From the IMG/VR virus record IMGVR_UViG_3300003322_000571, positions 286,090 through 350,089 of that record: a stretch of DNA of 64,000 nt; one strand, written 5' to 3'. The position numbers were made by a program, and so were the translations under genes. Of this stretch, positions 1 to 64,000 are shown piece by piece. Under the pieces are notes generated by a model. The model worked only from the letters and a program-made list of their open reading frames with translations, was not told the origin of the DNA and made no database searches. Numbering within the stretch: the stretch's first letter is position 1; every line of letters begins with the position of its first letter.

Positions 1-209
1 CGGAAAGAGCGGCAATGGTTTCGCTCATCCCTTCCTTGATGTCGTCAATTTGCTGGAAGTAGTGAGTAACCGTAGCGAGAGCCGATTTGAACTTCTTACG
101 AATTTCCGGATCAGCCAACAGATTACCCTTCGATTCCTTTTCCTTCTTTGCAAACTTAGCCATTTATTGTTCTCCTTATTAGGCTTTTTATATGCGTATG
201 TTACGGTGT

Positions 210-920
210 TTAATACCGTTGCGTCAACTGTAACCCGTTGTTGCGGTTAAATTGACGCACCACAGTTTCGAGTTTACGCTTGACCTCTTGGACATAGCCA
301 TACTCACTGTGATTGTCGATCTTTTGTGCACCACCGATTCCCATGTTGTATGCGGCAACAGCTCGGTTCCAGTCACCGCCCGACAACTGCATGTACAGTT
401 TGAAGTGATACGCTGCGATACGAACGTTTGCTTCGTCGTTTGACAACAACAAGGCGATGATTTCTTCGTCCATCAAAGAGCCGTATTTGCGGCCTTCGAA
501 GTACTTGTCAAGTAGAACTGGAAACCGTTCAAGGACCGATCGTGCAGCAACAACTTGAACTTGCATCAAGCCGTAAGAACGCTTGCCAATCGGTGCATTC
601 TTGTTGCCAATTCGTTCCGAACGTCCACCGTTCGTTTCTTGCATCAGAATCGCTTGAAGCGTTTCTGGATTGCCGACTTCACGACCAACCATGAACACAG
701 TCTTCAGGTGGTCTGTCATACCTTCCGGTACATCGACAGATGGTTGCACGGTTTGTTCAACGACTTGAATAGGTCGTGTGAACTCCGACGCTGCGCGGAG
801 CCTTGAAGAAGGGTCCGTGAAAGTAACTTGCCCAGTTGCTGTTGCAAAACCACACAGCAACAATACTGCCAGGAATGTCAAAACCGCAGCGACTGAGGTG
901 AATTGCAGACGATTGCTCAT
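210..920 (-). CDS. lytic transglycosylase (SLT domain) with N-terminal signal/TM segment
   Basis: AILMQETNGG catalytic Glu motif, SYGLMQV, AAYNMG; AGGAG RBS favours start at 920. Confidence 0.85.
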   Translation of the reverse strand: MSNRLQFTSVAAVLTFLAVLLLCGFATATGQVTFTDPSSRLRAASEFTRPIQVVEQTVQPSVDVPEGMTDHLKTVFMVGREVGNPETLQAILMQETNGGRSERIGNKNAPIGKRSYGLMQVQVVAARSVLERFPVLLDKYFEGRKYGSLMDEEIIALLLSNDEANVRIAAYHFKLYMQLSGGDWNRAVAAYNMGIGGAQKIDNHSEYGYVQEVKRKLETVVRQFNRNNGLQLTQRY

Positions 921-1028
921 CTCTGGTTCTCCTTTTGTCAGTGAAAGAATATCCATTAGGTGTTAACAAAAACACCATGCAGGATATGACAGCCTTGGAA
1001 AATAGAAAACGGGTCAGCTTGAAAAGCG

Positions 1029-1643
1029 TTATTGCCCGAACCAAGACAGATAGTTACCCTGAAACTTCGTAGGATCATACAGATATGGCACCTTTGCGCA
1101 AATCTGAATGCGTGCTTGATATGCGTCTCCGACGTGTACAAGCGAAGTCAGGTTGATAAAGTGCGGATCGCTTGGAAAAACGATCAGCGTCCCACGTTGC
1201 GGATTAAATCCGAAACGGTGCTGGGGGAATTCGAGTTTCCCACCATACACTTCATACTCCGAATCAAACGGAGGCTGTTCTTGATAATCATTGAGGAAAA
1301 GGACGGCAGTCAAATCGCGTTGATGAATGCGAGCCCACTTTCCTGAAACATACATTGAGTTTTCTGCCTGAGGAGCACTGCTGCTACCTTCAGGAAACCA
1401 CTCAAAACGAATTCGTTCTGTTCCTTTGTACTCCAAACCGTAGTAATGTTCGAGAGTAGGAATCAGTTGCTGTAGACGGCGATATACGATGTCTTGAGCG
1501 AGGTCGTGTGTCTTAACTGTCTTGACTTCGTCACCATCTTTGTTCTTGTCAGGCACTGTAAAATCACAAGTGTCAATCAGATCCTCGCACATCAACGGCG
1601 ACATGAAATCTTCAACAACAAGAAATGGTGACTTAACCGACAT
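1029..1643 (-). CDS. 2OG-Fe(II) oxygenase / prolyl-4-hydroxylase-like fold, metal ligands apparently degenerate
   Basis: RDLTAVLFLND, GGKLEF, PQRGTLIVFPS motifs; HxD appears as QAE. Confidence 0.75.
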   Translation of the reverse strand: MSVKSPFLVVEDFMSPLMCEDLIDTCDFTVPDKNKDGDEVKTVKTHDLAQDIVYRRLQQLIPTLEHYYGLEYKGTERIRFEWFPEGSSSAPQAENSMYVSGKWARIHQRDLTAVLFLNDYQEQPPFDSEYEVYGGKLEFPQHRFGFNPQRGTLIVFPSDPHFINLTSLVHVGDAYQARIQICAKVPYLYDPTKFQGNYLSWFGQ

Positions 1644-1644
1644 T

Positions 1645-2193
1645 TTAATCCTTAATTTCGTTTACTGCTAGGGTACGAAGATATGTAACTAGATCACTCA
1701 ATGTTACGCCATTTTCCACTAGCACTGCAACAGCTTCGAGTACCTTCTTGTCGTCACGAAGATGTGTCACTGCTTCTGTCACGTCTGCACTCGAATGTTC
1801 CTTCTCACTTCGAGAGGGGTCAATGATGAATCCCGCGTCCTGTAGAATATTTTGTCCGATTAGAACATGGCTATCCATACCGCTACGGTCGTTCAAATTG
1901 AATGATGCGTTGCGAATCAACTTGCCGTCAACTTCTACGTCGAGTGTGACGATTGGACGTGTAACACCACCAGCATCTGCAGAGTGAACTTCTTGAGATC
2001 CGTCGAGTGGCAATGTCAGATAGTTGTCTGACAGCATAGGACAGCGAAACCGTACTTGACCTCGCCCTTGCTGAATATCTTCAGCGTGCAGAGACGACGT
2101 TGTTGCACCTGTGTCAACTTTGCCCTCCACACCACGTCCACCAAGTGACAAGAACGTCACTTGTGCTGTGTTTCCGATTACTTTCTTGTCCAT
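1645..2193 (-). CDS. retropepsin-like (RimK-associated putative ATP-dependent Zn protease family) peptidase
   Basis: KVDTGATTSSLHA, RPIV, LNDRSGM, VLIGQN motifs. Confidence 0.8.
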   Translation of the reverse strand: MDKKVIGNTAQVTFLSLGGRGVEGKVDTGATTSSLHAEDIQQGRGQVRFRCPMLSDNYLTLPLDGSQEVHSADAGGVTRPIVTLDVEVDGKLIRNASFNLNDRSGMDSHVLIGQNILQDAGFIIDPSRSEKEHSSADVTEAVTHLRDDKKVLEAVAVLVENGVTLSDLVTYLRTLAVNEIKD

Positions 2194-2861
2194 TATTTCA
2201 CTCCAAATTTGCGGTGATACGTATTTATGCGCTCTAGAAGCGGACGGACGTAAGGTTCCACCGGTTGTTTGAAGATCAATGGGACGGCACCCTTCTCACT
2301 AGACATCAAGATAACAATATTGTCAATCTTGATTCCGTACCTCTCTTCACACATCAAAGCATAAGCAGTCGTCTGAAGATAGTAGTCACCAATCTTATCA
2401 GACGACTTGTCATTTGTAGAGGTTTTGAAGTCGATGATCGACAGCTTACCGTCGTATTCGCCGATGCAGTCAACACGACCTGCAACACGCATAACGTCAC
2501 TCCACAGAGCCGTTTCTTGCGTGACAATGTTGTTGACTTTGCGTAGAGGGAGGCGAAGCTGATTGAAACCGACGATGTGTTCTGGTTTGTGCCCAGCTGT
2601 CGGCTTCGGATCATTGTTGAGGAGGTTCTCGATCATCGCATGAATCGCTGTGCCTCGATCGGCAGCACGTTTCATTTCCTTATCAGCGCGATCCGCACCA
2701 AGCGAATTACGCCAATCAGTTAACCATGGTTTCTCTTCGGAACCTAGAATTGTCGTGATCGAAGGATACTTGTTCCCTTCCGGGGTTACATAGAAGCGAC
2801 CTTTAGGTCCTTCGATCGTCTTGAGTTCTACAGGATTTACGTTATTCAGGTGTACGTACAC
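2193..2861 (-). CDS. PD-(D/E)XK exonuclease (Cas4/RecB-like)
   Basis: YPSITTIL, RGTAIH, AGRVDC, IIDFKTS, YYLQ..AY. Confidence 0.85.
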   Translation of the reverse strand: MYVHLNNVNPVELKTIEGPKGRFYVTPEGNKYPSITTILGSEEKPWLTDWRNSLGADRADKEMKRAADRGTAIHAMIENLLNNDPKPTAGHKPEHIVGFNQLRLPLRKVNNIVTQETALWSDVMRVAGRVDCIGEYDGKLSIIDFKTSTNDKSSDKIGDYYLQTTAYALMCEERYGIKIDNIVILMSSEKGAVPLIFKQPVEPYVRPLLERINTYHRKFGVK

Positions 2862-2869
2862 AGCAAGCC

Positions 2870-3199
2870 TTATTGAGTCTGCGAAGCAGAACCAGGCGTT
2901 GCAGCACCGGCGCTACCCGGTGTCGTAGTTTGGTTGTTAGCTTGCATCTGCTGACCTTGTTGAGCCTGCGGATTAGCTTGTGTACCTGCCTTCTTCTGTT
3001 CTGCTTGTAGTTGTTCTTGTTTTTGAGCAAGCATTGTCTGAAGCTGCTGTTTACGAGCGAGAAGCGGCTTGTTTTGCTGTGCAATACGTGCATCCAAAGC
3101 ACTGATTTGCGCTTGCAAATTCTGCACGTCTGCCGCTGTATCTTCAACCAATGGTTTATTTACAATACCCAAGTATTGCTTAAATGTCAACTTGTTCAT
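2870..3199 (-). CDS. hypothetical Gln-rich coiled-coil protein
   Basis: 109 aa ORF tightly packed in minus-strand operon. Confidence 0.7.
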   Translation of the reverse strand: MNKLTFKQYLGIVNKPLVEDTAADVQNLQAQISALDARIAQQNKPLLARKQQLQTMLAQKQEQLQAEQKKAGTQANPQAQQGQQMQANNQTTTPGSAGAATPGSASQTQ

Positions 3200-3201
3200 G
3201 G

Positions 3202-4320
3202 TTACTTCACTCGGTTAAGGATGTAGCTCGCAATCTCGTGTGGATGAACTTTGCCACGAATAGGAGGAACTTTCTTTGGGGTGTGTTGAACGGGTGCTGA
3301 CCTAACACGTGGTTGAGGCATCGGCACTTCTTCATCTTCTTGATCAACTGACAGACTACGCTTTTCAGTAACTTCAAAGTCGTCATCATTGTCGTGACCC
3401 ATTTCGCTACGGAACTTGGACAACTGAGCAAGACGCTTGACTTCGCGTTCTTCTTCTTTCTTAGCCTTGTTGTACTGCTCCATGTCAAGCAGTTGTTCTT
3501 CCTGCTTTACTTTCAGGGAAGCACGGCGGGCGATCGAATCTGCTTCCTTCGTCTTAGCTTCAGCTTCACGAGCGCGGGCATCAGCTGTACGCGCTTCAGC
3601 GTCAGCCATCATCATGTCGATTACTTTGTTGAGCAGAGACTTCGCGTCTTCATCGTCACCTGTATCGGCTGGGAGTTCCGCATCAACATCGTCCATTCCT
3701 TCCATGTCGCCTTCAGGCGGAACTTCACCGTCTGCACCTTGCAAGTCGACGTTTTCTTCTTCGTCTTCTTGAACTTCAGGCCATTGAACGTCGACGATGT
3801 CGAAACGGTCCTTCAGCTTGAACAACACTTCAGCAATTTCAGGTGGTGCTTCATCTTCTTCGACGTCAGCCAAAAATGCTTGGAGTGCTTTTTCGAAGTC
3901 TTCAGCTTGTTCGTGCTTAACGACAACACGAACAAGACCACGTTCGTCATCTTCCAAACCGAACGTGACTGTATCACGATGATCTTGCTCTTCGCGGCTT
4001 TCTAGGCCTTTCAGCTTTGCAATAACACCTGCTGTGTCAAAAGTCTTGTTACCGCCGTACGTATTACCTTGGCCTTCTCCGTCTTGCGAGAATTCGACCA
4101 GTTTAGCATACTGTTCTTTGAGCGACTTCTTTTTTGTAGCCTTGGAAGTCTCTTCTTCGTCACCGACGAACGTTTCTTCCTTGTCGGCTTGAGGCTTTGT
4201 ACGCTTTACCAGAACGGAGAAAAGCGGCATGGCCATTCCTCCAGCCATACCGCCTGCGCCTACAGCTCCGCCAGCTGCGTCTTCTTTGACAAGCGCGTTG
4301 ATCTTTTTGATTAGTTCCAT
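3202..4320 (-). CDS. hypothetical acidic coiled-coil protein
   Basis: long ORF; start moved to MELIKK downstream of CATAAATA motif. Confidence 0.75.
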   Translation of the reverse strand: MELIKKINALVKEDAAGGAVGAGGMAGGMAMPLFSVLVKRTKPQADKEETFVGDEEETSKATKKKSLKEQYAKLVEFSQDGEGQGNTYGGNKTFDTAGVIAKLKGLESREEQDHRDTVTFGLEDDERGLVRVVVKHEQAEDFEKALQAFLADVEEDEAPPEIAEVLFKLKDRFDIVDVQWPEVQEDEEENVDLQGADGEVPPEGDMEGMDDVDAELPADTGDDEDAKSLLNKVIDMMMADAEARTADARAREAEAKTKEADSIARRASLKVKQEEQLLDMEQYNKAKKEEEREVKRLAQLSKFRSEMGHDNDDDFEVTEKRSLSVDQEDEEVPMPQPRVRSAPVQHTPKKVPPIRGKVHPHEIASYILNRVK

Positions 4321-4392
4321 TGTTGTCCCAATCCTAGGTGATTTTGCTAGGTATTTATGGAACAACTACGGAAAGCAACGCGCTACGTGTGG

Positions 4393-4686
4393 TTACTTCA
4401 GTCCGGCTACCTTGAAAGTACGCCACTTCAAATCATAACTGACGCCCTGAGTATGTTCGAGCCAGTCTTCGAAGTTGAACATGCGATTGACGAACGATTC
4501 CTTGTATTCAGCGTATTCCTTATACAAAGCTGCGATTTCTTGTCGTTCAGCAGGTTCGAGTTCAGTAACATCGATCGCCTTCACGGCGTCTGTTGGTACG
4601 TATGTGGGAATAATTACACGATCAGAAGTTTCAGACGTGCTCTTTTCATATACGACAGGCGTAACGGTTGCTTCAACTAGTTTCAT
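4393..4686 (-). CDS. hypothetical protein
   Basis: GAAGGAG RBS before MKLVEA; abuts upstream stop. Confidence 0.7.
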   Translation of the reverse strand: MKLVEATVTPVVYEKSTSETSDRVIIPTYVPTDAVKAIDVTELEPAERQEIAALYKEYAEYKESFVNRMFNFEDWLEHTQGVSYDLKWRTFKVAGLK

Positions 4687-4687
4687 A

Positions 4688-5011
4688 TCACTCTCCTTCA
4701 GGAGTCTTGCTTTCATTCAGGAACTTTTCGACGTCGATTTCTGTTGGTGCCTGAGGTGCCTTAGGCAGCAAACCAAGAGCTTCTGCTGCCTTAACAGCGG
4801 CTTCGCGTTCCTTTGAGATCGTTTGGACCAGTTCGTTTTGCAAGTGCTTGAGAGCAGCTTGGACGAGCAACAGTTCAGAACTAGCATCAAACTCACGCTC
4901 ACGCCATCGGTCGAAGTGAGAAATCATTGCTTTGACTTCATCACTCATCTTTTCGACTTCAAACACATTTCCGTCAATGGTAATAGTCGTAGTGGGAACT
5001 ACTTTGGACAT
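4688..5011 (-). CDS. hypothetical coiled-coil protein
   Basis: 107 aa ORF with GGAG RBS downstream of helicase. Confidence 0.7.
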   Translation of the reverse strand: MSKVVPTTTITIDGNVFEVEKMSDEVKAMISHFDRWREREFDASSELLLVQAALKHLQNELVQTISKEREAAVKAAEALGLLPKAPQAPTEIDVEKFLNESKTPEGE

Positions 5012-5044
5012 TCAAAATTCTCCTTGTTATAGTTATGTTGATGA

Positions 5045-6379
5045 TTAATCATCCATATCCATTAGATCGAGAACGGATTTAGGCCTATTCTTTCCCGCTT
5101 TAACAGCTTGGATCTTTTGGGTGATAACTCCGTCGTCGTCAACGTCTTCATTATCCTTGTTATCTAGGTTCTCAATCAACAGCCTGTTGTTATTCCATTT
5201 AAGGTATGCCGTCTTACCCACACCGTCGCTGCTACGAGTCTTAAGGAAGACAAACCCGATTTCCCCTGCAGCCTTCATAGTTGGTGACAAAACAATCGAA
5301 ACGTACCAGTCGACAGTGTTAACCTTTGTCAAACCACCTGCGATGTGCCCTTGGTTGAGTTCCTTCGCTTCGATAGCACTGCGGTTTTGCTGAGAAGCAG
5401 TAGCAATGTACATATTGTAGTCAAAACCAATGTCACGAAGCTGTTCTGCAGCGCGTTTATCCTTCTCGGAGATGTTATCAGCGGAAACTGATTCGTTAGA
5501 TCCCATGATGTCCAGGTAGTCAACAATCAACAAGTCCGGCACAAAACCGTACTTCAGTTCAAATTCTTTGATGTACGCACGAATTTGGTTTGCTGTTGTT
5601 CCGGAGTTCATCCGTTTAATAAACAGCTTGCCAGTCTTCTTGCCGATGTTCTTAACAGCTGTTGCGATCTCACGGTAGTTTTGCTGCCAAGCAACAGTTG
5701 GCACACCCGTGATCATTGTGTCAAACCGTTGACCAACGAGTTCTTCAGACAGTTCAAGCGAAATGTACAAGACATTCAACCCTTGCTGCGTGAAATTCAA
5801 ACCCAAGTTGGCAAGAGCAATCGATTTACCACCACCCGAATTGGCACTGAACAGAATCATTTCTGTGCGGGCAAGACCTCCGTTGAGAAGGCTATCAACA
5901 TCGCGCCACAGTGTTGGTGTACGCTGTGGAGTTTCGGCCATTTTCTCAAGACGCTTGAGAGGATCGGAGAAGTAGTCAAGACCGAGGTCGCGGTTAAGCG
6001 ACACAAGCATTGCGTCCTTAATCAGCGTTTCAATTCCACCGTCTTTTCCCTCTGCAAGCAGTTTGCTAGATTTGACAATCGCCTGTTCCATTGCCTTTTT
6101 GCGGCAGAACTGTTCGATTTCGTTTGAGCAATACGAAATCTGATCGCGCGTAACCTGATGTGTCTTGAGTTTGACATCAGTTTCCGCTTCGATCTGATCA
6201 GTAGACGGAGTGGTGTTGTATTTGTCGTAGTACTCGTTAATGAAGCCAACCGTCTGCCTAAATTCTGGGTTGAAGTATTCAGGCTTGACGATTGACTTAC
6301 ACAGAGCAAATGTATCAGCGGACGAGATTAGATACTCGATCAGCAATTGTTGTTTTTTATCGTTGTTATTCAATTGCAA
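5045..6379 (-). CDS. dnaB: replicative DnaB-like helicase (T4 gp41-like)
   Basis: Walker A ANSGGGKS, YISLELSE, Walker B LIVDYLD, ATASQQNR. Confidence 0.93.
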   Translation of the reverse strand: MQLNNNDKKQQLLIEYLISSADTFALCKSIVKPEYFNPEFRQTVGFINEYYDKYNTTPSTDQIEAETDVKLKTHQVTRDQISYCSNEIEQFCRKKAMEQAIVKSSKLLAEGKDGGIETLIKDAMLVSLNRDLGLDYFSDPLKRLEKMAETPQRTPTLWRDVDSLLNGGLARTEMILFSANSGGGKSIALANLGLNFTQQGLNVLYISLELSEELVGQRFDTMITGVPTVAWQQNYREIATAVKNIGKKTGKLFIKRMNSGTTANQIRAYIKEFELKYGFVPDLLIVDYLDIMGSNESVSADNISEKDKRAAEQLRDIGFDYNMYIATASQQNRSAIEAKELNQGHIAGGLTKVNTVDWYVSIVLSPTMKAAGEIGFVFLKTRSSDGVGKTAYLKWNNNRLLIENLDNKDNEDVDDDGVITQKIQAVKAGKNRPKSVLDLMDMDD

Positions 6380-6412
6380 CTCCTATTGCAAGGAGCATAC
6401 GATCGAAACTGA

Positions 6413-7408
6413 TTAACCAACAACTAGAATCTGTGGATACGTTGTCTTTACTGCGGACGGGCTTACAAACCCCTTCCCGCCTGTGATATACGTCTGTGGA
6501 GACGTCTTATCAACGTAGTACGCATCGACATACCTGTCGTAGATGCGGTCGACTGAGGCGAAAGGAGATGTTCCTAGAACATAAAGCACTCGTCCTGGCG
6601 TTAATGGTTGAGTACTAATTGCACTCAAGTAGAACCCAGCTCCGTTGGGAATAATTCCCTGTGAGAAATACGGAGGTGCTAACGGAGACGTCAGTAGGTT
6701 GAAACTACGCAGTGTGTACATCTTGCCATTGATGATCGCTTTCTGAGCGTTGACCCACGGAGAGTCTACCGATACAACGTTGTCAATATTGATGTAATCG
6801 ACAATCACGTCGCCTTGTGGCGACAAATAGGTGATTGTGATGCCAACGGTTGTAGAGGAATCCAATGTTGCAATTGTTACTTCACCATTATCGCTAGACA
6901 ATTGCAGAACATCGGCTGGAACGGCAGCAGGATTAATGCTGTCAGCATTCGTTGTATTCTGAGAAGCAAGTGAAATACACTGAGCTGTACCTGAATATGC
7001 TGTACGGAACGTCAGCAGTGTCGTATTCAGGTCGATAGTTTCGATCGACAACGGTTCCTCCGTTACAAGAACAGATTCTCCGTCAATCACTTTGTATACG
7101 TATGCGTGAATTACTGGCTTGTTTGCCAGGTCGTGCTTGATCAGCCATTGGCTGTCAGCAATTGTTTGGTTGTATGTGAAGAGAACTCGTCGCTGAATCC
7201 AATCTTCAATACCAGCAATCTCCGGCGGATTTGCTGGCGTGTTATTGATGTCACGAATCAATGTGACGCGACGAAGCTTCCCGAGGCAACCAAGGGTGAT
7301 GTTGCAGTTTGGTAGAACATCGAGCCCCTGTTTATTCTCAGGCACGCGATTTCGACGGTTGCACGTATCACATTCGTATACGTGTTCACCCCTGGTTGTC
7401 GTAGCCAT
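6413..7408 (-). CDS. hypothetical beta-rich protein, possibly virion structural
   Basis: 331 aa Thr/Ser-rich ORF with N-terminal CxxC. Confidence 0.7.
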   Translation of the reverse strand: MATTTRGEHVYECDTCNRRNRVPENKQGLDVLPNCNITLGCLGKLRRVTLIRDINNTPANPPEIAGIEDWIQRRVLFTYNQTIADSQWLIKHDLANKPVIHAYVYKVIDGESVLVTEEPLSIETIDLNTTLLTFRTAYSGTAQCISLASQNTTNADSINPAAVPADVLQLSSDNGEVTIATLDSSTTVGITITYLSPQGDVIVDYINIDNVVSVDSPWVNAQKAIINGKMYTLRSFNLLTSPLAPPYFSQGIIPNGAGFYLSAISTQPLTPGRVLYVLGTSPFASVDRIYDRYVDAYYVDKTSPQTYITGGKGFVSPSAVKTTYPQILVVG

Positions 7409-7722
7409 TAGTTCAGTTTACCTTCCCATTCGTTCAGAGTCTGAGCGATGATGATACTAGATGTGCGTTCTTGGTATGCCTTAGCGAGTTGCTCAGGCAC
7501 ATCAACAGATTGACTAACAATCTGTGCGCGGAAGAATTTATGTTCGCCTTCTGGATTTGCAAGGCTATGCGGGAACAGGTCAAGTGCATATTCGCCGTTC
7601 TGACGTTGAATCGGACGAATAACAAGTGGATGTTCCACAACGATAAAGTTAGCGTCATGTGCGACAACTTTAGCAATAAGTTCAGCGCCTCCCGGCAGGC
7701 TGAATAGAATCTGATCAGTCAT
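7408..7722 (-). CDS. hypothetical protein (Sm-like fold possible)
   Basis: AAGGA RBS before MTDQ; ELIAKV...VEHPLVI pattern. Confidence 0.65.
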   Translation of the reverse strand: MTDQILFSLPGGAELIAKVVAHDANFIVVEHPLVIRPIQRQNGEYALDLFPHSLANPEGEHKFFRAQIVSQSVDVPEQLAKAYQERTSSIIIAQTLNEWEGKLN

Positions 7723-7745
7723 GGTTTTCCTTATAGTTCTTTTTA

Positions 7746-8315
7746 TCACACGTCGAACAGAGACGTGTAACCATTTACAGCAGTTGCTTTGACTGCATAA
7801 TAGTACGGGATTCCGTACAAAATTACTTCAGCGTGAGATTCAATTCCCTCGCGAAGGTTTGTTGAAGAATATGTGTACTTCAACATGTCAGTAACAACTT
7901 CAGATGCCTTTAGGCTGTCTCCGAAGTGTTCAAACAAAGTATCGACGACACGTCGGTAGTCGTGACTCGAATTCGTCACTTCCTTGCTATACAGGAAGTG
8001 GTATCCATTGATCGGGAACACGTAGAACAACTCTTGTTGTGATTCTACGAGCGGGGGCTGCGTATATGTAAACACAGCCCGCTGACGAAGGTTAGTGAAC
8101 TTCTCACGAAACGCTTCGTTGAAAATCTCACCTACGACGTCATTTCGCTTTTGTTGGCGAACTTTAACCTTCTGGAAAGGAAGGTATGTCGAAGGGAGTG
8201 GCTTTAAAAGCGGCAAGCCCGCAGACTCTTTCAAGAACTGCGAGCATTCCGCTTTGATCAACGATGATTCACGAGTGCCAAAACTAGGCGTGCCAATGAT
8301 GTCTTCAAATAGCAT
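7746..8315 (-). CDS. hypothetical protein
   Basis: 189 aa ORF preceded by CATAAATA. Confidence 0.75.
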   Translation of the reverse strand: MLFEDIIGTPSFGTRESSLIKAECSQFLKESAGLPLLKPLPSTYLPFQKVKVRQQKRNDVVGEIFNEAFREKFTNLRQRAVFTYTQPPLVESQQELFYVFPINGYHFLYSKEVTNSSHDYRRVVDTLFEHFGDSLKASEVVTDMLKYTYSSTNLREGIESHAEVILYGIPYYYAVKATAVNGYTSLFDV

Positions 8316-8362
8316 GCAATACCTCTTTTCAGAGGTATTTATGGCGGACTCAATCGTTGGAT

Positions 8363-8677
8363 TTACGCCTGAGGTTGTTCACCCTGTGACAGGTCTTGAA
8401 CGACTCGGTCGATGAACTCATTGCATTCTGCAATGTTGCGTTGCAGGACGCAACGCGGACCTTGCACGACTTCGTTCAGCAGATATGCGAACTCGGTTTG
8501 CAGGACGTAGGCGTAGTTGGGGCCGTTCTTGCCGCGATGTGCACGCTCGAGACGAGCGGTTGCTTGGTTGAACGTGGAGGAGAGATAGCGGACGATCTGA
8601 CCGATGTCCTTTTCGTTACGAACTTCTGCCATAATGGTTCCTTGAGGCAGTTGATGAAATCGCTTTGTTTGTTTCAA
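8363..8677 (-). CDS. hypothetical protein
   Basis: 104 aa ORF; true start may be internal MAEV. Confidence 0.6.
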   Translation of the reverse strand: MKQTKRFHQLPQGTIMAEVRNEKDIGQIVRYLSSTFNQATARLERAHRGKNGPNYAYVLQTEFAYLLNEVVQGPRCVLQRNIAECNEFIDRVVQDLSQGEQPQA

Positions 8678-8775
8678 AGCGGGCTTAACATGTAGCTCAC
8701 TTTACTGATATTCTTTTTACCTTCAACGTTGTTGACCCTACCTGTTTTTAAGACAATGTGCGTCAAGGAGCTTAC

Positions 8776-9225
8776 ATGAAACTAAGACAAATTATCGCTC
8801 ATATGGATGCAGCTCATGTATACGCAGGGCTATCGTATTGTAATCGACGTAAGGTCGGTTCTGTCATCGTCAAAGATAACCGAATCATCTCTATCGGCTA
8901 CAATGGTACACCACCCGGTGCATGTAACTGCTGTGAAGGTGAGGACGGCAAAACACTACCAAATGTGATTCACGCTGAGGACAATGCGATCCGCAAGCTG
9001 AAGAATTCGCCTGAAACAGGCGTTGGTGCTACGATGTTCATCACAACAGCACCGTGTGAACCATGCGCTCAAATGATTATTGACGCTGGGATTGTTCACG
9101 TTGTTTACGACCAAAGTTATACGAATGACCACGGTATTGTCTTCCTACGCGAACGAGGCGTAACTGTTGACAATATTACCCAATTAGTGGATAGTGCTCT
9201 CATTGATAACAAGGAACAACAATGA
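8776..9225 (+). CDS. dCMP deaminase
   Basis: HAEDNA and PCEPC zinc motifs, GYNGTP; AGGAG RBS. Confidence 0.93.
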   Translation: MKLRQIIAHMDAAHVYAGLSYCNRRKVGSVIVKDNRIISIGYNGTPPGACNCCEGEDGKTLPNVIHAEDNAIRKLKNSPETGVGATMFITTAPCEPCAQMIIDAGIVHVVYDQSYTNDHGIVFLRERGVTVDNITQLVDSALIDNKEQQ

Positions 9226-9737
9226 CACAATTGATTTTGCCGGAACAATACGAAATCAACGTTGACTTAGACGGCGTTCTCGTTGACTTCCAAGCAAAGG
9301 CGTTCGAAATCGCTGGCTTGCGTCCGTCTGATGATCCTGCTGACAAGCAACTCCGTCGTGACTTCTGGAAGAGGATCGAAATGCATGTCCGTAAGGGCGG
9401 CTCGTTCTTCGAAGACATGAAGCCGATGGTTGATGCTTTTGTCTTGTGGGACTACATCAAGCACCGTAGTCCGACGATTTGTTCTGCGACCGGCCACGTT
9501 GTCGGTGCAGCGCAGGAAAAGCGCAACTGGGTTCGTCGCCATCTTGGCGTTGAAACCGCTAACTCTGCTCGGTTTGTTCGTGATGGCCGCATGAAGGCTC
9601 AATACGCACATCCGCTCGCAATCCTGATCGATGACCGCAAGAAGGTTCTCGATCCGTGGATTGAAGCTGGTGGTATTGGTATTCTTCATACGTCTGCTGA
9701 CCGTACGATCGCACAACTTAAGGAGATGGGTCTGTGA
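9222..9737 (+). CDS. HAD-family 5'(3')-deoxyribonucleotidase
   Basis: DLDGVL motif I, ILIDD motif IV. Confidence 0.85.
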   Translation: MTQLILPEQYEINVDLDGVLVDFQAKAFEIAGLRPSDDPADKQLRRDFWKRIEMHVRKGGSFFEDMKPMVDAFVLWDYIKHRSPTICSATGHVVGAAQEKRNWVRRHLGVETANSARFVRDGRMKAQYAHPLAILIDDRKKVLDPWIEAGGIGILHTSADRTIAQLKEMGL

Positions 9738-10141
9738 CCTATGAAGCATTCGTCCTGACGCCCGAATCACGGGCACAAATCCTCGCTCACTACCCCCCGA
9801 AGCATCCGAACGTCATCGCTCACCATGTGACGCATGCGTTCGGTGTCAAGGAAGGGCACAGCGTAGGCACGCTGATCAACAAGATCAAGTTGGAATACGG
9901 TCTGTTGTACACACCGATCAAAGTGCTCGGTCATGTGTTCAACGGAGGTGTTCAGGCAGTAATTGTTGAAGTCGTCGGTGCTGAACGTCGTCCTGACGGT
10001 AAGCGCTACCACATCACGATTTCCATTGATCAAGATCGTGGCTACAAGCCAGCCGACTCGAATAAACTGATCGCAGACGTTGGCGAGAACTTTGAACGCG
10101 AAGATCAAACGTTCGTCGCGGGTACCTTCGAGTACATTTGA
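9734..10141 (+). CDS. 2H phosphoesterase-like protein
   Basis: two HxT motifs (HVT, HIT) ~70 aa apart. Confidence 0.65.
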   Translation: MTYEAFVLTPESRAQILAHYPPKHPNVIAHHVTHAFGVKEGHSVGTLINKIKLEYGLLYTPIKVLGHVFNGGVQAVIVEVVGAERRPDGKRYHITISIDQDRGYKPADSNKLIADVGENFEREDQTFVAGTFEYI

Positions 10142-10156
10142 CAGCGACAGCTAAAC

Positions 10157-10182
10157 AAAAAGCCCACCTAGGTGGGCTTTTT
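10157..10182. terminator. bidirectional intrinsic terminator
   Basis: AAAAA-GCCCAC-CTAG-GTGGGC-TTTTT between convergent genes. Confidence 0.85.
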
Positions 10183-10491
10183 TCATTGGACAATTATCGT
10201 GATCTCAATTGGCTTTTCACACACTTGATACCAGTACGTGAATAGTTGACGATGTTTACCGGACCTCTTTTGGTATGATCTCCATCCCGGAGTATATCCC
10301 TGCGCCTTACAGTCGTTGACAAACTTTTGTTGTGCTTCAAGTTCAGCTAATCGTCGCCGTTCCATTGCCGGTTTGACGTTGTACTCATGATTGTACCACA
10401 TCCATCCAAACAGGACGCCGATCACTAGAAGTATTGAACCAAACAAGAACAGGATGTCGTAGTCGGCTTCGTCCATATTAGAACCAATCAT
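10183..10491 (-). CDS. hypothetical membrane protein
   Basis: N-terminal TM helix. Confidence 0.6.
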   Translation of the reverse strand: MIGSNMDEADYDILFLFGSILLVIGVLFGWMWYNHEYNVKPAMERRRLAELEAQQKFVNDCKAQGYTPGWRSYQKRSGKHRQLFTYWYQVCEKPIEITIIVQ

Positions 10492-10646
10492 CGGCGTGGC
10501 GATCGAGCATGTCTTGGTATTCTTCTGGCGTTAACGCCCATTGAAGCCACAAGTCATTGAGGATCAAGTAGGCGAATAGGCCTATGATGCATAGCAAACA
10601 TGCGCCTATTACCTTAGCGAACTCCAATACCTGAGACCAATCGATA

Positions 10647-11654
10647 TCAATCACGGGTGAATCCTATACCGCGGCCGAACGCTTCACTGGAATTCGGACG
10701 TGCATCCATCATCGTTTTGAGACGAGTGACTGCATCTTCGAGCGGGACATCGAATACTTCGACTGACACAATCAGTTCCTTCAGATGTGCAATTGAGAAG
10801 TTCTTCGTTTTCGCCACCCATTCTTCCAATTCAGCTGGGTCATCGGCGAGGCGAACGTTCTTTGCCAGCAAGTACGTCTTGCGTGCACGTTCGTCAGGCA
10901 TCCCGATCTTCTTGACAATGTCAAAACGGCTAGGACGGTTGATAAACCGCTTGTCGAGACGTTCAGGATAGTTTGTCGTTGCAACGAACACGACATTGTC
11001 GATCTGAAGCTCGCCGTCCATGATTGCGAGCAAGTCGCTCTCGCCATACACGTCAATGATCGAGTCAATGTCTTCGAGCATGACGATCAACGGACGAGTG
11101 GGTTCTACTTGACGAAGCAGTTTGAGACCACGTGCGGCGCGCCCTGGATGATCGACATACAGTGAGATCCCACCGTGACTAATCACTTTTTGAGAGATCA
11201 CTTGTAGTGTAGACGTTTTGCCGGAACCCGGAGGACCCCACATCAACACACCACGCTTCCACAGAAAACCGAACTTACGGAAGTGTTGTTCCTTCGTCCA
11301 AAACGTCTCAATTTCGCCGATCACTTGCTCCGACACGGAGTCGGGTAGATCAATCAAATCATCAAGATTGATGTCGGTTTTTTGGAAGAACAACCCAAGT
11401 TGTTCACTAACTTGGATCGTATATTGACCAGGCGGTAGAATAGGAACGGACTTTTCGCACGCGCTGTAGTTGCGATCCCCGTAAACAGCCCACATCTGAG
11501 CGTTGACTGCGGGAGCTGTTGATTTAGTTGGACTTGATTCGCTAGCGTCTTCGTACGCTGGCTTAGCAGGAATCGCACGCGAAACTTTATTTGAATCAGA
11601 TCCGCCAGCAACGCGGTCGTTAAACTCTTGCAAGTCTTCAATGTCGCTCATCAA
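10647..11654 (-). CDS. AAA+ ATPase
   Basis: GPPGSGKT, MLEDID, ATTNYPERLD..RPSRFD. Confidence 0.9.
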   Translation of the reverse strand: MMSDIEDLQEFNDRVAGGSDSNKVSRAIPAKPAYEDASESSPTKSTAPAVNAQMWAVYGDRNYSACEKSVPILPPGQYTIQVSEQLGLFFQKTDINLDDLIDLPDSVSEQVIGEIETFWTKEQHFRKFGFLWKRGVLMWGPPGSGKTSTLQVISQKVISHGGISLYVDHPGRAARGLKLLRQVEPTRPLIVMLEDIDSIIDVYGESDLLAIMDGELQIDNVVFVATTNYPERLDKRFINRPSRFDIVKKIGMPDERARKTYLLAKNVRLADDPAELEEWVAKTKNFSIAHLKELIVSVEVFDVPLEDAVTRLKTMMDARPNSSEAFGRGIGFTRD

Positions 11655-11671
11655 TATCTTTCTGATATGGT

Positions 11672-11905
11672 TTAATATCCACCGTCGTCGTACTTCGACT
11701 TCTTACCCATCTTCGACCAACAGCCGTACTGGTCTTCGTCGTCTTGTTCGTCCATCGCTCTAGCCCATTCGACTAGCGATGAATAAAATTGCTTCTCTAC
11801 TGGATCGTAGACACGTCCGTCTGTACGGATCTGGATTCCGTAAAACTCTTCCAGCTCTTCAGCTGTCATTTCTTCTACGTCATCAATGACTCTGTGGTTG
11901 TGCAT
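11672..11905 (-). CDS. hypothetical acidic protein
   Basis: ORF in operon context. Confidence 0.6.
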   Translation of the reverse strand: MHNHRVIDDVEEMTAEELEEFYGIQIRTDGRVYDPVEKQFYSSLVEWARAMDEQDDEDQYGCWSKMGKKSKYDDGGY

Positions 11906-11975
11906 TTCTTTCTGGGTAAGATAACATTGGTAGGTGATCATCAATGTTCCATGATCACCCCAATTTAGTCAACAA

Positions 11976-13328
11976 TTAGTCGTCGTAAGCGCCCTTCTTG
12001 TACTTCTGGAGGATCGCTTGTAGCTCCGTAATGTACACTTTCTTTCGCAGGTCTTCCGAACCGATCAGAGCTTCGTATTCGGCAAGCTGTTCAAGTGCTT
12101 CCTTGATACGTTGTTCGTTCTTCGTATACTCTTCTTCTGTGAATCTGTAGACGGGTAGATCGGCGATGTAGTCCGTATAAACAATACTGATCGTATCCAA
12201 AAACTCACGCAGTTCGCTACGAGAGGCCGTCTTCTTGGCAACACCGCCAACGTTGTTCTTAATTGCTGTACGAATGTCGTAGTAACGCTGAAGGTCGACC
12301 TTCAGCAGGTCACGAAGTCGTTCGTAACGCTTAACATACCATGTGAGGCGCCAATCAGTGAAATCTTTGATCAGTTCTGATGGAGATTGTGTGTACGACT
12401 TGACGTACTGACCATCGATACTGAGCACGTTTAGGTTCTCAATATGACGGACAGCAAGACCTGTCAATTCAAGCAACTCATCTTGTTCAACAGTCGCCAA
12501 GAAACCGCGTTTGAACTTCAGTGTGATCGAGATGACATCCTTGGAATCGTCGACGTATCCCGTCAATGTTCCGCTTTCAACTAGAGCGTCAAGCTTTGCG
12601 ATTACCTTGTCGTGACTTTGTCCGAAAGGTAGACGCGTAATTTCAGCAGTCGTAGTATTCTTGATGTCAATTTCGCCGTTGAAGTAGTACGCAATTCCGC
12701 GGGCGGTTTCTTCTTTTGCGTGTGATGCTGATTCAATCGGATGGAAGATTGGCATCGGATCTTCGATCTTTTTGACGCCCTTCAGATGATTGATCTGGCA
12801 TGTAATCACATCAGCAAGATCGCGCGGAAGGATGTTCGTTGCATAACCAATCGCCACACCTTCTGCAGGGTTCAGCAATACTGTCGGAACGATTGGCAGG
12901 AAGTGGACAGGTTCTTCAAGAGTACCGTCGTAGTTTTCTTGCATCGGTACGATTTCGATGTCGGCATACATCACATCTTTCGTGAACGCTGACGCACTGA
13001 CAGTCGTATAACGACTTGCGGAGTATTCGTTTGGCTTAAGCAATGTACCGAACGCACTATCTCCCTTGAAATACGGAAGGTTGTTCCCGTACTGTGCCGT
13101 CAGCGTATCAATTGCACCTTCTGGAGCTCCGTGCGGATGGATAGGCATCGTTGCACCAGCGAGTGTTGCAGCTTTGTACTTCTTACCGTCGCGTGCCGTC
13201 CATAGAACACGGCGACCGCCCGACTTCATACCGTCAGTTAGTGCTGGAATCGCACGCATGCGAATCACATAGAGGGAATACTCTCGTCGTTGGTCGTTAA
13301 TATATTGTGTCGATTCTGCTTTTTTCAT
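11976..13328 (-). CDS. DNA topoisomerase II, GyrA/ParC-like subunit (T4 gp52-like)
   Basis: DGMKSGGRR, HPHG, SASRYT active-site Tyr, PTVLLN. Confidence 0.93.
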   Translation of the reverse strand: MKKAESTQYINDQRREYSLYVIRMRAIPALTDGMKSGGRRVLWTARDGKKYKAATLAGATMPIHPHGAPEGAIDTLTAQYGNNLPYFKGDSAFGTLLKPNEYSASRYTTVSASAFTKDVMYADIEIVPMQENYDGTLEEPVHFLPIVPTVLLNPAEGVAIGYATNILPRDLADVITCQINHLKGVKKIEDPMPIFHPIESASHAKEETARGIAYYFNGEIDIKNTTTAEITRLPFGQSHDKVIAKLDALVESGTLTGYVDDSKDVISITLKFKRGFLATVEQDELLELTGLAVRHIENLNVLSIDGQYVKSYTQSPSELIKDFTDWRLTWYVKRYERLRDLLKVDLQRYYDIRTAIKNNVGGVAKKTASRSELREFLDTISIVYTDYIADLPVYRFTEEEYTKNEQRIKEALEQLAEYEALIGSEDLRKKVYITELQAILQKYKKGAYDD

Positions 13329-14005
13329 TGGGACAACATCAATTCACGAAGATTAATAGGTGCGTAATTTGTATGTTCAACACAGATGTTGACATGCCCT
13401 TTTGAAGGAGCTGGGTGCTGGTGGATATGTCCGTGAACATTCCAACAGTTATCCGGCACGCGGTCAAGAGGGTAGTGTGTGAACAACAATTGTGTACCGT
13501 TCCAGTCAACGATCTTACAAAGATGGCGTTCGTTGAAAGCCAAACTAAGCAGGTTGCCTCGACGATCGATGTCGTGATTGCCAATGATTTGGATCTTGTA
13601 ACCGGGAAGCAGATTGAGGATATCGTTTGTTTCGTTGACGTTCATGAACGTAATATCGCCTCCGAAAATGACGATGTCACGGTCCTTGACAACATTAAGA
13701 TAGTTGCCAATCAAACAGTCATTCATCAGCGATGCTGAAGGATAAGGACGACCCGAATACTTCATGATGTTTTTGTGGCCGAAGTGAATGTCACTCCACA
13801 CCCACACATCGCGAGAGTAGTCGTCTAGGTCGATCTCAATCAGAGGGTCGCCTGTTAGCGATTCGCTCGTTAGGATTGCTTTCCAGTGTTCGATGTTGCG
13901 GACTTTCAACGCACGATTGTGCGTTGGGTCGCCTGTAAATTCTAAGTCATGCAAATAATGCTGACGGAAAGATTCAGATGTAAATTTCATTTTGCTGTCA
14001 GCCAT
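13325..14005 (-). CDS. calcineurin-like metallophosphoesterase
   Basis: SDIHFGH, GGD, GNHD, THYP, HGHIH. Confidence 0.9.
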   Translation of the reverse strand: MADSKMKFTSESFRQHYLHDLEFTGDPTHNRALKVRNIEHWKAILTSESLTGDPLIEIDLDDYSRDVWVWSDIHFGHKNIMKYSGRPYPSASLMNDCLIGNYLNVVKDRDIVIFGGDITFMNVNETNDILNLLPGYKIQIIGNHDIDRRGNLLSLAFNERHLCKIVDWNGTQLLFTHYPLDRVPDNCWNVHGHIHQHPAPSKGHVNICVEHTNYAPINLRELMLSQ

Positions 14006-15885
14006 TCTTTACGAGCGTCAGAGTCGTTGCCGAATAGCAGTTCCATAACTTGTTTTGTGTCCTCGTCTGCGACAATCGGGATCATTGTGTCAGTTTCACC
14101 GGACAAGCACATATCCCAATCTTCCTTGCTCATAGAGCCCAGACCCTTGTAATATCGTACTTCATAACCCTTGTACTTGTCTTTGACTTTTTCGTAATCG
14201 GCACGGCGTGGGAAATGGACGCGTGTTTTCCCTTTAACCAAGCAGACGTTAGGAGCAATCATTCGGAACAAGAACGGTGGCTGTTTTGGATCGAGCAGTT
14301 CAGGCCAGAACTTGTAGAATAGGTTTGTCAACAATGTGAAGATGTCGGAGCCGTCGTAGTCAGCGTCGGTTGCGATGATCACTTGACCGAAGTTGAGTTC
14401 ACTACGAACAGCTTTCTTACCAGGGATCAGTCCAATCGCTTGCAACATGTCCTTGACTTTGACCATCTTCAGTACTTGCGCAGGAGTAGCGTCGTACACG
14501 TTGTTGATCTTACCAGTCAATGCAAACGCAGCCGTTGTTTTTGGATCGCGAGACATCGAGATCTGTCCTGCAGCAGAATTACCTTCTGTGATCAGAACGC
14601 GACATTCTGCACGGTTCGTGCTCGTTGCATCGAGCAGACCGTCAACCTTCTTACCGATTTTTTTCGCGTGTTCCTTTTGTGCATCAGCATCTGCTTGAGC
14701 GTGGTGGCGGTTGTTGGCACGGAACAGAATATCTTCAAGCCACAACTCCGAACGCTTAGCGAACATCTTCCACTGAGCGTCGATCATTCCCGTCATTTCC
14801 TTGCGGAGATCGGGACCTGTCAGGCGGGTTTTAGCTTGACTATCGTATTCTGGATTACGGACTTTAAGGTTTGCAAGAACAAGCAATCCACGACGAATGT
14901 CGTTGTTTGTAATCTCGGACTTAGTCTTCTTAGCAGCTTTTTCCAGGTGATTTTGTACACGGCTATACAGTGCGTTGAGGAACTGCGTGTTGCATTTACC
15001 GCCGTCAAACAACAACGAACTGTTGACCCAAGTGAACATCTGTTCGTCGATACCGTCATGTGCATTAAGGACAACAAACACTTCGCCAACGAGTGTTGGC
15101 TCGTTGACTTCAAAGCAGTAGAACTGTTTATCGCCAGCGATCTGAGCGACGAGGTCAAGCAGTCCCTTCTTGAACCTGTACTTTTCACCGTTATATTCAA
15201 CAGTGACATCCGGGTTTGTCATCGCAATTTCGATAGCGCGATTGCGGACAAGTTCGTCAGGAAGGGTTACATTCTTGAATACGAGCGGATCGAGCTGGAA
15301 TGATACCTGTGTCCCGGAAGGTGTATTGTCAGGAACAGAAGTGATTTTTGGTGATGAGGCCTTATCAGCACCGTCAACGAATCGCTGAACGTACTTTTTG
15401 CCGTCGCGGTGAATGACAACGTCAAATTCACTCGAGCAATAGTTAGTACATGCTGCGCCAACACCGTTTTGACCGATGACGCCGACTTCCTTATCATCAG
15501 TGAAGTTGCGTCCGGCTTTCAAGCTACCGAGAGCGACTTCTGGTGTGCGCTTCCCTGTAGCGTGCATATCAATCGGAATGCCGCGGCCGTTATCGCCAAC
15601 AGAATACCAGCCAATGTCTGGCTTAGCGTCAAACTTGAGTAGTTTGATTCGAGATGTTGTTTGGGAGAATTCGTCGAGCGCGTTATCAACGACTTCGTTG
15701 ATAGCTTTGAATACAGACGGGATGAATTCGACTTCGCGAATTTCTAGTTTATCCGCCGTAAGCAGTGGAATTCGATAGGTGGTGGGGTTCATGTTCCCCA
15801 GGTAGATCTGAGTTCGTAGACGAACGTGATCCCTATCCGACAATGCAACGATGTCATTGCCGGTGTAGTTCTTGTCCTTAGCCAT
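13987..15885 (-). CDS. DNA topoisomerase II, GyrB/ParE-like subunit (gp39+gp60 unsplit)
   Basis: EVVDNALDE, DNGRGIP, GQNGVG, TEGNSA, ATDADYDG, YYKGLGS. Confidence 0.95.
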   Translation of the reverse strand: MAKDKNYTGNDIVALSDRDHVRLRTQIYLGNMNPTTYRIPLLTADKLEIREVEFIPSVFKAINEVVDNALDEFSQTTSRIKLLKFDAKPDIGWYSVGDNGRGIPIDMHATGKRTPEVALGSLKAGRNFTDDKEVGVIGQNGVGAACTNYCSSEFDVVIHRDGKKYVQRFVDGADKASSPKITSVPDNTPSGTQVSFQLDPLVFKNVTLPDELVRNRAIEIAMTNPDVTVEYNGEKYRFKKGLLDLVAQIAGDKQFYCFEVNEPTLVGEVFVVLNAHDGIDEQMFTWVNSSLLFDGGKCNTQFLNALYSRVQNHLEKAAKKTKSEITNNDIRRGLLVLANLKVRNPEYDSQAKTRLTGPDLRKEMTGMIDAQWKMFAKRSELWLEDILFRANNRHHAQADADAQKEHAKKIGKKVDGLLDATSTNRAECRVLITEGNSAAGQISMSRDPKTTAAFALTGKINNVYDATPAQVLKMVKVKDMLQAIGLIPGKKAVRSELNFGQVIIATDADYDGSDIFTLLTNLFYKFWPELLDPKQPPFLFRMIAPNVCLVKGKTRVHFPRRADYEKVKDKYKGYEVRYYKGLGSMSKEDWDMCLSGETDTMIPIVADEDTKQVMELLFGNDSDARKEWLTAK

Positions 15886-15890
15886 TCTAG

Positions 15891-16142
15891 TTAGTCTTTC
15901 TTCTTTTTGTTCGAAGTTGCCTGATTGATCAGTTCTGTTAGTACGTCTGAAGCGTGTTGTAGTGCTGCGTGCATCCCTGCCATGCTTTCAACTGCAAAGC
16001 CGCCTGAGCGCATAGACGCAACGGCATTGATTCTGTTCAACACAAGAGCTTGTTGGTTCAACAGTTCATGGAGGTTCATGTCTTGCCACAAATCTGATCG
16101 AATTGCGGTCTCTGGATTGGTATCGTCAGGATAGATGTTCAT
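15891..16142 (-). CDS. hypothetical protein
   Basis: start at MNIYP after upstream stop. Confidence 0.6.
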   Translation of the reverse strand: MNIYPDDTNPETAIRSDLWQDMNLHELLNQQALVLNRINAVASMRSGGFAVESMAGMHAALQHASDVLTELINQATSNKKKKD

Positions 16143-16149
16143 TTTGTTA

Positions 16150-16590
16150 TCAGTATTCTTCCCGCAGCGGGAGGCCCGTTGCTTCAAAAATCCTTGGTTG
16201 CCAAGAATGAAAACGTTTTCCGTGTCCCATTCGTCCGTATGCTTGGTATTCCCAAGCATGAACCATTTCGTGTACTAGTACAGTCAAAAATAGTCGCCTA
16301 GACTCATAGAACGGTTGCATCGACAGGTCGACTTTCTTCCCTGTCGTAGCTCCGAAAGCCCAAGCATGTTCGTGTTCGTGTTCAACGAATTTGACACTGC
16401 CAGGCGTAGGAAGAATGTCGTTGAAAATAGCTACATTCAACGTATTCCACCAGTATTTAACCATTTTTGACGACAGGGTTACCGATTGATGTCCGTACTT
16501 ACGAATGTGCTTTTTTATTCTTCTTTGCGCTTTGCTTGCCGTAATCTTCACAGTAAATCCCAAGCTGTGAGCGGGCGTAAAAACCGTCAC
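16150..16590 (-). CDS. SprT-like zinc metalloprotease
   Basis: LVHEMVHAW ... HGKRF; start uncertain (overlaps primase end). Confidence 0.8.
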   Translation of the reverse strand: MTVFTPAHSLGFTVKITASKAQRRIKKHIRKYGHQSVTLSSKMVKYWWNTLNVAIFNDILPTPGSVKFVEHEHEHAWAFGATTGKKVDLSMQPFYESRRLFLTVLVHEMVHAWEYQAYGRMGHGKRFHSWQPRIFEATGLPLREEY

Positions 16591-17545
16591 AAGTGTTTTC
16601 CTTTACTGTCATCAACGTATACATTTCACCGTACTTCAATACAGCTGCATTAATGTCCTTACAAGATCCAATATCTGGATAGCTTACAGACCAACCGAGC
16701 TCAAGAGCTTGCTCAGCCAACAGAAATCCTTCACCGAACTTGTCAGGTATGACGACCTTTTGTCTGGGTGATTGATTAATCCATTTCGTTTGAGCAGGCG
16801 TCATCTTGCTACCAAAGATAGCAACACCGTTCAAATGGTACGCATCAAACCACCCTTCGGTAATATATAGTGGTTCGTCTGTGTACCGTGAAATCTCGGA
16901 ATATCCGCTTAACACTGCATCTTTGATTATGCTTGGGCTCAGGTACTTCTTGACCATTGAGTCAGTCAAGTCTCTCCCTTGCCAAAACACAACATTGCCA
17001 TCCTTGTATGTTGGGATGATTAGACGTCCATACCACCTTGCATTATCCGGATGATCCGCTTTTCTGACAAGATGGAACGGATGTTTCTTCCAGTCGATCT
17101 TACGACTTGTTAGGTAGTAGATCGCTTCTTCGGCCCATACATCGTTTGGATCGTCCGTCAACGGATAAAAGTAGTCCGGCATCTGAAGGACAGGTGGTTC
17201 GATACTCTTAAATTCTTCTTTGAGAGCTCGTTCTTGTTCGTTCGATAGCATTGCATCAAACAACACAGGACCCCAGTCCACTTCCTGAACACCAAAGCTA
17301 TCGAGGACAACAACCATGTCCTTAGGCATCGTCTTATGTTTGTATGGATCAAACCCAGCACTATGGCCGCAGTTAAAGCAGTTATATCCTACTGCTTTTC
17401 CTTCGAACTTGAATCCGGCTCGCGGTCCTTTCTTGCCGTGGTCATTACACACTTTACACAAGACGGAGAAAAACCCGCGACTATTAGGCCGCGGGTTCAA
17501 CGAAATGTGCTGTCGAATGACTTGCTCAAGAGTTGGTGCGTTCAT
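16499..17545 (-). CDS. DNA primase (T4 gp61-like)
   Basis: N-terminal CxxC...CxxC zinc ribbon, RLIIP, YITEGWFDA TOPRIM, KDIN. Confidence 0.9.
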   Translation of the reverse strand: MNAPTLEQVIRQHISLNPRPNSRGFFSVLCKVCNDHGKKGPRAGFKFEGKAVGYNCFNCGHSAGFDPYKHKTMPKDMVVVLDSFGVQEVDWGPVLFDAMLSNEQERALKEEFKSIEPPVLQMPDYFYPLTDDPNDVWAEEAIYYLTSRKIDWKKHPFHLVRKADHPDNARWYGRLIIPTYKDGNVVFWQGRDLTDSMVKKYLSPSIIKDAVLSGYSEISRYTDEPLYITEGWFDAYHLNGVAIFGSKMTPAQTKWINQSPRQKVVIPDKFGEGFLLAEQALELGWSVSYPDIGSCKDINAAVLKYGEMYTLMTVKENTCDGFYARSQLGIYCEDYGKQSAKKNKKAHS

Positions 17546-17565
17546 ACACCAACACTATACGAGGG

Positions 17566-18366
17566 TTAATCCGTACCTTCAACTTCCTTCTTTACACGTG
17601 GACGACGTGGAGCAGCTTTCTTAGCTGGCTTGCGGGGTGTACGTTTTGGTTTAACCTCGACTTCAACTTCTTGCTCCGCGGCATCTGCTGCGATTGCTTG
17701 TTCAATTGCTTTTTCGATCGCCTTTTCCTGCTTTTCGATTTCTGCAATCATGTTTTGCAAGCGAGTACGAATCTCAGGCGATTGCATCCAGAAGTCTTCT
17801 CCCTTAGCGATTCGAGTGAATTCTTCTTCTGAAATGAACGGAACATAAATGTCGCGTGCAAGGGATGCGAACCACTTGATAGTAGCTTCGAGTTCCGACA
17901 CAAGTTCGTTGCCCTTACCGATCAGACCACCGTTAAAGTTGTGGAACATCATCATGCAGTTGTCGTTGACGACCATCTCATCACCAGCCAAGAAGATTAG
18001 CGTTCCGAGAGAGTATGCACTACCTTCAAGGATTGTAACAATCTTCGCTTGGGAATTCTGCATTGCATTGACGATTTGCACGCCAGTATCAAGTTGACCG
18101 CCGGGTGTATTCAGGTGAATGAAAATTGTATCAGACGGTCCAGCGCACGTGATGCGGTAGATCATGTCTGTGTAATCACCAGGAGCGCCAATACTTTCGC
18201 TGATGTAGTAGTGGACGTGCTGTGCCGTAAATGTCTGAGCGTACTCTTTGTACGGCTTCTTGTTCATGGCGATAAGCGGAAGCCCTGTTTGGTCCTCGCC
18301 GCTCTCTTCTTCATCGTTTGCACGCTTAGGTGCGAGTTTCGACTTATACGTGTACGAGTATACCAT
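17566..18366 (-). CDS. clpP: ClpP-like serine peptidase with basic C-terminal tail
   Basis: LNTPGG, GSAYSLG nucleophile, MFHN His, DFW. Confidence 0.88.
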   Translation of the reverse strand: MVYSYTYKSKLAPKRANDEEESGEDQTGLPLIAMNKKPYKEYAQTFTAQHVHYYISESIGAPGDYTDMIYRITCAGPSDTIFIHLNTPGGQLDTGVQIVNAMQNSQAKIVTILEGSAYSLGTLIFLAGDEMVVNDNCMMMFHNFNGGLIGKGNELVSELEATIKWFASLARDIYVPFISEEEFTRIAKGEDFWMQSPEIRTRLQNMIAEIEKQEKAIEKAIEQAIAADAAEQEVEVEVKPKRTPRKPAKKAAPRRPRVKKEVEGTD

Positions 18367-18449
18367 TGGTTCTCCTTTGCTCTGTACGAAACTATTTACG
18401 CTGGAGAAATAGCAGTGATCTTTACCCGTATACCCAGGGACCGGAAATG

Positions 18450-18473
18450 AAGGAAGGCGCCGAAGCGCCTTCC
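18450..18473 (-). terminator. GC-rich hairpin ending tmRNA transcript
   Basis: AGGAAGGCGC-TTCG-GCGCCTTCCT. Confidence 0.7.
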
Positions 18474-18795
18474 TATGATACTGTTGTTATCGGGGTATCA
18501 TGCCCTCAGTCAAGCATTAAGCTGCGAGACGGAAGTTACCTTCATTTGCATTTAGGTTGTTTTCTTGAGTTACGGTCTTCGCCACCGGCATGCGCCATCC
18601 ATCTCAGTAACTCTGTCGAAACCAGGGCAGGCCCATGACAGAAGATTCAACGCTACGTTACTTTTCGAGGGCCTAGGTTCCCTTTAACCGTTTCACGCAG
18701 CACTAAACCTTCTGTGGTGGACCTGGCGGGAATCGAACCCGCGTCCAAAATCCTTCAACATCAGTCGAATTACATGCTTCATCTGCTTGCGCAGA
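18450..18795 (-). ncRNA. ssrA: circularly permuted (two-piece) tmRNA; tag ANEGNFRLAA
   Basis: acceptor piece ...GACGCGGGTTCGATTCCCGCCAGGTCCACCA (ends 18715) precedes coding piece GGGCCTGCCCTGGTTTCGAC (starts 18634); 7-bp acceptor stem with G3-U; tag codons 18549-18517. Confidence 0.93.
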
Positions 18796-18827
18796 TACGT
18801 CTATTTAAGCATAGAACCCTAAAACTA

Positions 18828-19040
18828 TCAACACGTGCAGTTCAACGACTCACGTTTGACCATTTTCCATCCAGGCTCGTTGTTGTCATTGCAAAATTGG
18901 TAGTGCATTCGAACGACACCAAAGCAAACAGGGCACATCTTCGGCCGTGTCTCGATGTCTCCGACCTTGTTCTGGTATGTTCGTCGGAGGATTTGACCAT
19001 TCAAATGCGTCTCTTGCACCCAATCAATCGTCGTTTCCAT
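18828..19040 (-). CDS. hypothetical protein with CxxC
   Basis: 70 aa, CPVC. Confidence 0.55.
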   Translation of the reverse strand: METTIDWVQETHLNGQILRRTYQNKVGDIETRPKMCPVCFGVVRMHYQFCNDNNEPGWKMVKRESLNCTC

Positions 19041-19212
19041 TTAGTTGTTCCTGTACTTGGCGTTTACCTAGCGTTCTGTCGTGTTTGTGAATGAAACGTT
19101 TAAGTTGTCTGCGTGCTTCTCGAATCTCTTTGCGGTTCGATGCTGTTTCAGCGTCAGCAAGGAGTTCAAATTGTTCCTTAAGCAGTGCGTCCGTCTTGTC
19201 CTTTGGCTTCAT
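19024..19212 (-). CDS. hypothetical basic protein
   Basis: start moved to MKPKD to avoid large overlap. Confidence 0.55.
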   Translation of the reverse strand: MKPKDKTDALLKEQFELLADAETASNRKEIREARRQLKRFIHKHDRTLGKRQVQEQLNGNDD

Positions 19213-19372
19213 CAGTTTTCTCCCATCCAAATACTTCAGCAAGGCATTTGTGCAGCCTTGCTTTACTTTCCTCAGTCCAAGGAGGAATGTCAGCAGGGTC
19301 ACATGACCAAACGCTGATTTCTCCTCGTTCATATGCAGCCATCATTTGTTGTCGGATAGATTCTTCTGTCAT
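19178..19372 (-). CDS. hypothetical protein
   Basis: start moved to MTEES. Confidence 0.5.
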   Translation of the reverse strand: MTEESIRQQMMAAYERGEISVWSCDPADIPPWTEESKARLHKCLAEVFGWEKTDEAKGQDGRTA

Positions 19373-19418
19373 TTCATTCTCGTATATAGAAAGAGACGCC
19401 GAAGCGTCTCTCTTTACC

Positions 19419-21116
19419 TTATTGACATGCGACGCATTCGTCTTTGTCTTTGGAAGCCTGAACACCAGCCTTACTGTACACGTAGTACAAACCAAGAATG
19501 TCGTCGTTCAGGATCGCTTCGCGGTGAACATCGTTGATGTACGATTCATCTTCACCAGCAGAGAAGAACACATTCAAACTCTGCCATTGATCGATGTATT
19601 TACCGCGCGTAGCTGCCATGCGAATAACTGCATGCTGATTGATTTCGAAAGCAGTTTTGAACACGTCTTTCTCGTGATCAGTCAGCCAGCTAACGCCCTG
19701 GACAGAGCCCATTGCATCGCGCACTTCTTCGATATTCTTCTTGTTGTACACGCCCTTCTTCTTCATCAAGTCGAGCAAGAACGGGTTGACACGGTCAACT
19801 TCACCGCCAGCTGTACGTTGTGTGAACACCATAGCCGTATCAGGATTGATACCTTCTGAGTAACCACCCATAATCAGAGCAGTACTCTTTGTCGGCGCAA
19901 CTGCCAGCAAGTGGCTATTTGCACGACCGTATCCCTTCAACCATTCTGGTTCGCCCCACCATTCAGCGAGCTTCTTCGTTGCGATCTCAGCTTCCGAGCG
20001 CATGTGCTTGAAGATTTCTGCGTTTAGCAGGCTGGCATCAAGCGACTCGAACGGCATCATTTCCTTTTGGAACAGCGAATGCAATCCAAGCAAACCAAGG
20101 CCGAGAGCACGTGACTTCTTCGTGAATGCAACAGCACGTTCAAGACCACGAATGTTCTTAGCACGTTCAATGAATTCCTGTGCGACAGCGTCAAGGAACA
20201 CAATACCGACTTGAACCAAGTCCGTATCCTTCCAGTCGTGGTAGAATACTGCATTGACGCTAGCGAGGACGCACGTATATGTGTAGTCTACGCTGGAATG
20301 CAATGTAATTTCGTTACACAGCTGGGCAGCCTTAACATCGAGTCCGTGGTCAAGATACCACTGAGGACGCTTTGCGTTGACCTTGTCAGGGAAGAAGAAG
20401 TAGCCCTTGCCGGTAACCATCTTCGTCTTCATCACTTTAGCGTAACGCTTCAGTGCTTCAGGATCGCGTGCCGTTAGACGTTCAATGAACTTGTTCGACA
20501 GGTTCCAACCAATGTTGTTACCGTCTGGGTTTTGTTCAAGATACGTGACTACTTCGTAGAAGTCACCGTGATCGATTGGTACGTAGCCAGCCCAAGAACC
20601 ACGACGTGCGGTACCTTGCGAAACATACTCCATGTCCTTCTGGAAACCTTCGATGATAGGAAGGATACCAGACGACTTGCCACCACCAAAGATTTCAGCA
20701 CCGCGAGGACGAACGTCACCAAGATATCCAGAAGTTCCAAAGCCATACTTCGTCAGCATAGCTGTTTCAAGTTTAGCTTGGTAGATTCCGTAGATTGAAT
20801 CGTCAACGTACGTACCAGCACACGAAACAGGCAAACCTCGCGTCGTACCAACGTTAGCGAGAACAGGAGTAGAAGGGCTGAGCCAACCTTTCCACATTAC
20901 GTCGAAGAACTTCTTCGTCCACAGTTCAGGATCCTTCGTATGCGTTGCCAAAGTACGTGCAATTCGCATGTATTGTTCGTACGGATTGGCAGCCTGGTAC
21001 AGGTACTTTTCTTTGAAAAGCTGCCACCCACCTGTACTCCACCATTCAGGCATTAGACCTTCTGCCTGTAGTTTCTTTCGCTCCTCCGAGAGCTGACGGT
21101 AAATGTTATCACTCAT
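19419..21116 (-). CDS. nrdA: ribonucleotide reductase class Ia alpha subunit (no ATP cone)
   Basis: SPSTPVL, VSC, QLCNEI, AVAPTKS, C-terminal CVACQ. Confidence 0.95.
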   Translation of the reverse strand: MSDNIYRQLSEERKKLQAEGLMPEWWSTGGWQLFKEKYLYQAANPYEQYMRIARTLATHTKDPELWTKKFFDVMWKGWLSPSTPVLANVGTTRGLPVSCAGTYVDDSIYGIYQAKLETAMLTKYGFGTSGYLGDVRPRGAEIFGGGKSSGILPIIEGFQKDMEYVSQGTARRGSWAGYVPIDHGDFYEVVTYLEQNPDGNNIGWNLSNKFIERLTARDPEALKRYAKVMKTKMVTGKGYFFFPDKVNAKRPQWYLDHGLDVKAAQLCNEITLHSSVDYTYTCVLASVNAVFYHDWKDTDLVQVGIVFLDAVAQEFIERAKNIRGLERAVAFTKKSRALGLGLLGLHSLFQKEMMPFESLDASLLNAEIFKHMRSEAEIATKKLAEWWGEPEWLKGYGRANSHLLAVAPTKSTALIMGGYSEGINPDTAMVFTQRTAGGEVDRVNPFLLDLMKKKGVYNKKNIEEVRDAMGSVQGVSWLTDHEKDVFKTAFEINQHAVIRMAATRGKYIDQWQSLNVFFSAGEDESYINDVHREAILNDDILGLYYVYSKAGVQASKDKDECVACQ

Positions 21117-21130
21117 TGTTGTTCTTGTTG

Positions 21131-22129
21131 TTAGAATGTGAACGCAGCTTCGTTCCAGTCGCGCTGGTATTGGTTACCTTGTGAGCTGAAGAAGTCTTGC
21201 ATCTGGTAGCCGTTGATTCCCTTGTAGAACCATTCAGCAATTGGGTTGTATTCAACCTTGTACAGGTTCTCGTAGCCGAGGTTACGGAGGCACAGGTTGA
21301 TACGTGATTGAACGAAGTGTTCGAGTTGGACTTCTGTGATCGAAGCAATCTTGCCCTTCTCGAACAGCTTTTTGATGATCTGTACTTCGTGCTCAAACAC
21401 CGTCTTAGCAGCAAGATAGATGTCAGCCTTCAGTGATTCTTGTTCTTCCTCAGACAAAAGTCCAAGTTCGATCAGTTCTTGCTTGAGTGTGCGGAATAGC
21501 CAACCTGCAGCTTCAGCATGGAGATTCTCGTCGCGCGATGAGAAATTAATGCCGCTGACGATGTTGAGGGCTTTGTTCTTACCTTGGCTCTGGAAGTGCT
21601 TGAGGAACGCGAAGCTGCTATACAAAATAGCACCCTCACCGAACGTGAATGCACCGAGAGCACGCAAGTCATCCTTGTTATCGAGGACAGAACGAAGGAA
21701 GTCAACACGGTCCTTTAGAACTGGATCGTTTGTGTATTCGTTATAGAAATCATCTGTTGCAAGGCCGAGTTCTTCGTTAATCTTCGAATAGAACTTAGCG
21801 TGTACTGCGAGTTCCATGGCAGCGAACAAAGCAGCCATAGGCTGAATGTCGGCAGCGCGGGGGAACTTCTTGAACACAAAGTTGAGCCAGAATTCATCAC
21901 CGATGATCTGTTCGTACTTCGTGAATAGTTTGAGCGTCGTAATCGTCGCGTGACGCTCTGCTTCCGTCATGTTGACGAGAATGTCTTGTTTGTCCTTGTG
22001 GACCTTCACTTCTTTCCATGGCCAGAACACAGCTGCTTGTTGATCAGCGTATTCGCATGCTTCTGGATAGTCGACGGTGAATGTTGCTTTTGGTTGTTGA
22101 ATCCTTGGGAGGATGGTTGAGGTAGTCAT
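21131..22129 (-). CDS. nrdB: ribonucleotide reductase class Ia beta subunit
   Basis: FWPWKE, ELAVHAKFY, GEGAILYSSF, SRDENLH. Confidence 0.95.
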   Translation of the reverse strand: MTTSTILPRIQQPKATFTVDYPEACEYADQQAAVFWPWKEVKVHKDKQDILVNMTEAERHATITTLKLFTKYEQIIGDEFWLNFVFKKFPRAADIQPMAALFAAMELAVHAKFYSKINEELGLATDDFYNEYTNDPVLKDRVDFLRSVLDNKDDLRALGAFTFGEGAILYSSFAFLKHFQSQGKNKALNIVSGINFSSRDENLHAEAAGWLFRTLKQELIELGLLSEEEQESLKADIYLAAKTVFEHEVQIIKKLFEKGKIASITEVQLEHFVQSRINLCLRNLGYENLYKVEYNPIAEWFYKGINGYQMQDFFSSQGNQYQRDWNEAAFTF

Positions 22130-22216
22130 GCTAACAGCGCAATCCTTGTAGTTATTTTTGTTTGGATCGCCGGAGGAACCGGGGACACTTGAGTGAAGAT
22201 AATTGAGGCGAGCGGC

Positions 22217-22224
22217 TATTTATA
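22217..22224 (-). promoter_or_regulatory. T4-type late promoter TATAAATA upstream of nrdB
   Basis: exact TATAAATA on minus strand. Confidence 0.6.
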
Positions 22225-22391
22225 ACCCGTCTTCAAGACCTCAAAAAAGGTTTAGTAACCCCTTGATCTTCAATGTGTCATTCTTATTGTTGTTCAATCT
22301 TACGTCAAAATTGAACAACCTAAAACAGGAAAGGCCGCACAAGGCGGCCTTTCGTTTATTAGTTGAGTTTCGCTCAACCGAATGTGTTTAA

Positions 22392-22745
22392 TTACTGAAC
22401 GGTTGGTGGTTCACGTTCCGCGAGATCAGCGATTGCTGATGCAACAAAACCTTGCAGCTCATCTTCAGTCAGCTCGTGGACAGCTGGTGGGTGTCCAGCT
22501 AGCACTTCACCATCAAGTCCGATAGAATACAGGCCACCGTCAGTAACTCTCTTCTTATCTTCTGACAAGTTAACGAGAACGAGATGTTGGAAAGTCAGTT
22601 CCGTGTAACGATCGCCTTCAGGCACGGTAAACACTTGACCTTCTTCGGCTACCTTGTTTTGTTCGTCAAGAGGGAAGCAAGCAAATGAGATGTCGTGTCC
22701 GGCTTGTGTCGGAATGCGAAAGATAATTGAGTTTACTTGTGTCAT
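22392..22745 (-). CDS. hypothetical protein
   Basis: 117 aa followed by hairpin at ~22330-22352. Confidence 0.7.
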   Translation of the reverse strand: MTQVNSIIFRIPTQAGHDISFACFPLDEQNKVAEEGQVFTVPEGDRYTELTFQHLVLVNLSEDKKRVTDGGLYSIGLDGEVLAGHPPAVHELTEDELQGFVASAIADLAEREPPTVQ

Positions 22746-22754
22746 ATTGTTTTC

Positions 22755-23285
22755 TTATTTGGTAGATTTGCTTGCCCAGTCAAGGTCTAAGTCTTCGCCG
22801 TATTCGTCTACGATTTTGATCTCACCTAGAAACTTCGTAACATCCGGCAATTCCTTTTCATCAAGGTCGCCAATATCATATGATAGCGTGATGTGTGGCA
22901 AATAGTCTGGGAAGTCGTAAGATGCGTTGTGCTCATCCATTAATGATTTGTGACGGTCACTTAGTTCAGTGCACTTGTACTTCAAAACGAGACATCGTTT
23001 CTCAGGTTCGTCACGGTTCTTCCCTTTTGTTGGCCATACATCTAGCTCAGACGGTGTTCCAATCCACGGAGGACTGATTTTGCCTTGAGCTGTGTAGTCT
23101 GGACAATATTTCCGACTATACAACAACGTTGTGTGCATCTTCCCAGGTGCCACACCGTTTGGAATGTTGTTTTCGTGGATATAGTCCTGCAATGCATCGA
23201 CAGTTGCTTTGTCGAATTTCACTGCTGCGTATGTTCCGCGTGTTTCTTCAGTTTGCTCTTTTTCGTATAGGTCAGACCACTTCAT
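22755..23285 (-). CDS. acb1: Acb1-like 2H phosphodiesterase (anti-CBASS; T4 gp57B-like)
   Basis: GTYAAV, MHTTLLYSRK and YLPHITLSY HxT motifs. Confidence 0.85.
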   Translation of the reverse strand: MKWSDLYEKEQTEETRGTYAAVKFDKATVDALQDYIHENNIPNGVAPGKMHTTLLYSRKYCPDYTAQGKISPPWIGTPSELDVWPTKGKNRDEPEKRCLVLKYKCTELSDRHKSLMDEHNASYDFPDYLPHITLSYDIGDLDEKELPDVTKFLGEIKIVDEYGEDLDLDWASKSTK

Positions 23286-23394
23286 TCCTTTATTCTTTCG
23301 TGGTGTTACTGACGTTTTTGTCAGTAAGGCCCTCGTTAAGAGTGTTGGGCACCACTAGATCAACCTCGTACGAGGTTGATCTATTTACGACTGT

Positions 23395-24477
23395 TTAGTT
23401 GTCAACTTCGAATCCCGTGAGGCCCTCTTTCAAGCCGTTTGGAATAACCTTTTGCCCCATCATCCAGTGTTGGGTCGTTTGAATATGATTAGCTCGGACG
23501 TATTTGCCAACCATTGATTTGAACTGACTGTAGTGGAAAGGCTCGTCAACGCGTATGACGTAGCCTTCAATTTCGCCACCAGCAGCTTTTCGTTCTTTCT
23601 CGAGTTTGGCGTAGATACTTTCGATCTTTTGACGATCATATTCACCCCAGTAAATGACTGGGCACGGTTTAATACCCAGCAACTGGAACCATTCCAGTTG
23701 TTGAGTCCAATCAAGCATCACATTCTTATCGTTCCATACGGCGAATCCGTATGCGTACGTTTCCAAATCTTCATACTTGATCGAATGCTTTGCGTACACG
23801 TTTTCAACGTTAATACGCCATCCTTCGGGAATATCTCCTTGAATCCGGCCGTGCAAGGCACGAACCCAGTTTCGAGAAGGATGCCCTCCAGATGTTACAC
23901 TACGTGCATGAATATGATCATTATACATCGTAGTGTTTTCACCATCAAGTTTCTCCATCACAACGACGCGTTTACCGTTGAAGACGTTAACATCAGGCAT
24001 CATCCGGTCGTCACTGTGCATACCAGGACTCCACGGCAGATGATACGTCCGTGGGTACTTGACATGTTGGACGAACAGTCCAAGAACACCGCCCTTGTCG
24101 AGGATCTTTTGAACACTTTCGTCTTCAAACAGGTCACCACGGAGACGAGTTCCGTTATCCATGATAATATTACCCCACTTGTCATACACTTGATCCTCGT
24201 ACAGATGAGGTGGCAAGACGGGTTTGGTAATACCAAGTAGTGCTCTGATATTTTCAACAGAGAACGTGTCATGAGTTGTCATTTCACATTCAAGATGATG
24301 TTCCTCGCAGACGGAAGCACCATTGTTCAAATAGTAGCCGCCGTCAGGGAAGAGTCGTCGTTCGAGAATGTGATGTGCATCGACTGCAGGTTTATCGCAG
24401 AAGATGCAAGTGTGTTTGTCACGTGCGAACACACCTTCGCGGAATTGATCCCGCGTAAGGAGTTTTGTTCCATCCAT
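23395..24477 (-). CDS. HNH-like domain fused to ATP-dependent RNA ligase (Rnl2-like)
   Basis: CIFC..DAHHILERR..NGASVCEEHH, then KYPRTYHLPWSPG, EKLDGEN, EGYVIR, KYVR. Confidence 0.8.
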   Translation of the reverse strand: MDGTKLLTRDQFREGVFARDKHTCIFCDKPAVDAHHILERRLFPDGGYYLNNGASVCEEHHLECEMTTHDTFSVENIRALLGITKPVLPPHLYEDQVYDKWGNIIMDNGTRLRGDLFEDESVQKILDKGGVLGLFVQHVKYPRTYHLPWSPGMHSDDRMMPDVNVFNGKRVVVMEKLDGENTTMYNDHIHARSVTSGGHPSRNWVRALHGRIQGDIPEGWRINVENVYAKHSIKYEDLETYAYGFAVWNDKNVMLDWTQQLEWFQLLGIKPCPVIYWGEYDRQKIESIYAKLEKERKAAGGEIEGYVIRVDEPFHYSQFKSMVGKYVRANHIQTTQHWMMGQKVIPNGLKEGLTGFEVDN

Positions 24478-24478
24478 T

Positions 24479-24691
24479 TTAGTAATCTCTATAGTCGTGC
24501 TCAGACGTACAGTTATTCTGTGCCTTAGCGTCGTTATATGCACAACTCCAAATTGAAGCAACTAGTACGCCGAGTATTACGAATGGCATGCTGTCTGACG
24601 CATAGACGCATACAGCAACGATCGCACCAATTATAATAGCCAGTACAATTAGATAAACTGTGGCTTGGACAGCAGCTTTTTTATCCATCAC
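24479..24691 (-). CDS. small two-TM membrane protein
   Basis: hydrophobic 70 aa ORF. Confidence 0.55.
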   Translation of the reverse strand: MMDKKAAVQATVYLIVLAIIIGAIVAVCVYASDSMPFVILGVLVASIWSCAYNDAKAQNNCTSEHDYRDY

Positions 24692-24900
24692 ATTTCATCC
24701 TCCAAATAGTGTCTTTAGTATTTCTTGTTAACCCAAATGCATACGTACGAAGATCCAGATTAATCCAAATACTGCTGCAAACATCAGTATAGCGAGTAAC
24801 CACGGATATAGAACAGTAAGCATTGCCACACCTATGATCAAGGTAGCAAGAAGTCCCATGATGCCAAGCGTAATCAGTGTCGTCCGCAGGATGATGTTCA

Positions 24901-25572
24901 TCACTTTCTCTTCCAGACAGTGAATTTCAGGTCAGGAGCACCTTCGTGCTTGAACTCCTGAGTAATATCAAAGTGCTTCAGCGTGTAGGCAATCGGAAAC
25001 TTACGATCGCCTTCAACGTCCTTGTTGACGACAGTGATGTACAGTGTGTCGCAATAAGCGATACCTTCACTGTAAATCCCTTCACCACCGCAAATAAACA
25101 CCGTTTTCGTTTCACGTTCCTCGAACGACAGATGCTTCTCCAATTCGCCAAGGTTGGCGATCGCAATAGCGTTGTCCTTTTCAAGCGGGCGAGACGTAAC
25201 AACGAAGCATTTACGTCCGGGAAGGACGCTCTTTGCAGCTTTGTCGCCGAGGTGATTTGTGATATCTTCGTACGTCGTGCGACCCATCACACAAATGTGA
25301 CCTTGAGTCTTACCTTGGAACCACTTGAAATCTTCAGGGTAATTCCACGGAATCTTGCCATCCTTAGCGAATGAACCAGCAAGGTCGACGGCAACAATTG
25401 CAGCGTACTTTGTCCGCGGCATATTGTTGATTTCGTTTTGTGTGACTTGTGCCCATCGTTGTGCGTCTTGCACCTTCCGTTGGAATTCAAGTTGTTCAGC
25501 GTGCACACGTTGCATGTACTCTTGGTACAACCGGTGCATTTCTGCTTCTTGTTGCTTTTGCTCGTCGTTCAT
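24901..25572 (-). CDS. folA: dihydrofolate reductase with ~50 aa N-terminal coiled-coil extension
   Basis: AIVAVD, GKIPWN.PEDFKWF, VMGRTTY, LPGRK, FICGGEGIY, GDRKFP. Confidence 0.92.
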   Translation of the reverse strand: MNDEQKQQEAEMHRLYQEYMQRVHAEQLEFQRKVQDAQRWAQVTQNEINNMPRTKYAAIVAVDLAGSFAKDGKIPWNYPEDFKWFQGKTQGHICVMGRTTYEDITNHLGDKAAKSVLPGRKCFVVTSRPLEKDNAIAIANLGELEKHLSFEERETKTVFICGGEGIYSEGIAYCDTLYITVVNKDVEGDRKFPIAYTLKHFDITQEFKHEGAPDLKFTVWKRK

Positions 25573-25817
25573 TTCTTTTTGGGCTTAAGGATTCGAACAG
25601 TTCCGGTTTTACCGTGGACGTTAACTTTGTACAGTTCGTACATTTCATTGAAATCGTTCCGCTTCAGCTGTTTTACTTCCAGCGTGAAGTTGCCGATCTC
25701 TTCAATGATTGCCTCACGCGACTTGCCTGCAGCAATCAGTTCACGTTTACGGCCTTCAACAATCACGCTGTACATGCTGCTGACGCCTTCGCCATAAACC
25801 ATCATTTCGAACACCAT
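25569..25817 (-). CDS. hypothetical protein
   Basis: 3' part of ORF 25569..26030; translationally coupled to folA. Confidence 0.55.
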   Translation of the reverse strand: MVFEMMVYGEGVSSMYSVIVEGRKRELIAAGKSREAIIEEIGNFTLEVKQLKRNDFNEMYELYKVNVHGKTGTVRILKPKKK

Positions 25818-25872
25818 CAGTGAATTGATCTTGACGTGATTTTCGTCGAACAAAGCAACCGAATCAACAAAT

Positions 25873-25898
25873 AAAAAAGGGGCCACGAAGGCCCCTTT
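25873..25898 (-). terminator. intrinsic terminator
   Basis: AAAGGGGCC-TTCGT-GGCCCCTTTTTT on minus strand. Confidence 0.8.
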
Positions 25899-25921
25899 GA
25901 TGAACAGGCAACAGTTGATGA

Positions 25922-26473
25922 TCAGTTCGCCTCGAACACGTACGGGTTCGGGTTGTCGCTGCTTGACCAAGACGCGTAGTCGAGGACGAACATCCAGTTG
26001 ATCTGGTACGGAACGCCGTTGTACGACCACACGACACCTTCCCAGTGACCACTCGTGGTGATCTGCATATTGCTGCCTCCCGGCGAGCGTTGAATACCAG
26101 ACGAACCACCACTGCCAGACTTGCCTGCGGCACTGACATTGATGTAGTTCTTTCCGGTCGACCAGTAGTTGTCAGTCGACACACCAACGGCACCACGGAA
26201 CGCTTCCCAGCGATACGTGTACACGCTGTCGTACTTCACTTGATAGCAGTAGTGGCCGTTGCAGACGTCAACGACGTCGTTGTTGCTCGGCTGGAAGTTC
26301 GACGGGAACGTATCGTTCGCGAACTTCACGAGTGCGTCGATTTGTGCGTTGGTGATCCCCGACGACGGGATCGTGCACTCAGGACACCACAGCGCGCCGA
26401 TGGCGGCTGCGTTTGCGAAAGGAGCCGAGGCGACGAACGCCAAGGCTGCCAGGAACTTGATGACAGCTTTCAT
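25922..26473 (-). CDS. secreted Cys-containing hypothetical protein
   Basis: Sec signal MKAVIKFLAALAFVASAPFANA; GGAG RBS. Confidence 0.75.
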   Translation of the reverse strand: MKAVIKFLAALAFVASAPFANAAAIGALWCPECTIPSSGITNAQIDALVKFANDTFPSNFQPSNNDVVDVCNGHYCYQVKYDSVYTYRWEAFRGAVGVSTDNYWSTGKNYINVSAAGKSGSGGSSGIQRSPGGSNMQITTSGHWEGVVWSYNGVPYQINWMFVLDYASWSSSDNPNPYVFEAN

Positions 26474-26503
26474 GTTTCTCTCCGAAAAAAGTATGGTTTA
26501 ACG

Positions 26504-27334
26504 TTATTGCTTCTGGGTCAGGCGACCCAGAGCCTTGCCATCGCGAACTGCCTGTTCAATTTGCTCGCGACTCAAGCTCTGTTCAGAGGACTTGATCAAC
26601 CCGACCATTGCGCCCTCCAGTTGTACTTGGTTCCTCGGTGACGACAGACGCGATGCTTCGATCGACGCAATCTTGTACGTGAGGAAGTCTTGGTAACGAC
26701 CAGGCTCCTGATACAGGATGCCTGCAGCGATCTGAATCGCATCGATGTCGCCATGATTGGCGGAATCGGTCAGCAGCGACAACGCTTCTTGGTACCATTG
26801 CTGGTAATTCGGATCTTTGCGTGCTTTGTTGAGCGTCGTGCCGTCAGCAGTCTCACCGATATACAGTTGTGCTGCTCCGGGATAACGGCTCTTTGCCAAG
26901 GCAGCGATCACGTTGAAACGCTGACTCATTTGGACGTTCGTCACGCCATCGCACGTCGCTTGCATCTCTTGATACAGCGAACCGGCTTGTGCGGGAAGCG
27001 TCTTTGCCAGGTCTGCAACGTCGCGTTGTGCACGGACGCACTTGAGAACCGCCTTATAACCGTCTAAACGGTCAGCTGGGTTCGAGGACACAAGCAGACG
27101 ATCGATCATCTGCGTGCGCGTTTCTTGAATGGGAGAGGAAGGGGTGGGTTGGGAAGAGGCCTGTTGAGCAACAGGGACTTCTGGCAACGGATCAGAACTG
27201 AGGCGAGCCCAGGGCGAGCTCGCACTTTCCGTCACCTTGATTTGTTCGTTTTCGACAGACGATACGAACCAGGATCCGCCAGACACGGCGAGGATGATGG
27301 CAATGGCTGCCATCCATTGTTTAGATCGTTGCAT
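26504..27334 (-). CDS. membrane-anchored helical (Sel1-like) hypothetical protein
   Basis: N-terminal TM, Pro/Ser linker, ..A..GD..A.. helical repeats. Confidence 0.7.
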   Translation of the reverse strand: MQRSKQWMAAIAIILAVSGGSWFVSSVENEQIKVTESASSPWARLSSDPLPEVPVAQQASSQPTPSSPIQETRTQMIDRLLVSSNPADRLDGYKAVLKCVRAQRDVADLAKTLPAQAGSLYQEMQATCDGVTNVQMSQRFNVIAALAKSRYPGAAQLYIGETADGTTLNKARKDPNYQQWYQEALSLLTDSANHGDIDAIQIAAGILYQEPGRYQDFLTYKIASIEASRLSSPRNQVQLEGAMVGLIKSSEQSLSREQIEQAVRDGKALGRLTQKQ

Positions 27335-27468
27335 GTTTCCACCTAGAAGTTAAAAACTGGTAGGGAGAATAGCTTGACCCGTACTAGCGACAGCCATTTC
27401 CATAACTGCTTATATTTGAAGCAGTTTGAGGATAATAGATACTGATCAGTATCTTTTCAACAGGGCAA

Positions 27469-27909
27469 TTACAAAATATCGCCGACACCGTCTGGTAGAA
27501 GAGGGAGTAGATCGGACATTAAAGCAGTTTGGAATGCTTCAGATCTTGCAGCAAGAGCGACATCAACGAAAACACGATTGAATGTCGCTCCGCATAACGT
27601 ACTTTTCATTTGTTGGACGCTTCTGCAGATTAAGCGTTGGTTCATTTCACCAAAATACGCCGTATCATACGTCCTTTGCGTCGGAGTGATTCCACATTCT
27701 GAAAGCCGTTTCAGAATTCGGCTGAGCGTTTGCTCACCGATTGCGCGTGTCTCAGCAATGTACAGATAAGTGTTGCCGTAGTCGCCAAGTAGAATCTCTC
27801 CAACGATCAATTCAACGTAAGCAGAGGTAATCTCGGCTGACCTGCGCAGCCGAGGTGCTTTGTTGATGATCAGTTCAACCGCATTGTGTAGTTTGTCGAT
27901 GTCAGTCAC
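27469..27909 (-). CDS. hypothetical protein
   Basis: 146 aa coupled to ligA. Confidence 0.65.
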   Translation of the reverse strand: MTDIDKLHNAVELIINKAPRLRRSAEITSAYVELIVGEILLGDYGNTYLYIAETRAIGEQTLSRILKRLSECGITPTQRTYDTAYFGEMNQRLICRSVQQMKSTLCGATFNRVFVDVALAARSEAFQTALMSDLLPLLPDGVGDIL

Positions 27910-29849
27910 AGCATTCCTTTGAGCTCCTCGACGCTGATCACCGTAACTCCCAGCTCGCGCGCCTTTTGCGCTTTGCCAGACGTGCTGTTCGGTTCAGCGG
28001 TCACAAGATATGTAGTCTTGCTGCTGACACTGCTGCCCATCTTTCCACCAACTTCGACAATCTTCTTTTCAAGATCGCCGTTGCGGAAGCCAGTGAACAC
28101 GAACGTTTTACCGCTCAGAGAGCCGGTCTTTGGCGGCTCATACTTTGCCAAAGTAACGAAACGTTCAATCTTGGCAAGGAACTCTTGGAACGGCTGATAA
28201 CCAGCAGCAATCTTCGATGCAGTCTTGTGCTCGAAGCCTTCCACCTGAACGATGTCGACCACGTTCGCACACTTCGACATATCGCCTTGGAATGCCTCCC
28301 ACAGCTTAAGCATCTTCCGCTTGCCGACACCACGACCAAACGCACTGTGCGATCCCATCAGGACGTACAGAGGGATGTTCGTGAACTTGGCACGCATATT
28401 GTCGAAAATCTTCTTGCCAATCGGACGCGAACCAACCAAACTTTGGATGTCTTCCAGAGTCAGTGTGATAATCGATTCCGGTGTGTCGAACCCCATATCA
28501 AACATCTGACGGAGGTTTCCTTCACCGAGATGAGGAACGTCAATCGAAGCAAAGAAGTCGTTAAGACGCTCAAACTTGACCGTTGCATTGTCGTTGACGT
28601 TCGCAACGACGATATCAACGCCAGTGCTCGTCCAAACAAAGTCATCGTCAGGCAGTTGAGGTTCGGCACGTTCGACGACCTCAAGGATGAACGGGATCAC
28701 ATCACCAGAACGAGTGATCTTGATCTTAGCACCAGGACCAATGCCGTTCTCTTGAATAAACTTCGCATTGAAGCCAGTAGCGTGCTTGACGGTGACGCCA
28801 ACCAGTTCAACAGGGTCGATCTTGACGCGAGGTTTGTAGTAACCGTCCTTAGACAGATTCCACTCAACCTCTTTGACGGTCGCGACAGCAAGGTTGGACG
28901 CATCAGCGACCTTGAACTTGCGTGCATAGCCGGGATTGAGCGAGCCGGGGTTGGCCAGACGTGCGCGAGTAGTGGGATCATTGACTTCAATCACAATCCC
29001 GTCAAGTTCGTACGGAGAGAACTTACGACGCTCGTTAAGGATTTTCGTCCATTCGTCATCGTTCATCTCACCAGCAACATGAGCACGATACGGGACGACA
29101 CTGAAGCCGAGCTGTTTCAGCTTCTTCAGCTGTTCGACCTTCGACAGCGATGAGCCGACGATTTCATATGCGATCACGTCGATGTACTGATAGACCGTGT
29201 CGTTCAGTTCAGACGAATTCATCATGCCAGAAGCGGCATTACGCGGGTTCTTGTATTCGCGACGAAGTGTGCCCTTAGGAAGCTGAAGCAGTTCCTTGAA
29301 CCGTGCAGGAGAGATGATCGTTTCTGCACGAACGGTGATTGGCTCACCGTTGTTATCGATCTTCTTAGGGACGTTGTGGATCCGGCTGATGTGACGAGTG
29401 ATGTCAGCTCCACGTTCGCCGTCGCCGCGCGAGTATGCGATCTGCAGGTTCCCACCTGCATTATACAGCATCATGTTCGATGCACCGTCCAGTTTGTCGG
29501 TGTCGACCACAGTTTCGTTACTGAGTTTGTTGTCAGCAACCCACTTCTGGTAATCGCCTTGATACACTTGATCGAGCGATCCCATCGTGAACGGCAGCTT
29601 GAGCTTGCCGCCACGAACAGCACTACCAACGCCCGTGAAATATACATCTGTCGGTGCAAGACGCTGTGCATATTGCTTGAGCGCATCGTACTGAGCATCA
29701 TCCATCACAAGTTCGCTCGATTCCTCATTGAAATAGAGGTCGTCAGCGAGTGTGAGGATTTCGATAATCCGTGCTACGGGCGTTTCTTCAAACGAACCGA
29801 GGACGAACATTTCAGTAACTGTGCGCTTTGCATCGCTCAAGGTGGACAT
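27906..29849 (-). CDS. ligA: NAD-dependent DNA ligase
   Basis: KLDG, SRGDG, KNPRNAASG, LDGIVI, HATGFN, C-terminal BRCT (FVFTG..VSSKTTYLV). Confidence 0.95.
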   Translation of the reverse strand: MSTLSDAKRTVTEMFVLGSFEETPVARIIEILTLADDLYFNEESSELVMDDAQYDALKQYAQRLAPTDVYFTGVGSAVRGGKLKLPFTMGSLDQVYQGDYQKWVADNKLSNETVVDTDKLDGASNMMLYNAGGNLQIAYSRGDGERGADITRHISRIHNVPKKIDNNGEPITVRAETIISPARFKELLQLPKGTLRREYKNPRNAASGMMNSSELNDTVYQYIDVIAYEIVGSSLSKVEQLKKLKQLGFSVVPYRAHVAGEMNDDEWTKILNERRKFSPYELDGIVIEVNDPTTRARLANPGSLNPGYARKFKVADASNLAVATVKEVEWNLSKDGYYKPRVKIDPVELVGVTVKHATGFNAKFIQENGIGPGAKIKITRSGDVIPFILEVVERAEPQLPDDDFVWTSTGVDIVVANVNDNATVKFERLNDFFASIDVPHLGEGNLRQMFDMGFDTPESIITLTLEDIQSLVGSRPIGKKIFDNMRAKFTNIPLYVLMGSHSAFGRGVGKRKMLKLWEAFQGDMSKCANVVDIVQVEGFEHKTASKIAAGYQPFQEFLAKIERFVTLAKYEPPKTGSLSGKTFVFTGFRNGDLEKKIVEVGGKMGSSVSSKTTYLVTAEPNSTSGKAQKARELGVTVISVEELKGML

Positions 29850-29909
29850 AAAAAGGCTCCGATATTAGATTCGGAGTGATTATACTTCCACCCTGAGTTT
29901 TCGTCAACG

Positions 29910-30965
29910 TTAGACTGCTACGTCCATCTTGATCAGAGGTCCGGGCGTATATCCTGTAATTACAAAGTCATCCAGGACAAATCCATCGATATCTTCCACC
30001 TTACGCTTAAAGTGCAAAGTTGGCGACGGCTTAAATGGATTCTTCAATTGCTCACGCAATTGTTCAACGTGATTTTCGTAGATGTGGACATCGCCACCGT
30101 TCCAGATAAACTCACCCGGAAGCATATTTGTCACTTCACAAAGCATGCGTAGCAACATGCTGTATTGGACGATATTAAATGGCACACCAAGTCCAACGTC
30201 TGCACTACGCTGGTTAAGCATCATCGACAAACGGTATGTAGGAATATCCGCTTCCGTCAATGCTTGCTCTTGTTCGCTGTCAGTAGCTTCAATGAAGTCC
30301 TGAGGATTTGACGTAGTAATACGAAGGAACTCAGACACTCGCTCTTGTTTAGACAAAGGCCTTGCATATACTTGGAACAGATAGTGACAAGGCGGGAGAG
30401 CCATATCAGGTAGATCTGCAACGTTCCATGCACTGACAATCAACCGACGGTCATTCGGATTTGTCTTTAGCTTATGTACGAGTTCAGCTAGTTGATCAAC
30501 TGGTTGATCTTCTACGAAATACTCTGTGATCGGACTTGCCAGAATTCCTGAATCGATCGGATCTGGACGCTCGTATTGTGTATGCGCGTATTTGTACTTC
30601 TTCCATTTACGCCATTGCACACCATATACTGGTCCGAGATTACCGGCATGATCAGCCCATTCATCCCAAATCCGTACATTCTGTTGTTGGATGTTCTGAA
30701 TGTTTGATTCACCTGCGACAAACAGATCGAGTAGTTCGACGATCGTTCCACGCGTGAACATTTTCTTCGTCGTTAGCATCGGTATCGTAAAGTCGCTCAG
30801 ATTAAACCGCATTTGATATCCAAAAACGGAGTATGTACCAATGCCAGTGCGATTCGGTTTATACACACCGTTATCGAGGACGTACTTAACGAGCTTCAGA
30901 TACTCTGGATCATGACTAGCAGGTGGAAACCCAAACTTTACTTGAGTGTTGATAGTTTCTGACAT
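29910..30965 (-). CDS. thyA: thymidylate synthase
   Basis: RTGIGT, GPVYGVQWR, RRLIVSAWN, LPPCHY, QRSADVGLGVPFN. Confidence 0.96.
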   Translation of the reverse strand: MSETINTQVKFGFPPASHDPEYLKLVKYVLDNGVYKPNRTGIGTYSVFGYQMRFNLSDFTIPMLTTKKMFTRGTIVELLDLFVAGESNIQNIQQQNVRIWDEWADHAGNLGPVYGVQWRKWKKYKYAHTQYERPDPIDSGILASPITEYFVEDQPVDQLAELVHKLKTNPNDRRLIVSAWNVADLPDMALPPCHYLFQVYARPLSKQERVSEFLRITTSNPQDFIEATDSEQEQALTEADIPTYRLSMMLNQRSADVGLGVPFNIVQYSMLLRMLCEVTNMLPGEFIWNGGDVHIYENHVEQLREQLKNPFKPSPTLHFKRKVEDIDGFVLDDFVITGYTPGPLIKMDVAV

Positions 30966-31288
30966 TTGTATTCTTGTTCTGCTGCTTTTTTAGCGCCTTT
31001 CTTCGTCAGATAGGCAATACCTTTATAGTAGGCGGTTCCATCATCCATGACGGTCACAGTTGCATAAATCTGTTCTGTCACGGGATCAACCATCAGAAAG
31101 CGTTTATTGACTTCGTGCCATTCAACTGCTACCTTTTCCGTCTCTTTAATCGCTTCTGTAATACGGACAAAATCAGACGTCCGCTTGGTTTTTGGTTTGC
31201 AAAATGGGCATACGCCATTTACCAAATTTCCAGGAGCTGCTCCGCAGCTCCCACAATAGCCTGGACGGCATTCATCGTAATGTCCCAT
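30938..31288 (-). CDS. hypothetical zinc-ribbon protein
   Basis: CGSCG...CPFC. Confidence 0.6.
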   Translation of the reverse strand: MGHYDECRPGYCGSCGAAPGNLVNGVCPFCKPKTKRTSDFVRITEAIKETEKVAVEWHEVNKRFLMVDPVTEQIYATVTVMDDGTAYYKGIAYLTKKGAKKAAEQEYKCQKLSTLK

Positions 31289-31291
31289 AGT

Positions 31292-31486
31292 TTAACTCAC
31301 TACAAAAAGTACGTTTTGACGAACCCACTTCTTCCACGTACCGACTGTAGTGTCGACGGGTGTGATTTCGTATTTGATATCGATCTTGCCCGAAGGCAAG
31401 GTTTGTTGCGATTTTCGGCCTGTTTTTTGTACTTCGACGTCTTCAAACACGTATGTTTGAAGAACGTCTTCTTCGTCAGCGTTCAT
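31292..31486 (-). CDS. hypothetical protein
   Basis: 64 aa in operon. Confidence 0.6.
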   Translation of the reverse strand: MNADEEDVLQTYVFEDVEVQKTGRKSQQTLPSGKIDIKYEITPVDTTVGTWKKWVRQNVLFVVS

Positions 31487-32283
31487 TAGATTGTCAACAG
31501 AAGATCCGCCACTTCTTCTAATTCTTGTTGTTCAGCGGGTGTTCGGAGATGCTTTCCGACGTAGTTCCGATCTTGCGAGAAGATTGGAATGTCGTCATCA
31601 ATATGTAGTCCCTTAACGTCGGGCGCTGACGATCTCGTGATGCATGAACCGCGTTTCATCCAGGTAGGCAAGTCGTTCCAGTTGACGCCTTTTTCCAGCA
31701 TCAACATGTCGTGAACTTCACTGTTCTTCTTGCCATGCATCTGTTTTTGGCTGAAGTGATAGTGGCCGAGCATTTGAACGCTGTTACGCGATGCATCGTT
31801 CTGACGCCAGATGAAGTAGTTTACGACTTCTTCTTTCGGAAGGTTGTAAACGCGTGCATCAAACTTAGCGTAGTCGCTTAGCTTTTCCGGTTTTTGATAT
31901 TCGTGGAACTTGAAGTTGAAACCGTTCGTGCACGTCGATGCAGCGATCGACACCATCTTCTGGACGTTGTTGCCGAACCAGGATTGTGTTTCAAGTGTAT
32001 CCCAATCGCGGATCAGGATCGAAATCTCATCAGACTGCGTGTATGTTAGTGTAGCGTTCTGCACTTCTGTATGGACGGCAAGAGCCGCGGCCTGCATAGC
32101 ATTTTTCATCATGCTACTGAAAGGCACGGTCTTTAGGTCTGGATCGAGGTGTTTGAGTCGCTTCGTAAACGTGTGAAACGCTTTACCGTCAAGACGAATG
32201 ATGACGGGCATGCGACGGATGAGATGTGTTTGGGAGACGGCTTCGTATTCCTTCATACGATCGCCAAGAGAGTCGTGACTCAT
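31486..32283 (-). CDS. thg1: tRNA(His) guanylyltransferase Thg1-like protein (3'-5' polymerase)
   Basis: RLDGKAFHTFT, YTQSDEIS, FDAR, YFIWRQ.D..RNS, GVNWND. Confidence 0.92.
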   Translation of the reverse strand: MSHDSLGDRMKEYEAVSQTHLIRRMPVIIRLDGKAFHTFTKRLKHLDPDLKTVPFSSMMKNAMQAAALAVHTEVQNATLTYTQSDEISILIRDWDTLETQSWFGNNVQKMVSIAASTCTNGFNFKFHEYQKPEKLSDYAKFDARVYNLPKEEVVNYFIWRQNDASRNSVQMLGHYHFSQKQMHGKKNSEVHDMLMLEKGVNWNDLPTWMKRGSCITRSSAPDVKGLHIDDDIPIFSQDRNYVGKHLRTPAEQQELEEVADLLLTI

Positions 32284-32337
32284 GGTGGGTATCCTTCTAC
32301 TAAGAATTAACCCACCTATTGTCTCACATTGTGGTTA

Positions 32338-32718
32338 CTAAGTCAACAAATGGTCTTCTTGGGTAACAAGCGACTGTTTGTCTTTGTTTTGCTTCTTCCA
32401 CCAACGTACAAGCGTCAATGATGTAGGAATCAAATAAGCGCTGTAGAATACGTTGATTACGACGATTGCGTCTGCGATTGTTGAAGCAAGATATGGCTCG
32501 CAGATCAAGTAAACAGCCATTAGCAAATTGGCTGCGATCATGAATTTGACGTTGCTCTTATCGGTTGGCCTGCAATGACGATTGCACTTTGTTGCAAAAC
32601 GAATCATGTTGCCATACGCAAACATCGCGTATGTTCCCCACGAAAGTACGAGAGCAGACCACAACGACAGAACGGTAGGTAGATTACTGAGAATCGCTTC
32701 CGTTGTAAGAGTATCCAT
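32338..32718 (-). CDS. multi-TM membrane protein
   Basis: AGGAG RBS; ends TAG TAA. Confidence 0.65.
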   Translation of the reverse strand: MDTLTTEAILSNLPTVLSLWSALVLSWGTYAMFAYGNMIRFATKCNRHCRPTDKSNVKFMIAANLLMAVYLICEPYLASTIADAIVVINVFYSAYLIPTSLTLVRWWKKQNKDKQSLVTQEDHLLT

Positions 32719-32896
32719 CCTGGTCTCCTGTCTTTTTCTGAGTTTCTGCAGCGGCCTTAGCTGCGAGTTGAGCGTAGTAAGGCTTGTGTTGCGTATGCAG
32801 GTACTGCACACTGAAACCAATGCAAATAGCACCCAAAACCACGATTCCAATAGCGCGCAACACTTGCACTACCAGCGAGCGTGAAGATGTGTTCAT
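32684..32896 (-). CDS. small membrane protein
   Basis: one TM helix; CATAAATA upstream. Confidence 0.55.
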   Translation of the reverse strand: MNTSSRSLVVQVLRAIGIVVLGAICIGFSVQYLHTQHKPYYAQLAAKAAAETQKKTGDQDGYSYNGSDSQ

Positions 32897-32996
32897 AAAG
32901 TATCCCTCCGGACTGTGAGGTTATTTATGGGATAAGGGTGAAACACTGAAAAAACAGGTTTGCCCCCATAAATATCTTCAAGGTAGGGAGAAAATC

Positions 32997-33314
32997 ATGG
33001 CAACGAAACCTAGGAGCCAAAGTAATGGGGTTGCGATCCGATTCCCAGAGATGCTTACACTAAAGGACCTGATTACAATCGTGTCGTTTGCTGTGTCTTT
33101 GACGGTCGCTTGGGGTGTGTTCAGCACACGTATTGCACTGTTAGAAAAGGAAGTCGTTACATTGCAGGCGGTTGACGCCAGCAAGACTGCATCTATTGAA
33201 AAATTGCAATCGCAGGTCCGTCGTCTGGAAGCTCACCAGCAAGATGATGAATTGATCTTAGACCAAGCGTTTATGATTATGCGTCGTCCACCTCCACTAC
33301 GTCGTGCAGAATAA
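32997..33314 (+). CDS. TM plus coiled-coil protein (holin/XhlA-like possible)
   Basis: TM helix then coiled coil; CATAAATA at 32967. Confidence 0.65.
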   Translation: MATKPRSQSNGVAIRFPEMLTLKDLITIVSFAVSLTVAWGVFSTRIALLEKEVVTLQAVDASKTASIEKLQSQVRRLEAHQQDDELILDQAFMIMRRPPPLRRAE

Positions 33315-33315
33315 G

Positions 33316-33340
33316 AAAAACCGGCCTAGGCCGGTTTTTT
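33316..33340. terminator. bidirectional terminator
   Basis: AAAAA-CCGGCC-TA-GGCCGG-TTTTTT. Confidence 0.8.
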
Positions 33341-33346
33341 GTTGTG

Positions 33347-34141
33347 TTAAGCGTCTTCTGCTTCAATGTCTTCAGCCGCGATAATCCACGCTTTGACGAA
33401 TCCACTACGGAGAATGTCGTACTTTGTGAACAAGATGCTTGCAAAGTTACCTGTCCTCTCCATTACACGTAGTGCCTTAGGGAAGCCGGACTCGTCACCC
33501 TTCTTGCGAAGGTCCTTCTGTGGCAAGTCGCCTGCAAAGATCACACGACTGTTCTTACCGAGACGAGTCATGATCGTGTTGATTTCTTCCCAGTTCATGT
33601 TTTGACCTTCGTCAACAACAACGATTGCATTGTCCCATGTCAAGCCACGTGCAAACGACGTTGATTCGAACTGAACAATCTCAGCTTCCTTCATATCTTC
33701 ATACGTTGATGTACGACCGAATAGTTCCTTGAAGATGTTGACGTATGGCTTTTCATACACAGCCATCTTTTCTTCGTCTGTACCTGGCAAGTGGCCAATT
33801 TCACGGGCTGGGACAGCTGAGCGAACAATGATCAAACGTTCTGCATCTGTATCCGGATTGAGAATCTCGTTCATTGCAAGCCAGATAGCTCCCATCGTCT
33901 TACCTGTACCTGCAGAACCGTGAGCTGCAATATTGTCTCCGTTGAAGAATGCTTCATACATTTCACGAAGTGGAGGTGTGACGGGTTTGAGAACTTTCAG
34001 ATCATGGCGTGTCCATGTCTTACGCTTTGGTCCAGTTTCGATGGCCCTGCCGTTAGAGACAAGAGCTTGTTCGAGTTGAAATACATTGTTACGGTGTGAC
34101 TTGCTGCCGCGGAATGCCTTGAGGGCACGGTTTCTGGACAT
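33347..34141 (-). CDS. phoH: PhoH-like ATPase
   Basis: GSAGTGKT, IGHLPG, RGLTWDN, VVDEGQN, GDLPQ.D. Confidence 0.93.
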   Translation of the reverse strand: MSRNRALKAFRGSKSHRNNVFQLEQALVSNGRAIETGPKRKTWTRHDLKVLKPVTPPLREMYEAFFNGDNIAAHGSAGTGKTMGAIWLAMNEILNPDTDAERLIIVRSAVPAREIGHLPGTDEEKMAVYEKPYVNIFKELFGRTSTYEDMKEAEIVQFESTSFARGLTWDNAIVVVDEGQNMNWEEINTIMTRLGKNSRVIFAGDLPQKDLRKKGDESGFPKALRVMERTGNFASILFTKYDILRSGFVKAWIIAAEDIEAEDA

Positions 34142-34356
34142 AGGAATAGCCTCCTGGTGTTAGTGGAGTAGTTGCTTTGGGGGAGAGCATGCGGAAGGAC
34201 TCCGCATGTAGGGGCGGGCTGATGTGTGGAAAGCTGAGCGAAAGAGGATCGTCATTAACATCGTGCCGAGAAGTGAATTACTGAGGCAAACGTATTTATC
34301 ACTTCTGTTTTCTAACGGCCAAAACATACGAAAAGAGCGGGATATACCCGCTCTTT

Positions 34357-34944
34357 TTAGCTCAACTTTTGTTCAAGCAGTCCACGCTCCGCTTCGACGT
34401 CACGATTGATTGTCGCTTCGGCGTTGAATGTCGCTCCTTTGTTGCGAGCGCGGAGTTTGGCAATATTAGTCTCCTGAACCTTTTCCCAATCACCACCAAG
34501 TGCATCGATTGCAATTGCGTGATACCAGTTCAAGTCACCGAGTTCTTCTAGAATGTTGACACCGTCAATAGGTTGTCCGCTGTGAATTGATTGCCACAGG
34601 GCTTCCAGCAATTCTACCGATTCAGTTGCCAAGCCGATAATGGCATGAGCAAGACGTGGATCAACTTGAGGAATTGCTACTGGTGCAGTAGCACTGGACA
34701 GTTGGACGTTCGTGTTTGCGTCGTTCAACAGCTGTGTGTTAATTGCAAGGCGTTGTTCACGCTGAGCGTACTTCGTTGCGTCTTTGGGAAGACCGTAGTA
34801 CGTGTCCTTCTTGATCACATCAAGAAGGTTGCCTGCAGCAATCACTGCTTGCAGGACGTTAACGAGACGGGTTGCATCTGTTACGAATGCTGGAAGACGG
34901 CTTTCGGTTTGAATGGCGGCTGCCGTGTATTCTTGCAGGTTCAT
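34357..34944 (-). CDS. MazG-like NTP pyrophosphohydrolase
   Basis: HAIIGLATESVE, EELGDLNWY, NIAKL.AR. Confidence 0.8.
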   Translation of the reverse strand: MNLQEYTAAAIQTESRLPAFVTDATRLVNVLQAVIAAGNLLDVIKKDTYYGLPKDATKYAQREQRLAINTQLLNDANTNVQLSSATAPVAIPQVDPRLAHAIIGLATESVELLEALWQSIHSGQPIDGVNILEELGDLNWYHAIAIDALGGDWEKVQETNIAKLRARNKGATFNAEATINRDVEAERGLLEQKLS

Positions 34945-35013
34945 AAGAGTCCTTATTGTTATAGTTATGGTGCTTATGATCTAGCAATCAGGAACGGGTC
35001 ACAACAGCAAAAG

Positions 35014-35038
35014 AAAAAGCCCACCGAAGTGGGCTTTT
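35014..35038 (-). terminator. terminator after tRNA-Gly
   Basis: GCCCAC-TTCG-GTGGGC-TTTTT on minus strand. Confidence 0.8.
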
Positions 35039-35043
35039 GTTTG

Positions 35044-35116
35044 AGCGGGCAAAGAGACTCGAACTCTCGACATTCACCTTGGCAAGGTGATGCTCTACCA
35101 ACTGAGCTATACCCGC
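35044..35116 (-). tRNA. tRNA-Gly(GCC)
   Basis: full cloverleaf, loop TTGCCAA; no encoded CCA. Confidence 0.92.
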
Positions 35117-35173
35117 ATGAAGGTATATATGATTGGTCACTCGAAAGTCACCAATCATTTCCTTGGGTCACCG

Positions 35174-35764
35174 TCAATTCAGTTTGATTGGCTTGAGGAT
35201 ACGGCTATCCTTACCGACCATCTTTGACAAGAATTCCATTTGATCCGCAAGGATGTTGCGGTTCATCAGGATCAGATATTCAGCACGATTCGGTGTGTAC
35301 GGGACATACAACAGCTTCATACCTGCTTCTTCGAGCGTACGGTCATCCTTACGCTTGTTGCAGTTGCCGCAAGCAGTGACAACGTTTGTCCATACGTCAG
35401 GACCGCCCTTCGAACGTGCTTGGACATGGTCGCGAGTCAACTTTTCAGGCTTGAACTCACCACCGCAGTAAGCGCAGATATGCTGGTCACGACGGAACAG
35501 CGCTTTGTTCGTCAGTGTTGGAACACGGAACAAGCCCTTATCGCCAACTTCACCCTTGACCGCAATGATCGTGTTCATGTCCATGAACGATTGCGTACCT
35601 GTGATTCGGTTTTCACCACCATAAATGGTGAATTGCGATTCAGTAGGTGTCCACGCAACGAGATCCTTTGCGTAGTAGTACGCAGCGTCTTCGTACGAGA
35701 TCCAGCGGCATGGATTGCCGCCTGCGTCAAGTTGTAGGATTAGCGGGTGTTCTCTCGCCATCAT
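35174..35764 (-). CDS. HNH endonuclease (McrA-like)
   Basis: CAYCG, TRDHV, GGPDVWTNVVTACGNCN.RK. Confidence 0.88.
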   Translation of the reverse strand: MMAREHPLILQLDAGGNPCRWISYEDAAYYYAKDLVAWTPTESQFTIYGGENRITGTQSFMDMNTIIAVKGEVGDKGLFRVPTLTNKALFRRDQHICAYCGGEFKPEKLTRDHVQARSKGGPDVWTNVVTACGNCNKRKDDRTLEEAGMKLLYVPYTPNRAEYLILMNRNILADQMEFLSKMVGKDSRILKPIKLN

Positions 35765-35856
35765 AGTTCTCCTTTGGGGGGTTGGGGGTTTAACACCGCT
35801 TGTATTTACAGTATTAACTTCCCCACTATCCCGCTTAGTTACCTTTTTATCAACAG

Positions 35857-36162
35857 TTACTCTTTCAGTAATGAGTAACGACGTAGTGGTCGACGGCGTT
35901 CACCACTGAGAGGTTCAGTAGCAATTGCTGTGTAGCCAGTGTCGTAATCAGGCTCGTAAAACATCCGGTACTTGATACCATTTTGGTCCAAGTGTGCAGC
36001 TGCTTTAAGCAAGTCCTGTTCGTTGTTGATCCCGAGCAGCGCCATATGTGAGTGACGACCAAAGTGTTCACCCGCCTCATGTGCTGCATGAGCTGTTTGC
36101 ACGATTCGCTGAGGACCAGTAAGGTCCTTGCGAATGAACAAATACGTATACGGCGTTTCCAT
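35857..36162 (-). CDS. peptidyl-tRNA hydrolase (Pth2)-like protein
   Basis: FIRKDL..QTAHAA, FYEPD.D.GYTAIAT. Confidence 0.7.
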   Translation of the reverse strand: METPYTYLFIRKDLTGPQRIVQTAHAAHEAGEHFGRHSHMALLGINNEQDLLKAAAHLDQNGIKYRMFYEPDYDTGYTAIATEPLSGERRRPLRRYSLLKE

Positions 36163-36163
36163 G

Positions 36164-36508
36164 TTAGTTCGAATTCATCAGAGCACCATACAGGCGCTTG
36201 AATTCTTCGTCTGGAATGTCGAAGCCGTACGTCTTCTGAAACTGTTCCCTGTTACGCAATCCACCGTACTGCAGGTTGCCCTTGGCAGTAAGGTATGAGT
36301 AACGGGGATTTGTTCCGTTGGTCAGCTTGGTTTTGTTGGTGACAGCCGTGAATCCACGATCAGCAGGCAACTGACGAATCAAATTGTGCAAGACAATTTC
36401 AGACGGCGTCAACGAACGTTGAGCAGCTAGAGCGTGGAAACGGTTACGAAGAGCGCGGAACGATTCGCGCGAGAGGAATGTAGTATCGAAAGTCATGTTA
36501 ATCTCCAA
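36164..36508 (-). CDS. hypothetical protein
   Basis: 114 aa, GGAG RBS. Confidence 0.65.
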   Translation of the reverse strand: MEINMTFDTTFLSRESFRALRNRFHALAAQRSLTPSEIVLHNLIRQLPADRGFTAVTNKTKLTNGTNPRYSYLTAKGNLQYGGLRNREQFQKTYGFDIPDEEFKRLYGALMNSN

Positions 36509-36645
36509 AAGTTAATGTTCACATTGCATGTACACGGACAAACGTCCGAAACTTTGGGATTAACAGGTGGGCCGGTTGAGCGGCAGATCTACAGCTTGGT
36601 CATGAGGATTGCTCCTTGGTTAGTGATGATGTCAGTATATATGCG

Positions 36646-37032
36646 TTAGTTACTTTTAGCAACCTGGTTGGGGTGAAATGGGTTGATGATGCCGTGAATT
36701 GTGATTTCGCTTTTTGACATATCTTTGCGAACACCAATAAACATTTCTGTAATTGCATATGCTTCGTATGCAATCATTTCGTCGACATCATGATATACAG
36801 CGATTGGCTCAAGATCGAAGTCTTCAATCAATGTGTACATCATACCGCTTTGGAAGTCATCGAATTGACCCCACTTCGGTTCCGTCAACGTTGGGAACAG
36901 TTGTTTCCATTCCTCTTGTTGCTCACGTGTTCCAAACAGTAGTTCATGTTCACGTTGGGTAAGTTTGTTCAACTGGTCCGCCTTCAGGGTAGTGATCAAT
37001 GATTTCATTGACAGTGAATTGGTCACTGCCAA
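36646..37032 (-). CDS. hypothetical protein
   Basis: 128 aa; start uncertain. Confidence 0.55.
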   Translation of the reverse strand: MAVTNSLSMKSLITTLKADQLNKLTQREHELLFGTREQQEEWKQLFPTLTEPKWGQFDDFQSGMMYTLIEDFDLEPIAVYHDVDEMIAYEAYAITEMFIGVRKDMSKSEITIHGIINPFHPNQVAKSN

Positions 37033-37264
37033 TAGCTCCGATTAACTGGTAATATTTTCCGTCGACCTTATAGCAGATATCCCAAGCTTGGAGAGAGGAG
37101 CCTTGATGGAACGGTTCAATTGACTGCTGATCAATTGCCTCGAGTACTTTGGTACGTGTTGCTTGATCGACTTCAACTTCTTCAAACCGAGCGATCGTTT
37201 TGCGAGCCCACTCGGAGATCCGATGTTGTTCATCTTTCGTTAGTTCGTCCCACGTCTTCATCAC
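36950..37264 (-). CDS. hypothetical protein
   Basis: 104 aa coupled to prs. Confidence 0.6.
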   Translation of the reverse strand: MMKTWDELTKDEQHRISEWARKTIARFEEVEVDQATRTKVLEAIDQQSIEPFHQGSSLQAWDICYKVDGKYYQLIGAIGSDQFTVNEIIDHYPEGGPVEQTYPT

Positions 37265-38274
37265 TTATCCATGATTTCCGAAATTGAACGACCGGTGTGA
37301 ATTCGGTTGATTGCCTCTGCGAGAGTATGTGCACAGCTGATCTGACGAACTTTCGACTTACTTTGAACGATCGTTGCTTCTTCGCGATCGTCCTCAGAAA
37401 TCTGAATCAGATTGACCGTTTCGAATTCAGAACGAAGCGGAATCGAGTCAGTGACAATCAGTTCTTCCAATAGGCTATTGTTCAGATTCTCGACAGCTGC
37501 GCCTGACAAAACACCGTGAGTTGCATACGCGATCACTCGGCGAGCACCGCCACGTTCAATAAGTGCGTTAGCAGCTTTAGCAAGAGTACCAGCGGTATCG
37601 ACCATGTCGTCAATAATGATGCAAGTGCGGTCGGTAACATCACCAATGATGTTCATCACTTCGGACACGTTTGCCTTCGGCCGACGCTTATCAACGATTG
37701 CAAGATCGATATCCTGTGCTAGTTTTGCAACATGCCGCGCACGCGCGACGCCACCAACGTCAGGAGAAACGATGATCGGATTTTCATCACGCCACTTGTG
37801 ATAGATGTCCGACACGAACAAATTGCTTGCAGTCAGATTGTCAACGGGAATGTGAAAGAAGCCTTGGATCTGTGTTGCATGCAGGTCAATCACCATTACA
37901 TGATCGACACCTGCACTTTGCAGAATGTCTGCAGTAACACGAGCAGAGATTGGAACGCGACTGAAACCCGGCCGGCGATCTTGCCGTGCATATCCGTAAT
38001 AAGGAATGACAGCAATCACTTTCTGTGCAGCTGAACGCTTGAGGGCGTCTGCCATTAGAGCAAGTTCCATCAGCGTATCGTTCGCAGGAGCACACGTTGG
38101 TTGAATCACATATGCATGGCAGCCACGAACGTTGTCACGAAGTTCGACACGAATCTCACCATCACTGAAGCGAGTGACTTCTGTTCGTTCCAGTTTGACG
38201 CCCAGTTTTTTCGCGACACCTTCGGCCAGTTTCGGGTTTGCAGTTCCCGCAAACAACTTCATTTCACCATTCAT
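37261..38274 (-). CDS. prs: ribose-phosphate pyrophosphokinase (class I PRPP synthetase)
   Basis: RFSDGE, PYYGYARQDR, DLHA.QIQGFF, SPDVGG, IDDMVDTAGTL. Confidence 0.95.
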   Translation of the reverse strand: MNGEMKLFAGTANPKLAEGVAKKLGVKLERTEVTRFSDGEIRVELRDNVRGCHAYVIQPTCAPANDTLMELALMADALKRSAAQKVIAVIPYYGYARQDRRPGFSRVPISARVTADILQSAGVDHVMVIDLHATQIQGFFHIPVDNLTASNLFVSDIYHKWRDENPIIVSPDVGGVARARHVAKLAQDIDLAIVDKRRPKANVSEVMNIIGDVTDRTCIIIDDMVDTAGTLAKAANALIERGGARRVIAYATHGVLSGAAVENLNNSLLEELIVTDSIPLRSEFETVNLIQISEDDREEATIVQSKSKVRQISCAHTLAEAINRIHTGRSISEIMDK

Positions 38275-38397
38275 ATATTGCTCCAGATCACTTTTTGGAG
38301 CGTGCATATTACACGGTGAATTTTCACCTTAAAACGAGCTTGAGTTGCTATATACATTAGCAAAGCACGTGTTTTACACACATATACAGGAGCTACA

Positions 38398-38967
38398 ATG
38401 GCAAGTTTTGACAAAGCGATTCCAGTCATCCTCCAACATGAGGGCGGATGGGTGAATAATCCAAATGATCCAGGTGGAGCAACGAACTACGGCATCTCAC
38501 TTCGTTTCTTGGCAGAACATCCGGAAGACGGTGACTTTGATGGAGACGGTGATGTTGATGCTGAGGACATCAAAGGAATGTCTGTGGACGATGCTAAGAA
38601 AATCTACAACAAGTACTGGTGGGTTAAGTACGGCTACGGCAAGTTGAACGATCAGACGATTGCTACAAAAGTATTTGACTTTTCTGTTAATATGGGAGCA
38701 TCACGTGCTCACAAACTTCTTCAGCAAGCTCTCAATAAGGCTTTTGGTTTGAAGTTGACAGTTGACGGGATCCTTGGTCCTGCGTCATTCAGCGTACTCA
38801 ATTCAATTGCTGATGGTGACCAAGAACAGAAACTGATCACTGCTTATTGTAATGAAGCGTGGGCATTCTACCAAGGTTTGGTAGCTAATAACCCTAAACT
38901 CGCTGTGTTCCAAAAAGGCTGGAAGAATCGCGCGTACAGCATCTCTGTTGCAAATACGTATAGTTGA
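38398..38967 (+). CDS. glycoside hydrolase family 108 endolysin with PG-binding domain
   Basis: HEGGWVN.PNDPGGATNYGI; VDGILGP; GWKNR. Confidence 0.92.
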   Translation: MASFDKAIPVILQHEGGWVNNPNDPGGATNYGISLRFLAEHPEDGDFDGDGDVDAEDIKGMSVDDAKKIYNKYWWVKYGYGKLNDQTIATKVFDFSVNMGASRAHKLLQQALNKAFGLKLTVDGILGPASFSVLNSIADGDQEQKLITAYCNEAWAFYQGLVANNPKLAVFQKGWKNRAYSISVANTYS

Positions 38968-39025
38968 TTTGGTCAGTTGATGTGATCTAATATAGCCTCC
39001 AACATCTAATATTGGAGGCTTTTTT

Positions 39026-39481
39026 ATGCCTGATTTTCCTACGTCTGTAGTGTTCCGCAAGTCTGATATCGGTATCGATATCGATGCTGTGGAGAAGCAC
39101 TATAACGCCACATTTGTTGGTGACTTTTGCTTGAAAGACCGCAATGGTCAATATGTCGAGCGAACTGTCGCTATCTTCTGGCAAGAGAAACCTCCTGTAG
39201 AAGGCTATAGTCATTATTTCGGTTTGCTAGTCAATATGAATGGCAATTTGGTAATCACATCCGGTCAATCGGCGTTTGACAAGGAGATTACTGCGCTCGT
39301 CACACCAGCGGGTGAAGTAGTATACAGCCGTCACCGTTGGGATTGTCGACAAGCTGAGACAGCCGGTTTCATGATCGACGGTGGTCGTGATTACACACGA
39401 ATTGTCGGTGATATTGGTCAGAGCCGTTGGGCTACACTCAAAATTGATGGTCCAACGATTAACATCGAGTACGCACCATGA
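39026..39481 (+). CDS. conserved phage hypothetical protein
   Basis: YSRHRWDC, MIDGGRDY. Confidence 0.7.
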   Translation: MPDFPTSVVFRKSDIGIDIDAVEKHYNATFVGDFCLKDRNGQYVERTVAIFWQEKPPVEGYSHYFGLLVNMNGNLVITSGQSAFDKEITALVTPAGEVVYSRHRWDCRQAETAGFMIDGGRDYTRIVGDIGQSRWATLKIDGPTINIEYAP

Positions 39482-40053
39482 AAATCGTCATCACAGGTAA
39501 CATTGGTTGCGGTAAGTCAACAGCGACTCGCGTAATCCATAGGATGCTGCCTGATTACTATCTGTTTGATTTTGATCATGTCGTGGCTAGTTTATATAGC
39601 GACGAAATTGTCCGAATGCAGCTGATCAATGCGTTTGGTACAGCAGATAAAGGACAAATCAGTGATATTGTGCATGCTGATCAAAAAGCAATGTTAAAAT
39701 TGCGCAGTATTACTGATGCAGCTATTTTGACCGCAATTTACTCAGCGAATAAAAGGGTTGATGTTATTTTTGACATCCCTTTGTATTTTGAGTTCAATGA
39801 TCTAATGCGTCTTAACCCTGACGCAGTTATTTGTGTCACTGCTGACGAAGCCAGTCAGATTGAGCGCGTAAAGGCGCGCAGCGGATTCTCTGAGGAAAAG
39901 ATTCGGTCTATCATTGCAAAACAGCTTCCTCAAGACGAGAAAGTTGCCAGAAGTGATTACCTTCTGCATAATGATGCTCCTTCAGCAGAAGTATTTGAGC
40001 AGGATGTCGCTGAGTTTATTGTGTTTCACCAAAACTTTGGATTTTTACGATGA
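39478..40053 (+). CDS. coaE: dephospho-CoA kinase
   Basis: ITGNIGCGKS, DIPLYFE, QIER..AR.G, QLP..EK. Confidence 0.85.
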   Translation: MKIVITGNIGCGKSTATRVIHRMLPDYYLFDFDHVVASLYSDEIVRMQLINAFGTADKGQISDIVHADQKAMLKLRSITDAAILTAIYSANKRVDVIFDIPLYFEFNDLMRLNPDAVICVTADEASQIERVKARSGFSEEKIRSIIAKQLPQDEKVARSDYLLHNDAPSAEVFEQDVAEFIVFHQNFGFLR

Positions 40054-40577
40054 AAACAGGTGTGATTGCTGGATCGTTTGATCCAATTACGAATGGTCAT
40101 CTTGGCTTGATTCATCAGGCTATTATGGCTGTTGACAAACTTCATATTGTTGTTGGCCACAATCCAACGAAGAAGTACATGTTTACCAGTGAAGAACGTC
40201 AGAAACTGATTCAAGATGTTCTTTTTCACAAATATGGTGAAGTTGCCGCCAAGGACATCAAGGTTGTGATTGCTGAACACGAATTGCTCGTCAATTATGC
40301 AGCTCGTGTTGGGGCGAGGTATTTGATCCGTGGTATTCGTAACGGTGCTGATTATCAGTACGAAGCGGAAATGGAACGGATTAATAAGGATATCAATCCG
40401 AGCATTGAAACGATGTTCTTTATGCCGACTCCTCGTATGTCGCAAATTAGCTCGTCGTCAGTTAAGGGACTTGTTGATTTCGAAGGCGCTGAGTCAACTG
40501 TTAAGAAATATGTGCACTCGATCGTGTACAAAGCAATGAAAGAGAAGATCAAACATGAGCGACAATCAAAGCGATAA
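40050..40577 (+). CDS. coaD: phosphopantetheine adenylyltransferase
   Basis: GSFDPITNGH, IRGIR...DYQYE, ISSSSVK. Confidence 0.92.
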   Translation: MKTGVIAGSFDPITNGHLGLIHQAIMAVDKLHIVVGHNPTKKYMFTSEERQKLIQDVLFHKYGEVAAKDIKVVIAEHELLVNYAARVGARYLIRGIRNGADYQYEAEMERINKDINPSIETMFFMPTPRMSQISSSSVKGLVDFEGAESTVKKYVHSIVYKAMKEKIKHERQSKR

Positions 40578-41067
40578 TTCTTCGTGGAGTGACTACACGG
40601 TTTATCCTAATCATCTTCATGCTATGCATCGTCGCAGTGAGGAGATTCAGAAGGAGTCGTGGCTCAATCTCAAAACCGATCCGAAGGTACTCGACAAAAT
40701 CGAACGAGCTGTCGAACAATCTCGACCGATGTTCACTCGCGAAACTGACACAAAGTACAATGCAGAACACGCTCTTCGTGAACTGCCTGACTTCGGCACG
40801 ATTAAGGTGGTCAAGTTGACGCCTAACACGTTCAAGCTAATGGACTCTGCAGTGTCGTACTGGGTGTTCAATTCGTACGGTGTTGGGATTGACGTACCGA
40901 CAGGTATCAACATTCTGCACCTACCTAAAGGACTTCAAGACGTTGATCAGTACCTCGAAAGCGGTATGTTTAACAATGCTGTGATTTACGTTATTGGTCG
41001 TGCTGAAGATGTATTCCGGTTGCAGCAACGATTCCCTAACCTCGACATTACGTTGTTGTTCGTATGA
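40555..41067 (+). CDS. hypothetical protein
   Basis: 170 aa coupled ORF. Confidence 0.65.
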   Translation: MSDNQSDNSSWSDYTVYPNHLHAMHRRSEEIQKESWLNLKTDPKVLDKIERAVEQSRPMFTRETDTKYNAEHALRELPDFGTIKVVKLTPNTFKLMDSAVSYWVFNSYGVGIDVPTGINILHLPKGLQDVDQYLESGMFNNAVIYVIGRAEDVFRLQQRFPNLDITLLFV

Positions 41068-41267
41068 GTATCTGTAGTGCTCATCGCGTAGCGCGAGATG
41101 ACTGTCCTCAATGCCAGGCAACGATCTATGATTTGATTCCAAACTTCGATCAGTTGCTTGCAGAGGCGGAAGCGTCAGGAAAGACGACTTGCCATTGTGG
41201 GTTCACTTACTACAACACAACTCCCTCTTGCCCTAAGTGTTGCAGAGGTTCACCTAAAGTAGAATAA
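41064..41267 (+). CDS. small Cys-rich (zinc finger) protein
   Basis: CPQC, CHC, CPKC. Confidence 0.55.
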   Translation: MSICSAHRVARDDCPQCQATIYDLIPNFDQLLAEAEASGKTTCHCGFTYYNTTPSCPKCCRGSPKVE

Positions 41268-41269
41268 TT

Positions 41270-41745
41270 CTTTAGGTTAATTAGACAGCGAAGACTGTCC
41301 GCTGAAACAAACAGCGTATAACTAGAAACGTCAGGAGTGCATGTCCTAACTGCCTCCGGAGTGGGAACAGGTCGCGTGGAGCCGCGACAACGAGCCCGTG
41401 GTATGAAGTCCACAGAAGTTGACCCGCTTGGAAGAGATGCCCACTTGTCTACGACTAAACTTGTAATGTCCAGGTCGCGAGGTATCTTCCAAATCAGCTG
41501 CGTTAACGCGGGGCAGGGGATTGTGATTGATACGGCTTACCTACGCTAATGTGTATTTTGCAGATACAGTCTATCCTCTGTACTTCCGCTAGGTATTCCA
41601 TAATGCCGGCATGTGATGCTGAAGATGTAGCTTGAGTGCAAACGAAAGCTACATCTGATCCGTAGGTATATCCCGCTTCGTTGTTCTCCTTATTGGGTTT
41701 GCTTAATATATACCTCATGAACTGGATAGACCAGTTCGTCTCCAT
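41270..41745 (+). ncRNA. unassigned structured RNA / long 5' leader upstream of nadM-nudix
   Basis: ~470 nt without credible ORF; many helices; group I R/S-like motifs at 41448 and 41561. Confidence 0.5.
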
Positions 41746-41762
41746 CAATGAAAGGATCTTTC

Positions 41763-42803
41763 ATGTCTTACAAGTACGACTTCCTCGTATTCATCGGCCG
41801 TTTCGAGCCATTCCATGTTGGCCACCTCCAGGTCATTCAATCTGCACTAAACCAAGCACAGAACGTAATTGTTCTTGTTGGCAGCAGCAATCAACCTCGA
41901 ACAGAAAAGAATCCGTTCACGTACGATGAACGTGTATCGATGATTTACTGGTCTTTGGAGGACTTGAATCCTGACCTTTCAGGTCGTGTCGAGGTAGTTC
42001 CTCTTCGTGACCAGAAGTATAATGACCAGAAATGGGCAGTTAACGTCCAGTCGATTGTTGATCACCGCGTCAAGTTCGTAACCCAAGGTGTGCAACGCAG
42101 TGCACGAGTTGGCTTGATTGGCCACACCAAGGATGAAAGCTCGTATTACCTGAAGATGTTTCCGCAGTGGGATCTGGTGGAACACGAGATGAACGAGGAA
42201 ATCAACGCAACTGATCTTCGTCGCTTGATCTACGAAGGTAAGAGTTTGAAGTTCCTGCAAGGTGTCGTGCCTCCAGCAGTTCACAGTCTTATCGAATCGT
42301 TCGTCAAGACACCTGAGTATCAATTGCTTGTCTCTGAGTACGAGATGATCAAGAAGTACAAGAAAGCATGGGAAGTCGCGCCATATCCACCGATTTTCGT
42401 CACTACCGATGCAATCGTTGTTCAGTCTGGTCACGTGCTATTGGTCGAGCGAGGTGCTGCACCAGGTAAAGGATTGTGGGCGTTGCCGGGTGGTTTCTTG
42501 GAGCAGAACTTGACTGTTCAACAGAACATGATTAAGGAGCTGCGTGAGGAAACGAAGCTGAAAGTGCCTGAGCCAGTATTGATTGGTAATATCAGGCAGT
42601 GGCGTGTGTTTGATCGCCCTGATCGCAGTGCTCGTGGACGTACAGTGACGCACGCAGCTCACATTGAACTTCCTGCTGGACCTCTTCCCCTTGTTAAGGG
42701 AGGCGACGATGCAGCGAAAGCACGGTGGGTGCCAATCGCAGAACTGCGCGAAGATAATATGTTCGAGGATCACTGGCACATCTTGATGCACTTCCTTGGA
42801 TAA
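41763..42803 (+). CDS. nadM: bifunctional NMN adenylyltransferase / ADP-ribose pyrophosphatase (NadM-Nudix)
   Basis: IGRFEPFHVGH, Nudix box PGGFLE...RELREET, GGDDAAKARW, FEDH. Confidence 0.94.
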   Translation: MSYKYDFLVFIGRFEPFHVGHLQVIQSALNQAQNVIVLVGSSNQPRTEKNPFTYDERVSMIYWSLEDLNPDLSGRVEVVPLRDQKYNDQKWAVNVQSIVDHRVKFVTQGVQRSARVGLIGHTKDESSYYLKMFPQWDLVEHEMNEEINATDLRRLIYEGKSLKFLQGVVPPAVHSLIESFVKTPEYQLLVSEYEMIKKYKKAWEVAPYPPIFVTTDAIVVQSGHVLLVERGAAPGKGLWALPGGFLEQNLTVQQNMIKELREETKLKVPEPVLIGNIRQWRVFDRPDRSARGRTVTHAAHIELPAGPLPLVKGGDDAAKARWVPIAELREDNMFEDHWHILMHFLG

Positions 42804-42808
42804 CCAAC

Positions 42809-42836
42809 AAAGGGGCTGTATGCCCCTTTTCTTTTT
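42809..42836 (+). terminator. intrinsic terminator
   Basis: GGGGC-TGTAT-GCCCC-TTTT. Confidence 0.75.
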
Positions 42837-42892
42837 GCTTTACATTAAGGTTACGTTGTTGTAACATAGTGTTTTCAATTACGGAGCCTTAA

Positions 42893-43345
42893 ATGGACTA
42901 TTTGGTTGGTATTGCAATGGTTGTGATGTTGTTCATCGCATGTATTCACATCGTTGCACAACTCAGCTTGGAAGACAAAGCACAGCGATGGAATCCCGTT
43001 GCAGCCCGTTACCGCAGTGCTGGAATGCAATTGATTTGTTTCACAGCACTCGCGTTTGTTCTGTTCGGTAGCCGGATGTTCCTTCGTCCCGACGTGTCGA
43101 TTGCGTACAGTGACATTGAAATCGGCGTGTACAAAAATGTCACCCAAAATGACAAGTTGCAAGACGTAATCGAAACGAAGACAATCGCAGGTTGTCAGGT
43201 CACTTTGAAAAAGACGTATCCTTTGTTCGTCACCATTGGATCGGATACCAAAGAGATCAAGTACAAGCTCCCTTGTGATCGACTTGCACCTGAGATGAAG
43301 ACTGACATCGCAAGTGTCGTCAGCTATCTCAAAGAAGAGAAGTAA
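42893..43345 (+). CDS. hypothetical two-TM membrane protein
   Basis: GGAG RBS, two hydrophobic helices. Confidence 0.7.
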   Translation: MDYLVGIAMVVMLFIACIHIVAQLSLEDKAQRWNPVAARYRSAGMQLICFTALAFVLFGSRMFLRPDVSIAYSDIEIGVYKNVTQNDKLQDVIETKTIAGCQVTLKKTYPLFVTIGSDTKEIKYKLPCDRLAPEMKTDIASVVSYLKEEK

Positions 43346-43351
43346 TGATTG

Positions 43352-43381
43352 TTGACATGTTGAGGGTAACGCATATATAGT
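43352..43381 (+). promoter_or_regulatory. sigma70-type promoter
   Basis: TTGACA-18-TATAGT. Confidence 0.65.
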
Positions 43382-43452
43382 TCTCTCAATGTTGAACAAA
43401 GCGCTCTTAATTGAGCGCTGCTTTCAAATTAAGTTGGTCAATTTTACCCTTG

Positions 43453-43481
43453 TTGACTTAATTTGAAAGCAGTGATAAAGT
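43453..43481 (+). promoter_or_regulatory. sigma70-type promoter for large ncRNA
   Basis: TTGACT-17-TAAAGT. Confidence 0.6.
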
Positions 43482-43487
43482 TCACTC

Positions 43488-44425
43488 ATCGATTCAAACA
43501 ACGAAGTTAATTCAGCGATGTTTGATCAAAGCCAAGCTGTGAAGGGACTGGTTCGATTCCAGGTGTGAGTAACAGAAGCTCTATCAAGGACGGAGCGTCA
43601 TTGTTTGGTACGTTCTTTACAATTCAAGATTTGGGGCATAGCCCGGATAACTCCAGTGATGGAGCCAAAGCCTTAATGCTACATTATGGCGCCAGAAATG
43701 GTCAATCTATGCAAGCTCAGTTCTCTCCAGAAATGGAGGCTTCGTCGGGTTATCTGGCGGAGATAACTAGGAAATGAGTGTTGTGGAAAGAACACGAGGT
43801 CAAGTGCCACGCAAGTGGGAACACAACTGAGTGGAAAGCTGGGTGGTACCGGCTTCACAACAAACCAAACTCATCAGTAGGTAAGAACAAGAGTAGTGTC
43901 AATGTCCAAGCCGGCAAGCGAGGGCTATGATGCAGTTTGAGAGGTTAGTGGTGTGTGAAACATCATTGGTCTTGAAAAACAGTTGAGTAAGCGGCAGCTG
44001 AAAGACATGGAGGTGTGTTGTATTTTGGTGGTCAAAAGCCATCGAAGCAACTGGACGCACACATCTTCGTAGCGATTTCCGGTTAAAAACCGGGTAATTC
44101 ACGGTTTATGAATATCTTTAACGCAAAAGTTGCGTCCGGTGTTGTGTGAAAGTGGCTTAATTCTGTGGCAGCAATGTAACACAGACGTCTGAAGCTCGCA
44201 AGGCAGAGGATGTTGAAAGTGAGTCGCACGTTTGGCTAGGCATAGTCGAGCGGTAGACAAACTTCGAATAGCACAACGCGACGAGGTAACCGCCAACCTC
44301 TAAATAAGGCAGTCATGCAAGGTACTCTCATGAGAGAGTGGATAAGTGTAGAACCAATGGTGTAGCAGCCAAAGGATAATGACACAAAAGTCTTGTACCA
44401 ACCGATGTAATCTCAGTCGTTTGAC
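43488..44425 (+). ncRNA. large (~940 nt) ornate noncoding RNA (GOLLD/ROOL-like class candidate)
   Basis: no credible ORF between promoter and terminator; many short hairpins (GCAA, GAAA and ATGA loops) and a T-arm at 43548-43563. Confidence 0.7.
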
Positions 44426-44464
44426 CTAACCGAACAGCATTCTGTGTTGTTCGGTTAGTCTTTT
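44426..44464 (+). terminator. terminator closing large ncRNA
   Basis: CTAACCGAACAGCA/TGTTGTTCGGTTAG 14-bp stem then TCTTTT. Confidence 0.75.
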
Positions 44465-44476
44465 ACAGATACGTAT

Positions 44477-44767
44477 ATGAACTTCGACAACATCCGAAAG
44501 GCGTGGCGTCGAGCAAAAAGCTTCAAGCTGGTCGGCAGTGTACAATTCACACCGTACAATCCCGTTGGAGCTGAAATCGCAGCAGCTAACTACTGCTTGT
44601 TGATCGACGCTGAAGGCGATCTTGTTGATGACTTAGTCCTCTTCGATAGTTGGGCTCAAAGCATTAACCGTGCATGTGATGCACGAATGATCGTCGATAG
44701 TCCAGACATTCAACACTCTCTTCGGTGCTTTGCTTCAAGGCTCTGGGTTGATCCTGAACGTCTTTGA
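44477..44767 (+). CDS. hypothetical protein
   Basis: 96 aa ATG ORF. Confidence 0.55.
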   Translation: MNFDNIRKAWRRAKSFKLVGSVQFTPYNPVGAEIAAANYCLLIDAEGDLVDDLVLFDSWAQSINRACDARMIVDSPDIQHSLRCFASRLWVDPERL

Positions 44768-44815
44768 CTAAATAGAAAGTCGGGAGACCCACTACCCTAA
44801 GTGTGGAACTTTAAA

Positions 44816-44942
44816 TACAAATGTGGTGAGCAATCACCGCCGAATGCAAACCCAACCACGTAAGTGGATGAAAGCTTCGATTACCGTAGTTAAATGGGAC
44901 TACGGAGTAGGTCTGGTTCGGAATCGCTGCCAGACATTTGTA
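44816..44942 (+). ncRNA. unassigned multi-hairpin RNA
   Basis: closing TACAAATGT/ACATTTGTA plus GCAA and GTAA tetraloop hairpins. Confidence 0.5.
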
Positions 44943-44949
44943 TACGATT

Positions 44950-45018
44950 GCGGGCGAGTGTGATGGAAGCACGTAAGGCTCATAACCTTAAGGACCTGTT
45001 CGATTCAGTGGCCACGCA
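44950..45018 (+). pseudogene. degenerate tRNA-like element, CAT anticodon
   Basis: TAAGG-CTCATAA-CCTTA arm and TTCGATT loop, bulged acceptor/T stems. Confidence 0.5.
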
Positions 45019-45114
45019 TCAAATAACATGACTTCGAGTGTTGGCATAGTGCGAATGCTCATATAACCGACTTTAATTTGCGTCCTTAGTCGGTGGGCGG
45101 TAAAAGTAGGAATC

Positions 45115-46011
45115 ATGATGTATAGCAACAAGCTAGCCGTCGCTGTGAAAGCGAGCGGCAAGGTTCTCCGTGAATTCGGAGATAAAGTGTACGTGCCATT
45201 CGGCAGTGAATACACAATCCTGATCAAGAACCTCAACAGTGTTCGTGTCCAAGTTCGTGTGACGATCGACGGAACTGACGCTACTGAAGGAACTTCTCTT
45301 GTCATCGGGGCAAATCAAGAACTAGAACTGCAACGGTTCATTAAGAACGGTAACCTCCGTGAGGGCAACCGATTCAAGTTCATCGAACGCACTTCCAAGA
45401 TTGAAAATGGACCGCGCGGTGCGAAGGTTGACGATGGTTTGATTCGTATTGAGTACGAATTTGAAAAGGTCGTTCAGCCGATCGAACCTCTAGTTTTCAA
45501 AGAAAAATGGATCAAGACGTACGAAGTTGAACGTCCCAATCCGTGGAAGACGTACCCTGACGTATGGTGCAGCACAAATAATCAGATCATCGGTTCGATC
45601 GCAAATGGCGAAGGGATGCTGATGAATACGTCGGTGACGAATGCGAATTATCTTGCTGTTGCACAAAACACTGCATCCGTTCAACCTGCGTCGTCGATCA
45701 CGATCACGACGACTGCACCGGTAAAAACCAAAGGTGCTCTCCGTTGTGCTACAAAACCACAATTGAATGAAACAGGTATTACCGTTGCTGGCAGTAAGAG
45801 CGAACAGCAATTCAGAACAGTTTCATCATTCCCTGTGGAGTCAACAACGCATTCACTTGTTATCCACTTGCTTGGTGAGACAGAGACAGGAAAGTCGGTA
45901 AGGGAAGCTGTAACCGTTAAGGCAAAGCCGAAATGCACGACTTGCGGACACTTGAACAAAGCTACTGCTAAGTTCTGTACAGAATGTGGAACCGCACTAG
46001 AGATCATCTAA
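45115..46011 (+). CDS. hypothetical protein with C-terminal double zinc ribbon
   Basis: CTTCG...FCTECG; conserved-looking beta-rich N-terminus. Confidence 0.8.
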   Translation: MMYSNKLAVAVKASGKVLREFGDKVYVPFGSEYTILIKNLNSVRVQVRVTIDGTDATEGTSLVIGANQELELQRFIKNGNLREGNRFKFIERTSKIENGPRGAKVDDGLIRIEYEFEKVVQPIEPLVFKEKWIKTYEVERPNPWKTYPDVWCSTNNQIIGSIANGEGMLMNTSVTNANYLAVAQNTASVQPASSITITTTAPVKTKGALRCATKPQLNETGITVAGSKSEQQFRTVSSFPVESTTHSLVIHLLGETETGKSVREAVTVKAKPKCTTCGHLNKATAKFCTECGTALEII

Positions 46012-46014
46012 ACG

Positions 46015-46042
46015 AAAAAAGAGCGCCAATTGGCGCTCTTTT
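46015..46042. terminator. bidirectional terminator
   Basis: AAAAAA-GAGCGCC-AATT-GGCGCTC-TTTT. Confidence 0.85.
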
Positions 46043-46691
46043 ACATTGCGGCTTCTGTTCCCGCTAAGAATTGTCTAACAAGAGTGGCTCGTGTACTAAG
46101 AACAAACCAATTTTGTTGTTGACCAACGGTGAACATCGGCGGGCCAATGTCAATTACAGCCAACCCTTTGATCACACCAAACAGCTTGTATTGGCCATTT
46201 TCCTTACCAAACAATGCTCCACCTGACCCTCCAGGTGCTGTTGGTGTTGTTGAAATGATACTATTACCGTATAGTCCTTGGATCGTTCCCAGTGTCAATG
46301 TTTGAATCTTATAGTCAAGAAACATTGGGAAACCTACTGCGTACACAGGATCATCGATGATCACTTTGTTAGCAGTACTGATCGATGCACAAGGGCACTT
46401 GACATCTGCTGCAAGTAGAGCAAGATCATTGACTTGATCAACCTTGATCACACGAGCTGGCTTAAGACCATTGTCGTTGATATAAGCAATCTGCTTAGAT
46501 TTCGGTACTACGTGTGCGACAGTTAGCACATAACCTTCTTTAATCACGGTTCCCGACCCACTGGCTACGATATTCGTTTTTTCATCGCTAATCAACACCG
46601 GATAGACGTATTTCCTGGTGACAGAATAGTCGGCGGCCTGCGCCGAAGAAACAGCGAACAAGAGCATTGCGAAAAGTAGCCTGACAAACAT
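46041..46691 (-). CDS. secreted trypsin-like serine protease
   Basis: signal peptide; TVAHV, DLALL, PGGSGG triad motifs. Confidence 0.85.
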   Translation of the reverse strand: MFVRLLFAMLLFAVSSAQAADYSVTRKYVYPVLISDEKTNIVASGSGTVIKEGYVLTVAHVVPKSKQIAYINDNGLKPARVIKVDQVNDLALLAADVKCPCASISTANKVIIDDPVYAVGFPMFLDYKIQTLTLGTIQGLYGNSIISTTPTAPGGSGGALFGKENGQYKLFGVIKGLAVIDIGPPMFTVGQQQNWFVLSTRATLVRQFLAGTEAAM

Positions 46692-46778
46692 AGCTGTTCC
46701 CTAATATTGTTAACAAATATTTAGGTAAAAGGATGTTGAAAACGTGATAGGGTAAGCCTATCGTGATGTTTCTTTCAA

Positions 46779-46855
46779 GCTCTCTTAGCTCAATTGGTTA
46801 GAGCGGCGGTCTCTAAAACCGACGGCTACGGGTTCGAATCCCGTAGAGGGCACCA
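46779..46855 (+). tRNA. amber suppressor tRNA (anticodon CTA)
   Basis: full cloverleaf, loop CT-CTA-AA, encoded ACCA. Confidence 0.88.
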
Positions 46856-46878
46856 CACTATTCCTCATAGGAGTTTCC

Positions 46879-48210
46879 ATGACAGTTTCTACACGTAAGA
46901 TGTACGTGGGTATTGCTCGCGACCATTCTAGTTCAATGGGCAGCCTGCGTGCACCCGCAATGCGCGACTTCAACAGACAAGTCGATGATCTGATTCAACA
47001 GGCGAATCTGCACGGTATCGACGTTGTCGCCAGCGTTGTGTCGTTTGCTGACACTGTTAAGCGTGAAGTGACGATTTCGTCGATCAATGCGCTCAAGAAG
47101 CTGACGTCGTATCCTACGTCTGGCTGGACTGCACTGTACGATGCGATCAATGATCTGCACACGCAATTTAGCGCAATGCCTGACTTCAACAACGAAGACG
47201 TTCAGGTCGTCATCTTCGCGATCACTGACGGTGAAGAAAATGCTTCATCGATCAAGGCAACCGAACTTCGCGCCAAGCTGCAGAAGTTCCACGCTACCGG
47301 CCGCGGCACTGTCGTCATTCGTGTTCCGAACGGTCATCGCTCCAGCATCGCATATAGCCTCGGTATTCCCGAAGGCAATATCGACGAATGGGACCAGAAC
47401 GAACGCAGCCTCAACGAATCGTCTGCCAAGACGTCAGCTGGCGTCGCCAAGATGTTCAGTGATGCGAAGGCAGGTATCAAGTCGACGACCGGCTTCTACA
47501 CCGACCTGAGCAATGTCACTGCAAAGGACGTCAAGGCTGTTGCCAAGGACATCAGTGGTGAAGTTTCGCTGTGGACGGTCAAGAACGCAACGGAAGGCAA
47601 CACAATCCGTGGCTTCTGCGAACTGAAGAGTGGTAAGCCGTTCCTCAAGGGTGGCGCTTACTACCAGCTGATGAAGCCGGAAAGCGAAGTCCAAGACTAC
47701 AAGCAGATCGCTCTTCGCGACAAGACGACTGGTCATGTGTATGCCGGTGACGGTGTTCGTGCACTGCTCGGCTTGCCTGCACACGGCACGGTTAAGGTTG
47801 TTCCTGGTGACCACGGCAACTACGACATCTTCATCCAGTCGACGTCGGTCAACCGTAAGCTGCCTGTTGGCACGACGGTTCTGTACCGCACGAGCACTGG
47901 TGTCGCGTACAAGGAAGGCGCCAGCGCTCCAAAGACGAACCTGCCGACGCCGGTGCAAGCAACCGCACCTGCAACTTCGAAGGCGACAGCGTCTCCGTAC
48001 GCAGCTGTGAAGCCAGCACCGGCTCCGAAGCCTGTTGTTCCAGCAAAGACAGCAGTTGCTCAAGGTCGTCGTCTTGACGTGTACACGATGGGCTACAAGG
48101 ATGGTCGTGGCAAGAAGAAGAACCGTAAGGCGGACTTCAGCGCACTGGAAACGACAATCTACCAAGAAGGTTTCGCTGACGGTAAGGCGAAGAAGCCAAG
48201 CAAGTACTGA
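46879..48210 (+). CDS. von Willebrand factor A domain protein with Pro/Ala linker and basic tail
   Basis: MIDAS DHSSSM, TALYDAI, ITDGEEN. Confidence 0.85.
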   Translation: MTVSTRKMYVGIARDHSSSMGSLRAPAMRDFNRQVDDLIQQANLHGIDVVASVVSFADTVKREVTISSINALKKLTSYPTSGWTALYDAINDLHTQFSAMPDFNNEDVQVVIFAITDGEENASSIKATELRAKLQKFHATGRGTVVIRVPNGHRSSIAYSLGIPEGNIDEWDQNERSLNESSAKTSAGVAKMFSDAKAGIKSTTGFYTDLSNVTAKDVKAVAKDISGEVSLWTVKNATEGNTIRGFCELKSGKPFLKGGAYYQLMKPESEVQDYKQIALRDKTTGHVYAGDGVRALLGLPAHGTVKVVPGDHGNYDIFIQSTSVNRKLPVGTTVLYRTSTGVAYKEGASAPKTNLPTPVQATAPATSKATASPYAAVKPAPAPKPVVPAKTAVAQGRRLDVYTMGYKDGRGKKKNRKADFSALETTIYQEGFADGKAKKPSKY

Positions 48211-48440
48211 TGGACTTCGATGTTACACCTAGCGCAAAGCCGTGGATTCTGCTGACAGCACCCGCGGCGCTCGGTAACCGGGAAAGGGTGCAAGCCCTTT
48301 CCCGTCACTTTGACCTCATTATTGTCCCCGTTGAATATTTCGACCAGGCGATTGATGTCTTAGATCACCTAAAACAAGAACCAGAAAATGGTCAACAAGA
48401 CGAAGTACTACAAACTACCGACGGGCCAAGTAACGACTAA
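48210..48440 (+). CDS. hypothetical protein
   Basis: coupled ORF. Confidence 0.5.
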   Translation: MDFDVTPSAKPWILLTAPAALGNRERVQALSRHFDLIIVPVEYFDQAIDVLDHLKQEPENGQQDEVLQTTDGPSND

Positions 48441-48780
48441 CGTTGATGAGTACATCGACAGTTGGCGTCAAATAAGCGATCCAATCTGCAACGCCTTCGG
48501 GATGGAGGTAGTAGGTTTTGATCCAGGAATTGCCTTCCGTAAAGGCAGTCCTTATTCTGCGCAAGCGGCATACTTCGACATGCCGCTGTGGTTTGCTAAA
48601 ATCCTATCGGCAACACTGCAAAGTAACGCAGATCGTCACAATAACACAGCGGGTGTTTTGATGGCGGTACAAGAACAGTTCCGAATCCACGGTAACAACT
48701 TCCCCGACGAGTTCGACACGCGCGTGTTTAACTGGGTTGACGATACGTTAGCCGGAACTCCTCCGAATTTGAGGGGTTAA
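48388..48780 (+). CDS. hypothetical protein
   Basis: 130 aa. Confidence 0.6.
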   Translation: MVNKTKYYKLPTGQVTTNVDEYIDSWRQISDPICNAFGMEVVGFDPGIAFRKGSPYSAQAAYFDMPLWFAKILSATLQSNADRHNNTAGVLMAVQEQFRIHGNNFPDEFDTRVFNWVDDTLAGTPPNLRG

Positions 48781-48782
48781 AC

Positions 48783-49700
48783 ATGGGTTGCTGGAATGGT
48801 TCATGTGGCCTAACAGGCCTCCCTATTTTTGCTGGCGACGAAGTTGTTGTGTTCACATTGATTCAGCAACGTCCGCAAGGTGATCACTGCTATCCGGAAA
48901 CGTATTGGCAGCCGTTGATCTATACGTTCGACGCACAGTATGACGATTACGGTGGTGCAGATGAATGCAAAGGTCCATTACTAGAACGAATTCTCGAAGT
49001 AATCCGTGACAATCTTGTTGAACTGGACATCGGTGAAAACAAGTATCACGATATCGCAGTCAAGAAGACTGACTTTGATGTAAGCAAATACTTCGAAGCA
49101 GCTCACGAATCGCGATTGTTCGTCGCTCACGACTGGAAAACGAATGATGCGTTTAAGACGCTCAGCGTGTTCCCGTTGATGGTTCATAAGTCGGTCGTTA
49201 AACAACTGCTAGAACAGTACAAAGTCGACGATTGGCGGAAAGGACGATACGGCTACGGAGAGATCGTTGAGGATGGATATCAGTATGTCACCGGTCTACA
49301 ACAGGTCCTTGCTAAAGATATCACACTCAACGGTCGTAGTGATATTCCGTTACGACTGAAATTGACCTTGATTTCAGATAACGAAGATGCATATAGTAGG
49401 TTCACGGACTTACAACATGTGTTCAGGTTACCTGACTACATCCGTTACGTTGATGATATGAGTAAGGCGGTCGAGTCGGGCAATATTGATCTAGCGAACG
49501 CGATCGTCGAACAAGTAGCACAGATGGCGATCATCAAAGCGTACATGCAATCCTCACGTCGAATGTGGACGCCGATGTCAGGTGCAGGTTCACAAGATGG
49601 AAGCACTAAGGCACACCGCCTTATGGCTGAAATTACAGTGACAAAAGCAACTGAGATTGACGAACAATGGGGTGACGAAGAAGATGACCTCGATGAATAA
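48783..49700 (+). CDS. hypothetical protein (MGCW..C N-terminus)
   Basis: 305 aa, GAGG RBS. Confidence 0.75.
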   Translation: MGCWNGSCGLTGLPIFAGDEVVVFTLIQQRPQGDHCYPETYWQPLIYTFDAQYDDYGGADECKGPLLERILEVIRDNLVELDIGENKYHDIAVKKTDFDVSKYFEAAHESRLFVAHDWKTNDAFKTLSVFPLMVHKSVVKQLLEQYKVDDWRKGRYGYGEIVEDGYQYVTGLQQVLAKDITLNGRSDIPLRLKLTLISDNEDAYSRFTDLQHVFRLPDYIRYVDDMSKAVESGNIDLANAIVEQVAQMAIIKAYMQSSRRMWTPMSGAGSQDGSTKAHRLMAEITVTKATEIDEQWGDEEDDLDE

Positions 49701-49717
49701 TTAAGGAATCACTACAA

Positions 49718-50008
49718 ATGTTTTCAAATGATGTAATCTCTATCCGTTGGAATGCGATCAAAGAAAAAGACCTTGATCCGTTTCACGACCTGCTTGTTGA
49801 CATTTATGATCGCGAATACACATTCGAGAACATGATTGAGATCCTTAAGCTAGTTCCAAAATATCTGGTTGTAGAAGCGTGCAACTGGGGATTCGATACG
49901 GAAGTTCGCGAAAAGCTGCACACTACGCTCAGTGATGTTGCGTACAGGGGCTTGATCGAAGATCCTAACTTCATGAACAAAAATGTTTCCACTCAGCAAA
50001 CGAGTTGA
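49718..50008 (+). CDS. hypothetical protein
   Basis: 96 aa, AAGGA RBS. Confidence 0.6.
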   Translation: MFSNDVISIRWNAIKEKDLDPFHDLLVDIYDREYTFENMIEILKLVPKYLVVEACNWGFDTEVREKLHTTLSDVAYRGLIEDPNFMNKNVSTQQTS

Positions 50009-50453
50009 CATTCCAAGAGCCGGTCATCCCGGCTCTTTCGGTTTCCGTCGCAAAAACCACATCCATGAAGGGATTGACTTGTACGGCAATCCTGGAGATC
50101 CCGTATACGCAATTCAATCAGGCTACGTACTGACGAGTTATCCTTTCACAGGCGAACAAGTAGGAATGCCGTGGTGGCACAATACTGATGCGATCGCAAT
50201 CGCTGACGAGAATGGCACGTGGGTATATGGCGAGATGGAAGTTGAACGATTAACTCCCGGCACATATGTCAACGAAGGTGATATCGTTGGTTATCTGAAG
50301 ACTGTCCTCAAGAAGGACAAAGGTCGTCCGATGACAATGCTTCATATTGAGCGTTGGAAGCCGGAATATATTCCGCATACAATGCTATGGCAACTTGATC
50401 AACCACAGCCTGATTTCTTAATTGACCCAACAGAATTACTGGAAGTACTATGA
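49983..50453 (+). CDS. M23 family peptidase
   Basis: HEGIDL, VYAIQSG, LHIE. Confidence 0.8.
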   Translation: MFPLSKRVDIPRAGHPGSFGFRRKNHIHEGIDLYGNPGDPVYAIQSGYVLTSYPFTGEQVGMPWWHNTDAIAIADENGTWVYGEMEVERLTPGTYVNEGDIVGYLKTVLKKDKGRPMTMLHIERWKPEYIPHTMLWQLDQPQPDFLIDPTELLEVL

Positions 50454-50692
50454 CACATTACAATACAGCGATCCCACCACTGCATGAATATTATGTTGCT
50501 GGTGTCATTGACGACAAAGGTCCAGCATACGTATATGCAATGGGTGCTCAGGATCCAGAGCCACATGCGTACATTCGCGACCTAACATATGCCTGTAATT
50601 GGCCTTCACTTGAAGCACTTGAGAAACAACAAGAGTGTTATCCGTGTTTGAAGCCTATGCAACGGTTCAAGGTCACGGTTACTCCTATTTGA
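50450..50692 (+). CDS. hypothetical protein
   Basis: coupled ORF. Confidence 0.55.
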   Translation: MTHYNTAIPPLHEYYVAGVIDDKGPAYVYAMGAQDPEPHAYIRDLTYACNWPSLEALEKQQECYPCLKPMQRFKVTVTPI

Positions 50693-50756
50693 CCCTGTTG
50701 ACCCAAAAGTGACTTACTAATAAAGTGGTCAAACTTTTACTCAACAGAGACCTAAA

Positions 50757-51884
50757 ATGGAACTGTACAATCAACTGATGGCGCTGACGCAAGATGGCGA
50801 TGCTTTCTACTTCCAGGACTTCGAACTGGATCGTGTGAAGTATCGTATCTTCAACTACCGTCTCGCTTCGTACAGCGACTTCCTGAAGCCAGGCGCTCTG
50901 GAGTGCCGTGGCATCATGTTTGATATCACCGACGGTATTGCTGAACTTGTTGCACGTCCGATGCAGAAGTTCTTCAATCTGAACGAAAATCCGATGACGA
51001 TGAACCTCGATCTGTCGCAAGTCGACACGGTTGAGCTGAAGGCTGACGGTTCGTTGATGTCAACGTTCATTCATTGGACTGATTCTGGTCCGATGCTTCG
51101 TCTCAAGTCGAAGGGTTCGCTGTTCTCTGAACAAGCAATCGACTCGCTGAAGTGGCTCACTGACCACGATCCGGAACTGAAGCATCATCTGTTCATGGTG
51201 ACGCTCGATGGCTACACGGTCAATCTCGAGTGGTGCGCTCCGTTCAACCGGATCGTGATTGGTTATGAAAAGCCGCACCTGAAAATCCTGAACGTTCGCA
51301 AGATGGAAACCGGCGAATACATGCCGCGTGTTGTGATCGAAGATCGTTTCCGTAACCCGGATTGGATCATCGACCGCGTCCGTACAGACGGCCTCAACAC
51401 GGCTGATTTCGTCAAGTCGATCCCTGCGCTGCAAGACGACATTGAAGGTTACGTGTGCCGTATCGGTGACCTGTGGTTCAAGGTCAAGACCGAGAAGTAC
51501 ATGTCGCTTCACCACGCGAAGGATTCTGTCAACAATCCACGTCGTCTGTTTGAAGCAATCATCGACGAAGGAATCGATGACCTTCGCTCAATGTTTGCAC
51601 AAGATGCACTCGCGATGAAGTTGATCGACGAGATGCAAGAGAAGGTTACACGGATGTACAACAGTGTTGTTCGTCAAGTGGAAGACTACTACAGTGCGAA
51701 CAAGGCGAAGGAACGCAAGGATTATGCGATCGGTGCACAGACGCTGTCGATTGACGGTGTCAAGCTGATGTCACTCGCGATGAACCTGTACATCGGCCGT
51801 GATCCTGGTTTCAAGGACTTCCTCAAGGGGAAGTACAAGGAACTCGGCTTCAAAGATACGTCGGTTGACAAGAAAGAAGACTGA
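50757..51884 (+). CDS. RNA ligase 1 (T4 Rnl1-like)
   Basis: IFNYRLASY, LECRG, PMQKFFNLNE, KADGSL, EGYV, WFKVKT. Confidence 0.92.
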   Translation: MELYNQLMALTQDGDAFYFQDFELDRVKYRIFNYRLASYSDFLKPGALECRGIMFDITDGIAELVARPMQKFFNLNENPMTMNLDLSQVDTVELKADGSLMSTFIHWTDSGPMLRLKSKGSLFSEQAIDSLKWLTDHDPELKHHLFMVTLDGYTVNLEWCAPFNRIVIGYEKPHLKILNVRKMETGEYMPRVVIEDRFRNPDWIIDRVRTDGLNTADFVKSIPALQDDIEGYVCRIGDLWFKVKTEKYMSLHHAKDSVNNPRRLFEAIIDEGIDDLRSMFAQDALAMKLIDEMQEKVTRMYNSVVRQVEDYYSANKAKERKDYAIGAQTLSIDGVKLMSLAMNLYIGRDPGFKDFLKGKYKELGFKDTSVDKKED

Positions 51885-51946
51885 CCTGTAGAACTATAAC
51901 CTGAAAAGGGTTATAGTTCTTTTCATTAAGTCAACCAGGAATAGAA

Positions 51947-53047
51947 ATGTACTTCCTGCTTATTGCGTTCATTCCGATGATCCTTCCGTGGATCGCCAAG
52001 GCTGTGTGGCCTCACGAAATCAAGTGGGCTGAAATGGCCGTTGCAAGTGTCCTTGCAATCGTCGTTGCTGGTGCCGTGTATGGTTTCGGCTTGTATGACC
52101 AGACTGCAGACCAAGAAATCTGGAACGGTCAGCTTGTGTCGAAGCAACGTATCCATGATACGTATGAGCAGTCGTATGAATGCAACTGCACTTCGTCAAC
52201 TGATTCGAAAGGTAACACTACTCGTAGTTGCCAAACGTGCTACGAAACGCATTACACGGTTGAATGGCTGTGTAACACGACAATCGGCACGTTGCAATAC
52301 GACAAGCTCGATAGTACGAGCCGTAGTGTGTACAAGAAACCCGATCCGTTCCTGTACACGCGCGCACAGGTTGGTGACCCCGTGTCGCGATCTGTAGCAT
52401 TCACCAACTACGTCAAAGCTGTACCGGACAGTTTGTTCCATCAGCACGACATCCAGAAGTTTGAGAAGCTGATCCCGCCGTATCCTGGCAACATTTATGA
52501 GTTGTACCGTATCAATCGTGCACTCGCTGCAGGCGTGATGATTCCTGATCTCGCTGACTGGAATCAGGACATTTCGTTGATTTTGCGTAAGCTTGGTCCT
52601 CAGAAACAGGCGAATGTGATCACAGTGTTTGTCAACACGAACGACATGAACTATGTTCAAGCACTCGAAGGCAAATGGATCGGCGGTAAGAAGAATGACA
52701 TCATCGTGATCATGGGTGTTACGCAGTATCCAAAGATTGATTGGGTTGCTGTGTCGAGCTGGACTGATAGCCAGATTTTCAAGGTTCAACTGCGCGATGC
52801 GATCACTGAAATTGGTGTCGTCGATCGCTCGAAGATCATAGCTGCAATCGAACAACACACGATGAAGAGCTTCGTTCGCAAGAAGATGAAGGACTTCGAA
52901 TACCTCAAGGCGCAAATTGAACCATCTGCGACCGTGTTGACCCTTGCTGTGATTCTCAGTATGCTTGCTTCAATCGGGTCAACGTTCTACTTCTACAAGT
53001 ACGATCCGTTTGGCTCTTCATACAGGTCTTCACGTCGTCGGTTCTAA
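51947..53047 (+). CDS. membrane protein with TPM-like domain
   Basis: N- and C-terminal TMs, W.GGKKND.I..G motif. Confidence 0.7.
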   Translation: MYFLLIAFIPMILPWIAKAVWPHEIKWAEMAVASVLAIVVAGAVYGFGLYDQTADQEIWNGQLVSKQRIHDTYEQSYECNCTSSTDSKGNTTRSCQTCYETHYTVEWLCNTTIGTLQYDKLDSTSRSVYKKPDPFLYTRAQVGDPVSRSVAFTNYVKAVPDSLFHQHDIQKFEKLIPPYPGNIYELYRINRALAAGVMIPDLADWNQDISLILRKLGPQKQANVITVFVNTNDMNYVQALEGKWIGGKKNDIIVIMGVTQYPKIDWVAVSSWTDSQIFKVQLRDAITEIGVVDRSKIIAAIEQHTMKSFVRKKMKDFEYLKAQIEPSATVLTLAVILSMLASIGSTFYFYKYDPFGSSYRSSRRRF

Positions 53048-53085
53048 CTGCAAATTCCCTCAACCACTATGCCCAATGGGCACAT

Positions 53086-53694
53086 ATGCAAATGAAACAA
53101 AATCGTATCAACCAACGTGGCGGTGCTGGTATCGTCGCCCTGATCGTTCTGGCGATCGTCCTCGTGATCGGTGGCGGTATCTTCGCTCTGTACGTGTCGA
53201 ACGCGAACTACGGCAACCGGACGGAAGTCCAGATCCAAGGTATCTGGGAAAACAACCAGAACATCCTTGGTCAATACACGCTGAAGGTGCAAGAAATTGC
53301 ATCGGTGCCGGAGATGTACAAGAATGACCTGAAGGAAGTGATGACTTCCGTCATGCAGGCTCGTCAAGGTCCAGATGGCAGCAAAGCAGCGTTCCAGTTC
53401 TTCAAGGAACACAACATCAACATTGACACGGCGATGTACACGAAGATCCAACAAGTGATCGAAGCCGGTCGTAACGACTTCCAAACGAATCAGACGCGCC
53501 TGATCGACACGAAGAAGGTGTACCGTGAGCAGCTCGGTTCGATCCCGAAGGGTTGGTTCCTGTCGATGGCTGGCTACCCGAAGATCAAGATCGGTTATCC
53601 GAACATCAACGATGATGACTACAAGCCGGTCGTTGCTGAAGACACCCGTGACGTGTTCAAGAGCGGCGTCCAGAAGCCGGTCAAGCTGCGCTAA
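53086..53694 (+). CDS. LemA-like membrane-anchored protein
   Basis: TM anchor, helical bundle, GRNDF..NQ.RL.D..Y...P.G.F..AGY. Confidence 0.65.
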   Translation: MQMKQNRINQRGGAGIVALIVLAIVLVIGGGIFALYVSNANYGNRTEVQIQGIWENNQNILGQYTLKVQEIASVPEMYKNDLKEVMTSVMQARQGPDGSKAAFQFFKEHNINIDTAMYTKIQQVIEAGRNDFQTNQTRLIDTKKVYREQLGSIPKGWFLSMAGYPKIKIGYPNINDDDYKPVVAEDTRDVFKSGVQKPVKLR

Positions 53695-53711
53695 GTAACT
53701 GCGCATGAAAC

Positions 53712-53740
53712 AAGGCCCCTCTAGAGGGGCCTTTTCTTTT
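53712..53740 (+). terminator. intrinsic terminator
   Basis: AGGCCCCT-CT-AGAGGGGCCT-TTT. Confidence 0.8.
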
Positions 53741-53785
53741 GCCTGTTCATAAATATCTGATCCAACTCGTCTAAAGGACCAGATA

Positions 53786-55006
53786 ATGAACAAACAAGGT
53801 TTTGTAATCGCTAAAAACAAGGGCGTAGATGCATTCTTCACGTCACAGAGTTCTTACGACCGTCCAAAGTGGGTTGCTGTTACTGAATCGAAGGTATACG
53901 CAACCGTAGAGCTTGCCGAAACAGCAGCTAAGAAATTGTACCGTTATGGTGCGTATGAAGCACGTATTGTTCCTCTTGCGGAGGCAATGGCATTTGAGAT
54001 GCCAGATGAAGACCTCGATGATGAAACAAACGTAGCGTCTGTTCCTGAAGACGACGATAAAACTGAAATGGTTGCTATCGTTCGTGGTGAAGACGGCGTT
54101 GACATTCCGCAAGGCGACGAAACAGCAGATATCGAAGGTATGGTTGATGCTGACCTCGGTATTGCTGACGATGTTGACAAGCAAGCTATCACGACGACGA
54201 TTGATGCTGAGATGGACCTGGGTGATGAGGATTTGGACCTTGAACTTGATGATGAAGACGAAGTCGGTCTTCCAAACGGCGATCAAGTAGCAGGTGGTCC
54301 AGACGGTGCGCCAATTACACGTATGGAGTCCGCTATCGTTAACGAGCTGTCGCTTGATACAGTCAAATCGTATGCAAACAAGTCGGGTCGCTCAATTGCA
54401 CAACTTCGTGCAAAAGCTGACCGTGGCGATGTAGCAAGCGATCGTAAGCGTCAGCAGCGTAAGCAAGGCAATGTGCGTGCGATCAACCGTATCTTCTCGA
54501 ACAGTCAATACAACGAATCAGAAACGATGCCAGCTAAGCCACCTTTGGATGCTAAGCCGTCAGAGAACAAAGACACGGCTCTTGACACAAAGAAGGCTGA
54601 AGTAATTAAGTACAAGGATCAGGCTGTTGACTTCAATGACACTGATACCAAGCTTGACAAATCAGGTGCATGGCCACATGATGCTAAGGTGAAAACGCCA
54701 GCTAATGTGTTGTCGGATCTCCGTAAGGCAATTGAAGATCACAAGAAGAGTGCTAAGGAATCCGAACGCTCGAACACAGAACGTGCCTCGTTCTGCTTAA
54801 CAGTCGCCAATGCGTTCGAACAGTTGCTCGCTGACCTCGAACAAGGTACTGGCGAAGGCGTCAAGGCTGCTCAGATTCACATGACGAGCTGGATGAACCC
54901 TATCACGGCATACTTGCCACAGTCTGTACAACAGTACGTTTACCTTGGTGGTCGTAAGCCTTCGTTGAAGGACTTCTACACAAAGGCACAAAAGGCTGGA
55001 GAATAA
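53786..55006 (+). CDS. acidic hypothetical protein, possible internal head protein
   Basis: 406 aa; CATAAATA at 53748; NELSLDTVKSY motif. Confidence 0.75.
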   Translation: MNKQGFVIAKNKGVDAFFTSQSSYDRPKWVAVTESKVYATVELAETAAKKLYRYGAYEARIVPLAEAMAFEMPDEDLDDETNVASVPEDDDKTEMVAIVRGEDGVDIPQGDETADIEGMVDADLGIADDVDKQAITTTIDAEMDLGDEDLDLELDDEDEVGLPNGDQVAGGPDGAPITRMESAIVNELSLDTVKSYANKSGRSIAQLRAKADRGDVASDRKRQQRKQGNVRAINRIFSNSQYNESETMPAKPPLDAKPSENKDTALDTKKAEVIKYKDQAVDFNDTDTKLDKSGAWPHDAKVKTPANVLSDLRKAIEDHKKSAKESERSNTERASFCLTVANAFEQLLADLEQGTGEGVKAAQIHMTSWMNPITAYLPQSVQQYVYLGGRKPSLKDFYTKAQKAGE

Positions 55007-55009
55007 CAA

Positions 55010-55408
55010 ATGAAACTACGTTCGATTTTGGAAGCAAAGAAGCTGTTGACGCAGGACGAGTTGGAAGCGATCAACAAGCAAGCTTTGAAAGATGACATCA
55101 GAAACAATGAAATCGCCTTGCAAAAGGCGATTGAAGATGGTGATGACGAATCTGCCGCTGAATATCGTGAAATTCTCAAGGCTTGCCGTGCTGAATTGAA
55201 CGAAGACATGGGCCAAACAGCTGAAGCATCACAAGCATATGCTGCCCACATGGGTGCTATTAGGCAAATGTTGACTGAATTGGGGAAAAGTCTTGACAAT
55301 CATGCTAAACGTCAAGCACTCGATAAAGGCAACTGGGGTTACGCAGGTGACCTTGAGTCTGTCGCAGAGAAATTGAAGGATGTTCTTGAAGGTTTCAGCC
55401 AATTCTAA
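55010..55408 (+). CDS. hypothetical protein
   Basis: GGAG RBS; MKLRSILE N-terminus. Confidence 0.7.
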   Translation: MKLRSILEAKKLLTQDELEAINKQALKDDIRNNEIALQKAIEDGDDESAAEYREILKACRAELNEDMGQTAEASQAYAAHMGAIRQMLTELGKSLDNHAKRQALDKGNWGYAGDLESVAEKLKDVLEGFSQF

Positions 55409-55419
55409 GTAAACGGTTG

Positions 55420-55449
55420 TTGACTTTTTAGGTAACTCTCATATATACT
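55420..55449 (+). promoter_or_regulatory. sigma70-type promoter of tRNA array leader
   Basis: TTGACT-18-TATACT; CATAAATA also at 55519. Confidence 0.7.
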
Positions 55450-55568
55450 TCACGTAACAGTTCAAACACGTCGTCAAAAGCGTGTTTGAACCGATAGGTA
55501 AATTCTGTTGTAACCCTTCATAAATAGAAGTACAGTTACAACAACTTAACGAAACAAGGTTTTCACAA

Positions 55569-55706
55569 ATGCAACACTTCGGTCAACATCACAGCGAGCA
55601 GCTTAGCCTTCAGTGGCAAGGCATGAGCTCCCTGCGTTCCGAATTGTGTGACTATCCTCGATTTGATGAACCTACGACCGCCCTTTGTGGAGGACTTGCA
55701 GCATAA
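55569..55706 (+). CDS. putative 45-aa leader peptide (MQHFGQHHSEQ...CGGLAA)
   Basis: AAGG RBS, open frame to TAA, overlaps antiterminator strand. Confidence 0.6.
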   Translation: MQHFGQHHSEQLSLQWQGMSSLRSELCDYPRFDEPTTALCGGLAA

Positions 55707-55766
55707 TACGCGCAAGAACTGAAACCAAACACAAAGGGCTTAGAGAAATCTAGGCCCTTTCTTTTT
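55680..55766 (+). promoter_or_regulatory. putative attenuator (antiterminator/terminator)
   Basis: GCCCTTTGTG (55680-89) pairs with CACAAAGGGC (55730-39), which is also the 5' arm of terminator AGGGCTTAGA-GAAA-TCTAGGCCCT-TTCTTTTT. Confidence 0.7.
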
Positions 55767-55841
55767 GGTCAAGTTGAAAAACAAAACCTTAATTGTTCTT
55801 TTTACAATTTGGATAAAACCGATGAATCTAGTGTTCATCGG

Positions 55842-55917
55842 GGTGACGTTAGTGTAGTGGTTCGCATTACTGTCTGTGAAACAGTAGGAACGGGTTCAAT
55901 CCCCGTACGTCACCCCA
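55842..55917 (+). tRNA. tRNA-His(GTG) with encoded G-1, C73, CCA
   Basis: cloverleaf; loop CTGTGAA. Confidence 0.92.
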
Positions 55918-55934
55918 ATGAACATTAGAATTAT

Positions 55935-56026
55935 GGAGGCATGGATGAGTGGTTTATATCGCTTCCCTGCTAAGGAAGAGCTCGGCGAAAGTCGGGCCGT
56001 GGGTTCGAATCCCACTGCCTCCTCCA
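55935..56026 (+). tRNA. tRNA-Ser(GCT)
   Basis: long variable arm, CCA. Confidence 0.92.
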
Positions 56027-56039
56027 ATGTGTGTAGTGT

Positions 56040-56111
56040 CAGGGTAGAAGGCGTTTGGTAGCCACTTAGCTTTGGAAGCTTTGAGTCTCAGTTCGATTCT
56101 GAGTATCCTGA
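56040..56111 (+). tRNA. tRNA-Pro(TGG)
   Basis: C1-G72, A73; weak anticodon stem; no CCA. Confidence 0.7.
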
Positions 56112-56129
56112 CAGTGCACATATTACAAT

Positions 56130-56203
56130 AGGGGAATGGTGTAGCGGTAACACAACTGGCTTTGACCCAGTCATCCCAGGTTCGAATCCTGGTTCCCTTG
56201 CCA
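56130..56203 (+). tRNA. tRNA-Gln(TTG)
   Basis: cloverleaf, CCA. Confidence 0.9.
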
Positions 56204-56213
56204 ACTGATTTCT

Positions 56214-56285
56214 AGGGAAGTAGTGTAGCGGCTATCACCTCTGGTTCTGACCCAGACAACACAGGTTCGAGTCCTGTCTTCCCTG
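56214..56285 (+). tRNA. tRNA-Gln(CTG)
   Basis: cloverleaf, no CCA. Confidence 0.88.
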
Positions 56286-56365
56286 CAGAGAAACATGCTT
56301 GCATGTAACGACCGAGTCAACGACATGAACTGTGCAGACGTAGTAGTGTTCTTGATTCATTCCTT

Positions 56366-56436
56366 ACTCACCGCCGTCGGAACGGTTCTGTGTCTACGAA
56401 ACACGGATTTGGAGGTTCGAATCCTCTCGGTGGGTC
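56366..56436 (+). tRNA. tRNA-Arg(ACG), atypical D arm
   Basis: loop CTACGAA, T arm; D arm GCCGT-CGGA-ACGGT. Confidence 0.6.
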
Positions 56437-56440
56437 AAAT

Positions 56441-56514
56441 GTCTCCATAGCTCAGCGGATTAGAGTAACACGCTACGAACGTGTTGGTCGGGGGTTCGAA
56501 TCCCTCTGGAGGCT
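56441..56514 (+). tRNA. tRNA-Arg(ACG)
   Basis: canonical cloverleaf. Confidence 0.92.
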
Positions 56515-56573
56515 CAAAAGAGTTGATATGTAAAAGGTTACAAAGTAAAGTTTACATATCAGTTTCCAAATCT

Positions 56574-56646
56574 GGTGCACTCGGCTCTCTGGGAGACCAC
56601 TTCACTGTCTATGAAGGCTAGACGGGTTCGATTCCCGTGTGCATCG
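56574..56646 (+). tRNA. tRNA-Asp(GTC)
   Basis: loop CTGTCTA, T arm. Confidence 0.75.
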
Positions 56647-56652
56647 CAAATG

Positions 56653-56829
56653 TGTGTTTAAGACTGTCGCACGCCAAAAGGCACAGTGGGTTAAGTCTTA
56701 CTTCATGTCTTTACTTGTTGGCGCAAGTATAACATGTTGTCCATTAGTACAGTGGTAGTACGTCGCCTATAACGGCGAAGACGCGGGTTCGATTCCCGTA
56801 TGGAATTTTTGACGACAGCCTTAAACACA
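56653..56829 (+). ncRNA. end-clamped RNA containing a tRNA-like domain (56740-56804)
   Basis: 17-bp terminal helix (1 mismatch); D, anticodon-like (6-nt loop) and T arms inside. Confidence 0.6.
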
Positions 56830-56830
56830 T

Positions 56831-56875
56831 GGTTCGTTAGCATAGTCTGGCTTAATGCGCTTGCCTGTCACGCAG
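56831..56875 (+). pseudogene. 5' fragment of tRNA-Asp(GTC) truncated by HNH cassette
   Basis: acceptor 5' strand, D arm, CTGTCAC loop; no T arm or 3' strand. Confidence 0.7.
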
Positions 56876-56913
56876 TTCGAAGGTGACAGTCATAAATATC
56901 GTCAGAGGTGTTT

Positions 56914-57330
56914 ATGGAAACAAAAGTGTGTTCGGCTTGTAAGGTTAACAAATCGTTGAGTGAGTACAACAAGTACAAGCGATCAAAGGATGGGTTAGAT
57001 TATCGTTGCAAATTGTGTCAGCGCAATTCAAACAAGAGTTGGGTTGAAAACAATTGGGAGCGTAAGCTAGCACAGCAAACTGATCGACGTTCTCAACTAC
57101 TGACACAGTTGAGAGAGTTCAAAAGAACTGCTGGTTGTAGATGCTGTCCTGAAACCGAGCCGGTGTGCTTGGAACTGCATCACCTTGATCCGAATGAGAA
57201 GGAAATTGATCCTTCAAGTATGGTAAGTCAAGGTTGGAGCTGGGAACGCATGAAGAGTGAAATTGATAAGTGTGTAGTCTTGTGTAGTAACTGTCACAAG
57301 AAAGTACATGCGGGATTGTTGGAAATTTAA
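56914..57330 (+). mobile_element. free-standing HNH homing endonuclease in tRNA array
   Basis: CSAC..CKLC, CRCC..LELHHLDP..KCVVLCSNCHKKVH; CATAAATA at 56891, AGAGG RBS. Confidence 0.85.
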
Positions 57331-57332
57331 TT

Positions 57333-57407
57333 GGTCTCAAGGTGTTCATGGACGCATACGGCACTGTCACTGCTGAGGAGGGGGATCGTTACCCCCTGGG
57401 ACCGCCA
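57333..57407 (+). tRNA. tRNA-Asp(GTC)
   Basis: cloverleaf, variant T loop ATCGTTA, CCA. Confidence 0.85.
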
Positions 57408-57410
57408 AAT

Positions 57411-57583
57411 GTCTTCTTAGTGTAAAGGCTCAATGCTAGCTGTTGAGGTTACGGAAATGAAAGACTACAATTAATCGGTTGTGAATCGGCCGATAACTCA
57501 TCCGCGAGATTGTAGGAGATAATCAACGTGATGCACCTCATTCCCTAAGAATGAATGAGATGGTTCGATTCCATCAGAAGACA
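57411..57583 (+). ncRNA. tRNA-shaped RNA with ~109-nt structured D-loop insertion
   Basis: acceptor GTCTTCT/AGAAGAC, D stem GTGT/GCAC, anticodon arm TCATT-CCCTAAG-AATGA, T arm. Confidence 0.7.
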
Positions 57584-57588
57584 CAAAT

Positions 57589-57670
57589 GTAGTTGCTGTC
57601 CTCGGAGAGACTTGCTCGCGAATACGCTTGCTGAAAAGTACCTGAGTAGGTTCGAATCCTACCAACTACA
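57589..57670 (+). pseudogene. degenerate tRNA-like element
   Basis: acceptor GTAGTTG/CAACTAC and T arm intact; anticodon arm unpaired. Confidence 0.55.
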
Positions 57671-57671
57671 C

Positions 57672-57829
57672 TAATACGTCAATGCGGTATGAACGCAAGC
57701 CGGATGGGAGGTCTACATTCGGTGTCAGACGCTGTCGAGAGAAAGTAGACGTTGACCTCGAAGCGCCCTCGGGGGCTGAGTCAGAGAGTTGGTGCAACAG
57801 GCTGCAATCTGCCAATCCAACACGTATTA
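57672..57829 (+). ncRNA. unassigned structured RNA
   Basis: TAATACGT/ACGTATTA closing helix with internal helices. Confidence 0.5.
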
Positions 57830-57834
57830 AATTT

Positions 57835-57916
57835 GGATCATTATACTCCTATGGACGGAGACCAGATTGTAATCCTGGTGCCTTTGGCTGGGTAGGTTCG
57901 ATTCCTACATGATCCA
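57835..57916 (+). tRNA. tRNA-Tyr(GTA)
   Basis: loop TTGTAAT, variable arm. Confidence 0.75.
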
Positions 57917-57926
57917 CTAAGATGTT

Positions 57927-58117
57927 ATATGTCGGCTCTTGAGACATCGCAACTCGTGAGAGATGCTATTAGCGTCGACATTAATTCCGGGACAACACGA
58001 TGGCGCGCTCAGTCATAACGTAAAACCGGAGCCTATCTGAGCAATAGGTAAAGTCTTCGATTGTACGGCAGGCTTCTATAATAGTGGCCAGGAACTCGAA
58101 GCCAAGAGCCGACATAT
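57927..58117 (+). ncRNA. unassigned ~190-nt RNA closed by a perfect 15-bp helix
   Basis: ATATGTCGGCTCTTG/CAAGAGCCGACATAT. Confidence 0.65.
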
Positions 58118-58124
58118 GACATCG

Positions 58125-58196
58125 GGGGAGGTCGTTTAGCGTTCAAGACACTGGCCACTAAAGCCAGCGACGATGGTTCGAATCCATCCCTCCCCA
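58125..58196 (+). tRNA. tRNA with CTA anticodon and non-canonical A33
   Basis: CTGGC-CACTAAA-GCCAG; full cloverleaf; no CCA. Confidence 0.65.
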
Positions 58197-58202
58197 CAAA
58201 TT

Positions 58203-58285
58203 GGATCGCGAGTGGCATTGGTGACTACAGCTGACTGTAAATCAGCCGCCTTCGGGCATACTAGGTTCGATTCCTAGGCGATCCA
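58203..58285 (+). tRNA. tRNA-Tyr(GTA)
   Basis: loop CTGTAAA, variable arm GCC-TTCG-GGC. Confidence 0.9.
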
Positions 58286-58419
58286 CAAAGTGATGGTCGG
58301 CGAGGTACGCTGTTCAGTCGATCATCGAAATTCCCTACAGGCGTACTGCAAAGGGATGCTTACCAAACTTGAGGCGGCGGAAGCACGACCTCGGAAACTA
58401 GAAGTAGTTTCCAACCTTT

Positions 58420-58503
58420 GTCCCGTGATGACTGCTGGTAACGGTCAGTAGCCTTTCAAGCTACCGCCTTTGTGCTGGGGTTCGATTCCCCCACGGGATA
58501 CCA
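58420..58503 (+). tRNA. tRNA-Glu(TTC) with enlarged variable region
   Basis: GTAGC-CTTTCAA-GCTAC, CCA. Confidence 0.75.
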
Positions 58504-58505
58504 AT

Positions 58506-58581
58506 GATGAGGTAGCTCAGAGAAAGAGTGCTGTCCCCGCAAGGGCAGAGGCCGGAGGTTAAAGTCCTTCTCTCATCTCCA
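58506..58581 (+). tRNA. tRNA-like, anticodon loop of 6 or 8 nt (identity unclear)
   Basis: acceptor, D arm, T loop TTAAAGT, CCA. Confidence 0.55.
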
Positions 58582-58582
58582 T

Positions 58583-58656
58583 GACGTGTTGGCCGATCGG
58601 TTAGGTGTGAAGCTGCAACCTTCACCAGGCAGGTTCGATTCCTGCACACGTCTCCA
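58583..58656 (+). tRNA. tRNA-Cys(GCA)
   Basis: U73, CCA, loop CTGCAAC. Confidence 0.92.
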
Positions 58657-58812
58657 AACTTGATTACGGAAAGTTTATCGTGAAGATGAAATGGAAAGTG
58701 CTGAAACGCATTAACAGCGGTAAATTGTTCGAGTATACGAGTTGGTGTTACGGTTCTGAATCAATCTGCTTCTGGAAGTGGGAGCTTGTGATTCATAACA
58801 GAAGGAAATAAC

Positions 58813-59037
58813 ATGAAGTTGGTTCTTGATCTAGATGATGATCAAATCAAAGCATTGATGGCATTGTCGGACACAACGGATCCAGCGGTTTTGACAAATG
58901 AAAGTTTGTCAATTTTGAAATGGATGATCAAGGAAACTATCAAAGGTCGCGCGATCGTATCGTGTGATTATGATGGTGGCGACTTGAAGCAGTTGAAAAC
59001 ACCTGTGCTGAATCGCACAAAGGCAAAGTTCAATTGA
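58813..59037 (+). CDS. hypothetical protein (RHH-like possible)
   Basis: AAGGA RBS, 74 aa. Confidence 0.6.
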   Translation: MKLVLDLDDDQIKALMALSDTTDPAVLTNESLSILKWMIKETIKGRAIVSCDYDGGDLKQLKTPVLNRTKAKFN

Positions 59038-59042
59038 ACAAT

Positions 59043-59114
59043 GCCCCCGTAGTTTAGTGGCTAGAACGACGCCCTTTCAAGGCGTAGAAGACGGATCGTA
59101 ACCGTTCGGGGGTA
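59043..59114 (+). tRNA. tRNA-Glu(TTC)
   Basis: cloverleaf, T loop ATCGTAA. Confidence 0.85.
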
Positions 59115-59120
59115 CATATT

Positions 59121-59192
59121 GGTAACGAGGCTGAATGGTTAAGCAGGAGTCTCATAAGCTCTGTGTCGTGGGTTCGATTCCCACTGTTACCA
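59121..59192 (+). tRNA. tRNA-Met/Ile2(CAT)
   Basis: loop CTCATAA. Confidence 0.85.
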
Positions 59193-59197
59193 CTAAT

Positions 59198-59270
59198 AGG
59201 TTGTTCGCGGGCCGCGGACTTGTAGTCTCCAAAACTCATAGGGACAGTTCGACTCTGTCACAGCCTGCCA
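59198..59270 (+). tRNA. tRNA-Trp(CCA)
   Basis: loop CTCCAAA, G73, CCA; short D arm. Confidence 0.75.
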
Positions 59271-59272
59271 TT

Positions 59273-59345
59273 CCCCTCCTAGCTAATCTGGTGAGAGCGA
59301 CCGTTTGAAACGCAGTAGAGACTGGTTCGATTCCAGTGGTGGGGA
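59273..59345 (+). tRNA. tRNA-Phe(GAA)
   Basis: loop TTGAAAC; mismatches in stems. Confidence 0.7.
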
Positions 59346-59348
59346 CAT

Positions 59349-59819
59349 ATGAATCCAAGATACAGTAAGCAACGTCGCGCAACCACGTGTGGACCAACTG
59401 CTGTGATCAATGCGATGAAGTGGAAGGATCCACGGATTTCGTACACAAAAATAATTGACAAGGTTGCGAAACAGTGTAAACAGCAGAAAGATGGAAGCAG
59501 TTACACTAATATTGCTTCAGCGTGCCGTGCTAACGGGTTCAAAGCGTTTATTCGCAGGTATCCATCGATTGATTTTATTCGCCAGCAATTGTTGAAAGGA
59601 AAGTCAATCATTTTGTTGTACAGACATCCAAAAGACTTTTGGCCTGAATATAACCATTTTGTATTCATTCCTGAGTACAATAAAGAGTTTACAGTAGTCA
59701 ACGGTCATGTGTATGACAACCTTGAAGAAGAACGAGAGACGGTTGTGATGTATGACGATCATACGTTCAACAATAGAATATCAAAGAGACAACGTCACGC
59801 TGTGATTGTGTTGTCGTAA
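59349..59819 (+). CDS. C39-like cysteine peptidase
   Basis: Q..TTCGPTAVINA, NHFV, N. Confidence 0.7.
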   Translation: MNPRYSKQRRATTCGPTAVINAMKWKDPRISYTKIIDKVAKQCKQQKDGSSYTNIASACRANGFKAFIRRYPSIDFIRQQLLKGKSIILLYRHPKDFWPEYNHFVFIPEYNKEFTVVNGHVYDNLEEERETVVMYDDHTFNNRISKRQRHAVIVLS

Positions 59820-59821
59820 CT

Positions 59822-59894
59822 GCCGCTTAAGCTAATCTGGTGAAAGCGCTAGTTTGAAACACTAGAGAGACAGGCTCGAAACCTGTAGGCGGCA
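59822..59894 (+). tRNA. tRNA-Phe(GAA)
   Basis: CTAGT-TTGAAAC-ACTAG. Confidence 0.85.
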
Positions 59895-59907
59895 CAAAGG
59901 AATAAGT

Positions 59908-60090
59908 ATGAACACATTACTTGCTTGGAGTCATTTTGCAATTGGCGACTTTTTCTGTCGTTTATTGTCCCTAAATGACGATAACGAAAAATGGGTGAAT
60001 ATGTTCTTCGGCTTGTATCAATATCATATGAGTCGGAGTGTTGAAATCCAAGATCAGTTTGGCTTAGCTGGACCTTGGGATCCTAAATAA
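59908..60090 (+). CDS. hypothetical protein
   Basis: AAGGA RBS, 60 aa. Confidence 0.5.
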   Translation: MNTLLAWSHFAIGDFFCRLLSLNDDNEKWVNMFFGLYQYHMSRSVEIQDQFGLAGPWDPK

Positions 60091-60108
60091 GGCAACGGAG
60101 GTTGTCTT

Positions 60109-60267
60109 ATGAAGATCAAAGAGCTAATTCGTGAGTTTGTCGAACAACGCAACGGTAAGTGGGTAGTGCTTGATCACACCAAGAAAAAGGTGTTGGGAAC
60201 GCATGATACCAAAGACGAAGCGGACAGGCAGCTTGCAGCTATTGAGATCAATAAGCACAAACACTAA
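60109..60267 (+). CDS. small hypothetical protein (MKIKELIREF...)
   Basis: GGAGG RBS, TAAATA at 60084; 52 aa. Confidence 0.6.
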   Translation: MKIKELIREFVEQRNGKWVVLDHTKKKVLGTHDTKDEADRQLAAIEINKHKH

Positions 60268-60347
60268 CCCTTCGTGGCAAATGTAAATTGGTACAGCTAC
60301 TACGTTCAGACCGTAGGCTTTTGTCGGTTCGAATCCGACCGAAGGGA
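60268..60347 (+). tRNA. tRNA-Leu(CAG)
   Basis: CTACG-TTCAGAC-CGTAG. Confidence 0.88.
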
Positions 60348-60352
60348 CAAAG

Positions 60353-60604
60353 ATGAGTAAGGCTTCAGAAATTGAGCGAACACTTCACTGTTTGATCGAC
60401 ACACTCGAAAAGCTAGATCCAAAAGGTGATCCACTCGCTTGTAATTATGCAAAGATGCTGATCGATAAGTCGCACGACTATATGCTCGATGTGATTGCAG
60501 ATTTGGATGATGAGACTGAAGAAGGTAAGCAAGTTGCTGTGGTGATTGATCGTTACCGTAAAACGATCATGTTGCTTGACTCTTACGACAAATGTGAAGT
60601 ATGA
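60353..60604 (+). CDS. hypothetical protein
   Basis: 83 aa. Confidence 0.55.
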   Translation: MSKASEIERTLHCLIDTLEKLDPKGDPLACNYAKMLIDKSHDYMLDVIADLDDETEEGKQVAVVIDRYRKTIMLLDSYDKCEV

Positions 60605-60849
60605 TTTACGTAGATAAGCCAACGTGGAAGAAACCAAACGGACGAAAGTATTTCGCTCATATGGTTGCTGACACTGTTGAAGAGTTACATCAGTTCGCTG
60701 AACTGATTGGTGTGAAGAAACATTTCTTCCATCGCGGTGATAAACCTCACTACGACATCAGTGTGGATCAGCATGCTGCGGCGATAGCAAACGGTGCTGT
60801 CGAAGTTAGTACCAAACAGATCGTTGCGGTAATAACGCAACGGAAGTAA
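60601..60849 (+). CDS. DUF4031-like protein
   Basis: IYVD, HMVADT.EELHQFA..IG, PHYDI. Confidence 0.75.
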   Translation: MIYVDKPTWKKPNGRKYFAHMVADTVEELHQFAELIGVKKHFFHRGDKPHYDISVDQHAAAIANGAVEVSTKQIVAVITQRK

Positions 60850-60932
60850 AGTCTAAAAAAGAAAACGTCATCCAGAACGATATCTGGCTGCTCGAACGGC
60901 AACGGTGAGAGCGTAAGGTGACAGTTGTACAA

Positions 60933-61006
60933 GCGGCCATGGTGTTGAAGGGTTAGCACGAGACCTTGCCAAGGTTTAGGTCCGAGTTCGAATCTCGGTG
61001 GCCGCT
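60933..61006 (+). tRNA. tRNA-Gly(GCC)
   Basis: AGACC-TTGCCAA-GGTTT, U73. Confidence 0.88.
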
Positions 61007-61310
61007 CAGACAGGTTCTCACCCGTTGCTGGGGAGGGTCGGTACGATGGATTGTTCTGCGATACGTACCAACAGACTTCGCGCATTCAAGAGTAAGCGAA
61101 CATGAGGAATGCTGGAACCTGACCAAGATCCCCCACACTTGGAAATGTGTTGACGCGTTCAGTCTATAAAACACTGAACTGGTTGAGACGGATAACCACT
61201 AACTGAAACCGTCTTCGTTTGAGTTTTAGTTCCATATTGGCGGTACGGAAGTCGCTGGTTATGCTGGTAGGTAAAGCTACAAGTTTGTGTAGGATGCACA
61301 GGCGGTCAAT

Positions 61311-61398
61311 GCGGAAGTGATGGAATTGGTAGTCTTGCCATGTTGAGCGCGTGGTGTCCGCTAAGGGCGTGTGGGTTCGAATCCCATCTTCCGCACCA
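61311..61398 (+). tRNA. tRNA-Leu(GAG)
   Basis: long variable arm, CCA. Confidence 0.85.
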
Positions 61399-61412
61399 AT
61401 TAGGAGATGCAA

Positions 61413-61577
61413 ATGGGCAGCAAGTACACTGTCAAGTCTTGGGGCCAACATAATGGACCTGAAGATGTATATTCTTGGAATCAAGAATGGGCGGGTAGGT
61501 CCTTGTGGCAAGCTCTGATCCAAACTTGGCGTGCAAAACGTCGCGGCTTTGGGTGTGTGGTTCTAGAGATTCGCTGA
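61413..61577 (+). CDS. small hypothetical protein
   Basis: AGGAG RBS, 54 aa. Confidence 0.5.
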   Translation: MGSKYTVKSWGQHNGPEDVYSWNQEWAGRSLWQALIQTWRAKRRGFGCVVLEIR

Positions 61578-61580
61578 GAT

Positions 61581-61757
61581 ATGAGAAGTACACCAGTACC
61601 AGCAGGTAACATTAAGCTCCGTGGTAAGAAAACACGGCCGCTGTCATGTATGTGTTGTGTTGCAGTGAACTTCAAAGACATGATTCGTGAGAAAGAAGCG
61701 GACCGTGAGATCAAAAACTTCAAGGAAGGGAAAGACGATGGGACCGACCGGATTTGA
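61581..61757 (+). CDS. small basic hypothetical protein (CMCC)
   Basis: 58 aa coupled ORF. Confidence 0.45.
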   Translation: MRSTPVPAGNIKLRGKKTRPLSCMCCVAVNFKDMIREKEADREIKNFKEGKDDGTDRI

Positions 61758-61949
61758 AGCTGAATACCTCGGTGAAGTTCAGTGGGATACTACAGCAAAA
61801 GTGTTCTTCTCGGTAGTTACCGTAATTACATTAACGTTGCTGGTAATTCTTCTTTTGACGTAAGATGCGACCGACAAACTTCACGATTTATACGTTGTTG
61901 ACAGTCTCAGTACTCCTCACACTGATAACAATTGTAGTTTAAACACCTT

Positions 61950-62033
61950 GCCCAGGTGGCGGAATTGGTAGACGCGTAACATTGAGGGTGTTATGTCCGA
62001 AAGGACGTGCAGGTTCGAGTCCTGTCTTGGGCA
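61950..62033 (+). tRNA. tRNA-Leu(GAG)
   Basis: canonical type II cloverleaf. Confidence 0.9.
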
Positions 62034-62120
62034 CAAACGCAAGTGCATGCTGGCTAAAACAGTAGCACAGAAACTGAGTGATGACGACATCAGTTGCAAG
62101 AGATGTGAGCTCTCTACAAT

Positions 62121-62201
62121 GCCCGAGTGGTGTAATGGTAGCCACAGGAGACTCAAAATCTCCCGCCTCACAGCGTGTCGGTTCGAATCCGACCTCGGGT
62201 A
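62121..62201 (+). tRNA. tRNA-Leu(CAA)
   Basis: GGAGA-CTCAAAA-TCTCC. Confidence 0.9.
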
Positions 62202-62355
62202 CAAAGTAACGGTTCAGTGTTAGCGCATTGGACATACCAGTCTGGCCAGACGGATGATATGTACGGCCGTACGTTGAGTCTTATTTGTGAATTGGTTCTT
62301 GCGTTCGAATCGCAGGTCACAATAGGTAACGTTACTAACATATTAGGAAAAGTAG

Positions 62356-62907
62356 ATGCGAGTTAAAATTGGTCCATATCTGACGTGGTGGGGTCCTTAC
62401 CAAATTGCAGATCTGCTCCAATACGTAGGCGTATCAGAAGATCGATGCCAGAAAATTGGTCGTTGGTTGTCTAATACTCGATTGAATGATCTGTGTCAAT
62501 GGATTTACGACAAGCGACAACGAACAATCAAGGTCAAGATTGATTATCACGATGTGTTTTCTGCTGATTACACACTTGCGTTGATCATTCTCCCAGTGTT
62601 GAAGCAGTACCGTGAAAAGTTAAACGGGTCACCGTGGACAGATGATCAAGATGTACCTGATCATCTGCGTTCAACAAACGCACCACCGTTCAACCCAGAA
62701 AATGGTGAAACAGACGAACTATTTCACCAGCGATGGGAATGGATGGTTGACGAAATGATCTGGGCGTTCGAACAGATCATTGACGATGATAATGATGCTC
62801 AATTTCATGTCAATGGTTACGATCACGAATCACACATGAAACATGAACAACGTATCAAGAATGGTACGACACTGTTCGGCAAATACTATCGTGGTATTTG
62901 GCTGTAA
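62356..62907 (+). CDS. conserved phage hypothetical protein
   Basis: 183 aa; W.W.VDEMIWAFE motif. Confidence 0.75.
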   Translation: MRVKIGPYLTWWGPYQIADLLQYVGVSEDRCQKIGRWLSNTRLNDLCQWIYDKRQRTIKVKIDYHDVFSADYTLALIILPVLKQYREKLNGSPWTDDQDVPDHLRSTNAPPFNPENGETDELFHQRWEWMVDEMIWAFEQIIDDDNDAQFHVNGYDHESHMKHEQRIKNGTTLFGKYYRGIWL

Positions 62908-62913
62908 CAAAAT

Positions 62914-62999
62914 GGAGAGGCAGGCCGTGATGTATGTACGGCACCAGCAGGAACAGCTGGCGTCTCTGACTAACGGTGGTTAAATTCCATCACTCTCCA
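62914..62999 (+). pseudogene. degenerate tRNA-like element
   Basis: acceptor, D arm, CCAGC-AGGAACA-GCTGG, T loop TTAAATT. Confidence 0.5.
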
Positions 63000-63042
63000 C
63001 TAAAACAATGAGATAAATAGTGTACACCAAGGAGCACTGTTT

Positions 63043-63378
63043 ATGTTGTTGTCGGAACTGTATCAAGAGCACAAGGGAAGTTCGTTCACCCATGATGGTG
63101 AAAAGTATGACCTTAATAAAGTGTTGAAGGCAGTTGATAAAGATCCTGAGGAAGAATTTGATGTCGATGAACTTAAATGGGTTCTCGATTATGATTCTCC
63201 TGACGATAAACGTGTACGCAAAGCAGACCTAACCACACCAATCTTGGTAACAAGATGGGAAGGAAAACTAGTTGCTATTGATGGTCTTCATCGCCTACAA
63301 AAGGCGGTCGACGAGGGTAGGAAGAAGTTGCCTGGTAAGATGGTTTCGAAGAAAGTATTGAACAGCGCAAAGAAATAA
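63043..63378 (+). CDS. ParB/Srx N-terminal-like protein
   Basis: PILV....LVAIDGLHRL. Confidence 0.7.
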   Translation: MLLSELYQEHKGSSFTHDGEKYDLNKVLKAVDKDPEEEFDVDELKWVLDYDSPDDKRVRKADLTTPILVTRWEGKLVAIDGLHRLQKAVDEGRKKLPGKMVSKKVLNSAKK

Positions 63379-63384
63379 TGAATT

Positions 63385-63464
63385 GTCCTCTTGGCTAGGG
63401 TAAATTGGTACAGCCACTACGCTCAAACCGTAGGCTCTTGCGGGTTCGAATCCCGCAGAGGACA
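63385..63464 (+). tRNA. tRNA-Leu(CAA)
   Basis: CTACG-CTCAAAC-CGTAG. Confidence 0.88.
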
Positions 63465-63477
63465 CAAAGGTTAAACA

Positions 63478-63717
63478 ATGGAAATCAAGATCATTACGCA
63501 TTTCCCGACAGACGACGAAGATTGTAACGGCGATTACTACGACGTTGAAGTTCAAATCGATGGTAAAGTTGTTGCTAGCTTCGGTGATTACTACCACGAC
63601 AAAGGTCAGGATAAGGCAGAGGCGTGGAAAGATGGGTACATTGCTGCAATGGAACAGCTTGCACCGACGACGCAGGTTACAGTTGATTACGATTCCGTTG
63701 CAGATCGAGACGATTGA
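63478..63717 (+). CDS. hypothetical acidic protein
   Basis: 79 aa. Confidence 0.6.
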   Translation: MEIKIITHFPTDDEDCNGDYYDVEVQIDGKVVASFGDYYHDKGQDKAEAWKDGYIAAMEQLAPTTQVTVDYDSVADRDD

Positions 63718-63724
63718 AATTAAT

Positions 63725-63811
63725 GGATAGTTGTTCGCTTGGAGCGTAACTACTTTGGAACAGTAGTCCACTTGTGAAAAGCAGGTGAGAGTTCGATTCT
63801 CTAACTATCCT
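63725..63811 (+). tRNA. tRNA-Ser(GGA)
   Basis: CTACT-TTGGAAC-AGTAG, long variable arm. Confidence 0.75.
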
Positions 63812-63936
63812 CATACATTGTTGCGTAGATAACAGTTACTTCTTTTATTTTGCTTATAAAAAGGACGGGGTTCGATTCCCTGTTTGGAAGCTGGGTGCCA
63901 CATGTGCACTGTTGTCGACTTCATCTCAATGTTATT

Positions 63937-64000
63937 CGGAGTGTAGCGCAGTCTGGCTAGCGCAACTGCTCTGGGAGCAGTGGGTCGGGGGTTCGAATCC
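63937..64000 (+). tRNA. tRNA-Pro(TGG), truncated by window edge
   Basis: CGGAGTG-TAGCGCAGTCTGGCTAGCGC, loop TCTGGGA. Confidence 0.8.

What the first reader, a model, noticed from the sequence alone, without database searches (positions are those of the whole stretch)
56653..56829. tRNA mimic enclosed by a 17-bp end-to-end helix (Y RNA-like architecture)
Seen: TGTGTTTAAGACTGTCG/CGACAGCCTTAAACACA clamps an AU-rich region plus a tRNA-like domain. That domain has D arm GTAC/GTAC, a 6-nt-loop arm TCGCC-TATAAC-GGCGA, a canonical T arm, only 5 acceptor bp and no CCA. Known: bacterial and phage Y/Yrl RNAs combine an end-pairing Ro-binding stem with a tRNA-like module. Inference: a Yrl-like RNA or a decoy for anticodon nucleases.
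Basis: partly seen in the sequence, partly recalled or inferred. Interest (0 to 1): 0.65.

Follow-up and report, generated by a model that had tools for sequence, protein, structure and literature searches.

The report
Clamped tRNA-like RNA in phage tRNA operon
A 350-kb soil/root phage carries, inside its tRNA gene array, a conserved ~180-base structured RNA whose ends pair into a long helix around a tRNA look-alike that cannot decode; it belongs to a family not in Rfam, resembles Y RNAs and T4 'species 1' RNA in build but is not a YrlA, and its job is unknown.

Summary
Window 56653-56829 has a 17-bp end-to-end helix (16 Watson-Crick pairs and one A.C, extendable by two G.U pairs). It encloses a 68-nt 5' domain and a tRNA-like domain with a 5-bp acceptor, a 6-nt 'anticodon' loop and no CCA.

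I found six homologues in other phage contigs, all inside dense tRNA arrays. On a structure-fitted alignment 93.9% of cells pair and 29 of 45 pairs change on both sides, in every helix. G.U far outnumbers A.C, so selection acts on the + strand RNA.

The 'anticodon' loop is 5-6 nt and not conserved in sequence, and pair 1:72 never forms. It is therefore neither a decoding tRNA nor a pseudogene.

The Yrl reading is only partly supported. The phage does encode a Ro60 (TROVE+vWA) protein. But the Rfam YrlA model does not match. The one GNCGAA-G match is not conserved. Domain order is canonical, not permuted. The gene lies about 71 kb from TROVE. None of 46 other TROVE-bearing phage records has the element.

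Best reading: a stable, non-decoding tRNA-mimic RNA released from the tRNA operon transcript, its ends sealed by the helix, with an unknown partner. It is analogous to T4 rnaC.

The parts
56651..56669 (+). 5' strand of the terminal helix (P1). The outer part covaries; the inner core UUUAAGACUGU is nearly invariant in the family.
   Evidence: 19 pairs, 10 with changes on both sides, 96.9% of cells paired
56672..56677 (+). Invariant CGCCAA, complementary to the invariant UUGGCG at 56718-56723. Possible pseudoknot or long-range helix (inferred).
   Evidence: invariant in 7 of 7
56678..56711 (+). Variable part of the 5' domain. Local hairpins are predicted but not conserved in register.
56712..56729 (+). 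Hairpin P3: stem 56712-56718 with 56723-56729, loop UGGC 56719-56722. GUUGGCGC (56717-56724) is invariant.
   Evidence: helix 3: 4 of 6 pairs change on both sides, 90.5% paired
56740..56804 (+). tRNA-like domain:
- acceptor 56740-56744 with 56800-56804 (5 bp);
- D arm 56747-56761;
- 'anticodon' arm 56763-56778 with the 6-nt loop 56768-56773;
- variable loop 56779-56782;
- T arm 56783-56799.
   Evidence: acceptor 5 of 5, D 4 of 4, AC 3 of 5 and T 3 of 5 pairs change on both sides
56805..56812 (+). Single-stranded linker between the acceptor 3' strand and the clamp. No CCA.
56813..56831 (+). 3' strand of the terminal helix (P1). An independent soil-metagenome contig diverges from the window directly after 56829.

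Best explanation
SHOWN.
- The element is one member of a conserved family of about 180-190-nt structured RNAs encoded on the tRNA strand inside the tRNA arrays of related large phages.
- It folds into a 17-20-bp helix made by its two ends, a 5' domain and a tRNA-like domain.
- The 5' domain carries two invariant, mutually complementary motifs (CGCCAA and GUUGGCGC) and a covarying hairpin.
- The tRNA-like domain keeps the D and T arms, so presumably the tRNA elbow. It has a shortened, non-conserved 'anticodon' loop (mostly 6 nt), a 4-6-bp acceptor that never pairs at 1:72, and no CCA.
- It therefore cannot be a normal decoding tRNA, and it is not a decaying pseudogene.

INFERRED.
- It is co-transcribed with the neighbouring tRNAs.
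- Its ends are made by the enzymes that mature those neighbours. RNase P cuts at the 5' end of the next tRNA, and 3' maturation of the previous tRNA makes the other end. In several relatives the helix is flush with the adjacent tRNAs.
- The long terminal helix then seals both ends against exonucleases, giving a stable small RNA.
- This RNA presents a tRNA-shaped module to proteins that recognise tRNA shape rather than the anticodon. It would act as a tether or decoy. That is the logic of Y RNAs and probably of T4 species 1 RNA.
- The nearly invariant inner helix and the CGCCAA/GUUGGCGC motifs are the likely specific contact sites.
- The partner is unknown.
For: - Six homologues score 124-164 bits with the covariance model (the window's own copy 166.4). 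The next best matches, ordinary tRNAs, reach at most 33 bits.
- Covariation in all helices: 93.9% of cells paired, against 74.9% after shuffling and 37-46% with slid partners. 29 of 45 pairs change on both sides.
- In the clamp there are 16 G.U cells against 4 unpaired cells, one of them A.C, so selection is on the + strand RNA.
- 'Anticodon' loop by copy: TATAAC, TTGTG, CTTGCA, ATTCAA, GTTGTA (with a 4-bp stem), CGATGT, CTAACG. Pair 1:72 is mismatched in all seven copies.
- Every copy lies in a dense tRNA array.
- Flush borders: in L036 the upstream tRNA ends at 6701, the element spans 6703-6884 and the next tRNA starts at 6882. In L042 the element ends where tRNA-Thr starts.
- Cassette-like borders: it is precisely absent in L024, and another sample's contig diverges directly after 56829.
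- T4 rnaC sits in the T4 tRNA cluster and has a T arm plus 5'/3' pairing. Its role is unknown (PMC3014915).
Against: - No RNA data exist. No RNA run holds the sequence, so transcript ends and stability are not shown.
- No partner is identified.
- The pair counts come from an alignment fitted to the structure, with only seven sequences.
- Ordinary-looking tRNAs of the same phages (His, Pro, Asn, Gly) also carry covarying leader-trailer helices. The clamp may therefore be a general processing or folding device rather than a mature terminal stem.
Confidence: 0.55

Rival explanations
1. It is the Y RNA of the phage's own Ro60. The end-to-end helix would bind the TROVE ring and the tRNA-like module would tether an effector. 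This would be a new, non-permuted Y RNA class.
For: - The phage encodes a TROVE+vWA protein whose nearest solved relative is a phage Ro60.
- That gene sits in a module with a peptidyl-tRNA hydrolase and an RNA ligase.
- No canonical YrlA was found next to it, so its RNA partner is open.
- The inner clamp is conserved in sequence, as expected for a protein site.
- D. radiodurans Yrn1 was also modelled with a 5-bp arm and a 6-nt loop and is made with tRNA-Asp (PMC4201824).
Against: - There is no YrlA model hit.
- There is no conserved GNCGAA or CGAA motif and no bulge in the helix.
- The element lies about 71 kb from the TROVE gene.
- None of 46 other TROVE-bearing phage records carries the element, including complete 360-kb and 345-kb genomes.
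- The element-bearing record G003 holds the Gp23-like gene, which neighbours TROVE in this phage, but has no TROVE.
- Related arrays lack the element altogether.
Confidence: 0.12
2. It is a precursor, not a mature RNA. The clamp would be a double-strand processing stem, cut by an RNase III-type enzyme as in rRNA operons. It would be shared with the clamped tRNA-His, tRNA-Pro, tRNA-Asn and tRNA-Gly. After cleavage the tRNA-like part would be trimmed, given CCA by the phage enzyme and used as an unusual tRNA, and/or the 5' domain would be released as a small RNA.
For: - Leader-trailer helices of 14-20 bp with covarying sequence flank tRNA-His and tRNA-Pro in this phage and its relatives.
- The phage encodes a CCA-adding enzyme, and none of the 55 tRNAs listed is followed by an encoded CCA.
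- Three homologues have a 6-bp acceptor with only 1:72 open.
Against: - In the element the clamp is not coaxial with the acceptor. It closes a multi-branch junction that also holds a conserved 5' domain.
- The loop is 5-6 nt and differs between copies, so no codon is served.
- The acceptor has only 4-5 bp in four of the seven copies.
- No Ribonucleas_3_3 (PF14622) RNase III domain is found in the phage. A host enzyme would be needed.
Confidence: 0.12
3. It is a decoy for host anticodon nucleases or other tRNA-targeting defences.
For: It has a tRNA shape with a loop that cannot be used in decoding. It sits in a phage tRNA array, and such arrays are linked to evasion of tRNA-cleaving defences (general knowledge, not tested here).
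Against: Anticodon nucleases read specific anticodon loops. Here the loop sequence and even its length differ in every homologue, while the stems are kept by compensatory change.
Confidence: 0.05
4. It is a DNA-level cassette. The arms would be terminal inverted repeats of a small mobile element, or a recombination module that shuffles array units.
For: - Presence and absence among relatives have exact borders at the arms.
- A different downstream context begins directly after 56829 in another sample.
- A possible TG duplication flanks the element.
- HNH and GIY-YIG homing endonucleases lie in the arrays.
Against: - There is one copy per genome.
- G.U but not A.C is tolerated in the arms, and the internal helices covary.
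- No transposase is associated.
- A 2-bp duplication is expected by chance about 1 time in 16.
- Cassette-like gain and loss also holds for ordinary tRNA genes in these arrays.
Confidence: 0.05
5. It is a decayed tRNA pseudogene next to a chance palindrome.
For: The arrays hold many low-scoring tRNA duplicates.
Against: Seven homologues down to about 65% mean column identity keep every helix through compensatory changes. A helix of this kind is expected about 0.2 times per genome by chance.
Confidence: 0.01

Closest known systems
YrlA / bacterial and phage Y RNA-like RNAs (Rfam RF02553; Chen et al. 2014, PMC4201824; phage phiLo Yrl1/2, PMC12135203)
   Same: - A stem made by the 5' and 3' ends, plus a tRNA-like module with D and T arms.
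- Can be made together with tRNAs.
- The genome encodes a Ro60 homologue.
- The tRNA-like part cannot be charged as it stands.
   Different: - No match to the YrlA covariance model.
- tRNA order is canonical (D, anticodon arm, T) with an open acceptor. YrlA has a permuted order with a closed acceptor.
- There is no conserved GNCGAA/CGAA motif and no bulged Ro-binding helix.
- It lies about 71 kb from the TROVE gene rather than within 4 kb.
- It does not co-occur with TROVE in 46 other phage records.
- It has an extra conserved 5' domain.
Bacteriophage T4 species 1 RNA (rnaC) and species 2 RNA (rnaD)
   Same: - Small RNAs encoded in a phage tRNA cluster, flush with tRNA genes and near homing endonuclease genes.
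- rnaC has a T arm and pairing between its 5' and 3' ends.
- Their function is unknown (PMC3014915).
   Different: - No sequence or model homology: R2 matches only the T arm of rnaC, at 12 bits.
- rnaC lacks a full cloverleaf and the 17-20-bp clamp.
- rnaC and rnaD are 139 and 119 nt, against about 180 nt here.
Canonical tRNA (RF00005)
   Same: D arm, T arm, a 5-bp anticodon-type stem and a 4-nt variable loop. It scores 44.8 bits with the tRNA model, better than several tRNAs called in this array.
   Different: - The 'anticodon' loop is 6 nt (5-6 in the family) with no conserved anticodon.
- The acceptor has 4-6 bp and 1:72 is never paired.
- There is no CCA and no free ends.
- It is embedded with a 68-nt domain inside a terminal helix.
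RNase III processing stems of rRNA operons and phage early transcripts
   Same: A long leader-trailer helix encloses a structured RNA within a polycistronic transcript. The same phages put such helices round tRNA-His and tRNA-Pro.
   Different: - Cleavage was not tested.
- The inner helix is conserved in sequence.
- The phage shows no Ribonucleas_3_3 (PF14622) RNase III domain.

Membership tests
YrlA / Y RNA-like (RF02553) | Match to the family covariance model | tested here: not met
   No YrlA hit at E<=10 on 56500-57000 or at E<=1 on 40000-64000. The gathering score is 69 bits.
YrlA / Y RNA-like (RF02553) | Conserved GNCGAA(N0-1)G Ro-binding motif near the 5' end, in the stem | tested here: not met
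   The only match, GGCGAAG at 56772-56778, lies in the anticodon-like arm and is absent from all six homologues.
YrlA / Y RNA-like (RF02553) | Permuted tRNA-like module (T arm, closed acceptor stem-loop, D arm) | tested here: not met
   The order is acceptor-D-AC-T-acceptor, as in tRNA. The criterion is from PMC4201824.
YrlA / Y RNA-like (RF02553) | Encoded within about 4 kb of the Ro60 gene on the same strand | tested here: not met
   TROVE lies at genome 63535-65250 and the element at 342742-342918 of 350089. That is about 71 kb across the record ends, on the same strand.
YrlA / Y RNA-like (RF02553) | A Ro60 (TROVE) protein is encoded by the same genome | tested here: met
   TROVE 75 bits plus VWA_2. 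Nearest solved structure is 9KOP, a phage Ro60.
YrlA / Y RNA-like (RF02553) | Co-occurrence with Ro60 across genomes | tested here: not met
   None of 46 other TROVE-bearing IMG/VR records has the element at E<=1e-8; ten of them are at least 90% complete. Element-bearing records G003 and G004 have no TROVE, but they are fragments.
YrlA / Y RNA-like (RF02553) | Binds Ro60 | not testable with these tools
   Needs a gel shift or pull-down.
tRNA (RF00005) | Match to the tRNA model above the gathering score | tested here: met
   44.8 bits against a gathering score of 29, over model positions 3-68 only.
tRNA (RF00005) | A 7-nt anticodon loop with an anticodon kept among orthologues | tested here: not met
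   The loops are 5-6 nt and differ in sequence in all seven copies.
tRNA (RF00005) | A 7-bp acceptor stem with free ends and a CCA (encoded or added) | tested here: not met
   The acceptor has 4-6 bp, 1:72 is mismatched in 7 of 7, no CCA is encoded, and both strands continue into the junction. Processing and CCA addition cannot be tested here.
T4 rnaC-type stable RNA of phage tRNA clusters | Encoded in the tRNA cluster, with a T arm and 5'/3' pairing | tested here: met
T4 rnaC-type stable RNA of phage tRNA clusters | Sequence or structure homology to rnaC or rnaD | tested here: not met
   R2 matches only the T arm of rnaC, at 12.2 bits.
T4 rnaC-type stable RNA of phage tRNA clusters | Accumulates as a stable small RNA | not testable with these tools
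   No RNA run holds the sequence.
MITE-like DNA element | Terminal inverted repeats, target duplication and multiple copies | tested here: not met
   Inverted ends are present and a TG duplication is ambiguous. There is a single copy per genome, and the G.U asymmetry points to RNA.

The most novel reading that the evidence does not exclude
The element would be a new class of phage tRNA-mimic riboregulator with a specific partner. Two versions remain open.

(a) It is a non-permuted Y RNA for the jumbo-phage Ro60 / RNA-ligase repair module.

(b) It is a device built round an internal 'GCCA' mimic of a tRNA 3' end. The invariant CGCCAA would pair with an invariant UGGC-containing loop. That is the same pairing logic by which T-box leaders and RNase P RNA read tRNA 3' ends. 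The element could then sense or sequester tRNA 3' ends or the enzymes that act on them, namely the CCA-adding enzyme, RNase P and RNA ligase.

Together with the covarying leader-trailer clamps on tRNA-His and tRNA-Pro, this would point to an undescribed layer of tRNA-operon RNA biology in large phages.
Probability: 0.15. Interest if true: 0.8.

Novelty: new variant of a known kind. Interest (0 to 1): 0.6.

Why it matters
- Large phages carry tens of tRNA genes, and their arrays are usually annotated gene by gene with tRNA finders. Those finders label this element 'tRNA-???' or a pseudogene.
- The arrays in fact hold at least one conserved, non-decoding structured RNA family, and ordinary tRNAs with conserved clamp helices. 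This adds a class of phage non-coding RNAs that can be tested directly.
- It also offers a comparative handle on a question open for 50 years: what the small stable RNAs of the T4 tRNA cluster do.
- It shows that the presence of a Ro60 gene in a phage is not enough to call a nearby-looking tRNA mimic a Y RNA.

Tried and rejected
- blastn of 56500-57000 against 50,697 GenBank phages found no match.
- Three viral-contig pattern scans built from the window alone, or from two sequences, found nothing.
- The one metagenome pattern scan gave only a chance match in a GC-rich coding region, L030.
- Relaxed pattern hits L037, L038, L039, L041 and L043 lack the clamp and were set aside.
- The syntenic gap L002 9770-10001 has no clamp and no excess folding energy, z -0.27.
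- Weak YrlA hits in L002 (at most 29.5 bits) are far below the gathering score. Two of the three overlap called tRNAs (T arm of one tRNA followed by the D arm of the next). The third (15273-15388, E 0.0038) lies between two tRNAs and was not inspected.
- No YrlA hit lies near the TROVE genes of this phage or of Ralstonia phage RsoM2USA.
- Five cultured relatives (XacN1, Xoo-sp13, CM1, RsoM2USA, SCTP-2) lack the element.
- A weak full-length hit in G020 is a short clamp round an ordinary tRNA-Asn plus a T-arm fragment.
- The TROVE single-sequence locus search found nothing. The alignment-based search worked.
Co-occurrence on those 330-340-kb contigs is therefore untested.
- No RNA sequencing run holds the stretch. 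Read laying showed DNA contigs only.
- No Ribonucleas_3_3 (PF14622) RNase III domain is found in the phage.
- No other genetic code was used. The two tRNA(CUA) genes were noted, not applied.

Full report
**Setting.**
- The window is the last 64 kb of a 350,089-bp IMG/VR phage record with direct terminal repeats. The finding lies at genome 342742-342918.
- The DNA is held by a root metagenome run. A near-identical piece is in a soil metagenome of another study.
- The phage has about 57 tRNA genes in long same-strand arrays (window 55.8-64 kb, running on into genome 0-47 kb). It also has a tmRNA, a GOLLD RNA and two tRNA(CUA) genes.
- A Gp23-type capsid-like protein links it only distantly to jumbo phages such as XacN1, Xoo-sp13, RsoM2USA, PA5oct and SCTP-2.

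**Observation.**
- The arms 56653-56669 and 56813-56829 form 16 Watson-Crick pairs and one A.C. Two G.U pairs extend the helix outward.
- Inside lie a 68-nt 5' domain and a tRNA-like domain. The tRNA-like domain has a 5-bp acceptor, a GTAC/GTAC D arm, a 5-bp arm with the 6-nt loop TATAAC, a 4-nt variable loop and a canonical T arm. It has no CCA.
- Rfam's tRNA model matches positions 3-68 at 44.8 bits. ARAGORN calls it tRNA-???.
- The fold is 4.4 sd more stable than shuffles.
- Helices of this kind occur 9 times in the genome, against about 0.2 expected. Five of the nine lie in the tRNA arrays.

**Homologues.**
- GenBank phages and the first pattern scans gave nothing.
- I reached relatives through the conserved 406-aa gene upstream of the array.
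- One relative, L026, has the element at 70% identity. A profile of the two sequences found L033.
- Patterns from the invariant motifs then found L035, L036, L040 and L042 in IMG/VR.
- The covariance model scores the seven copies at 124-166 bits. Ordinary tRNAs reach at most 33 bits.
- All copies sit on the tRNA strand inside dense arrays, often flush with their neighbours. In L036 the upstream tRNA ends at 6701, the element spans 6703-6884 and the next tRNA starts at 6882. In L042 the element ends where tRNA-Thr begins.

**Structure is under selection.**
- The counts were made on the model-fitted alignment A7, which is fitted to the structure, so some caution applies.
- 93.9% of cells pair. 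The figure is 74.9% after shuffling (0 of 500 shuffles reach the observed value) and 37-46% with partners slid by 1-3 columns.
- 29 of 45 pairs change on both sides.
- Every helix is supported:
  - clamp: 10 of 19 pairs with double changes;
  - hairpin P3: 4 of 6;
  - acceptor: 5 of 5;
  - D: 4 of 4;
  - anticodon-type stem: 3 of 5;
  - T: 3 of 5.
- The clamp has 16 G.U cells against 4 unpaired cells, one of them the window's A.C. In L026 that position is G-C. The constraint therefore acts on + strand RNA, not on DNA inverted repeats.
- My independent parse of the tRNA-like domain gives loops of TATAAC, TTGTG, CTTGCA, ATTCAA, GTTGTA (with a 4-bp stem), CGATGT and CTAACG. Pair 1:72 is mismatched in 7 of 7. 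Acceptors have 4-6 bp and there is no CCA.
- So stems are kept while the loop is short and free to vary. The RNA is neither a decoding tRNA nor a pseudogene.
- Three features are invariant or nearly so: the inner clamp (UUAAGGCUGU with ACAGCCUUAA), CGCCAA, and GUUGGCGC. The last two are complementary and could form a pseudoknot with the loop of P3. This is inference, because invariant columns cannot covary.

**Cassette behaviour.**
- The element is precisely missing in L024. There, about 18 nt replace window 56639-56835.
- It is also missing from L022/L023 and from the syntenic array of L002.
- In soil run X2 a contig matches 56613-56829 with 3 differences, then diverges directly after the last base of the clamp.
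- Ordinary tRNA genes are gained and lost in the same way in these arrays.
- Because the selection is at RNA level, I read this as modular array evolution rather than transposition.

**The Y RNA question.**
- The phage does encode a Ro60-type protein: TROVE 75 bits plus vWA, 571 aa as read from the first GTG (558 aa on record), at genome 63535-65250. Its nearest solved relative is the Ro60 of Thermus phage phiLo.
- It lies in a conserved module with a peptidyl-tRNA hydrolase, a Gp23-like protein and an Rnl2-type RNA ligase.
- Each defining feature of YrlA that I could test fails:
  - There is no hit to RF02553.
  - The single GNCGAA-G match is misplaced and not conserved.
  - The domain order is canonical rather than permuted (criteria from PMC4201824).
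  - The distance to TROVE is about 71 kb.
- Of 46 further TROVE-bearing IMG/VR records found with a TROVE alignment, none has the element at E<=1e-8. Two of them are complete genomes of 360 and 345 kb.
- Conversely, G003 carries the element and the Gp23-like gene, which neighbours TROVE in this phage, but no TROVE in its 103 kb. It is a fragment.
- No canonical YrlA lies beside TROVE here or in RsoM2USA, so the partner RNA of these phage Ro60 proteins remains open.
- I therefore keep a 12% chance that this element serves Ro60 in this phage.

**Context: clamps are a theme.**
- tRNA-His, tRNA-Pro(UGG), tRNA-Asn and tRNA-Gly(UCC) of this phage have acceptor stems prolonged by 14-20 bp of leader-trailer pairing.
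- The His and Pro clamps recur in eight relatives with different but still complementary sequences.
- Two further clamped non-tRNA RNAs exist. One is element E (window 57921-58123), with homologues in L002 and L026. The other is element A (genome 545-685).
- The terminal helix may therefore be a general device of these operons, serving as a processing stem, a folding insulator or an end seal.
- In the finding it closes a multi-branch junction rather than stacking directly on the acceptor.
- The phage has a CCA-adding enzyme but no Ribonucleas_3_3 (PF14622) RNase III domain.

**Closest analogue by context.**
- This is T4 species 1 RNA (rnaC). It is encoded flush with tRNA-Arg in the T4 tRNA cluster, beside a homing endonuclease gene. 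It has a T arm and 5'/3' pairing.
- It shows no model homology.
- Its role is still unknown (PMC3014915, PMC9697503).
- An HNH endonuclease gene lies 79 nt downstream of the finding.

**Verdict.**
The architecture resembles a Y RNA, but family membership fails and the Ro60 link is not borne out across genomes.
- The decoy-for-anticodon-nucleases idea is disfavoured by the variable loop.
- The element is a member of a previously uncatalogued family of clamped, non-decoding tRNA-like RNAs of phage tRNA operons.
- That it is a conserved structured RNA is well supported (about 0.9).
- The proposed mode of action is inference (about 0.5). It supposes a stable tRNA mimic released by processing of its neighbours, sealed by its terminal helix, and binding tRNA-shape-reading proteins.
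- No RNA data could be found to test it.

Noticed in passing
window 55822-55934 (tRNA-His) and 56025-56125 (tRNA-Pro UGG); genome 32928-33043 (tRNA-Asn) and about 3704-3807 (tRNA-Gly UCC): Ordinary-looking tRNAs have acceptor stems prolonged by 14-20 bp of leader-trailer pairing. The His and Pro clamps recur in eight related contigs with different, still complementary sequences. This may be a processing or folding signal.
   Followed up: partly
window 57921-58123: Element E has a 23-bp terminal helix round about 160 nt, with no Rfam match. Homologues lie at L002 10729-10919 and L026 15162-15334 and have another clamp sequence. In the window it lies directly before a tRNA(CUA); in L002 an Rfam-only tRNA whose anticodon was not read follows it; L026 was not checked.
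   Followed up: partly
genome 545-685 (outside the window; L006 545-685): Element A has an 18-bp terminal helix round about 105 nt, in the array after tRNA-Pro(CGG). No homologue was found in the loci fetched.
   Followed up: partly
genome 63535-65250 (L009 4135-5850): A Ro60-type TROVE+vWA gene lies in a conserved module: PTH2, TROVE, Gp23-like, then an Rnl2-type RNA ligase. Hundreds of homologues at 45-73% identity exist, some on 320-340-kb contigs. No canonical YrlA lies beside it.
   Followed up: partly
L009 2893-2990 (genome 62293-62390): A 98-nt tRNA-like gene with a CUUAUAA loop (anticodon UAU) and a long variable arm lies 1.15 kb upstream of TROVE. It is followed by about 250 nt of non-coding sequence ending in a terminator-like hairpin. 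A similar 94-nt tRNA-Ile(UAU) follows the element in L036.
   Followed up: partly
window 44008-44419, 18448-18817, 46779-46855 and 58125-58197: A GOLLD RNA (207 bits), a tmRNA and two tRNA(CUA) amber-suppressor-type genes. Relatives also carry tRNA(CUA). No recoding was assumed.
   Followed up: no
window 56908-57330: An HNH endonuclease ORF (phrog_2255, E 5e-35) lies 79 nt downstream of the element. It is kept at 83% identity in L024, which lacks the element, and is absent in L026, which has it.
   Followed up: yes
window 56367-56436, 56574-56647, 57333-57407, 58203-58286 and 58420-58503: Several ARAGORN tRNAs score at or below Rfam's tRNA threshold, often as one of a same-anticodon pair (Arg ACG, Asp GUC, Glu UUC). 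The arrays hold many divergent duplicates.
   Followed up: no
window 60256-60351, 62176-62205 and 63402-63453: A 97-nt stretch not called as a tRNA by ARAGORN or Rfam is conserved at 84.5% with L002 13826-13920 and partly repeated in the window. Two of the three places hold T-arm-like or weak tRNA matches. Its nature is unknown.
   Followed up: no
L110 2909-3047 (phage T4 rnaC): T4 species 1 RNA folds with a T arm (CCGGG-UUCGAAU-CCCGG) and pairing of its 5' and 3' ends, z -4.6. It is a partial tRNA mimic in a tRNA cluster.
   Followed up: partly

Follow-up and report, generated by a model that had tools for sequence, protein, structure and literature searches.

Why would a phage tRNA gene carry more than one hundred bases of folded RNA in place of its D-loop, and is such a domain removed from the transcript or kept in it? 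The question arises from a window of 64,000 nucleotides (positions 286,090 to 350,089, the last 64 kb, of the 350,089-bp IMG/VR phage record IMGVR_UViG_3300003322_000571, which has direct terminal repeats and comes from a root metagenome). The genome of this giant soil phage encodes more than 60 tRNA genes, a tmRNA of the beta-proteobacterial type and a GOLLD RNA. The candidate gene occupies positions 57411-57583 on the + strand of the window, within a long and dense + strand tRNA array, and begins 3 nt after a tRNA-Asp (57333-57407). An earlier note, made from the sequence alone, had described a cloverleaf with a perfect acceptor stem, a D stem, an anticodon arm and a T arm, and with four helices in the D-loop, and had proposed either a novel spliced tRNA, in view of RNA ligases encoded by the phage, or a tRNA-scaffolded functional RNA. 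The observation made in that note is correct, as every element it listed is found in the sequence at the stated coordinates, although its ATCGG/CCGAT helix is really 8 bp long (ATCGGTTG/CGGCCGAT) and a fifth insert helix (TTACG/CGTGA) had been missed. Its interpretation is partly supported, as discussed below. The parts of the gene are as follows, with H1 to H5 denoting the helices of the insert and J2/3 and J3/2 the two strands of the internal loop between H2 and H3.

57411-57417 (+), 5' strand of the acceptor stem (GTCTTCT), pairing with 57576-57582
57418-57419 (+), tRNA positions 8 and 9 (U8, A9)
57420-57423 (+), 5' strand of the D stem (GTGT), pairing with 57533-57536 across the insert
57424-57428 (+), 5' part of the D-loop (AAAGG), read as A14-N-N-G18-G19
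57429-57447 (+), H1, the variable hairpin of the insert (CTCAAT..GTTGAG)
57449-57453 (+), 5' strand of H2 (TTACG), the base of the 83-nt core, pairing with 57527-57531
57454-57464 (+), internal-loop strand J2/3 (GAAATGAAAGA)
57465-57471 (+), 5' strand of H3 (CTACAAT), which closes the three-way junction, pairing with 57509-57515
57474-57494 (+), H4 hairpin of 8 bp (ATCGGTTG-TGAAT-CGGCCGAT)
57495-57508 (+), AA followed by the H5 hairpin (CTC-ATCCGC-GAG), the invariant core
57509-57515 (+), 3' strand of H3 (ATTGTAG)
57516-57526 (+), internal-loop strand J3/2 (GAGATAATCAA)
57527-57531 (+), 3' strand of H2 (CGTGA)
57533-57536 (+), 3' strand of the D stem (GCAC)
57538-57554 (+), anticodon arm TCATT / CCCTAAG / AATGA, with its loop at 57543-57549 and CUA at positions 34-36
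57555-57558 (+), variable loop (ATGA)
57559-57575 (+), T arm (GATGG-TTCGATT-CCATC)
57576-57583 (+), 3' strand of the acceptor stem (AGAAGAC) followed by the discriminator A57583

The minimum-free-energy fold of 57411-57583 gives this same architecture; however, its z-score against shuffled sequences is only -2.07, and the decisive evidence is therefore comparative. Standard tools do not report the locus, since default ARAGORN, Rfam at gathering thresholds and Rfam at E<=10 identify it neither as a tRNA nor as anything else. Searches of IMG/VR, JGI metagenomes and GTDB genomes with exact or degenerate words from the conserved core gave only chance coding hits or nothing, and blastn against GenBank phages returned no relative of the element. 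The 406-aa protein encoded 2.4 kb upstream was used instead; although it has no relative among GenBank phages, its homologues led to syntenic contigs in public assemblies. Contigs L016 and L017, in which this protein is about 68% identical, hold a 190-nt homologue (L016:12191-12380, here L016h), again directly after the second tRNA-Asp. The more distant contig L111 holds the first 98 nt of another homologue (L111:14947-15044, here L111h) before the contig ends. Two wastewater runs, X7 and X8, contain short contigs covering tRNA-Asp and the candidate with the insert retained, and this wastewater relative carries 11 substitutions and a 16-nt insertion. The comparison thus rests on only three complete sequences, one of which was rebuilt from listed differences, and one partial sequence, all from uncultured phages.

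In the alignment of the candidate with L016h (L016:12191-12381), the cloverleaf and five insert helices comprise 50 pairs, of which 99% are paired, and ten pairs show compensatory double changes: two in the acceptor stem, one in the D stem, one in H1, two in H2, one in H4 and three in the T stem. Controls in which the partners were slid by 1-3 columns gave 36-50% paired and 0-3 such pairs. The D-stem pair matters most, as G57420-C57536 becomes A-U in L016h (ATGT compensated by GCAT), so that the two strands flanking the whole insert co-evolve. The acceptor stem and H2 (CTATC/GGTAG in L016h) each show two one-sided changes in addition to their compensatory pairs, H1 is 8 bp in L016h (ATCAACGC/GCGTTGAT) with a compensatory first pair, and the T stem is AGCGG/CCGCT in L016h. 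H3 is identical in L016h but reads GATTAGC/GCT.. in L111h, which gives two further compensatory pairs, and the first pair of H4 is A-U, C-G or U-A in the three homologues. Without and with L111h, 97-99% of pairs are paired; with L111h included, 12 pairs covary over the acceptor, D, T, H1, H2, H3 and H4 helices, and 0 of 500 shuffles reach the observed values. RNAalifold predicts the same structure unaided. The wastewater variant keeps every helix, as its 16 extra bases lengthen H1, which still pairs, and its G57530>A change turns a U.G pair of H2 into U-A. G-U pairs occur only in the + strand reading, so the + strand is the RNA strand. This is far more than chance would give.

The D-loop opens with five nucleotides, A-N-N-G-G, in all three aligned homologues, and T8 is likewise kept in the candidate, L016h and L111h; A14, G18 and G19 are canonical tertiary-contact residues of tRNA. 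The 109-nt insert follows immediately, in the region of positions 20-20b, and ends one base before the D stem. Whereas H1 varies in length and sequence, the core is exactly 83 nt in both complete phage copies and comprises H2 (5 bp), an 11x11-nt purine-rich internal loop (GAAAUGAAAGA / GAGAUAAUCAA), H3 (7 bp), and a three-way junction with H4 (8 bp, loop WGAAU) and H5 (CUC-AUCCGC-GAG). The purine-rich GAAAGA / GAAGGA of the internal loop is conserved in all homologues, GAGATAA of J3/2 is shared with L016h, and G57516-A57517 could form tandem sheared G.A pairs with G57463-A57464, although this is an inference. The stretch AACTCATCCGCGAG is identical in the candidate, L016h, L111h and the wastewater relative. 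The blocks GAAAGA and AACUCAUCCGCGAG are the same in all four lineages even where H3 and H4 covary, which points to a constraint beyond helix formation. The core is 79.5% identical between the two phages and the tRNA body 76%, compared with 60-95% for orthologous tRNAs of the same arrays and 57% for the downstream spacer; the core is therefore as conserved as bona fide tRNAs.

The anticodon arm is abnormal. Its stem is invariant, but the loop is CCCUAAG in the candidate and CACUAAG in L016h, so that CUA is kept at positions 34-36 and A at 37 whereas position 33 is C or A and never U. C32 and G38 can pair, which would leave a loop of five bases. Ordinary decoding is thus doubtful, and at most weak or conditional decoding of UAG is expected. 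When the insert is deleted in silico, ARAGORN calls tRNA(CUA) for both sequences, and a tRNA(CUA) of ordinary length at 58125-58197 in the same genome has the same T stem and an A33 loop, CACUAAA. It was also tested whether the three CUA-type genes reflect reassignment of TAG. They do not, as standard-code ORF coverage is 90%, TAG makes up 10% of stops and TAG-joined ORFs are not in excess. The variable loop is 4 nt in both the candidate and L016h, and CCA is encoded after the discriminator in L016 but not in the candidate.

A different parsing of the locus is given by ARAGORN in intron mode, which calls a class II tRNA-Leu(GAG) with an 84-nt intron (57449-57532) between positions 37 and 38 and takes the TCATT/AATGA hairpin as the long variable arm. 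This reading looked attractive at first, since its spliced loop UUGAGGG would be identical to that of the phage's own tRNA-Leu(GAG) at 61950 and the discriminator is A73. However, it fails in the homologues: in L016h its D stem loses the first pair and three of its five anticodon-stem pairs break, ARAGORN in intron mode finds nothing in L016h, and the 16 extra nucleotides of the wastewater relative fall inside its D stem, position 26 and anticodon stem. The TTGAG of its supposed anticodon loop is the covarying 3' strand of H1, and even in the candidate there is a C.C mismatch in the stem and two G.U pairs in the D stem. The reading is rejected and considered very unlikely, whereas the cloverleaf of the earlier note, with the insert in the D-loop, is supported.

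Whether the insert occurs apart from this gene was examined in several ways. A CM finds the full element in the phage's own genome and in L016/L017 and, truncated, in L111. The related contigs L018, L020, L021 and L030 have the same His-Ser-Pro-...-Asp-Tyr array but neither body nor insert, so that they lack the whole gene. CM R1 found no member in 35 Rnl1-linked IMG/VR loci or in 25 whole related IMG/VR records, although the latter search had no positive control within it, and the core model R2 found none in further Logan contigs. An early idea placed the insert in one intron family with the inserts of own-genome genes at g1021-1249 (Tyr) and g1586-1717 and of L004:15954-16087, because they share words such as TAATCG and TG(CG)TAG. 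This was rejected, since R2 finds only the candidate in the phage's own genome and the shared word belongs to a recurrent motif, TGCGTAG-N6-7-GTTACTTC, present at several intergenic sites. An SD-like AGGAG followed by GTG/ATG in the insert would encode the peptide MHLIP, but this only mini-ORF is not conserved in L016h and was dismissed, and a promoter-like match inside the insert (57443-57471, 9 of 12) is at chance level.

The best explanation, held about as likely as not, is that the gene encodes one composite stable RNA, in which a tRNA-shaped body of the tRNA(CUA) type permanently carries the folded module, an 83-nt core plus a variable hairpin, in the variable part of its D-loop directly after G19. 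What the analysis establishes is that the cloverleaf and five insert helices are maintained by compensatory evolution, that the elbow-forming residues U8, A14, G18G19 and the T-loop are kept, that the core has a fixed length and invariant blocks, and that body and insert are inherited together in the sequences found. The remainder is inferred from anatomy, including retention of the insert in the mature RNA, aminoacylation, decoding and function. In this view, the tRNA body would provide the transcript with its ends and stability through RNase P at the 5' end, 3' trimming or CCA addition, and an L-shaped fold. The module would project from the outer corner of the elbow, where D-loop positions 20/20a/20b normally point into solvent, and would be the working or recognition part. 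It may be a docking site for a phage or host factor or a ligand, or it may be a gate on the elbow, the surface used by RNase P, the ribosome and other tRNA readers, although no partner, ligand or activity has been identified. An insert next to G19 might, however, clash with elbow readers, which would argue for its removal before use. No metatranscriptome was found to hold the phage, as the runs listed as RNA share only conserved tRNA words or are probably DNA; the latter include the two wastewater runs labelled RNA-Seq that hold the unspliced form. The 261- and 242-nt wastewater contigs begin and end near the tRNA-Asp/candidate borders, which could hint at an RNA origin but is equally explained by assembly breaks at repeated tRNA words and is not used as evidence.

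Of the two functional alternatives in the earlier note, the tRNA-scaffolded RNA fits better, whereas nothing was found that specifically favours a spliced tRNA. A new kind of D-loop intron, cut out by its own catalysis or by a host or phage nuclease and sealed, for example, by the phage Rnl1/Rnl2 ligases, nevertheless remains possible though unlikely. The insert is a compact, self-contained fold closed by H1 and H2 at its borders, its deletion leaves a sequence accepted as tRNA(CUA) in both homologues, and phage tRNAs with "enigmatic introns" are on record (PMC6784885). The ligases invoked by the earlier note are real, one gene being of the Rnl1 type and two of the PF09414 type, and could seal a cut tRNA; however, Rnl1 is equally present in the same neighbourhood in the related contigs examined that lack the element, so it is not evidence for splicing of this gene. 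Against an intron, no insert-less allele was found in the relatives searched, no pairing between insert and exons is seen, and the excision product would have a 6-nt D-loop without A21 and no U33.

A processing or self-cleaving element, which would direct a cut inside the D-loop and yield two RNAs (a 5' leader-like piece and a 3' tRNA fragment, or a freed small RNA), is considered improbable. The invariant blocks exceed what helices alone need and the purine-rich internal loop looks like a tertiary or active-site motif, the latter being an inference. However, a cmscan of 57424-57535 against Rfam 15 at E<=10 gave only a 9.8-bit noise hit, with no match to a self-cleaving ribozyme or riboswitch family, and the covariation of the acceptor and D stems shows selection for the two halves staying paired in one cloverleaf. 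A dead tRNA gene disrupted by a chance insertion or recombination scar is very unlikely. The array does hold several aberrant tRNA-like genes and tRNA fragments and the anticodon loop is abnormal, but this reading is contradicted by compensatory changes in seven helices and by a core of fixed length and 80% identity between phages whose neighbouring 406-aa protein is only about 68% identical.

The shape and size of tRNA are among the most constrained features in biology, and known departures are losses (mitochondrial tRNAs), long variable arms, or introns that are removed. A conserved, covarying fold of 110 nt in the D-loop is therefore unusual whichever explanation holds. If the domain is retained, the tRNA elbow can carry a functional module, which would give a natural counterpart to engineered tRNA scaffolds and a possible new way for phages to control or exploit translation. 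If it is removed, it would be a bacterial-world tRNA intron that fits neither group I nor the bulge-helix-bulge (BHB) type, and so a new splicing route. A further reading, offered only tentatively, is that this is the first natural "expansion segment" of a tRNA and a new class of composite tRNA/ncRNA rather than an intron, in which the mature L-shaped tRNA(CUA)-like RNA keeps the three-way-junction module on its elbow and the phage uses it to gate the molecule (conditional charging, ribosome entry or UAG read-through) or to dock a phage or host factor onto a tRNA-shaped handle. The case also shows that standard tRNA finders miss or mis-parse such genes, and counts of phage tRNAs and of "tRNA introns" in large phage genomes should be read with care.

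How does the element compare with known systems? With canonical bacterial or phage elongator tRNA (RF00005), in particular phage suppressor tRNA(CUA), it shares the 7-bp acceptor stem, 4-bp D stem, 5-bp anticodon and T stems, U8, A14, G18G19, the TTCGATT T-loop, the 4-nt variable loop, the discriminator A and a place in a phage tRNA array. It differs in a folded D-loop of 109 nt (125 nt in L016h) instead of 7-11 nt, and in C or A in place of U33, although A37 is the expected purine. The enigmatic introns of Lak megaphage tRNAs (Devoto et al. 2019, PMC6784885) are likewise intervening sequences of unknown type in tRNA genes of a very large phage, conserved among related phages and without an Rfam class. 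Those were predicted with eukaryote-mode tRNAscan-SE, and some have intron-less alleles. Eukaryote-mode tRNAscan-SE places introns in the anticodon loop, whereas here covariation places the insert in the D-loop, no insert-less allele was found, and the host clade and genetic code also differ.

Archaeal non-canonical tRNA introns are also on record (PMC4090602, PMC3241643). They can lie in the D-loop and are removed through a BHB motif by the splicing endonuclease. At this locus, inspection showed that neither register of a 4-bp helix flanked by 3-nt bulges can be drawn next to the D stem (AAAG against ACGT, GGCT against TGAT), and the splicing endonuclease EndA (PF01974) and RtcB (PF01139) are absent from the 350-kb phage genome. 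The host is bacterial, as the phage carries a beta-proteobacterial-type tmRNA, and the insert is long with a conserved three-way junction rather than a short hairpin. Group I introns of bacterial and phage tRNA genes are also structured RNAs interrupting a tRNA gene, but they lie in the anticodon loop and are about 200 nt or longer, with a P1-P9 core, a U.G pair at the 5' splice site and a terminal G. None of this is seen here, where the 5' flank ends in GG, no P1-like exon pairing is present and there is no RF00028 hit at E<=10. The tRNA-like domain of tmRNA and the small stable RNAs of the phage T4 tRNA cluster (species 1 and 2, rnaC/rnaD) have a non-tRNA function riding on tRNA-like ends encoded among phage tRNAs, and the element resembles them only in that idea. 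tmRNA replaces the anticodon arm and carries a tag ORF with pseudoknots, whereas in the present gene all four arms are kept and the extra domain lies in the D-loop.

Further atypical tRNA-like genes, other RNA genes and protein genes were found around the candidate (the tRNA-like gene with the D-loop insert) and elsewhere in the same phage genome:

window 57589-57671, tRNA-like gene directly downstream of the candidate
window 58125-58197 and 46779-46855, two ordinary-length tRNA(CUA) genes
window 57835-57915, class II, Tyr-like tRNA
window 56738-56807, tRNA with a shortened or odd anticodon loop
window 56908-57330, HNH-type ORF between the two tRNA-Asp genes
own genome 1021-1249 (L002:1021-1249), tRNA-Tyr(GTA) with an insert
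own genome 1652, 35298 and 62453, window 63822, and L004:16022, recurrent motif
window 50757-51884 (+), about 23497-23970 (-), and own genome 69143-69739, RNA ligase genes
window 43419-43573, tRNA-like stretch
window 44008-44419, GOLLD RNA
window 18448-18817 (-), tmRNA

The downstream tRNA-like gene has a perfect 7-bp acceptor stem (GTAGTTG/CAACTAC), a T arm and a 3-bp D stem, but an aberrant middle (TTGCTCGCGAATACGCTTGC...), and it is missed by both ARAGORN and Rfam. A related hairpin (TTGCTCGAATACAGCGAGC) followed by a T arm sits at the syntenic spot in two related contigs, L018:13455-13567 and L020:9640-9748. The phage, which uses the standard code, has two tRNA(CUA) genes of ordinary length, the first of which (58125-58197) has A33 (loop CACUAAA) and the same T stem as the candidate. 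A CUA tRNA upstream of Rnl1 is conserved in contigs L016, L018, L020, L021, L030 and L112. The Tyr-like tRNA, whose anticodon loop is ATTGTAA, is missed by ARAGORN and RF00005 and scores only 28.6 bits, against the tRNA-Sec model. For the tRNA at 56738-56807, ARAGORN reports the loop as 'ataa', and RF00005 gives 44.8 bits with a deletion in the loop.

Inserts were also observed in other tRNA-like genes. The tRNA-Tyr(GTA) carries a 141-nt insert in the anticodon loop as called by ARAGORN in intron mode. In L004, only the 3' part of this gene with the last 12 nt of the insert is present, and in L112 the 3' part (19823-19857) lies upstream of the 5' part (19933-19996), which may reflect a split or permuted gene, or a tandem copy. 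The motif TGCGTAG-N6-7-GTTACTTC recurs in tRNA-rich and intergenic regions and also lies inside the 56-60-nt inserts of the tRNA-like genes at own genome 1586-1717 and L004:15954-16087; it is probably a phage promoter or processing signal.

The HNH-type ORF has C..C...HH...N...CH motifs but no Pfam hit. The same ORF lies between Asp genes in L018 (12933-13352), which lacks the candidate, so it is not linked to the insert. The earlier note had counted two RNA ligases in the phage; there are three, one of Rnl1 type and two of PF09414 type. The Rnl1 gene lies a few kb upstream of the tRNA array in contigs L016-L021, L110-L112 and L117.

The GOLLD RNA is full-length (207 bits), and just upstream of it is the 155-nt tRNA-like stretch with a ~53-nt insert in the anticodon region. 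The phage-encoded tmRNA, with tag ANEGNFRLAA, is of the beta-proteobacterial type, which hints at the host clade.
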